A stretch of DNA of 47,619 bases, from positions 1 to 47,619 of the IMG/VR virus record IMGVR_UViG_2541047828_000005; one strand, written 5' to 3'. The number at the start of each line of letters is the position of its first letter. Position 1 is the first letter of the stretch. Below, piece after piece: positions 1-47,619 of the stretch. The position numbers and the translations under genes were made by a program. Source of the DNA: a virus (lineage: Duplodnaviria; Heunggongvirae; Uroviricota; Caudoviricetes). Under the pieces are notes generated by a model. It saw only the letters and a list, made by a program, of their open reading frames with translations, had not been told where the DNA came from and did not search any database.

Positions 1-8396: not shown

Positions 8397-8867
8397 CTAA
8401 TAAAATACCCAATTTTCTGTTTCTTGGTTGTGTCCAAAGTTATATTCAATATCTGGTGTTGATGCATCAATATTCTTCATCCCATCAACAAGAGTTGATA
8501 CAACAGCCAAATCTTGTTTGATTCTCATTAAATGGTATTTCTTCCGGCGCAATAAACTTTCAATGGCAAGTTTCTTCGTTGGGAATGCAAAAGATCTTTC
8601 TGCATTTTTTGCTACTTTCTTAATTGCATATCTATTTTTCTTTTGTTTCCATTCCTGTAACCACTGATTTGGTGCTGGTTTAAAATTAACAATCCAATGC
8701 GCAGGAACCAACCATGCATAATGCTCTGTCTGATGAAAAGCTATATATTGAAGTGCGAATATTTTGATTCCATCTTCTTCAACTGTCGCCTGGAATCTCC
8801 AGAAAACAGGCATTCCATCATGTTCAGTTTCTGATTCAGGAAAAGGTACGCTCCATGATTTTGTCAT
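8397..8867 (-). CDS. Hypothetical early protein, 156 aa
   Basis: ORF in leftward operon; no family recognised. Confidence 0.5.
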   Translation of the reverse strand: MTKSWSVPFPESETEHDGMPVFWRFQATVEEDGIKIFALQYIAFHQTEHYAWLVPAHWIVNFKPAPNQWLQEWKQKKNRYAIKKVAKNAERSFAFPTKKLAIESLLRRKKYHLMRIKQDLAVVSTLVDGMKNIDASTPDIEYNFGHNQETENWVFY

Positions 8868-8930
8868 ATCTCACCTCAAATAATTCAGTGCAGTGTTTAT
8901 TCTGTTGTTTATGCCAAAAGTAAAGGCCGA

Positions 8931-9554
8931 CTATGCGGCCTCGGAAGGAAGTCCAATCATCTTATTCAAATCTTCTACCCGTAAAGCAGGAAGTGCTGTA
9001 CTTGCTTTATCTGCTTCTTCTGGTAGCAATTCTTTGCTTTCAGGCCAAACTTCAATAAGTCGCTTAACTGTTGTGACTGAGTTCAAAGCAGCCCATACAT
9101 TTGATTCGATATCCTTTTTCTTGGCTTCAAGTTTTTGTTGCAATGCGCAGATTTCATCAAACCTTTTTGTTATTTCGTGTTCTGCGCTAAACATGCATTT
9201 ATCTTTGGTCGGAGTAGGGAGCAATATATCTTCGCCGTTGCCGTCTTTCCCATATGAATGCCATCCAACCCTTCTGCCAGATACAGTCAGATAAATTGAA
9301 GTAGAACTAACATCGTATGAGTAAAATGAACATCCCATCTTTTCAAGTTCTTCACTTATAGCTACCAACTTGGATGATAACTGATCCACTTCCTCAGTTT
9401 TCTTTTTACCGCCAAACGCAATAACTCTGGCGTCAAGTGCAAGCTGGTTCTTTAACTTTGTTACTTCTTTAAGTTCAGTGAAAACCCCAGACTTAATTAA
9501 AGCGTTACGAGCGATTTCCTCTTTCATTCTCGTAGTTAAGCGGATTGATGACAT
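8931..9554 (-). CDS. Hypothetical coiled-coil protein, ~207 aa, directly downstream of N
   Basis: Start chosen at MSSIRL (GAGG SD) rather than track start 9614. Confidence 0.5.
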   Translation of the reverse strand: MSSIRLTTRMKEEIARNALIKSGVFTELKEVTKLKNQLALDARVIAFGGKKKTEEVDQLSSKLVAISEELEKMGCSFYSYDVSSTSIYLTVSGRRVGWHSYGKDGNGEDILLPTPTKDKCMFSAEHEITKRFDEICALQQKLEAKKKDIESNVWAALNSVTTVKRLIEVWPESKELLPEEADKASTALPALRVEDLNKMIGLPSEAA

Positions 9555-9615
9555 ATTAATTCCTCTCAAATAAGTGGTTTGCTGCCTAATTTCATTTTCT
9601 GGCGACCAACACAAG

Positions 9616-9999
9616 TCACCTCGCCGTCAGTTGTTTTGATTTCCGGTAGCCTGCCGCGTAAAGAGCTACATTTGGAAGACATACACCAGTTTCTGGTTGC
9701 CTATGCCCAAACTCATTCGCGTACACAATGGCCGCTCTCTCCAGATTGCGTCTGTATTCTTTCTGTTGCCAGATCACGTCCTGTGCCATGAACTTAATTG
9801 GCTTAGCGTCTTCTATGCGCTCAGGCGTTTCGTGAGTACCTTTAGCCTGAATCTGCGCTCTGCTTAGAGTAGGGCGGTGTAATACTTCTGAACTTATTGC
9901 TTCTTCGCGGGCCAGTACGCCGTTAGCTAATGCCTTTGCCTTTAAACGCTCACGACGACGAGAACGTGAATTGCCTTTGAACTGAGTTCTGCGTGTCAT
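9616..9999 (-). CDS. N: N-type transcription antiterminator (P22 gene 24-like), 127 aa
   Basis: Arg-rich N-terminal motif (TRRTQFKGNSRSRRRERLK) and C-terminus LPNVALYAAGYRKSKQLTAR resembling P22 gp24; AGGAGG SD; downstream of PL. Confidence 0.8.
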   Translation of the reverse strand: MTRRTQFKGNSRSRRRERLKAKALANGVLAREEAISSEVLHRPTLSRAQIQAKGTHETPERIEDAKPIKFMAQDVIWQQKEYRRNLERAAIVYANEFGHRQPETGVCLPNVALYAAGYRKSKQLTAR

Positions 10000-10164
10000 A
10001 TAGACCTCCTGATGAACTTTGGTGGTGTGGTAGGTGGGAGACCCATTTCGACCTGTTTCGGCCTACTTCAATTCGGCAATAGTCCCGCAGGCCTCGCCGC
10101 TTTACGTGCGACATATTCCTGTCCATGAACCCTTCACCACACCCCAAAGTTCACTTTGGTTATT

Positions 10165-10179
10165 GCGCTTTGTCAGCGC
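10165..10179 (-). promoter_or_regulatory. nutL: nutL boxB-like hairpin (GCGCU-GACAA-AGCGC)
   Basis: 5-bp stem with GACAA loop in the PL leader, matching P22 nutL boxB as recalled; no canonical boxA seen. Confidence 0.55.
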
Positions 10180-10247
10180 CGTAGATTCATATTCGAATCG
10201 TTGTATATTCACCGCCCTGGTGAGTAGTGCGTCCTGCTGATGTGTTT

Positions 10248-10310
10248 AGTATCACCGCCAGTGGTATTTATGTCAACACCGCCAGAGATAATTTATCACC
10301 GCAGATGGTT
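10248..10310 (-). promoter_or_regulatory. PL promoter with OL1 (10250-10266), OL2 (10274-10290), OL3 (10294-10310)
   Basis: Operators TATCACCGCCAGTGGTA, CAACACCGCCAGAGATA, TATCACCGCAGATGGTT match lambda; -35 TTGACA and -10 GATACT on minus strand. Confidence 0.85.
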
Positions 10311-10460
10311 ATCTGTATGTTTTTTATATAGATTTATTTTTTTGCAGGGGTGTGTGGCTTGGGAGGTGATCGAGAGATCTGAATTGCGATGTTTAGTGAG
10401 TTGTATCTATTAATTTTCAAATAAATACAATTGGTTATGTGTTTTGGGGCGAACGTGAGG

Positions 10461-10487
10461 CAAAGAAAACCCGGCGCGGTGGCCGGG
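10461..10487 (-). terminator. t-imm-like terminator ending the cI-side operon
   Basis: CCCGGC-gcggtg-GCCGGG hairpin with U-rich run on minus strand, just after stop of the 216-aa gene. Confidence 0.6.
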
Positions 10488-10492
10488 TTTAT

Positions 10493-11143
10493 TTATTGCT
10501 TAGGAGCTTGTTGTGATGACGATTGGTTAGTTGGAGCGCTCGTTAATGGTTGCTGTGTCGGTACCTGTATTATAATTGGAGCCGGGCTGGTTACTGATGG
10601 TGACTTGTCATTGCCGGAGATAATCCAACTTGAGGCTAACATCACGCCAGACAGAATCACAGTAACTAAAGTCAAGCCAACGGCCATCGCCCACTGAGTC
10701 GTTGTAAGTCCCGTTTTCAAACCGCCGATTTCACCTTTAATTTCAGCAATACCTCTCTCAATAGAAGAAAATTGCTGAGTATAATAGGTTTTAAAGTCAG
10801 CTGATTCGCGACGCATTTCCGCAGCAATAGACTCTACCTCTGATTTGTTTTGTGAAAGCTTTGCGTCAAGTTCTTCTCTGGACATTCCGCTCACGCTTAC
10901 CTCCAGGGTATCACTCTTCATCGCTACATCTTCCTTACTTGGGCGCAAACCCGTTTCGTCCATGGCGTATGAAACTCTATTTGATACCTTAGCATCAATA
11001 CCAATACTTTGGTACTGAGATGGATCCCCATAAGGAGAAACGGTTGTCGCTGCTAGGGTTGCACTAACTATAATACTTGGAAGAACTGATGATGTTGTTC
11101 CTGAGGTAGGTTGAACTGAAGAAACTGGCTTCAGTCTTTCCAT
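10493..11143 (-). CDS. Membrane-anchored coiled-coil protein in the rexB position, 216 aa (start uncertain)
   Basis: Ser/Thr-rich N region, coiled coil, single TM (TQWAMAVGLTLVTVILSGVMLASSWII), S/T/P/Q-rich tail; overlaps upstream gene by 13 nt. Confidence 0.55.
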   Translation of the reverse strand: MERLKPVSSVQPTSGTTSSVLPSIIVSATLAATTVSPYGDPSQYQSIGIDAKVSNRVSYAMDETGLRPSKEDVAMKSDTLEVSVSGMSREELDAKLSQNKSEVESIAAEMRRESADFKTYYTQQFSSIERGIAEIKGEIGGLKTGLTTTQWAMAVGLTLVTVILSGVMLASSWIISGNDKSPSVTSPAPIIIQVPTQQPLTSAPTNQSSSQQAPKQ

Positions 11144-11397
11144 AGCCCATTATCCCTGAGAGCTACCTGTAATGATTTTACTAATGCAACAGCTTGATCC
11201 GGGCTCATTGAGACTGACATGTTAGGGGTCAACTCAACTTTTACTTGGAAGCTATTCTTTCCTTGCTCATCAGACTGCATGTGATGCTCAAATTCATGGC
11301 GGTAAAAAGTAATGATTGTTTCAGCACGATCAGGCGTAATAAGAACTGATGTGGCGGTCATGTGCTGAGGTATGATTTTAATAGTGTTATCTGACAT
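11131..11397 (-). CDS. Soluble 88-aa protein in the rexA position
   Basis: Start chosen at MSDNTIKII with AAGGA SD 5 nt upstream; track ORF extends to 11538 without SD. Confidence 0.5.
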   Translation of the reverse strand: MSDNTIKIIPQHMTATSVLITPDRAETIITFYRHEFEHHMQSDEQGKNSFQVKVELTPNMSVSMSPDQAVALVKSLQVALRDNGLWKD

Positions 11398-11589
11398 AAG
11401 TATCCTTTTTGTTTCCTTAGTATTTTTTTGCATTGACATCAGAAATAGCGAATCCACAAGAGTATGAGTAAAGCTAATCAGTTTAGTGATACGGTGACTA
11501 TTAAAGTGGTAAACCACATCAAAGCTCGCAGAGTGCATACCAGGCTGTCACACATGACAAAGTAACGAGGATGCCTGATCTCATAGCGC

Positions 11590-11745
11590 TCAAAGAGACA
11601 TGCCGATAATGGCATTAACCACGCATGACGCCATAAACACGCCGCCAACGATGAAGCTGGCTTGGTTCTTCCTGGTAGCGCCAAGAGTCAACAGAACCAC
11701 TGAAAGGGCAAAAAAAGGTATCGCGATTATGCTGAACGTGTTCAT
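11590..11745 (-). CDS. Candidate 51-aa two-segment hydrophobic peptide just downstream of cI
   Basis: Found by eye: MNTFSIIAIPFFALSVVLLTLGATRKNQASFIVGGVFMASCVVNAIIGMSL; GAGG SD 5 nt upstream; may be spurious. Confidence 0.3.
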   Translation of the reverse strand: MNTFSIIAIPFFALSVVLLTLGATRKNQASFIVGGVFMASCVVNAIIGMSL

Positions 11746-11822
11746 GTTGACCTCAACTTATTTCGATTCTCCATCACCCTTAATCCGCCGCCCCATGTGT
11801 TTGTTGTGATTCGTTGCTGGCC

Positions 11823-12539
<717 letters not shown>

Positions 12540-12546
12540 TTAAATC

Positions 12547-12611
12547 TATCACCGCAAGGGATAAATATCTAACACCGTGCGTGTTGACTATTTTACCTCT
12601 AGCGGTGATAA
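12547..12611. promoter_or_regulatory. OR3 (12547-12563), OR2 (12570-12586), OR1 (12594-12610) with PR (-35 TTGACT 12584-12589, -10 GATAAT 12606-12611) and PRM
   Basis: Lambda operator sequences recognised; OR1 reads TACCTCTAGCGGTGATA (one base differs from lambda TACCTCTGGCGGTGATA). Confidence 0.9.
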
Positions 12612-12627
12612 TGGTTGCATGTACTAA

Positions 12628-12837
<210 letters not shown>

Positions 12838-12875
12838 GTAACACCGCTATTTTCACAATGGACATTCGTCCTACG

Positions 12876-12890
12876 TCGCTGACAAAGCGA
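12876..12890 (+). promoter_or_regulatory. nutR: nutR boxB-like hairpin (UCGCU-GACAA-AGCGA)
   Basis: Same GACAA loop as the nutL hairpin; located downstream of cro. Confidence 0.5.
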
Positions 12891-12975
12891 GTCCCAATAT
12901 ATCTGACCAACTAAGGCCATATGCGTTTCCACGCATACCTTTCAACTAGCTATTCACTATTGGAAATCATAAGAA

Positions 12976-13272
12976 ATGGAACAAACAAGTTACAGCAAAC
13001 TATCCCAGCGTGACGTTGATCGCGCAGAAACAGATTTACTCATCAACCTGTCAACGCTTACCCAGCGCGGTCTGGCAAAGATGATTGGCTGTCATGAATC
13101 GAAGATAAGCAGAACGGACTGGAGATTTATTGCTTCGGTCTTGTGTGCTTTCGGAATGGCATCAGACATCAGTCCGATTAGCAGGGCTTTTAAGTATGCA
13201 TTGGATGGAATCACAAAGAAAAAACGCCCGGCGGCAACCGAGCGTTCTGAACAAATCCAGATGGAATTCTGA
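12976..13272 (+). CDS. CII/C1-family transcriptional activator, 98 aa
   Basis: C-terminus [17 protein letters not shown] identical to lambda CII / P22 C1 as recalled; N-terminus P22 C1-like. Confidence 0.8.
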
Positions 13273-13304
13273 GGGAATTACTGGATCAATCCACAGGAGT
13301 AATT

Positions 13305-13451
13305 ATGACAAAACAACTCAGTCCTTACCAGGACAAAATTCACAAACACATACTACGTGATCGCTTCCTGTCCAGCTTCAAGCAGCCTGGTCGATTTCGG
13401 GCTGAGTTGGAAAAAGTGAAGCTGATGCAGAAGGAGAAAGGTCATGAGTAA
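13305..13451 (+). CDS. Small protein, 48 aa (P22 orf48-like position)
   Basis: Found by eye; AGGAG SD 5 nt upstream; stop overlaps start of O-like gene. Confidence 0.5.
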
Positions 13452-14343
13452 CATATCTAATCTAGCCGAAGCCAGAGAGGCCAGAAGGCTACAACAACCG
13501 CATCAAAGCAGCGGTAAGGGGTATGCCTTGCTGCACCGTAAAATTATGGATGTGCCGTTTTACAAGGACGCAGAAGCTGCGCATCTGTGGGTTCACTTAA
13601 TCCTCAAAGCAAAGCATACGCCTGAGTATGCAATGACTGACGCAGGAGAAATTCTGGTAGGCAGAGGGAAGCTACTTGGCGGTAGAAACTCTCTGGCGTT
13701 TGAAACAGGACTCAAACCAGATCGCGTTCAGTACCTGCTTAGAAAGTTCAAAAAACTCGGCATGATTGACTGGGTTTCACACGGTAAATTCTCAGTTTTC
13801 TCGGTAGAGAAATATGACGATTATCAGTCAAATTTTGTACCAGCAGATTACCAGCAAATTACCACCTCAAAGCCAGCAATACCAATGCCTGCAAGCAATA
13901 CTGTACCAGCAGATTACCAGCAAATTACCACAGATAAAGAATATAATAATATTATCTCTAATACTGACGTATTAGAGAGTGCCACAGCAGACAAAAAGTC
14001 TGACAAGAAAAAACCTTCCGTTAGCTGTCAGGATGTTGTCGATGCTTACCACGAAATCCTTCCTGAAGCGCCAAGAATCCGCGCACTGAATGACAAGCGT
14101 AAAAACCAGATCCGAACGTTCTGGCGCAAAGCCGGAGTGATAACCCGCCAGCTTGACGGGCATGGGTTCACGATGCAGGACTGGAGAAATTATTTGAGCT
14201 ACGTAGGCGAAAATTGCCGATGGATGTTCGAAGAGCGCCCAAACCATCAGCGAGGAACCGTCTGGCACAAAAAGGGATTTGATTTCCTGCTTAACGATAA
14301 TACCTACCTGAAAGTTCGTGAGGGTGAACACGATGACCGATAA
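13444..14343 (+). CDS. Replication initiator (O-like / P22 gene 18-like), 299 aa
   Basis: Position after cII; contains internal iterons encoding [10 protein letters not shown] twice; followed by DnaB-type helicase. Confidence 0.75.
13838..13930. repeat. ori: Replication-origin iterons: two perfect 28-bp direct repeats (13838-13865, 13903-13930) followed by AT-rich stretch
   Basis: GTACCAGCAGATTACCAGCAAATTACCA repeated; AT-rich run at 13931-13960; lies inside the initiator gene as in lambda ori. Confidence 0.6.
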
Positions 14344-15769
14344 TTTTTATGCGCCGCCCCATAGCATCGAGGCAGAGCAGGCGGTGATTGGTGGATTGCT
14401 TCTGGATGATGACAGCAGTGAGCGCGTCCAGAAAGTTCTGGCGATGCTGAAGCCTGATTCATTTTACAGCCGACCACACAAAATCCTTTTCGAAGAAATA
14501 ACCAGAATGCACCGGGAGCAAAAGCCAGTAGATGGCCTGACGCTTTTCGATGAACTGGAGCGTAAATCGTTAACGGCGTCTGTTGGCGGTTTTGCTTATA
14601 TCGCTGAGATCGCAAAGAACACGCCAAGCGCAGCAAACATCGTTGCTTATGCAATGCAGGTTCGCGAAACCGCAATGGAACGCTACGCCATCAACCGCAT
14701 GACTGAAGCGACGGAATTGCTCTATTCCCGCAATGGAATGACTGCAACGCAGAAGTACGAAACTATTCAGGCGATTTTCACGCAACTGACAGACCATGCA
14801 AAAACCGGATCGCGTCGCGGCCTTCGCTCATTTGGTGAGGTCATGGAAGACTGGGTTAGCGACCTTGAGAAGCGATTTGATCCATCAGGCGAACAACGAG
14901 GAATGAGCACAGGGATCCCATCGCTGGACAGGATGCTGTCACCGAAAGGTCTGGTGAAAGGCTCTCTGTTTGTCATTGGCGCTCGCCCTAAGATGGGGAA
15001 AACGACGCTATACAGCCAGATGGCAATCAATTGCGCAGTGCATGAGAAAAAGCCCGCTCTGATGTTCAGCCTTGAAATGCCAGGTGATCAGATACTGGAA
15101 AAACTGGTAGGGCAGAAGTCTGGTGTTAACCCGAATATTTTTTACCTTCCGGCGACAAATGACGCCGATGACGGCTATCAGGGTGATTACGATGGTGACT
15201 TCAACAGGGCGATCGAAACAGCCAATCGCTTGAGTGAAATCGACATGCTTTACATCGACGACACGCCGGGATTATCTCTGGCTCAAATCGTCAGCGAAAG
15301 CCGTCGAATCAAGCGAGAAAAAGGATGTGTTGGCATGATTCTGGTCGATTACCTGACACTAATGACTGCTGAGAAGGCCGATCGCAACGACCTTGCTTAC
15401 GGCATGATCACCAAAGGACTGAAGAACCTTGCCAAAGAGCTTGATTGCGTTGTTGTGCTTCTGACACAGCTTAACCGCGCACTGGAAAGCCGAACCAATA
15501 AACGCCCATTACCAAGTGACTCACGAGATACAGGGCAGATTGAACAGGATTGCGATTATTGGGTTGGGATCCATCGTGAAGGCGCTTTTGATGACAGTGT
15601 TCCACCTGGTGAAACCGAACTAATCCTTCGTCTCAATCGTCATGGCAATACCGGCACGGTGTATTGCATTCAGGCAAATGGCGCTATTTATGACACAGAC
15701 CAACAGTCTGCTGAAATGCGCCGCCGTGAACGCGAGGAACCGCAATCCAAGAAGAAAGGAGGATTCTGA
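14333..15769 (+). CDS. DnaB-family replicative helicase (P22 gene 12-like), 478 aa
   Basis: Walker A GARPKMGKTT, DnaB-like motifs (LFVIGARP..., VDYLTLM); start at MTDNFY with GAGGG SD. Confidence 0.85.
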   Translation: MTDNFYAPPHSIEAEQAVIGGLLLDDDSSERVQKVLAMLKPDSFYSRPHKILFEEITRMHREQKPVDGLTLFDELERKSLTASVGGFAYIAEIAKNTPSAANIVAYAMQVRETAMERYAINRMTEATELLYSRNGMTATQKYETIQAIFTQLTDHAKTGSRRGLRSFGEVMEDWVSDLEKRFDPSGEQRGMSTGIPSLDRMLSPKGLVKGSLFVIGARPKMGKTTLYSQMAINCAVHEKKPALMFSLEMPGDQILEKLVGQKSGVNPNIFYLPATNDADDGYQGDYDGDFNRAIETANRLSEIDMLYIDDTPGLSLAQIVSESRRIKREKGCVGMILVDYLTLMTAEKADRNDLAYGMITKGLKNLAKELDCVVVLLTQLNRALESRTNKRPLPSDSRDTGQIEQDCDYWVGIHREGAFDDSVPPGETELILRLNRHGNTGTVYCIQANGAIYDTDQQSAEMRRREREEPQSKKKGGF

Positions 15770-15798
15770 TGACCATCTACATCACTGAGCTAATAACA

Positions 15799-15829
15799 GG
15801 GGCTATTTACACAGTAGCCCTTTTTTATT
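15799..15829 (+). terminator. Rho-independent terminator (tR2-like) between replication and nin genes
   Basis: GGGGCTA-tttacacag-TAGCCC hairpin followed by TTTTTTATT. Confidence 0.6.
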
Positions 15830-15853
15830 GGATTAAGAACGAGGGGGATCCTG

Positions 15854-16066
15854 ATGGACACCGTTAACGGAATGTGTTCAGACGCACCGCGTGCCAAAAA
15901 ATGTAAGTGCGGAAAATCACCGACAATATTCGACATGGAGAACGGGTGCCAAATCTACTGCGCTAACCACGCTGTTGTGGCGGCCGCGAATTATCGCAGT
16001 GCGGTAACGGAGTGGAATAACCTGAAATCTGTTAGAGAGGGAAGTCATGAAAAAACTAACCTTTGA
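15854..16066 (+). CDS. Small Cys-rich hypothetical protein, 70 aa
   Basis: CKCG...C..YC cysteine pattern; GAGGGGG SD. Confidence 0.45.
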   Translation: MDTVNGMCSDAPRAKKCKCGKSPTIFDMENGCQIYCANHAVVAAANYRSAVTEWNNLKSVREGSHEKTNL

Positions 16067-16487
16067 AATTCGATCTCCAGCACATCAGCAAAACGCTATT
16101 CACGCGGTACAGCAAATTCTTCCAGACCCAACCAAACCAATCGTAGTAACCATTCAGGAACGCAACCGCAGCTTAGACCAGAATCGAAAGCTTTGGGCTT
16201 GCCTTGGTGACGTCTCTCGTCAGGTTGAATGGCATGGTCGCTGGCTGGATGCAGAAAGCTGGAAGTGTGTGTTTACCGCAGCATTAAAGCAGCAGGATGT
16301 TGTTCCTAACCTTGCCGGGAATGGCTTTGTGGTAATAGGCCAGTCAACCAGCAGGATGCGTGTAAGCGAATTTGCGGAGCTATTAGAGCTTATACAGGCA
16401 TTTGGTACAGAGCATGGCGTTAAGTGGTCAGACGAAGCGCGACTGGCTCTGGAGTGGAAAGCGCGATGGGGAGATCGGGCTGCATGA
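16047..16487 (+). CDS. ninB: NinB (Orf-family recombination mediator), 146 aa
   Basis: Near-identical to lambda NinB as recalled. Confidence 0.9.
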   Translation: MKKLTFEIRSPAHQQNAIHAVQQILPDPTKPIVVTIQERNRSLDQNRKLWACLGDVSRQVEWHGRWLDAESWKCVFTAALKQQDVVPNLAGNGFVVIGQSTSRMRVSEFAELLELIQAFGTEHGVKWSDEARLALEWKARWGDRAA

Positions 16488-17011
16488 CTATCAAATCAAA
16501 TACGCCGGCACACGACAAGGACTGCTGGCAAACGCCGCTTTGGCTTTTTGATGCACTGGATATTGAGTTTGGATTCTGGCTGGATTCAGCTGCTAGCGAC
16601 AAAAATGCTCTGTGCGCTCACTGGCTAACTGAGGCCGACGACGCGCTCAATTCTGAGTGGGTAAGTCACGGTGCAATCTGGAATAACCCACCGTACAGCA
16701 ATATCAGGCCGTGGGTGGAAAAAGCCGCTGAGCAGTGCATACAACAGCGACAGACGATAGTGATGCTTGTGCCAGAGGATATGTCAGTCGGATGGTTCAG
16801 CAAGGCTCTGGAGAGTGTCGACGAAGTTCGCATTATCACTGATGGACGGATTAATTTTATCGAACCATCGACAGGGCTGGAGAAGAAGGGAAACAGCAAA
16901 GGCTCCATGCTGCTGATTTGGCGACCGTTCATCAGTCCTCGACGGATGTTTACTACCGTATCCAAAGCGGCATTGATGGCGATCGGGCAGGGCGTCAGGA
17001 GGGCGGCATGA
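16484..17011 (+). CDS. Orphan DNA N6-adenine methyltransferase (phage Dam-like), 175 aa
   Basis: NPPY motif in [14 protein letters not shown]; start ATG overlaps ninB stop (ATGA). Confidence 0.75.
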
Positions 17012-17190
17012 GGCGACAGCGACGAAGCATCACCGACATCATCTGCGAAAACTGCAAATACCTTCCAACGAAACGCTCCAGAAATAAACGCAAGCCAATC
17101 CCAAAAGAATCTGACGTAAAAACCTTCAACTACACGGCTCACCTGTGGGATATCCGGTGGCTAAGACATCGTGCGAGGAAAACAAGGTGA
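17008..17190 (+). CDS. ninE: NinE, 60 aa
   Basis: [22 protein letters not shown]... matches lambda NinE as recalled. Confidence 0.8.
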
Positions 17191-17357
17191 TTGACCAAAA
17201 TCGAAGTTACGAACAAGAAAGCGTCGAGCGGGCTTTAACGTGCGCTAACTGCGGTCAGAAGCTGCATGTGCTGGAAGTTCACGTGTGCTCAGATTGCTGC
17301 GCAGAACTGATGAGCGATCCGAATAGCTCGATGCACGAGGAAGAAGACGATGGCTAA
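17145..17357 (+). CDS. ninF: NinF-like protein (true start may be GTG at 17188)
   Basis: [33 protein letters not shown]... matches lambda NinF as recalled. Confidence 0.7.
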
Positions 17358-17955
17358 ACCAGCGCGAAGGAAATGCAAAATATGCAAGGAATGGTTTCAC
17401 CCGGCATTCTCAAATCAGTGGTGGTGCTGCCCGGAACACGGAACTCAGTTAGCACTCAAACTACAAAGTAAACAGCGAAAAAAAGCGGAAAAAGCAGCAG
17501 AGAAGAAACGACGACGAGAGGAGCAGAAACAGAAAGATAAACTTAAGATTCGAAAACTCGCCTTAAAACCCCGCAGTTACTGGATTAAACAAGCCCAACA
17601 AGCCGTAAACGCCTTCATCAGAGAAAGAGACCGCGACTTACCATGTATCTCGTGCGGAACGCTCACGTCTGCTCAGTGGGATGCCGGGCATTACCGGACA
17701 ACTGCTGCGGCACCTCAACTCCGATTTGATGAACGCAATATTCACAAGCAATGCGTGGTGTGCAACCAGCACAAAAGCGGAAATCTCGTTCCGTATCGCG
17801 TCGAACTGATTAACCGCATCGGGCAGGAAGCAGTAGACGAAATCGAATCAAACCATAGCCGCCATCGCTGGACTGTCGAAGAGTGCAAGGCGATCAAGGC
17901 AGAGTACCAACAGAAACTCAAAGACCTGCGAAATAGCAGAAGTGAGGCCGCATGA
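17350..17955 (+). CDS. ninG: NinG (Rap-like recombination protein), 201 aa
   Basis: Matches lambda NinG as recalled ([26 protein letters not shown]...). Confidence 0.9.
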
Positions 17956-18158
17956 CGTTCTCAGTAAAAACCATTCCAGACATGCTCGTTGAAGCATACG
18001 GAAACCAGACAGAAGTAGCACGCAGACTGAAATGTAGTCGCTGTACGGTCAGAAAATACGTTGATGATAAAGACGGGAAAATGCACGCCATCGTCAACGA
18101 CGTTCTCATGGTTCATCGCGGATGGAGTGAAAGAGATGCGCTATTACGAAAAAATTGA
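17952..18158 (+). CDS. ninH: NinH, 68 aa
   Basis: Matches lambda NinH as recalled. Confidence 0.85.
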
Positions 18159-18801
18159 TGGCAGCAAATACCGAAATATTTGGGTAGTTGGCGATCTGCA
18201 CGGATGCTACACGAACCTGATGAAAAAACTGGAGACGATAGGATTCGACACCAAAAAAGACCTGCTTATCTCGGTTGGCGATTTGGTTGATCGCGGTACA
18301 GAGAACGTCGAATGCCTGGAATTAATCACATTCCCCTTGTTCAGAGCTGTACGTGGAAACCATGAGCAAATGATGATTGATGGCTTATCAGAGCGTGGAA
18401 ACGTCAATCACTGGCTGTTTAATGGCGGTGGCTGGTTCTTTAATCTCGATTACGACAAAGAAATTCTGGCTAAAGCTCTTGCCCATAAAGCAGATGAACT
18501 TCCGTTAATCATTGAACTGGTGAGTAAAGGTAAAAAATATGTCATCTGCCACGCCGATTATCCTTGTGACGAATACGAATTTGGAAAGCCAGTTGATTAT
18601 CAGCAGGTAATCTGGAACCGCGAACGAATCAGCAACTCACAAGACGGGGTCGTGAAAGAAATCAAAGGCGCGGACACGTTCATCTTTGGTCATACGCCAG
18701 CAGTGAAACCACTCAAATTTGCCAACCAGATGTATATCGATACTGGGGCAGTGTTCTGCGGAAATCTCACATTGATTCAGGTACAGGGAGAAGGCGCATG
18801 A
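18136..18801 (+). CDS. ninI: Ser/Thr protein phosphatase (lambda PPase, NinI), 221 aa
   Basis: Metallophosphatase motifs GDLHG, GDLVDRG, GNHE; matches lambda PP from MRYYEKIDG. Confidence 0.9.
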
Positions 18802-19421
18802 GACTCGAAAGCGTAGCTAAATTTCATTCGCCAAAAAGCCCGATGATGAGCGACTCACCACGGGCTACGGCTTCCGACTCTCTTTCCGGTACTGATGTGA
18901 TGGCTGCTATGGGGATGGCGCAATCACAAGCCGGATTCGGAATGGCTGCATTCTGCGGTAAGCATGAACTCAGCCAGAACGACAAACAAAAGGCTATCAA
19001 CTATCTGATGCAATTTGCACACAAGGTATCGGGGAAATACCGTGGTGTGGCAAAGCTTGAAGGAAATACTAAGGCAAAGGTACTGCAAGTGCTCGCAACA
19101 TTCGCTTATGCGGATTATTGCCGTAGTGCCGCGACGCCTGGGGCAAGATGCAGAGATTGCCACGGTACAGGCCGTGCGGTTGATATAGCCAAAACGGAGC
19201 AGTGGGGGAGAGTTGTTGAGAAAGAGTGCGGAAGATGCAAAGGTGTCGGCTATTCAAGAATGCCAGCAAGCGCCGCATATCGCGCTGTAACGATGCTAAT
19301 CCCAAACCTTACTCAACCCACCTGGTCACGCACTGTTAAGCCGCTGTATGACGCTTTGGTGGTGCAATGCCACAAAGAAGAGTCAATCGCAGACAACATT
19401 TTGAATGCGGTCACACGTTAG
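18798..19421 (+). CDS. Q: Late-gene antiterminator Q, 207 aa
   Basis: Matches lambda Q as recalled; followed by PR'. Confidence 0.9.
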
Positions 19422-19463
19422 CAGCATGATTTCCACGGATGGCAACATATTAACGGCATGATA

Positions 19464-19492
19464 TTGACTTTTTGAATAAAGTTGGGTAAATT
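19464..19492 (+). promoter_or_regulatory. Late promoter PR' (-35 TTGACT 19464-19469, -10 TAAATT 19487-19492) with adjacent qut region
   Basis: Matches lambda PR' core as recalled; 17-bp spacer. Confidence 0.6.
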
Positions 19493-19527
19493 TGACTCAA
19501 CGATGGATAAATGCACTCGTTAAATAA

Positions 19528-19557
19528 AGCCCTGAGTTAATAGCTCGGGGCTTTTTG
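19528..19557 (+). terminator. tR'-like intrinsic terminator ~55 nt after PR' start
   Basis: AGCCCTGAG-ttaatag-CTCGGGGCT hairpin (one G-U pair) followed by TTTTT. Confidence 0.55.
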
Positions 19558-19783
19558 CGTTTTAATCACGACCTTTCTGAAAGCACATCAAACCAAATAC
19601 CAGACAGACAAAAATAATCACCTTATCCGCTGTGGCTACGGTGCGGTGTGCTTTGCATAAAAGAAAACCAGCGCAATGGCTGGCTTCGTGAAAGCGGGTG
19701 GCAAGAGGTTGCGCTAACAACCTCCTGCCGTTTTGCCCTTATTCCTAATTAAATAGAGCAAATCCCCTTATTGGGGCTAAGAC

Positions 19784-20107
19784 ATGAAGATGCCAGAAAA
19801 ACATGACCTGTTAGCCGCCATTCTCGCGGCAAAGGAACAAGGCATCGGGGCAATCCTTGCGTTTGCAATGGCGTACCTTCGCGGCAGATATAATGGCGGT
19901 GCGTTTACAAAAACAGTAATCGACGCAACGATGTGCGCCATTATCGCCTGGTTCATTCGTGACCTTCTCGACTTCGCCGGACTAAGTAGCAACCTCGCTT
20001 ATATAACGAGCGTGTTCATCGGCTACATCGGTACTGACTCGATTGGTTCGCTTATCAAACGCTTCGCTGCTAAAAAAGCCGGAGTAGAAGATGGTGGAAA
20101 TCAATAA
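19784..20107 (+). CDS. S: Holin S (dual start ATG-AAG-ATG giving S107/S105), 107 aa
   Basis: Matches lambda S as recalled. Confidence 0.95.
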
Positions 20108-20567
20108 TCAACGTAAGGCGTTCCTCGATATGCTGGCGTGGTCGGAGGGAACTGATAACGGACGGCAGAAAACCAGAAATCATGGTTATGACGTCATTGT
20201 TGGCGGAGAGCTATTCACTGATTACTCCGATCACCCTCGCAAACTTGTCACGCTAAACCCCAAACTCAAATCAACAGCCGCCGGACGCTACCAGCTTCTT
20301 TCCCGTTGGTGGGATGCCTATCGTAAGCAGCTTGGCCTGAAAGACTTCTCTCCGAAAAGCCAGGACGCTGTGGCACTGCAACAGATTAAAGAGCGTGGCG
20401 CTTTACCGATGATTGATCGCGGTGATATTCGTCAGGCTATCGACCGTTGCAGCAATATCTGGGCTTCACTGCCGGGGGCTGGTTATGGTCAGTTCGAGCA
20501 TAAGGCTGACAGCCTGATTGCAAAATTCAAAGAAGCTGGCGGAACGGTCAGAGAGATTGAGGTATGA
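20091..20567 (+). CDS. R: Endolysin R (lytic transglycosylase), 158 aa
   Basis: Matches lambda R as recalled. Confidence 0.95.
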
Positions 20568-21022
20568 GCAGAGTAACCGCGATTATCTCAGCTCTGGTTA
20601 TCTGCATCATCGTTTGCCTGTCATGGGCTGTTAATCATTACCGTGATAACGCAATCGCCTACAAAGAGCAGCGCGATAACAAGGCCAGTGAACTGGAGAA
20701 GGCGAACGCCACCATCGCTGACATGCGGAAGCGTCAACGTGATGTAGCAGAACTCGACGCAAGATACACAAAGGAGCTTGCTGATGCTAACGCGACTATC
20801 GAAAGTCTCCGTGCTGATGTTTCTGCTGGGCGTAAGCGCCTGCAAGTCGCCGCCACCTGTGCAAAGTCAACGACCGGAGCCAGCGGCATGGGCGATGGAA
20901 AAAGCCCAGGACTTACAGCAGATGCTGAACTCAATTATTACCGTCTCCGAAGTGGAATCGACAAGATAACCGCGCAGGTTAACTACCTGCAGGAATACAT
21001 CACCACGCAATGCCTGAAATAA
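20564..21022 (+). CDS. Rz: i-spanin Rz, 152 aa
   Basis: N-terminal TM and first ~35 aa match lambda Rz; remainder divergent coiled coil. Confidence 0.85.
20778..20969 (+). CDS. Rz1: o-spanin Rz1-like lipoprotein embedded in Rz (+1 frame)
   Basis: Signal sequence with lipobox-like LLGVSAC followed by Pro-rich segment; nested in Rz as in lambda. Confidence 0.6.
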
Positions 21023-21023
21023 C

Positions 21024-21050
21024 AGCCTCGCACTAGCGGGGCTTTTTAAT
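21024..21050 (+). terminator. Rho-independent terminator after lysis cassette
   Basis: AGCCTCGC-acta-GCGGGGCT hairpin followed by TTTTAAT. Confidence 0.55.
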
Positions 21051-21088
21051 GCGTATCGTACACGCAAACCATCGAGAGTCTTTCAGTC

Positions 21089-21156
21089 GTGAGCCTGAGG
21101 AACGCCGTTAAAGGTGGCGACCTCTCTCGGGCGGCGTTCCTGTACGACAGGCTCAC
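21089..21156 (+). other. Long imperfect inverted repeat (two-tier stem-loop) in the 5' leader of the 198-aa gene
   Basis: Arms GTGAGCCTGAGGAACGCCG (21089-21107) and CGGCGTTCCT-gtacgac-AGGCTCAC (21132-21156); 24-nt loop. Confidence 0.5.
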
Positions 21157-21173
21157 ACCTAAAGGAAAACAGC

Positions 21174-21770
21174 ATGAAAGTTATCAAGTATTGGAAAGTT
21201 CAGCTTCTGCAGTTGTCTCAGCCCTCCAGCAATCTTTCCGGCATTATCAATGCCCGCACTCTGGTCGAAAGCCTGTTGTTTGAGGGGTACTCGAAAGATA
21301 AACCGAAAATTAACCTCGGTTCCGGAGTAAATATTGAGTTATTTACAGCACCCGATTCGCTGGAAACCCGTATCTTTCGTGACCGCCTCGTTGACAGTGT
21401 GCGTTGCTTCCCGGTGTGTGAAGATGATGGCGACAAAAGTGAGGGGGTAGACATTACCATCCACCTTGAGCCTCAGATTTCCAAATGCCGAGCCGTCATT
21501 GGTGGCGCGGGCGCAGCAAAGGCGCCAGAAAAAATCCATGACCATGCCTGTATTAACTGCTTCCTTGGTCGCGGTCCGTGCCTTGGTGACTGCCACGTTG
21601 CCGACGTTAATAAGGCTCGCAGCTCCTCCTTCGAAGACGTGGTGAAGCCCGTAATCAAATGGCTTAACGAAAACGCCAACCCTCATACATCAGTGAACAT
21701 CGACGCAACCAGTGCTCAGCTGCTTACTGGTGAAATCGGCATTCACACGGAAGAGTTCATTAAGGACTGA
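21174..21770 (+). CDS. Hypothetical 198-aa protein with Cys cluster (CINC-x6-CLGDCH)
   Basis: Start at MKVIKYWKV with AAGGA SD; located between lysis and terminase genes. Confidence 0.5.
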   Translation: MKVIKYWKVQLLQLSQPSSNLSGIINARTLVESLLFEGYSKDKPKINLGSGVNIELFTAPDSLETRIFRDRLVDSVRCFPVCEDDGDKSEGVDITIHLEPQISKCRAVIGGAGAAKAPEKIHDHACINCFLGRGPCLGDCHVADVNKARSSSFEDVVKPVIKWLNENANPHTSVNIDATSAQLLTGEIGIHTEEFIKD

Positions 21771-21830
21771 TCGGGCATTACAGAGCCACTTCCAGAGGTG
21801 GCTCGATAATGTCACAACGAGGTAAGGACT

Positions 21831-22571
21831 ATGGCAAAACCGGACTGGGGAGCACTGCAACACCAGTTCCTCGCCGAGCATGCCAAAACAGGAATATCCC
21901 CGAAAGACTGGTGCGCAGCGCAGGGACTGAATTATTCATCTGCGAAACGCTATATCAAAGTAACGACTTACGGTGCGAATTCGCAAAAAAAAAGTGCGAA
22001 CAAATCTGCGAATTCGCAGAAGGAGAAAGGCGGGGCCAATAAAAACGGGAAGGTGAAAAAAAACCAGCCCGACACAGGCGCCCGCTCAAAATCTCCAGAA
22101 ACGAAACCGATACGCGGATCGCGCACTGCTCCGCCGACGAACGCCTTCCAGCCTGGCAACCAGAACGCATTAAAGCATGGTGGCTATGGCCGCCGGATGC
22201 TGCTCTCTGACGCCATCACCGAAGATGCCCAGATGCTCACGCTCGACGATGAGCTTTTCTGGCTGCGAGCGGCGAGCCTGACAGCGGCAGAGAATATCGG
22301 GCGCTGGCAGACAGAGCTGGAGACAGCCGCCAGCGAGCAGGCCAAAGATCTGCACGACCTCATCTCTCAGGCGCAGAAAGCCATGCATCGCAACACTGCG
22401 CGCATTGAGTCGCTGGAGTACACCAAGGCGGCGATTATCAAGCAGCGCGTTGATGCCGCTTACCGCGAAGCCGCGACCGAAAAGGTTGAGCTCGAAATTG
22501 ATGTACTGAAAGACGGCGACAAGGATAACGCGATCGTCGTGCATAACTCGCTGCCAATACCGGGAAGATAA
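21831..22571 (+). CDS. Putative terminase small subunit, 246 aa
   Basis: N-terminal HTH-like segment, Lys/Asn-rich linker, position immediately upstream of large terminase. Confidence 0.6.
   Translation: MAKPDWGALQHQFLAEHAKTGISPKDWCAAQGLNYSSAKRYIKVTTYGANSQKKSANKSANSQKEKGGANKNGKVKKNQPDTGARSKSPETKPIRGSRTAPPTNAFQPGNQNALKHGGYGRRMLLSDAITEDAQMLTLDDELFWLRAASLTAAENIGRWQTELETAASEQAKDLHDLISQAQKAMHRNTARIESLEYTKAAIIKQRVDAAYREAATEKVELEIDVLKDGDKDNAIVVHNSLPIPGR
21974..22018. repeat. Two copies of palindrome TGCGAATTCGCA (21974-21985, 22007-22018) inside the terS 5' third
   Basis: Perfect 12-bp palindromes 33 bp apart; second extends to 14 bp. Confidence 0.5.
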
Positions 22572-22574
22572 ATC

Positions 22575-23906
22575 ATGGCCGACATTTACCTACCCACGCT
22601 ACACAACGGGCAGTTAACGGTCTGGTCTGATTCCTGGGATCACCAGTTGAATGCGGTTCGCTGTGGTCGACGCTGGGGGAAAACCTTCATGCTGTCGAGC
22701 GCCGCGGTGACCTACGCAACGTCGCAGTTTCGGCGCCCGGGCATGGACATCGAGCTGGGCGGCCGGGTCGGTATCTTCACTGCCGAGTATCGCCAGTACC
22801 AGGAGATCTACGACAAGCTGGAAGAAATCCTGTTGCCGCTGAAAAAGAGTTTTAGCCGGCAGGAAAAGCGCCTGCTGCTGAAGAACGGCGGGAAGATTGA
22901 CTTCTGGGTCACCAACGACAACAAACTGGCCGGTCGTGGTCGTGAGTACGAAATTATCCTGATCGATGAGGCGGCTTTTACCAAGTCGCCTGAAATGCTG
23001 AAGGAAATCTGGCCGAAGTCGATTAAGCCGACGCTACTGACGACAAAAGGCCGGGCCTACGTATTCTCAACGCCTGACGGTGTGGATGAAGAAAACTTCT
23101 TCTATGCCATCTGCCATAACAAAGACCTCGGCTTCCATGAGCATCACGCGCCGACGTCATCAAACCCCTTCGTTCCTCCCGAGGAGCTGGAGAAAGAGCG
23201 ACAGAACAACGATCCTCGCGTTTTCCGGCAGGAGTTCCTGGCCGAGTTCGTCGACTGGTCCGCTGCGTCGCTGTTCGACGTCCGCAAATGGTTCGAGGGT
23301 GAAAACCAGGATCAGCCTGTCGATTACCCTGAGATGTGCCAGGCCGTTTTCGCTGTCATGGATACCGCCGTTAAGGGCGGTACTGATCACGACGGCACGG
23401 CGGTGGTTTACTACGCCGTAGACACCCGGCCCGGAATTCAGCGCCTGACCATTCTTGACTGGGATGTGGTGCAGATCGACGGCGCGCTGCTGGAAGAGTG
23501 GATTCCGTCCGTTTTCACCCGGCTGAATGAGCTATCCGGCCAGTGCGTCGCTGTAAATGGCAGCCTCGGCGTTTTCATTGAAGACGCCAGTATGGGCAGC
23601 ATCCTTCTGCAGAAAGGCGAGAGCCTGGGATGGCCGGTCAACAAAATTGAATCCGCCCTGACCAGCAAAGGGAAGGACGAGCGCGCCATTATGGCCTCTG
23701 GGTATCACTACCGCGGGCTGGCGAAAATATCCCGATACGCCTACGAGAAGACGGCAGTCTTCAAGGGTGAAACAGCAAACCATCTGCATAAGCAGGTATC
23801 ACGATTCCACCTTGCCGATAAGAACGCGCACAAGCGCGCCGACGATTTGCTGGATGATTACACCTACGGGCTGATCATCGCGTTCGGTAGCGGCGACGCA
23901 CTCTAG
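22575..23906 (+). CDS. Terminase large subunit, 443 aa
   Basis: Walker A GRRWGKT, Walker B-like EIILIDEAAF, size and position. Confidence 0.85.
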   Translation: MADIYLPTLHNGQLTVWSDSWDHQLNAVRCGRRWGKTFMLSSAAVTYATSQFRRPGMDIELGGRVGIFTAEYRQYQEIYDKLEEILLPLKKSFSRQEKRLLLKNGGKIDFWVTNDNKLAGRGREYEIILIDEAAFTKSPEMLKEIWPKSIKPTLLTTKGRAYVFSTPDGVDEENFFYAICHNKDLGFHEHHAPTSSNPFVPPEELEKERQNNDPRVFRQEFLAEFVDWSAASLFDVRKWFEGENQDQPVDYPEMCQAVFAVMDTAVKGGTDHDGTAVVYYAVDTRPGIQRLTILDWDVVQIDGALLEEWIPSVFTRLNELSGQCVAVNGSLGVFIEDASMGSILLQKGESLGWPVNKIESALTSKGKDERAIMASGYHYRGLAKISRYAYEKTAVFKGETANHLHKQVSRFHLADKNAHKRADDLLDDYTYGLIIAFGSGDAL

Positions 23907-23917
23907 CGAGAAAACCA

Positions 23918-25333
23918 ATGAACGAAGATGATATCGCAATCGGCAGTTGCTCGCCGGAGCTGATCACGCTCCTGGACAGCGATGACATTCAGCCGGGTAT
24001 GTCGGCTGGCTATCAGACCTGCAAAACGATTTACCTCTTCCACCCGTTGGGCGGGAAAATGGTAGATCGCCCGATCAAGATGGCGATGAACGAGTCGCGC
24101 ACGGTTCACATTTCGCAGGCGTATGGCATTGAGCAGCGTCTCCGCGATGCATTTGAGCGGGAGTGGAAAGAACTGGGCGCCGATAAGCACATCGCTAATG
24201 CGGCGCGCATCTCTCGCATTTACGGTGTTTCGGCGATCGCAATGCTGGTTGATAACCAGGAGCCGTCCTCTGCGGTGGACTACCGCACGCTGTATAAGCA
24301 CAACGTGACATTCAACATTCTCGACCCGCTGAACACTGCCGGAAGCATCGTCCTGAACCAGGATCCGAACGCGCAGGACTTTCAGAAGGTCGACGGGATC
24401 AGAGTGGCGGGCAAGCCGTATCACAAATCCCGCTGTGTTGTGCAACAGAACGAGGACCCGATTTATCTGGCCTATAACTCTGCTGCCTTTGGCTTTACCG
24501 GTCGCAGCGTTTACCAGCGCGCTCTGTTCCCGCTGAAATCCTTCATCCAGACCATGCGCACCGATGACATGGTTTCCGTGAAGGGTGGCTTGCTGGTAAC
24601 GAAGATTCAGGGACCTAGCTCAGTCGTCAACAACATGATGCAAAAGCTCAGCGGCATCAAACGAATGATGCTGAAGCGAGGGAAGACAGGCGAAGTCCTG
24701 CAGATCGGCGCAAATGACAGCATCGAATCCATCGACCTGAGCAACCTGGAAAAGCCGCTCGACTCCTCCCGGAATCACATTCTGGAGAATATCGCTGCGG
24801 CAGCTGACATGCCGGCTATCATTCTGAACTCGGAAACATTCGCCCAGGGCTTCGGCGAGGGGACGGAAGACGCTCGATCTGTTGCAGTCTACATCGACAA
24901 CATCCGCGAGTGGCTTGAGCCGCTGTATGACTATTTCATCCGTATTTGCCAGTATCGCGCCTGGAGCATTGAGTTTTTCAATTCTCTGCGTGCTGACTTT
25001 CCGGAGCTGAAAAACACCTACAGCCTGTACTTCTCCTCATGGATTAACAACTTCGAATATCGCTGGCCGTCATCCCTGAAAGAGCCGGAAAGCGAAAAAG
25101 TGAAGGTCGACGAAATCCGGTTTAAGGCGATCGTCAGCATGCTGGAAGTGCTGCTTCCACAGGTCAACACGGATGATGAGAACCGCGCGCTTCTTATCGA
25201 GTGGGCGCAGACCAACGCGAACGCTAACGAAAGCCTGTTCCCGCAGCGACTTGATCTCGATATCGACTCGTTAAAGGCTAACCGGCCTGAACAGCCACGG
25301 GATGAAGAGCCCGGCGGCGGGATGATGCTATGA
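23918..25333 (+). CDS. Putative portal protein, 471 aa
   Basis: Size and position after terminase; no motif verified. Confidence 0.6.
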   Translation: MNEDDIAIGSCSPELITLLDSDDIQPGMSAGYQTCKTIYLFHPLGGKMVDRPIKMAMNESRTVHISQAYGIEQRLRDAFEREWKELGADKHIANAARISRIYGVSAIAMLVDNQEPSSAVDYRTLYKHNVTFNILDPLNTAGSIVLNQDPNAQDFQKVDGIRVAGKPYHKSRCVVQQNEDPIYLAYNSAAFGFTGRSVYQRALFPLKSFIQTMRTDDMVSVKGGLLVTKIQGPSSVVNNMMQKLSGIKRMMLKRGKTGEVLQIGANDSIESIDLSNLEKPLDSSRNHILENIAAAADMPAIILNSETFAQGFGEGTEDARSVAVYIDNIREWLEPLYDYFIRICQYRAWSIEFFNSLRADFPELKNTYSLYFSSWINNFEYRWPSSLKEPESEKVKVDEIRFKAIVSMLEVLLPQVNTDDENRALLIEWAQTNANANESLFPQRLDLDIDSLKANRPEQPRDEEPGGGMML

Positions 25334-26151
25334 AGACTTTCACGCGCACCGTACGCGAGGCGGTGAAGTTCTTTCTGCGCAATGGCTACACCTCGAGGCA
25401 GGAGCTGGAGCAATGGCAGGCCATTATCCGGCAGGCGGCCGAAAGCGAAACCGATGACGACTACATGAGCATGGTGTCGGATCGGTTGCGTAAGACCTAT
25501 GACCTGCAGGTGAGCAAGGCTGGAGCGCTGGAGCGCCACAAGGGGATTTCACGCTTCACGCTGAACTACATGGAGCCGAAGTTACGCAGCGAGCTGGATC
25601 GCCGCATCCTGGCCAGCGCTGACCTGATAAAGCTGAATCGCAAGAAAGCCATCGACACTACTCTGTCGCGGTTTAGCGGATGGGCCAGCAGCATTCCCTC
25701 AGCAGACAGCATTGCGCTGACCGGCATTCAGGGAACGATGCGGGAGACGGCGGCGCACATTCAGAAGGCCGCCGAGAAGGTGGACTATGAAGCGCGCCGC
25801 GTGATGATTGACCAGGGCCATAAGCTGATCGCCAATATCGACAACATCATCGCGAAGGGCAACAACGCGATTGCTGCCGAGTGGCATAGCCACTGGCGCC
25901 AGCCAGGGTACGACTACCGGGAAGATCACAAGGAACGTGACAAGCTGGTCTATCTCATCCGCGGGAACTGGGCGCAGAAAAATGGCTATGTCAAAGCTGG
26001 CCCTGCCGGCTATCTAGACGAAATTACGCAGCCTGGCGAAGAGGTTTTCTGTCGGTGCTACGTCACCTATCTGTACAACCTCCGCAGCATTCCCGAGGAC
26101 ATGCTGACCCAGAAGGGCCGCAAGTTCCTGGAGTCCATGAAAGCAGCATAG
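25330..26151 (+). CDS. Putative head morphogenesis / minor head protein, 273 aa
   Basis: Position after portal (Mu F-like slot). Confidence 0.5.
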   Translation: MKTFTRTVREAVKFFLRNGYTSRQELEQWQAIIRQAAESETDDDYMSMVSDRLRKTYDLQVSKAGALERHKGISRFTLNYMEPKLRSELDRRILASADLIKLNRKKAIDTTLSRFSGWASSIPSADSIALTGIQGTMRETAAHIQKAAEKVDYEARRVMIDQGHKLIANIDNIIAKGNNAIAAEWHSHWRQPGYDYREDHKERDKLVYLIRGNWAQKNGYVKAGPAGYLDEITQPGEEVFCRCYVTYLYNLRSIPEDMLTQKGRKFLESMKAA

Positions 26152-26160
26152 GAGCATTAA

Positions 26161-27777
<1,617 letters not shown>

Positions 27778-27792
27778 CGGGAGCTCTGAAGC

Positions 27793-28653
27793 ATGGCTAA
27801 TTTATCTCTTAACCCGATGGCGACCACGAATGCCGCTGGTTCCTTCGGTGTGCAGTCTGATGGCTTCATTCAGGGCGTTGCTCTGGATGATCCGGCAAAC
27901 CGCTTTAACCTGGCGTCCGGCACTGTCGCCGCCACCGAAACCAAACCGCTGTGGGGTGGCCTGCCGGTTGCCGAGTTGCTGCCCGGCGTGAACTCCAGTC
28001 CTCGCGGGTCGACTATTCGTCGCGCTGTATCACTGGCTGAGCTCGAAGGCTTCACCGTCTTCAACCAGGCCCACAACGGGCTTACCACTCCGCAATCACC
28101 GGTTCCGCTGTATGCGTCCGGCATGAGCGTTTCATTCTATCGCCTTGGCTCCAACATGCGCGTTCCGCTGAAAGCTTCAGCGCAGGTAGTCGCGCTGGGA
28201 ACCGCTGGCGCATCGGTGAAAACGCCGCTGGCGTGGGACTTCGTCAATAGCCAGGTGACCACCGCAGCCGCGGCGGCTTTTGCCGGTTCTGACATTGCCA
28301 CCACTGCCGTGACCTACTCGAACGGCGTAGCCACCGCCACCACCGCCTCCGCGCATGGTCTGACTGCTGGCCAGTACGTGAAGATCAGCGGCGTAGCGCC
28401 GGCGGCCTATAACGGCACCGTCGTTGTGCTGACCGTGCCGAGTGCGACAACCTTCACCTATGCGCCTGCCAGCGCGCCGGGCGGCTCCGCGACCACGCAG
28501 GGCACTATCGGCGCTGTTGCTCAGGCAGACATCACCCTGCCAGTGAAAGTCATCTCCATCGAGAGTGGGAACTCTAAAACTGTCAGCTATGACAGCGCTA
28601 CGGGCTTCCTTACCTGGAACAACACCGACAGCTGCGCGCTGGTCTTACTTTAA
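27793..28653 (+). CDS. Putative head decoration/minor capsid protein with Ig-like module, 286 aa
   Basis: Position before major capsid gene; carries HGLTAGQYVKISGVAPAAYNGTVVV...TFTY module shared with two tail proteins. Confidence 0.4.
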   Translation: MANLSLNPMATTNAAGSFGVQSDGFIQGVALDDPANRFNLASGTVAATETKPLWGGLPVAELLPGVNSSPRGSTIRRAVSLAELEGFTVFNQAHNGLTTPQSPVPLYASGMSVSFYRLGSNMRVPLKASAQVVALGTAGASVKTPLAWDFVNSQVTTAAAAAFAGSDIATTAVTYSNGVATATTASAHGLTAGQYVKISGVAPAAYNGTVVVLTVPSATTFTYAPASAPGGSATTQGTIGAVAQADITLPVKVISIESGNSKTVSYDSATGFLTWNNTDSCALVLL

Positions 28654-28666
28654 TCGGGAGCTTTAA

Positions 28667-29698
28667 ATGGCTGCAATTACCCCCAGCTACACCATCGTCA
28701 ACCCGTCGTATATTGCGCCGGAGTTGATCATTGGTTACCAGCAGGCGTCCGGTGCGTTCGAAACCATCGCCAGCGGTAACCCGCAGGTCCGCCTTGGCGT
28801 AGGCGACCAGTACGTTTATATGCGCCGCCTGGATATTCGTACCCAGGTAACCTCCAGCCAGTCCGGCAACGCCAACCAGCTGCCGAGCGTGGCGCTCGAG
28901 GCGCGCATGATCTCCACTCCAACCTACCTGTTCCGCTGCCGTGGTATCTACGATCACCACGACACCGCGGCGGCCGGTAACTGGAACGTGGCTCTGCCAG
29001 AAGCTCAGCGTCTCGGCATGCGTCAGGGCATCTTCCAGCAGTTGCGTTCTGCACTGCTGTACGGCATGAACCCGGCAGGCGGCGAAGGTCTGCTGAACAC
29101 CGCAGGCGCGACCACCGAAACCCTGCCGCCGGACAGCAACAGCAACACCACTGTGCTGACCTACGACCATGGACAGATGGCTGTCTATCTGCTGGGCCAT
29201 GTACAGGCCGCGCTGACCCGCACCATGCAACTGGGTCGCCAGCAGCGTGTTGTTATCCTCGGTCCGCAGCGAGTGCTGGGCGCGATGGAGATTCAGCAGA
29301 TCGTTCAGCTGACATCTTATCAGCGTCCTGGCGGCGGTACTGATACCGTCGGCGGCACCGTGAAAGAGGTTCTCCGTGGCGCGAATGTTCAGGTTGACTG
29401 GGTGTACGACGACACGCTGATCGGCGCCGGTGCCGGCGGTACTGACGCGGTGGTTATCACCGTCCCGGAAGTGGAAGTGCCGATGGCCAACTCCACCGTG
29501 AACACCAACGAATTCGCCAAACTGAGCCCGTCTATGGCGGCGAACGCCCTGATGTTCACCGACATGGCGGCACCGATGGAAATCCCGACGCCAATCCCCG
29601 GGGGCGCTATCGACGTGCTGTCAGAAATGCGCTCTACGGCTGGCTGGGCAGTCCGTCCGGAAGCTATCACCATCCTGTCGATGAAATACAGCGACTAA
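28667..29698 (+). CDS. Putative major capsid protein, 343 aa
   Basis: Size, position, and strong terminator immediately downstream. Confidence 0.5.
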   Translation: MAAITPSYTIVNPSYIAPELIIGYQQASGAFETIASGNPQVRLGVGDQYVYMRRLDIRTQVTSSQSGNANQLPSVALEARMISTPTYLFRCRGIYDHHDTAAAGNWNVALPEAQRLGMRQGIFQQLRSALLYGMNPAGGEGLLNTAGATTETLPPDSNSNTTVLTYDHGQMAVYLLGHVQAALTRTMQLGRQQRVVILGPQRVLGAMEIQQIVQLTSYQRPGGGTDTVGGTVKEVLRGANVQVDWVYDDTLIGAGAGGTDAVVITVPEVEVPMANSTVNTNEFAKLSPSMAANALMFTDMAAPMEIPTPIPGGAIDVLSEMRSTAGWAVRPEAITILSMKYSD

Positions 29699-29722
29699 AA
29701 CTCGAAATTGAGAAGTGCTTAA

Positions 29723-29756
29723 GCCTCTGCATGGTTCGCTGTGCAGGGGCTTTTTT
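29723..29756 (+). terminator. Rho-independent terminator after major capsid gene
   Basis: GCCTCTGCA-tggttcgctg-TGCAGGGGC hairpin followed by TTTTTT. Confidence 0.6.
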
Positions 29757-29770
29757 ACGAAGGGTAAACA

Positions 29771-30253
29771 ATGAAACTGTACATCGCCAACACTACCAAG
29801 CAGCGCCACATCTTCACTTTCCGCCAGCTGGAAACCGGGCGCCTTCGCCAGATCCCCATTGAGCACGGCTCACAGATGCTGGTTCTGGATGGCTCGACCG
29901 AAGAAGTCGAAGCGGTTATTCAGCATCATCAGGTTTACGGTCTGGTTGACTCAACCAAAATCGACCAGAGCCAGGCATTTGTCGGCCTGTGCTACAGCAT
30001 CAACAAACCCGTTTCCGCCAGCGTTATTGAGAAAACCATTCGCGATAACGATGGTCATCTGACCCGCGGGGCTCATAACCGCCGGCAGGCATCCGTCGCC
30101 GCGCTGGATAACACACTGCGCGAAAGCGGTATCGGCTACGAAGGTGACATGGAATTCAGCGCAGAGCAGGCCAAGGGGCGCGATGACCATTCAGACGACC
30201 CGACCATCAACGAAAAAATTGTCACGCCGAAAGCCGGGAGCAAGAAGAAATGA
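29771..30253 (+). CDS. Hypothetical head-tail joining region protein, 160 aa
   Basis: ORF in structural operon. Confidence 0.4.
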   Translation: MKLYIANTTKQRHIFTFRQLETGRLRQIPIEHGSQMLVLDGSTEEVEAVIQHHQVYGLVDSTKIDQSQAFVGLCYSINKPVSASVIEKTIRDNDGHLTRGAHNRRQASVAALDNTLRESGIGYEGDMEFSAEQAKGRDDHSDDPTINEKIVTPKAGSKKK

Positions 30254-30678
30254 CCACCAGTCTGTCGGGATTCATCGAATTCGTTCGATCTGATATGGGA
30301 ATCACCCCCGACCAGGTTCCCGACGACTCGCCGTCTTTTTCTCTCGCCTATGGCGGCGCCATTGAATGGGTTAACCCGGACATCGCGTGCGTTATGCCTA
30401 ACGTGTACAGCATCGCGGTTTATAACCTTGGGGCATCGTTTCTCATCAATTACGGGACAGAGGCTGTGTTTGCTGAGTTCCGTAAACAATATGGGCTGAA
30501 TGACTTCAAAGCCGGGGTTATCACGGGAGCCGGGGATAACTCTACCAGCGCACAGCGCCTGGTCCCTGATTTCTTCAAAGACCTGTCGCTGGCAGATCTG
30601 CAGATGCTCCAGGACCCGTGGGGCCGTCGCTACCTGATGTTCGCTCAGCAGTTCGGGAGCCTGTGGGGTCTGACATGA
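30250..30678 (+). CDS. Hypothetical structural protein, 142 aa
   Basis: Overlapping start/stop with neighbours. Confidence 0.4.
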   Translation: MTTSLSGFIEFVRSDMGITPDQVPDDSPSFSLAYGGAIEWVNPDIACVMPNVYSIAVYNLGASFLINYGTEAVFAEFRKQYGLNDFKAGVITGAGDNSTSAQRLVPDFFKDLSLADLQMLQDPWGRRYLMFAQQFGSLWGLT

Positions 30679-31109
30679 TCACCTTTCATCTGGGCGTTAT
30701 CGATATCCCCTACGAGGACGAGGACACCACGACGGGGAGCGTAGCGGAAGAGCTGGAAGCGAGGTATCAGATTATGCAGACGTTCTTTGACCGCTACGGG
30801 AACGACATCGCTGAGCTGATGAGCAAAGACCTGGCCGCAGCGCTTGAAAACATGTTCGCTGGCGCGCCGCCGGCAAAAGACCCGCTCGCTGAGTCAATGT
30901 CCAAAGTTCACGATCTCTTTGTCGGCTTCCTCGATAACACCGAGATGAACGGCCTCCCTGGCGTACCAACGCGCCGCGCGCTTGAGGGAATATCGAAGCG
31001 CTTTAAAGGCAAAAAGGGGCCGCCACGCCCTTCGTTCATTGACACAGGAACCTATCAGGCAGCTATGCGAGCCTGGGTAAGCGGGGTGCTGAATGCCTTC
31101 CCTGAGTGA
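30675..31109 (+). CDS. Hypothetical structural protein, 144 aa
   Basis: Start at MITFHLG overlapping previous stop (ATGA). Confidence 0.4.
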   Translation: MITFHLGVIDIPYEDEDTTTGSVAEELEARYQIMQTFFDRYGNDIAELMSKDLAAALENMFAGAPPAKDPLAESMSKVHDLFVGFLDNTEMNGLPGVPTRRALEGISKRFKGKKGPPRPSFIDTGTYQAAMRAWVSGVLNAFPE

Positions 31110-32031
31110 GTTACAGAACGCCAAAACCGAGCTTAACGCTACCCTGACACAGGGGCTGGATGATCTGAGCCGGTTCCAGGTGGTGACGTTCACGAAGTAC
31201 ATCAGAAAGGTACTTCCGCTCGATGGATTCGTGTTCTGGGTTAAAGCCTCGGTCCTGTCTGACGATCCGAACAATGAGCCGGATACGGTGGATGTGAAGG
31301 GCTATCTGCACCTGACGACAGAAACCATTCAGGACGACGAGCAGCTGTACGATCGCAACGTGGTGACGTTCACCGCGCAGGCGGACATCGACCCGTTTAA
31401 CGACATCGGGTCAGAGGTGCTGTACATCGGCGAGTTTTTTGGCGTGCAGTTCTCGTTCTCCCGGCGTACCGGGCTGAATGAACCGGCGAACCTGTACCAC
31501 TATACTGGAGAGGCTATTTTTCCGCACATGCGGTCGCAGATCATCAACTCTGCGGATGACATAGACCTCTCTGACGTGGTGGTGTCGAGCTCGTTGCCGA
31601 TCTGGTTGGCCCTGAATCAGTACATGCCGATGTTCCCGGCGATGCTCTCAACGCAGAACCTTTCGCCGCCCTATGCGACAGTGAAATGCAGTAACACGTC
31701 ACCGATCGCCGGCGCGTTCTATCTGGACGAGAAGCAAAACCAGTATCAGCTGGTAACGGAAGATGTCACGCTTTCGGTCACCGGCCTGCGTAACGCCAGC
31801 ATTGAAGACTTCGTGCGGTATGTGCAGGACTATACGACCGGAGATGCCCCGGAGATGGGGATCATGAATATTCCCGTCGTGCAGGATGAGCGAGTCACTC
31901 AGAACGAGCTCAACATCATCGCCATGCGTAAGACCATCAAATTCAAAATCAATTATTACCAGCAACGGATGCGTAACTTAGCGCGCCAGCTGATCACGTC
32001 TGCAATTCCGTCCATTGACCCGGAGAAATAA
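31093..32031 (+). CDS. Hypothetical structural protein, 312 aa
   Basis: ORF in structural operon. Confidence 0.4.
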   Translation: MPSLSELQNAKTELNATLTQGLDDLSRFQVVTFTKYIRKVLPLDGFVFWVKASVLSDDPNNEPDTVDVKGYLHLTTETIQDDEQLYDRNVVTFTAQADIDPFNDIGSEVLYIGEFFGVQFSFSRRTGLNEPANLYHYTGEAIFPHMRSQIINSADDIDLSDVVVSSSLPIWLALNQYMPMFPAMLSTQNLSPPYATVKCSNTSPIAGAFYLDEKQNQYQLVTEDVTLSVTGLRNASIEDFVRYVQDYTTGDAPEMGIMNIPVVQDERVTQNELNIIAMRKTIKFKINYYQQRMRNLARQLITSAIPSIDPEK

Positions 32032-32035
32032 GTAA

Positions 32036-33430
32036 ATGGCAATTGTTAATATTAACGTGTCGGTGACGAATCCGCCGAAGCCCTCGCAGTTGTTAAAGTC
32101 CGGGGCGATGATTTCTATGGGCGGCACGACGCTGAATGCCGGTGAATATCAGCTGCTGACCAGTGAAACCGACCTGGCCGACATTCTCGCACCGGCGAAA
32201 ACCATCTCGACGCTCGCCTGGGCTACTGGCGTGGTAACGGTCACGCTGGCTGCCGCTCACGGATGGACTAACGGTTCACAGGTCCCGGTGATCATCTCCG
32301 GCGCGACTCCGGCGGGGTACAATGGCGCCTATACCGCTACGGTGACAGGTGCCAACACCTTCACCTATCCGCTGACGGCCAACCCAGGAACCGCAACGGC
32401 AATGGGAACGGTAAAAACGGTAGTGCAGACCGAAATTTCCCAGATGAATACTTCGTTCTGGTCCCAGGGCAAAACGCGGGCTGTTTATGTGCTGGAACTG
32501 GGCGATGTGTCCATGAAGGAAGCTGTAGCAGTGCTGAAAACCTTCATTGCTGAAGACGTCTCCCTGGGTAACACCTACCAGAAGTTTTTATCCTATCTGG
32601 TGCCGCGCGAATGGGATTCGGTCGATGAATTTAAAACCCTGACCAGCCTCTATACTTCGCCGGGAAGTCTGGTTTACTTCTTTGTCACCACAACGATCGC
32701 GACCTATGAAGCGTGGACAGCGACGAAAAACAAAACTGTCTTTGCTGGCGTCGAGGCTCCGGATATTCCGGCTAGCGAGTTTTCCATGGCCGGCCCGTTC
32801 CAGTCATCCCTGGCAAACGACTCGGGGTCGAGCAACATGGTGCCGCCGATGTCGTACCGCTTTATGTACGGCCTGACTGAGTATCCGCTGGAAGGCAACA
32901 GCGCACTGCTGAAATCGCTTCAGGACAGCAACATCAACTACATCGGTACCGGCGCCGAAGGTGGTCTCAGTAACAAAGTGCTGTTCACCGGCCGCATGCT
33001 CGACGGTAACCCGTTCAACTACTGGTATTCGGTGGCGTGGACGGCGATCAACCTTGAGCTCGACCTGGCGAATGAAATCATCAACGGCTCCAACACGACC
33101 GTTAACCCGCTGTACTACGAGCAGAAGGGCATTGACCGCCTACAGCGTCGCGCTCTGAAAACCTTGCGTAATGGCATCAGCTACGGGCTGATCCTCGGTC
33201 GCGTCATTGACACGCAACTGACGCAGGAAGATTTCAACACCGAGTATGACAAAGGCACTTACGCCGGCAACGCCGTGATCAACGCCGTGCCGTTCAGTAA
33301 CTACAACAGCCTGAACCCCTCCGATTACCAGGAAGGCAAATATAACGGGCTGAGCGCCGTCATGACGCCGCGCCGCGGCTTCGAATCCATCACGTTTAAC
33401 GTGAACGTAACGAACTTTGTAGGGGCGTAA
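32036..33430 (+). CDS. Putative contractile tail sheath protein, 464 aa
   Basis: Gene order sheath-tube-chaperone-tape measure (Mu-like); size; not motif-verified. Confidence 0.45.
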   Translation: MAIVNINVSVTNPPKPSQLLKSGAMISMGGTTLNAGEYQLLTSETDLADILAPAKTISTLAWATGVVTVTLAAAHGWTNGSQVPVIISGATPAGYNGAYTATVTGANTFTYPLTANPGTATAMGTVKTVVQTEISQMNTSFWSQGKTRAVYVLELGDVSMKEAVAVLKTFIAEDVSLGNTYQKFLSYLVPREWDSVDEFKTLTSLYTSPGSLVYFFVTTTIATYEAWTATKNKTVFAGVEAPDIPASEFSMAGPFQSSLANDSGSSNMVPPMSYRFMYGLTEYPLEGNSALLKSLQDSNINYIGTGAEGGLSNKVLFTGRMLDGNPFNYWYSVAWTAINLELDLANEIINGSNTTVNPLYYEQKGIDRLQRRALKTLRNGISYGLILGRVIDTQLTQEDFNTEYDKGTYAGNAVINAVPFSNYNSLNPSDYQEGKYNGLSAVMTPRRGFESITFNVNVTNFVGA

Positions 33431-33433
33431 AAA

Positions 33434-33871
33434 ATGGCGAACCCATTAGTACCGCAGGGCTTTCTTAACCGCGTACGCGGGGCTCTTTCCGTCACGGATA
33501 CACCGGCGCTGAACGTTTCGGCGTCGTACCTGGCAAAGGACGGCATTAGCCTGCGTCCGGATGGCCCAGCGACCGACATCATCCCTACGATGACCGGCAC
33601 CGTCGGCAGCCAGGCGCCGTATCAGCAGGTAACGCTGACCGTGCATCTTCTGAAAACTCAGGGGCTGGGCGAAAGCTACCGGCAGCGCTTTTTAACCGAC
33701 ACGTCGCTGGGTGAAATCGTGGTGACGCCGGATGCAACGACGTTCGGCAATATCACGCTGCTCAACTGCTACCTGGTCAACTTCAACGAGCTGGCTTTTA
33801 GCGGGATGGACCCGGCTTTTGTGGTAACCATCAGCGGCTACATGGTCACTAACGACAACATGTGGGTGTAA
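33434..33871 (+). CDS. Putative tail tube protein, 145 aa
   Basis: Size and position after sheath candidate. Confidence 0.45.
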   Translation: MANPLVPQGFLNRVRGALSVTDTPALNVSASYLAKDGISLRPDGPATDIIPTMTGTVGSQAPYQQVTLTVHLLKTQGLGESYRQRFLTDTSLGEIVVTPDATTFGNITLLNCYLVNFNELAFSGMDPAFVVTISGYMVTNDNMWV

Positions 33872-33874
33872 TGC

Positions 33875-34447
33875 ATGAAAATCGACAAGAAACTGAATCT
33901 GGTCACCAGCGTTACCCGCGATGACGGCTCGATCGTTTACCTGCATGTGACGCCATTCCCCTATGAGGTGGTGGAAGAACACTGCATCCTGCTGGGGAAC
34001 CTGTTCACAAAATTCATCTCGCAGGTGGGTGGTCTTGGCGCCGCCAGAATCGCCGCGATGATGCTGAGGCAGAGCCTGAAAGCGGAAATCGATAACGGTC
34101 GGGCAGGCCCGAACATCGTAGATGAAATTCAGCGACTGACGGTCGTTATCCATAACGTCGGCGGCCAGTGGAAAACCACACCCCTTGAGGTGGCATTTAA
34201 TCAGGGGATTATCGACCCTGATGAGTATCGTGAGATCGAAGGCGAAGTGGTTTTTTTTATGGTTTCCTCTGCTATTCAGAAGGCAAACCTGATCGCACCG
34301 ACCGTGGGAACGGTGATCAAAATGTACGATGGGCAACTAACCTCATCGAGCGTTACGGCGTTCCGCGATTCGTTGCAGACGTCGAAGCCGGTTACCGATA
34401 CCCAGACCCAGAATGCCCAGCCGGAAACATCATTTATACCCTCTTAG
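33875..34447 (+). CDS. Putative tail assembly chaperone (G-type), 190 aa
   Basis: Immediately upstream of tape measure gene; overlapped by a -1 frame ORF. Confidence 0.5.
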   Translation: MKIDKKLNLVTSVTRDDGSIVYLHVTPFPYEVVEEHCILLGNLFTKFISQVGGLGAARIAAMMLRQSLKAEIDNGRAGPNIVDEIQRLTVVIHNVGGQWKTTPLEVAFNQGIIDPDEYREIEGEVVFFMVSSAIQKANLIAPTVGTVIKMYDGQLTSSSVTAFRDSLQTSKPVTDTQTQNAQPETSFIPS

Positions 34448-34578
34448 ACTGGGCGTCTAATGAGGGCTTCTGGCAGGTGATAAGGGAGATCACCGGCGAG
34501 GAGTATGCCAGCCCGGCGCAGTACCGGCAGCGCTACCTTCTCGCCGCGCTCAAAGAAAGAGGTTTCTTCAATGGTAGC
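34234..34578 (+). other. Candidate programmed -1 frameshift extension of the chaperone (slippery T8 at 34251-34258; -1 frame open 34234-34578)
   Basis: Heptamer T TTT TTT in zero frame; 114-codon overlapping -1 ORF without SD or start codon, ending just inside the tape measure gene. Confidence 0.45.
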
Positions 34579-36388
34579 TAAGTCGATCGTCGACATTGAC
34601 GTAAATGACGACAAGTTTGTCGCGTTTATGGAAAGGTTTCGCGAGTACCAGAGCGCGCTGGATGATTTACCGGAAGCCTGGCGGGTAGCTGCCGTTGGTA
34701 TTGGCGAAAGCAGCAAGCAGACCGAAAAGGCCAAAGGTGAGACGAAGGAGTTAGGCGCGGAGTTTAATGCCGTGGCCGAGGCCATTCTGACTATCAACAG
34801 TGGTATCGATCGGCTCAATACCAACCTGGAAGACTCGAAGAAAAAGCAGGACGAATTCAACAAAAGTACTCGCTCTGCGAAGGGATTCCTCAGCGATGCG
34901 ACGAAAGACGCTAAATCGCTGGCAGGGCATATCAAGGAAGCGACGGCCAGCCTTCTGTCATGGGGTGGCATTGTCGGGATATTTACCGGCGTCCTTGGCG
35001 TTGGCGGCCTGTTCGGCATCAACCGGCTGGCTGCCACCACCGGTGCCCAGCGGTTTACTTCTCTCGGGCTTGGGACGAGTATCGGCGCACTTGATTCCAC
35101 CGCCATAAACTACCAGAAAGCACTCGGTAATCCGACGGGTACGCTGGGCGCTATCCGCGATTCGCAAATGGACCTGTCGAAGCGCTGGACGTTTCAGGCG
35201 ATGGGGATTAACAACCCCGACCAGGACCCGGCCAAACTGCTCCCGCAGATGATCCGTAATGCGCGCGATATCTTCGTGCAGAACGGCAGCACGCTGCAGG
35301 GCGCACAGGCGCACGGCCTGACAAACTTCTTTACACTGGACGACCTGAACCGCTTCAAAAACATGAGCGATGAAGAGATCACCGCCATGGAGAAGCGCGC
35401 GCAGCAGGATGCGCGTATGTTGCAAATTACCGACCAGCAGGCGCGCCAGTGGCAGGATTTTAACGTCCAGCTCGACTACAGCAGCCAGAGCATCAGGAAT
35501 ACGTTTGTGCGCGGCCTGGGTCCTCTCACACCTCAACTGAGAAAACTGTCTGATGCGCTGTCAGGCGCGATCGATACCGTCCTGAAATCCCCCGAACTCG
35601 GCAAGTGGATTGATGCGCTTGCCGGCGGCATTGAGCGATTCGGTAATTACCTCGCTTCTCCTGAATTTTCCACAGATGTAAGCAACTTTATGGACAAAGT
35701 AGAGAAAATGGGAAATCTAATTGGCAAGGTTATTGATTGGGTAACAGGGAAAGCGAGTATCTCTACTGCGGATATATCATCCGGGTCAACGATGTTGAGC
35801 CCAAGCACCATCATCGATCCGAAAACGGGAAAATCCTATACTCCTGGAAGCAATGATGACCCGCATGTATGGGGCTGGCTCAAGGGTGTTAGGCGCTTCT
35901 TTGAAGATGGAACCGTTAAAGCTGTTGATCCCACACCTGCAAATACTTCCGACAGAAACAGGACTATTGCAGATCGATTTAATAATCCGGGAAATCTGCG
36001 GTGGGCTGAAGGATATAGCAGCGAGAATACGAGAAGCGGTAAATTTGCCGTCTTCCCAACGCTGGATGAAGGCGTACTGGCGGCGACAAAGCAACTTCAA
36101 ATGTATGGCGCTAAAGGAATAAATACGGTAGGAGATATTGTAAGAAAATGGGCTCCTCCTAAGGAAAATAATACCGCTGAGTATATTCGGCATGTGGTTA
36201 AAACTACTGGATTTAATGAGAATCAGAAACTGAATCTCAATGATCCTCAGGTTATCGCGAAACTCATTTCTGCTATATCTCAAAAAGAAGGGGCTGGTAG
36301 CAGAGTTTCTGAGAGCACAGTCATTCAGATCTATAACAATACCGGTGGGAATGCAGTGGTAACTTCAGCGCAATTGGGGGCGAGGTAA
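34571..36388 (+). CDS. Putative tail tape measure protein, 605 aa
   Basis: Position after chaperone; start at MVAKS with AAAGAGG SD. Confidence 0.6.
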   Translation: MVAKSIVDIDVNDDKFVAFMERFREYQSALDDLPEAWRVAAVGIGESSKQTEKAKGETKELGAEFNAVAEAILTINSGIDRLNTNLEDSKKKQDEFNKSTRSAKGFLSDATKDAKSLAGHIKEATASLLSWGGIVGIFTGVLGVGGLFGINRLAATTGAQRFTSLGLGTSIGALDSTAINYQKALGNPTGTLGAIRDSQMDLSKRWTFQAMGINNPDQDPAKLLPQMIRNARDIFVQNGSTLQGAQAHGLTNFFTLDDLNRFKNMSDEEITAMEKRAQQDARMLQITDQQARQWQDFNVQLDYSSQSIRNTFVRGLGPLTPQLRKLSDALSGAIDTVLKSPELGKWIDALAGGIERFGNYLASPEFSTDVSNFMDKVEKMGNLIGKVIDWVTGKASISTADISSGSTMLSPSTIIDPKTGKSYTPGSNDDPHVWGWLKGVRRFFEDGTVKAVDPTPANTSDRNRTIADRFNNPGNLRWAEGYSSENTRSGKFAVFPTLDEGVLAATKQLQMYGAKGINTVGDIVRKWAPPKENNTAEYIRHVVKTTGFNENQKLNLNDPQVIAKLISAISQKEGAGSRVSESTVIQIYNNTGGNAVVTSAQLGAR

Positions 36389-37098
36389 TGGGATTCACAC
36401 GTGAAATGTATAAGCTGGGTTTTGAAATATCCCCAGTAATACTTTGCGGAGGGATAGCGCAGGCCATTCCTGGAGGAATGCTCCCGATCGTCGCTTTGAC
36501 GCAGAGCGCGAGCTTTGTTACGGGACTGCTTGGAGGAGCCATAAACCTAACCGATCTGGATAAATATTTCTGCCACTGGCGCCCGGTTCAGGGCGCCACA
36601 ATGGTTGATTATGAAATTGCCAGATACCCTTTCGCCAACCAGGTAGTAGCTGCGAACGCCTTGCTTGCTCAGCCTTTGCGCGTTTCGTTGGTAATGGAGG
36701 CTCCGGTCAATGAAAACACCGGGGCGATGACAAAGCTCGTCACTATGAGTGCTTTGCAGTCTGTCCTTCAGGCGCATTCTAACTTAGGCGGCACGTTTAT
36801 CGTCGCCACCCCATCCGTTATCTATAGCAACTGCATTTTGCGTGTCGTGAGGGACATCACTTCTGGTAATGATCCATTACCACAGCGTTCATGGATATGG
36901 GATTTCGAGCAGCCACTGATAACCGATAATGGTGCAGAGCAGGCTGTGAACAATTTTTTAAACAAGATTGGCGCCGGGGATATGGTAACCGACCCATCCT
37001 GGACTAATACCGCCAATGCTCTTGGCAACACGCCACTCGGGAGCTCTGTATCGGAAGCAATAACCGGCCTATTGGGTAAGTTGGGGGTAGGGCCATGA
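36388..37098 (+). CDS. Putative tail/baseplate protein, 236 aa
   Basis: Mu-like gene order. Confidence 0.4.
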   Translation: MGFTREMYKLGFEISPVILCGGIAQAIPGGMLPIVALTQSASFVTGLLGGAINLTDLDKYFCHWRPVQGATMVDYEIARYPFANQVVAANALLAQPLRVSLVMEAPVNENTGAMTKLVTMSALQSVLQAHSNLGGTFIVATPSVIYSNCILRVVRDITSGNDPLPQRSWIWDFEQPLITDNGAEQAVNNFLNKIGAGDMVTDPSWTNTANALGNTPLGSSVSEAITGLLGKLGVGP

Positions 37099-37373
37099 CA
37101 ACCCAGAATTATCCGTTTACCGGCAATGATCGTCAAAGCATGACTTTTACACCGATCCTTGATGGCACCGTCTATAACTGCCAGGTCAAATGGAACATTG
37201 CCGGGATGAGGTGGTATGTCCTCATAACAGATGGCTCTGGGAATACCATTCTAAATACCCCGCTCGTTGGCTCCGTGCTTAACGGTGGAATAAATATTAT
37301 CTCCGGAGTGTTTAATTCGTCCTCCATGTACTGGCGCGAGCAGAATGGACAGATTGAGGTAAACAGCTCATGA
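37095..37373 (+). CDS. Small tail protein, 92 aa
   Basis: ORF in operon. Confidence 0.4.
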   Translation: MTTQNYPFTGNDRQSMTFTPILDGTVYNCQVKWNIAGMRWYVLITDGSGNTILNTPLVGSVLNGGINIISGVFNSSSMYWREQNGQIEVNSS

Positions 37374-38407
37374 GATATTATGATATTGAGATAACCATTC
37401 CTGCTGAAGGCGCTTCTCCGGAAAGAACGATAAAATACAGTAGCCATAAGAACGGAGTTTACAACCCAGGCGCCCTGATGATTGAGTTTGATATCCTCAG
37501 GTACGGTGAATCGACTCCCCAGGGCGAGACTCACCTGGCCATCTGGGGTATTGGCCCAAAAGAAATGCAGCAGGCTCGCCAGAATTTTTTTGGCAAAAAA
37601 ATTAAAATATTCCTTGGGATGAAAGACGGGCTGCCATTGGCTGGCAAGGTTACCGCACCAAAACTGGTATTGGATGGCGTGATAAATCAGGTCTTTGGTA
37701 ACTGGCAGGGTATTGAGTTACGACTTGACTTCATAATCGTGGTTGGTCCTGTCCAGAACGTGCCAAATAACAAACCCGTACCCCTTCCTTTAACCTTTGA
37801 CTGGAAGGAGGGGCAGAAGCTTTCTGTAGCCCTCACGCAGTGTTTTATGAACATCAGAGGGTATACATTCAATATCAACATAAGCGACCGGCTAATCCTT
37901 AATCATTACCGGGGGCTGTTTTGTGATGACATTGTCACCCTGGCCAAGGACCTTAATGCTTTTTCACGTTCCAGAATTCGCGATAGCGGGTACTCTGGTG
38001 TAGAGATCGCAATAGTGAATGGTAATGAGATCCGGGTATGGGATAACGATTATGATAACCACCCGGATAAGACTTCTGTTTCCAGCGCCGTAGCCAGAAG
38101 CAACAGCCCAACCCAAATAGATTTCAAGGATTTGATAGGGCAGCCGACATGGGTGGCATTTAACACAATCAGCATGGCGTGCGTAATGCGCGGTGATATT
38201 CAGGTTGGCGATCACATCCTGATGCCTAAAAAAAGCACTCCGTTGATACAGGCCTCTTCGTACTCTCAGTATCGAGAAGACTCTGCCTTTACTGGCGACT
38301 TTATTGTGAACTCCGTTCGCCTGTTAGGGAATAGCAGGCAACCAACGGCAGAGGCATGGGTAACAATTATTGAGGCTTCCCCTTTCATTAAGGCAGGTAG
38401 TGCATGA
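37370..38407 (+). CDS. Putative baseplate hub protein, 345 aa
   Basis: Mu gpP-like position and size. Confidence 0.5.
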   Translation: MRYYDIEITIPAEGASPERTIKYSSHKNGVYNPGALMIEFDILRYGESTPQGETHLAIWGIGPKEMQQARQNFFGKKIKIFLGMKDGLPLAGKVTAPKLVLDGVINQVFGNWQGIELRLDFIIVVGPVQNVPNNKPVPLPLTFDWKEGQKLSVALTQCFMNIRGYTFNINISDRLILNHYRGLFCDDIVTLAKDLNAFSRSRIRDSGYSGVEIAIVNGNEIRVWDNDYDNHPDKTSVSSAVARSNSPTQIDFKDLIGQPTWVAFNTISMACVMRGDIQVGDHILMPKKSTPLIQASSYSQYREDSAFTGDFIVNSVRLLGNSRQPTAEAWVTIIEASPFIKAGSA

Positions 38408-39120
38408 GCATCGACAACAAGCTTAATTTTGCCTCAAGCATGAACAGGTTTACTGAAAGAAAAATTGAAAATGCGCTTCAAAAATCAGGGAAAGTTCTTC
38501 CGGCGAGCGTGGTTAAGCAAACTGGGAATATGATCACCGTCTCCTTCGAGCTAAGGGATATCCCATATGTTTTGCCGCAAGTGACTATCCCCTTATTTGG
38601 CCCTCAATATATTCGTTACCCTATGCAGCCGGGAGATAAGGGGATTGTTATCCCCGCAGATACTTACATTGGCGGCGTTAGCGGTCAGGGAGGCGGCATT
38701 GCAGATATGACTCCGCCAGCAAACTTAAGCGCCCTCGTTTTCTTGCCGATCAGTAATACCGAGTGGCAGGGTGTCGACGGACAGGTGGTGACGGTATACG
38801 GGCCGGAGGGTGTAACGCTGCGCGACAGTGGCAGCAACACGACGTTTCTCCTGAAGCCTGACAGCATCGCCATTTCCACACCTGACAGCTTCACCGTCAC
38901 CGTTGGCGGGACAGTTTTCTCACTGACGGGTAGCAAATGGAGCCTTTCAGGCCAGGCTGGTCACCTGCAGGATTCAGTGGCCAGTACTAGCCCTGCAATC
39001 ATGCACGCCGGGTGGCAGTCGCTTCTGACCTGGCTTAACAGCCATGAACATTCAAACGGCAACGATGGAAATGATACCGGGGGGCCGACTTCAACGTTTA
39101 ACGGGAGTATCACCGAGTGA
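38404..39120 (+). CDS. Putative baseplate spike/assembly protein V-like, 238 aa
   Basis: Position and size. Confidence 0.5.
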   Translation: MSIDNKLNFASSMNRFTERKIENALQKSGKVLPASVVKQTGNMITVSFELRDIPYVLPQVTIPLFGPQYIRYPMQPGDKGIVIPADTYIGGVSGQGGGIADMTPPANLSALVFLPISNTEWQGVDGQVVTVYGPEGVTLRDSGSNTTFLLKPDSIAISTPDSFTVTVGGTVFSLTGSKWSLSGQAGHLQDSVASTSPAIMHAGWQSLLTWLNSHEHSNGNDGNDTGGPTSTFNGSITE

Positions 39121-39449
39121 GAACCTATGGCCGAAACTCTGAGGGGAAGTGGGTCCTGGTGGAAACCGACGAAAATGGGTTTAATGACTTGGTGTATTTA
39201 ACCACCCTGATCCAGAATCTGAAACTGGCGCCGCAGGAGTCACCCTTTTATGCGAACAACGGAATACCGGCCGCCGGGTCGGTGATCCAGCAAATCCTGC
39301 CGACGTATTACGTAAACCGTATTCAGAAACAGTTCAGCCAGTATTTTTCCTCGCTGCAGATTGCACTGATCAGCGACGACCCGCCTGTTTATAACATCTC
39401 GGCAATCACAAACGCAGGTTCAAAAATAATTACACAGGTGGCCGTATGA
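39117..39449 (+). CDS. Putative baseplate wedge protein (gpW/gp25-like), 110 aa
   Basis: Position and size. Confidence 0.45.
   Translation: MRTYGRNSEGKWVLVETDENGFNDLVYLTTLIQNLKLAPQESPFYANNGIPAAGSVIQQILPTYYVNRIQKQFSQYFSSLQIALISDDPPVYNISAITNAGSKIITQVAV

Positions 39450-47619: not shown

Follow-up and report, generated by a model that had tools for sequence, protein, structure and literature searches.

The window analysed here, a 47,619-nucleotide stretch of viral DNA (IMG/VR record IMGVR_UViG_2541047828_000005, positions 1 to 47,619), belongs to an E. coli prophage and carries a lambda-type immunity region in which the interval between cI and the t-imm terminator is occupied by three genes on the cI strand. 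Lambda DNA homology ends at about 10488, in t-imm, and restarts at about 11826, at the cI stop; the cargo is therefore an exact swap for rexAB. The first gene of the operon, cI (11823..12536, minus strand), encodes a repressor 98.7% identical to lambda CI, with Pfam matches to HTH_3 and Peptidase_S24. Over 1025 bp the prophage and lambda are 97.6% identical, the two Cro proteins are 98.5% identical, and OR3 and OR2 within the PRM and OR region (12547-12612) are exact lambda matches. Past the terminator, at the left edge of the slot, PL and OL1-OL3 lie at 10248..10310 on the minus strand, with a PL-like promoter at 10276-10248 and exact matches to OL1 at 10250, OL2 at 10274 and OL3 at 10294. 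These matches bear out a preliminary description of this DNA, which had called cI, OL and OR lambda-type, and the three minus-strand open reading frames that it listed are present at its coordinates.

The immunity operon is closed just upstream of PL/OL by an intrinsic terminator of the t-imm type (10461..10490, minus strand). Its 9-bp, GC-rich stem (10467-10490) is followed by UUUUCUUUG, and the predicted fold (-19.1 kcal/mol, z = -3.9) was equalled by 0 of 200 shuffled sequences. The preliminary description was right that a terminator exists here but, since the stem begins 2 nt past the gp48 stop, its coordinates (10461-10487) miss the 5' arm by a few bases. At 10400-10493, 94 nt align with lambda 35736-35829, the end of rexB and t-imm, at 91.6% identity. 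This boundary is common to prophages with different cargo; other E. coli prophages with the same cI carry HicAB, DUF6932, DUF2335, a ParA-family gene or DUF1828 in the slot. Neither a terminator nor a significant fold was found between cI and the cassette genes, in keeping with the proposed immunity-operon position, and because nothing of that kind intervenes we infer co-transcription with cI from PRM. The cassette thus has the location of rexAB, downstream of the repressor and ending at t-imm. Few sites in a lysogen are expressed as strongly as the cI-N slot of lambdoid prophages, and rexAB is the oldest known abortive-infection system. The preliminary description had also regarded the slot as a classical site for exclusion and abortive-infection genes, and the literature agrees, describing the cI-N region as a mosaic hotspot that harbours the abortive-infection genes rexAB and bstA (PMC8585504). 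An Rfam scan of the whole window returned no RNA family.

Nearest to cI is a gene for a small membrane protein of 51 aa (here p51; 11590..11745, minus strand) with two predicted transmembrane helices. It is preceded at 5 nt by a GAGG ribosome-binding site, and its two hydrophobic segments are separated by TRKNQ, a loop that is probably cytoplasmic. A 192-nt untranslated spacer (11398..11589, minus strand) follows, containing a TGTCA-TGTG-TGACA palindrome at 11546-11559. No consensus promoter or terminator was found in this spacer and its fold is no better than that of shuffled sequences (z = +0.5); an internal promoter was considered and, for want of a consensus match, provisionally set aside.

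Beyond the spacer lies the gp49 homologue (11131..11397, minus strand), which encodes a soluble 88-aa protein with predicted beta strands and a C-terminal helix. An AAGGA ribosome-binding site stands 5 nt upstream of its start, and the protein matches phrog_26809 over residues 1-88 (E = 2.7e-62). Longer versions of 102 or 135 aa (102 aa in PGAP and in HK225, which carry gp49 into the spacer) were rejected, as the maximal open reading frame of the Klebsiella orthologue is 88 aa and the ribosome-binding site serves the 88-aa start. That orthologue is 66% identical, with pN = 0.24 and pS = 0.90 against the window gene. More remotely, gp49 is related to partners in Kosakonia, Yersinia and Buttiauxella (hhalign E = 1.4e-4, probability 52%). 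A PDB sequence-profile search with gp49-like partners found nothing, and the AlphaFold2 model of gp49 is poor (pLDDT 44), so that the sensor role considered below is without fold support.

The gp48 homologue (10493..11143, minus strand) is translationally coupled to gp49, its ATG overlapping the gp49 stop (ATGgaaagacTGA). Identity, profile and AlphaFold2 evidence together suggest a tail-anchored inner-membrane protein of 216 aa. It is 100% identical to cluster P0001, annotated as Gp48 in HK97, and matches phrog_5820 over residues 20-210 (E = 9.6e-69); a profile search recovered 210 representatives of the family (~200 clusters at 50% identity), and all 90 relatives that were aligned match the same PHROG. 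Residues 1-86 form a disordered N-region that is variable among relatives or absent. A conserved helix follows (87-117; SREELDAKLxxNKAEV...AAEMR), then a coiled coil that includes a run of Gly-rich heptads, a single hydrophobic, transmembrane segment at ~150-172, and a tail of ~43 aa that contains PIIIQVP and is, as across the family, rich in P, Q and S. Across the 90 members, conservation extends over the helix at 87-117, the transmembrane segment and the tail. AlphaFold2, run with the 90-sequence alignment, placed helices at 89-138 and 145-175 and left the rest disordered (pLDDT 65.6). Model and family conservation thus agree with the layout first read from the sequence, namely a coiled coil, one transmembrane helix and a low-complexity tail. 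A signal or transmembrane segment at residues 20-36 was rejected; this stretch has a mean hydropathy of ~1.35 and is missing in most relatives, and the coiled coil is therefore taken as cytoplasmic. The Foldseek check that had been suggested brought up no homology to a solved structure (0 PDB matches; best BFVD match E = 6.9), and a PDB sequence-profile search gave coiled-coil noise only (best E = 6.6e-4, a short tail fibre).

The cassette had been described as unrecognised, which is wrong for two of its three genes. Its DNA is 99.7% identical to that of phage HK97, where the two genes are annotated without function as Gp49 and Gp48 (AAF31128 and AAF31127) with essentially no difference from those here; only the 51-aa gene is unannotated, and it is so everywhere. 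PHROG 5820 and PHROG 26809 likewise carry no function annotation. A literature search, which did not take in Juhala 2000, Cumby 2012 (PMC3430355) or Brenes & Laub 2025, turned up no paper that addresses what HK97 gp48 or gp49 does. The prophage itself is a mosaic distinct from HK97, given that its structural genes are like those of Klebsiella phage vB_Kpn_Chronis. HK225 carries the cassette at 99.8% identity behind a different repressor, and it is rare, being present in 52 of 5426 complete E. coli genomes, every copy at least 99% identical.

The three genes are all present, yet their unity as one cassette was overstated, for the conserved unit is the gp49-gp48 pair. Klebsiella, Kosakonia and Yersinia have gp49-gp48 cassettes that lack the 51-aa gene, and within E. 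coli the gene is confined to the 52 cassette-bearing genomes. Homologues of p51 fall into 36 clusters; 34 match over the full length at 67-98% identity, and almost every one is exactly 51 aa long. They include genes that lie on the chromosome, outside prophages, in Atlantibacter, Lelliottia and Klebsiella. Since the homologues keep their length and comparison with a chromosomal homologue gives a dN/dS of ~0.07 (pN = 0.109, pS = 0.674), p51 can be taken as a real gene. These data indicate that p51 is the phage-borne version of a two-helix membrane protein encoded on enterobacterial chromosomes, evolving independently of gp49 and gp48, and that the cassette is a composite of a conserved pair and a separate gene of chromosomal origin. 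On this reading p51 would be an add-on, a captured host small membrane protein. HK97 gp15 is likewise a small membrane protein with a host chromosomal relative, YebO.

Homologues of gp48 were surveyed by locus. The search with a 10-sequence alignment returned mostly identical copies, with 3 loci in genome contigs. An upstream, same-strand small partner (84-147 aa), often overlapping the gp48 start, was found in 13/13 distinct loci, and in 9/13 a prophage repressor gene on that strand immediately precedes the pair. Some repressors are of the S24 type (HK97, Yersinia L003 and L033, Kosakonia L007, Buttiauxella L034, L049) and others of the Rac-type HTH class (Klebsiella L004, L032, Sodalis L035, L047); these types are unrelated. 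At L008 and L030 the homologue sits beside an Arc/Mnt-like gene and an antirepressor gene, a position matching the region of P22 in which sieA adjoins mnt (PMC10883804).

The upstream partners comprise at least four or five unrelated sequence types, and their relationships do not follow those of the gp48 core. The HK97 core is closest to that of Yersinia L003 (66.7%) and is 37% identical to the Klebsiella core, whereas the HK97 partner (66%) and the gp48 N-region (E = 8.5e-5) are closest to Klebsiella. Similarly, L033 has a partner and N-region in common with L003 and a core closest to L032. Partner and N-region are therefore inherited together and independently of the core. This pattern could also reflect mere physical adjacency, with recombination inside the DNA that encodes the conserved helix.

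Comparison with known defence families gave no homologue. In BLASTP, gp49 gave no alignment to lambda RexA at an E limit of 100 and gp48 reached only E = 3.4 against RexB, and there was no Pfam match, which agrees with the original impression that nothing here resembles RexA or RexB (E > 2 throughout). The three window proteins match 0 families in PADLOC-DB v2, a 2023 library that does not cover later systems, and gp48 family members gave only scattered weak coiled-coil noise there. Pfam and NCBIfam returned nothing above cut-off for the cassette proteins or their relatives, including toxin and antitoxin families, and no exclusion-annotated PHROG was among the matches of the window proteins or the 90 gp48 relatives. 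The XhlA resemblance that had been suggested is one of layout: gp48 shares with PF07798 and XhlA-type proteins a cytoplasmic coiled coil and one C-terminal transmembrane helix, but has no XhlA (PF10779) match at E <= 1 and sits in the immunity operon and not in a lysis cassette. The CCDC90-like/DUF1640 family (PF07798) matches the window gp48 at 12.6 bits (E = 0.12), below its gathering cut-off of 33.5, while weak matches occur in 27/90 relatives at E <= 0.01 and in 5/90 at E <= 1e-5. For neither the PF07798 nor the XhlA family is a transferable bacterial function defined.

On position and architecture, the reading that we favour, at a probability of roughly 0.4, is that gp49-gp48 is a lysogen-expressed two-component exclusion module analogous to Rex. 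The cassette would share the cI transcript, which would begin at PRM in the lysogen and at PRE in establishment and stop at t-imm. The first product, gp49, would be a small cytoplasmic protein made in translational coupling with gp48, and gp48 a tail-anchored inner-membrane protein with a long cytoplasmic helix, a transmembrane segment and a short P/Q-rich periplasmic tail. Together with the variable gp48 N-region, with which it would interact, gp49 may form an exchangeable recognition module that senses a superinfecting phage. The effector would be the part of gp48 made up of its conserved helix, transmembrane segment and tail. On triggering, the coiled coils would oligomerise and the transmembrane helices bundle, the inner membrane would be compromised and the infection would abort, so that the pair would act like RexA-RexB with no relatedness to them. 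One transmembrane helix per gp48 chain makes no channel by itself, and the rarity of the cassette in E. coli and the lack of a PADLOC match also count against this reading.

There is precedent for a soluble and a membrane protein expressed from a prophage in RexAB and in Sbash gp30/gp31, the latter proposed to abort infection through loss of membrane potential (PMC6426596). Lambda RexA/RexB occupy the identical slot between cI and t-imm, also in the order soluble protein then membrane protein, and RexA/RexB, Sbash gp30/gp31 and the Gordonia phage CarolAnn pairs are co-transcribed with the repressor, as would be gp49-gp48. We propose that RexAB-type pairs and gp49-gp48 may share the same logic of sensor and membrane effector. 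The differences are nonetheless substantial. A RexA-like component has ~280 aa (279 in RexA) and carries the DUF4747 motif, whereas gp49 has 88 aa, lacks DUF4747 and gives only noise in Pfam; RexB and Sbash gp31 have four transmembrane helices (PMC6426596), as compared to one C-terminal segment and a long coiled coil in gp48. The HK97-type cassette also adds a small membrane gene, p51. BstA of Salmonella prophage BTP1 offers a second positional parallel, lying directly downstream of the repressor, presumably under the repressor's promoter, and causing abortive infection (PMC8585504). It differs in consisting of one large cytoplasmic protein, in having a DNA-based element for self-immunity, and in sharing neither sequence nor architecture with gp49-gp48. 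By extension, and only tentatively, the gp48 family may be the effector of an undescribed class of two-component prophage defence systems, widespread in Enterobacterales, which would occupy the slots of rexAB, bstA and sieA and would owe its specificity to a swappable partner gene and effector 5' end; we lean against this broader claim.

An unlikely alternative is that gp48 blocks the entry of superinfecting DNA, its tail or membrane segment acting against the conduit formed by tape-measure or ejection proteins, with gp49 aiding its assembly or stability. Small inner-membrane proteins expressed from prophages are known to block injection (PMC10883804), gp48 is itself a membrane protein whose periplasmic PIIIQVP motif is conserved, P189 being nearly invariant, and the L008 and L030 homologues occupy the sieA-equivalent position by mnt-like and ant genes. 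Yet the most conserved part of the family (87-117) is cytoplasmic, the tail is of low complexity and varies in length from 4 to 60 aa, and an entry block has no obvious need for an obligatory, highly variable cytoplasmic partner. HK97 gp15 and P22 SieA, which do act by such a block, are inner-membrane and prophage-expressed as well, with no sequence relation to gp48; SieA crosses the membrane three times and works without a partner (PMC10883804), whereas gp48 is single-pass and always partnered. Furthermore, HK97 already has gp15, for which an exclusion function is reported in the literature, as none is for gp48 or gp49 (PMC10883804, PMC11436027).

We also consider it improbable that gp49-gp48 is not anti-phage at all and instead tunes the prophage's own lysis-lysogeny switch or induction, or alters the host envelope as a lysogenic conversion factor. 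The slot and the soluble-plus-membrane layout are shared with RexA/RexB, which are reported to bias the CI-Cro switch (bioRxiv 10.1101/2021.04.19.439022, PMC11077077), and 434 Hex, also co-transcribed with a repressor, affects repressor cleavage (PMC3564112). The strict association with repressor genes of several types also favours this alternative. On the other side, the nearly identical cassette of HK225 stands behind a different repressor, and homologues are found after S24-type as well as Rac-type repressors, which speaks against pairing with one particular repressor; moreover, the L008 and L030 homologues are not beside the main repressor, and Pfam and NCBIfam searches detected no DNA-binding or repressor-like domain.

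Less probable still is an addiction pair resembling a toxin-antitoxin system, in which gp48 would be a membrane toxin restrained by gp49, with any action against phages as a side effect. The genes are small and translationally coupled, HicAB occupies the same slot in another E. coli prophage, and tail-anchored coiled-coil membrane proteins of the YqjD/ElaB class can inhibit growth. Against this, neither protein resembles a toxin or antitoxin family in Pfam or NCBIfam, and the upstream partners are too diverse for one antitoxin family. Toxin-antitoxin behaviour and abortive infection can coexist. That the frames are chance or decaying has a negligible probability, for in spite of the low AlphaFold2 confidence for most of gp48 and gp49 and the lack of an assigned function since 2000, p51 and gp49 are under purifying selection, gp48 has 210 representatives of conserved architecture, and pairing, overlap and position are kept across genera.

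Because HK97 is in standard laboratory use and has lambda immunity, its replacement of rexAB is directly testable with lambda as an isogenic comparison. Should the Rex-analogous reading of gp49-gp48 hold, it would add a defence family of ~200 clusters at 50% identity whose membrane effector has a single transmembrane helix, and whose recognition part, visibly exchanged by recombination, would be a model for the re-targeting of a constant effector. If the pair is not a defence system, the slot would be seen to carry other kinds of lysogen function as well. In either case p51 is a conserved small membrane protein that annotation has missed, being annotated in none of the 52 E. coli genomes that carry the cassette.

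The three ORFs proposed in the preliminary description on the minus strand of 10461–11745 are all present as described: a 51-aa ORF (p51; 11590–11745, minus) with GAGG 5 nt 5′ of its ATG, an 88-aa ORF (gp49; 11131–11397, minus) with AAGGA 5 nt upstream, and a 216-aa ORF (gp48; 10493–11143, minus) whose ATG shares bases with the gp49 stop codon. A 9-bp GC-rich hairpin begins 2 bases past the gp48 stop, with UUUUCUUUG after it. The hairpin has a free energy of −19.1 kcal/mol, a stability reached by 0/200 shuffles. The earlier placement of these genes in the rexA-rexB slot of a lambda-type immunity region also held. The cI and Cro products are 98.7% and 98.5% identical to those of lambda, OL1–3, OR2, and OR3 match lambda exactly, and lambda DNA homology stops at ~10488 (t-imm) and restarts at the cI stop (~11826), so that rexA-rexB has been cleanly replaced by this segment. 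No terminator and no fold beating chance was found in the cI–p51 gap or the 192-nt p51–gp49 spacer, and the simplest expectation is that transcription from PRM and PRE would run through the cassette. The untranslated spacer (11398–11589), in which no promoter, terminator, or stable fold was detected, carries the palindrome TGTCA-TGTG-TGACA (11546–11559). An internal promoter or regulator-binding site analogous to lambda pLIT might lie within it.

HK97 matches the segment at 99.7% identity, and its two larger ORFs are named Gp48 and Gp49 there, annotated without function. HK225 has the same 1.39 kb at 99.8% identity behind a different repressor, and a near-identical third copy (99.9%) is found in the unannotated phage record PDP110P1. 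The cassette occurs in 52 of 5426 complete E. coli genomes, with every copy at least 99% identical. The gp48 and gp49 genes became known as ORFs with publication of the HK97 genome; their proteins are hypothetical in RefSeq and match PHROG 5820 and PHROG 26809, respectively, both of unknown function. Searches of the cassette proteins against Pfam, NCBIfam, and PADLOC gave only noise-level matches. PGAP and the HK225 annotation call gp49 as 102 aa, a longer start unsupported by the Klebsiella orthologue. What is new here is the recognition of a conserved pair and its modular structure, the recurrent linkage of that pair to repressors of differing types, and the identification of p51 as a real gene of chromosomal origin.

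A word-based search found few relatives of gp48; profile searching across 1.84 billion representatives recovered 210, of which 109 lay at E ≤ 1e-10. Among the best 150 of these 210, nearly all relatives span ~90–280 aa, and a few long multi-stretch matches resemble coiled-coil repeats; PHROG 5820 was matched by 90/90 aligned relatives. The AlphaFold2 model of gp48 comprises a disordered N-region (residues 1–86), a confident helix (89–138), a Gly-rich kink, a helix containing the transmembrane segment (145–175), and a disordered tail. The coiled coil, single transmembrane helix, and compositionally special tail suggested earlier are borne out by the two helices and by a tail (median 35 aa) that is P/Q/S-rich across the family. 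Conservation is strongest at the helix start (residues 87–117, S-R-E-E-L-D-A-K-L-x-x-N-K-A-E-V...A-A-E-M-R), followed by Q150-W151 ahead of the membrane segment and a tail proline, and the N-region is variable and missing in some members. Because gp48 has no signal peptide and ~150 residues precede its sole hydrophobic segment, we infer a topology best read as tail-anchored, with a cytoplasmic N terminus and a periplasmic C terminus. Nor can gp48 be placed confidently in DUF1640; the family's weak Pfam matches (CCDC90-like/DUF1640 and Baculo_PEP_C) fall below membership and reflect coiled-coil repeats with a terminal transmembrane segment. It is also not an XhlA protein, the type to which its layout was loosely likened earlier, and nothing similar to the model was found among solved structures and predicted viral structures.

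In an analysis of 13 distinct loci from at least 8 genera, a same-strand small gene (84–147 aa) lies upstream of the gp48 homologue in 13/13, and its stop codon often overlaps the gp48 start codon. The pair directly follows a prophage repressor in 9/13 loci, two of the 13 contigs being too short to judge. Repressors of the S24 type precede the pair in HK97, two Yersinia loci, Kosakonia, Buttiauxella, and L049, and short HTH repressors of the Rac type precede it in Klebsiella, L032, Sodalis, and L047, the last with kilR-ydaE-recE on the other side of the pair. At two further loci (Xenorhabdus L008 and L030), the pair adjoins an Arc/Mnt-like gene and an antirepressor, the same neighbourhood as that of P22 sieA, which adjoins mnt (PMC10883804). 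The Yersinia intermedia locus (L003, 4746–5691) has two extra genes between repressor and pair. Their products (132 and 135 aa) both carry a transmembrane helix at the N terminus, resemble paralogues, and are probably further lysogen-expressed membrane cargo.

The partners do not form a single family. The Klebsiella partner is 66% identical to gp49 and the L049 partner is weakly linked to it, while a second group (Kosakonia, L047, Buttiauxella, Yersinia) aligns to the gp49 group at hhalign E = 1.4e-4 and 52% probability; the partners in L030, L008, L032/L035 (the latter Sodalis), L050, and L051 are unrelated and lack Pfam matches. The gp48 N-region is inherited with the partner, independently of the conserved core. 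In HK97 the core is nearest to Yersinia L003 (66.7%), whereas the partner (66%) and the N-region (E = 8.5e-5) are nearest to Klebsiella. The Klebsiella core shares just 37% identity with that of HK97. Likewise, Y. aleksiciae L033 shares partner and N-region (68%) with L003, and its core is nearest to that of L032 (62.8%), a locus whose 147-aa partner is unrelated. Such co-travel is the pattern that would be expected of an exchangeable recognition module on a constant effector, although the segments are adjacent, and recombination in the conserved stretch encoding the helix between them could simply produce it as well.

On this anatomy and context, we rate the pair as candidate repressor-linked prophage cargo of exclusion type. 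Our leading but tentative reading (probability roughly 40%) is that gp49-gp48 may be a Rex-analogous two-component exclusion module, in which gp49 and the gp48 N-region would detect infection and the conserved gp48 helix, transmembrane segment, and tail would respond by oligomerising and disrupting the inner membrane. The pair resembles RexAB in position and layout. RexAB membership is defined structurally by a DUF4747 protein and a four-helix membrane protein (PMC6426596); the pair contains neither, in keeping with the earlier remark that nothing here resembles RexA or RexB, and no PADLOC (2023) system matched it. We consider it unlikely that gp48 instead blocks entry, since conservation falls on the cytoplasmic helix rather than the periplasmic tail, and the cytoplasmic partner is both obligatory and variable. 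A role in modulating the prophage switch or host physiology is similarly doubtful, given that one and the same cassette is found behind unrelated repressors. An addiction pair seems improbable.

The p51 ORF is without annotation in HK97 and every E. coli record. Its 36 homologue clusters include 34 full-length at 67–98% identity, nearly all exactly 51 aa, and comparison with the Atlantibacter homologue gives pN = 0.109 and pS = 0.674; p51 is thus a real gene. Homologues occupy ordinary chromosomal surroundings in Atlantibacter, Lelliottia, and Klebsiella, near frmRA-like genes, cybB, pmrD, and dinI, and in other genera the gp49-gp48 cassettes lack p51; it is therefore a two-helix host-type small membrane protein captured and added to the pair. 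These chromosomal homologues (L038–L044) constitute a conserved, often unnamed 51-aa two-helix family of Enterobacteriaceae, with no Pfam or NCBIfam model. Because purifying selection is on the minus-strand p51 frame, the plus-strand ORFs HK225_045 and HK225_046 annotated over p51 (positions 3507–3852 of the HK225 locus L002, ~window 11590–11790) are probably mis-annotations. In a comparable case, a YoaK-family small membrane protein immediately follows cI in a second E. coli prophage whose cI is the same.

The cI–N region is a mosaic-diversity hotspot where rexAB and bstA, both abortive-infection genes, are found and the strong repressor promoter is shared (PMC8585504). In prophages that share this lambda-type cI and N, the cI-to-t-imm slot is variously filled by rexAB; a 185-aa protein with a DUF1828 protein (L045); a YoaK-like small membrane protein with HicA, HicB, and a 141-aa protein (L052); DUF6932 with a 310-aa protein (L053); DUF2335 (L054); and a ParA-family protein (L055). 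Most of the alternatives to rexAB (L045, L052–L055) are uncharacterised candidates of the same kind as the gp49-gp48 cassette.

The prophage itself is a mosaic distinct from HK97. Its early/regulatory region (1331–21022) is 96.9–97.6% identical to HK106 and HK97, and its structural region (23000–46878) is 95.6% identical to Klebsiella phage vB_Kpn_Chronis, whose portal is of the DUF1073 type and whose tail is of the baseplate-J type. A prophage of E. coli strain MS 119-7 has a 100% identical cassette and a similarly annotated structural region. Directly downstream of N (9616–9999) lies a 227-aa ORF (8931–9614, minus) that is not in HK97, where the gp45–N gap is 58 nt. Shared by few E. coli prophages, in which it is labelled ‘Nmad5 family putative nucleotide modification protein’, this ORF seems to have been inserted into the PL operon.

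Follow-up and report, generated by a model that had tools for sequence, protein, structure and literature searches.

A common natural allele of the right operator OR1 in a prophage with lambda immunity

We analyzed a 47,619-nucleotide stretch of viral DNA (positions 1 to 47,619 of IMG/VR record IMGVR_UViG_2541047828_000005, hereafter the window) in which the first right operator, OR1, carries an A at position 8 where phage lambda carries a G. We propose that A and G are two long-standing common alleles of the lambda-immunity right operator, and that the A allele is probably nearly neutral and leaves immunity specificity unchanged. The sequence identity and the population frequency of the allele were determined here, while its effect on the binding of lambda CI was taken from free-energy changes measured in vitro.

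The OR1 operator and the surrounding region

The region between cI and cro was compared with reference lambda (NC_001416) by three-way and pairwise alignment. OR1 lies at 12594-12610 on the plus strand and reads TACCTCTAGCGGTGATA. The reference lambda OR1 (37998-38014, annotated as operator-r1) reads TACCTCTGGCGGTGATA, just as an earlier note on this DNA had given it. The sole mismatch in the intergenic region is the A at 12601 (plus strand), which faces a G at lambda 38005. The G → A difference in OR1 that the note reported is therefore confirmed, and reference lambda does not share the base of the window. The note had described the substitution as a central-position change; it adjoins the central pair but is not part of it, being at position 8 of 17, where the non-consensus half-site ends (TACCTCTG, G, CGGTGATA). 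OR2 (12570-12586, plus strand), OR3 (12547-12563, plus strand) and the left operators OL1 (10250-10266), OL2 (10274-10290) and OL3 (10294-10310), which occupy 10250-10310 on the minus strand, had been described as matching lambda, and the alignment bore this out with zero mismatches, the left operators corresponding to lambda 35591-35651. The whole OL region between window positions 10248 and 10329 was free of mismatches to lambda.

OR3, OR2 and OR1 stand with the lambda spacing between the divergent cI and cro genes; the sequence aligns colinearly and without gaps to lambda 37951-38014, the only mismatch being the one in OR1. Four operator-like matches were observed in the window compared with 0.06 expected by chance. 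The 1022-bp block that the window has in common with lambda (11827-12848) contains 24 mismatches (2.35%), and with this background divergence a single change in the six operators (102 bp) is about as many as expected or slightly fewer.

The promoter PR occupies 12584-12612 on the plus strand, with a -35 element TTGACT at 12584-12589, a 17-bp spacer and a -10 element GATAAT at 12607-12612; it was located by a promoter scan (10 of 12 matches) and agrees with the pR annotation of phage mEp234. The promoter PRM (12543-12571, minus strand, transcript start at the cI ATG at 12536) was assigned by homology, by transferring the annotation of mEp234 (EF120460, offset 9077), and its sequence is that of lambda. 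The hexamers of PR and PRM overlap OR1/OR2 and OR3/OR2, respectively, as they do in the lambda immunity region, and every feature by which a right operator of this immunity type can be recognized from sequence was found in the window. The prophage would presumably be homoimmune with lambda in function, that is, repressed by lambda CI and unable to plate on a lambda lysogen.

The PR start site was set at 12619 by homology to lambda and the mEp234 annotation, which places 12601 at -18. Since this base is within the 17-bp spacer, we considered the possibility that the change acts mainly on the strength of PR, through the sequence or conformation of the spacer, and not through repressor binding. 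The base is however part of neither the -35 nor the -10 hexamer and does not coincide with the extended -10 position, and we regard an effect of this kind as very improbable. A search of the literature for data on this base yielded only a G → T change in Lagator et al. (2017), which could not be mapped reliably. We set aside the in-vivo PR/CI data of that study because its data-sheet numbering and its list of mutants disagree, the same value for a single mutant being given under identities that cannot be reconciled.

Effect of the allele on repressor binding

Table 3 of PMC2194778 lists the free-energy changes that Sarai and Takeda (1989) determined experimentally for all single substitutions of OR1. 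The position of the present allele is listed there as G10-C32; its replacement by A-T, which is the allele of the window, costs +0.4 kcal/mol, compared with +0.5 kcal/mol for T and +0.2 kcal/mol for C, and any substitution from C12 to T15 in the consensus half costs 2.0-3.7 kcal/mol. The value of +0.4 kcal/mol applies to lambda CI (Thr2, Lys70, Asp125) in filter binding to an isolated OR1, and not to the CI of this prophage or to a looped OR/OL complex (PMC2194778). At an RT of 0.546 kcal/mol (PMC2194778) it is equivalent to a 2.1-fold change in Kd, and the measured effect at this position is about the smallest in the operator. In the crystal structure 1LMB the N-terminal arm of CI on the non-consensus half is unresolved (PMC2194778), consistent with a weak reading of OR1 position 8. 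The effect of the substitution on the repressor was thus already published in 1989, and the OR1 variant is an ordinary one. We suggest that the changed base is located where the repressor reads the operator sequence least.

With the A allele, the intrinsic binding of CI to OR1 would be weaker by about 0.4 kcal/mol (about 2-fold); given the cooperative filling of OR1 and OR2, this loss should amount to a need for about 1.4-fold more CI dimer for equal repression of PR. We evaluated the shift with an occupancy model of OR using literature free energies, reportedly those of Koblan and Ackers from 1992, of -12.5, -10.5 and -9.5 kcal/mol for OR1, OR2 and OR3 and cooperativity terms of -2.7 and -2.9 kcal/mol. 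With +0.4 kcal/mol added at OR1, the model required 1.4-1.5-fold more CI dimer for 50-99% repression of PR, and at lysogenic CI concentrations the already tiny unrepressed fraction of PR roughly doubled. Lambda derivatives with whole-operator OR1/OR3 swaps are said to form inducible lysogens still (Little and coworkers, 1999), so the switch should stay intact under so small a change. We infer that in vivo the order of operator filling, the logic of the switch and the immunity specificity would all be unchanged. We searched the literature for an in-vivo measurement of this exact allele and found none.

The classical escape mutations in OR1 are v3 at lambda 38007 and vC1, vs387 and se109b at 38009 (PMC3349717). 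Each of them is a single-base change inside OR1, like the allele of the window; they are however in the consensus half, at OR1 positions 10 and 12, and substitutions at those two positions weaken binding by 2.5-3.7 kcal/mol, whereas the change of the window is at 38005 and costs 0.4 kcal/mol. The base at 38005 is not one whose replacement brings the strong loss of repressor binding that characterizes a virulence or operator-constitutive mutation, and identity with v3 or vC1 is ruled out by the coordinates (38005 versus 38007 and 38009).

Frequency of the allele in natural populations

We scanned IMG/VR with OR1 left fully free, using the right half of OR2 and the cro leader as anchors, and recovered 77 contigs; pooled with those of a first IMG/VR scan, these gave 85 contigs. 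Only two OR1 sequences were present among the 85, the A allele in 49 and the G allele in 36, and position 8 was the only variable OR1 position seen. When the 1022-bp cI-OR-cro block was reduced to distinct haplotypes (n = 49), 27 carried A and 22 carried G. About 556 of 5,426 complete E. coli genomes have this OR region, and allele-specific 33-mers assigned 177 of these to the A allele and 175 to the lambda-type G allele. In wild phages and prophages with lambda immunity, A is the more frequent of the two alleles.

Most of the remaining OR regions in E. coli belong to an over-sampled O157:H7 prophage haplotype, which is a third common OR haplotype. The O157:H7 prophages (EDL933, SS52; lambda-type cI and cro) carry G in OR1 and, at the central base of OR2, C in place of T. 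Their OR2-OR1 spacer reads ACTACTTT or ACTGCTTT instead of ACTATTTT, as aligned to window 12570-12593.

The same allele in 177 complete E. coli genomes and 49 IMG/VR contigs excludes a sequencing error. The idea that the A is an artefact, or a laboratory virulence or constitutive-type operator mutation such as v3 or vC1, can draw on nothing but the location in OR1. It has to face the presence of the same base in hundreds of independent genomes and phage isolates, and a site and a binding cost different from those of the virulence mutations, and we regard its probability as practically nil. The earlier note had left the choice between natural variation, a tuning of repressor or Cro affinity and an error in its lambda sequence: natural variation is upheld, an effect on repressor affinity exists but is small (+0.4 kcal/mol), and an error in the lambda sequence can be dismissed, as lambda has G.

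Position 12601 is the only polymorphism of intermediate frequency (27/22) in the 100-bp intergenic region, where every other site varies in at most 5 of the 49 haplotypes; the only other operator site that reaches 4 of 49 haplotypes is the central base of OR2. Operator variation of appreciable frequency was seen only at central positions (OR1 position 8 and OR2 position 9), which are the least sensitive for repressor binding, a minor example of purifying selection acting on a switch that has been studied in depth.

We also scanned species-representative genomes, where nearly all matches were laboratory lambda cI857 ind1 (cI A66T and E117K) in unrelated taxa. A lambda OR together with cI A66T and E117K was found on short or low-coverage contigs of Enterococcus, Marinobacter, Shewanella, Pseudomonas, Mycobacterium, Helicobacter and others. 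Since this pair of substitutions marks laboratory lambda cI857 ind1, these contigs represent assembly contamination, and for this reason the scan is uninformative for the natural frequency of the allele.

The cI and cro genes and the structure of the prophage

The cI gene (11823-12536, minus strand; Pfam HTH_3 and Peptidase_S24) encodes a repressor of 237 amino acids that equals lambda CI with T2A, K70N and D125N (mature numbering). None of the three substitutions is in helix 2-3, leaving the recognition helix unchanged. The cro gene (12637-12837, plus strand; Pfam Cro PF09048, 120 bits) encodes a protein of 66 amino acids that equals lambda Cro with K39N, the HK97 type. Codon 39 of cro is at window 12751-12753, and residue 39 follows the recognition helix of Cro.

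Codon 125 of cI is at window 12159-12161 on the minus strand, and D125N falls in the hinge and cleavage-site region, with the ind1 site E117K 8 residues away. Residue 125 may be an Ind- site, and the substitution might alter RecA-mediated cleavage and hence inducibility. D125N was absent from the approximately 100 lambda-immunity loci that we compared, its allele-specific 33-mer had 0 matches in the 5,426 complete E. coli genomes, and a literature search on it returned nothing.

The earlier note had treated the window implicitly as lambda, which the alignments do not support: judged by its sequence, the window is a mosaic HK97/HK106-like prophage at att-lambda with a lambda immunity region, and its divergence from lambda in the cI-OR-cro block is about 2.3%. 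For cI-cro-cII, the identity is 98.1% with HK97 (1.8 kb) and 98.3% with HK106 and mEp234, compared with about 97% with lambda, where the matching stretch is shorter. The first 21 kb of the window is a mosaic of HK106-, HK97- and HK022-like early genes. At its start a ybhC-like ORF (1-1284) precedes a lambda-type integrase gene (1419-2489), an arrangement that indicates integration at the lambda attachment site. Over about 23 kb (24001-47619) the late genes share about 95% identity with Klebsiella phage vB_Kpn_Chronis, and the right end of the window is similar to the b region of lambda. The window is a segment of a chromosome and does not contain attR.

Between OL and cI, rexA and rexB are replaced at 10493-11538 by ORFs of 216 and 135 amino acids, which match HK97 gp48 and gp49. 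The replication module (14318-15769) contains a DnaB-like helicase (483 amino acids) and not lambda P, and the helicase gene is preceded by an initiator like P22 gp18 and HK97 O.

Association of the OR1 allele with Cro and CI variants

We compared the OR1 alleles with the Cro and CI types of the 49 haplotypes, which are phylogenetically non-independent. The A allele was found with a variant Cro in 22 haplotypes and with wild-type Cro in 5, and the G allele with a variant Cro in 4 and with wild-type Cro in 18 (Fisher p = 1e-5, odds ratio about 20 for A with a non-lambda Cro). The K39N Cro was beside an OR1 A in 13 of its 14 distinct haplotypes, and the M12I+V55I type of Cro always was. The A allele was also associated with Ala2 of cI (26/1 versus 13/9, p = 0.003).

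These associations, together with the balanced frequencies of the two bases at 12601, unlike any other site in the intergenic region, and the measurably weaker CI binding, are what one would cite for adaptive tuning: the A would be kept by selection for a shifted set-point (easier induction or an altered Cro/CI balance at OR1), matched to the co-travelling variants of Cro (K39N, or M12I+V55I) and CI (T2A, K70N). Selection could yield the association of the A allele with variant Cro as well as linkage could. However, OR1 is 36 bp from the start of cro, on its downstream side, and 58 bp from that of cI, on its upstream side; at such distances linkage is expected by itself to produce the association of OR1 with Cro and CI, and the haplotypes are not independent samples of it. 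All four combinations occur in nature, both for the OR1 allele and cI residue 2 and for the OR1 allele and Cro type. Linkage disequilibrium was moderate (r2 at most 0.57); the amino-acid-changing sites had r2 values of 0.21-0.23, which do not exceed those of distant silent sites (0.40-0.57 at up to 520 bp). The measured effect on CI is moreover about the smallest in the operator. It also counts against tuning that any amino acid is reportedly tolerated at residue 2 of the CI arm (Clarke and coworkers, 1991). Overall, we consider adaptive tuning unlikely.

For A with cI T2A or Cro K39N, the linkage disequilibrium and the four-gamete tables show an association but nothing beyond linkage, and we do not favour co-adaptation. 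The association probably reflects linkage in a mosaic, recombining block, with no specific sign of compensation, and the A allele would have been inherited with an HK97-type immunity haplotype. We likewise consider it unlikely that G and A are balanced, selected set-point alleles of two lineages, with OR1 affinities matched to Lys39 as against Asn39 or Ile12/Ile55 in Cro; if they were, the lineages would differ in their thresholds for spontaneous induction or for the lysis-lysogeny decision while keeping cross-immunity.

The textbook lambda OR1 represents only one of the two natural alleles that are common, and among wild isolates it may be the rarer of them. The A allele could serve as a mild natural allele in experiments on the set-point of the switch, although it raises no new question and matters little otherwise.

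Comparison with known systems

Allele-specific 33-mers identified the A allele in HK97, HK106, mEp234, CL707, HK542, HK244 and PhiR5_2. In mEp234, HK106, CL707, HK542 and HK244 (EF120457-EF120461) it is part of a feature annotated as 'operator oR1', and OR1 of the window is identical to that of mEp234 (EF120460). In HK542 and HK244 the 33-mer matched with one additional mismatch. The flanking genes of these wild phages differ from those of the window, as with hicAB in mEp234. We take these records to be the immunity regions sequenced for Degnan and coworkers in 2007, in keeping with their 'immunity region' annotations. The OR1 A allele is therefore already known as the HK97 type, deposited in 2000 and again in 2007.

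Lambda and the window agree in 16 of the 17 bases of OR1 and in its placement relative to OR2, OR3, PR, PRM, cI and cro. Unlike the window, lambda has G at OR1 position 8, Thr2 and Lys70 in CI, Lys39 in Cro and rexAB between OL and cI. The right operator of HK97 (NC_002167, 28963-29026; Juhala et al. 2000), whose 'OR; operator' feature includes OR1, is part of 161 bp identical to the window, spanning the start of cI, OR3-OR2-OR1, PR and the start of cro and including both the OR1 A and the codon for T2A of cI. HK97 and the window are also alike in having gp48/gp49-like genes in place of rexAB, whereas the window differs from HK97 in the additional D125N of its CI and in late genes that are unrelated to those of HK97.
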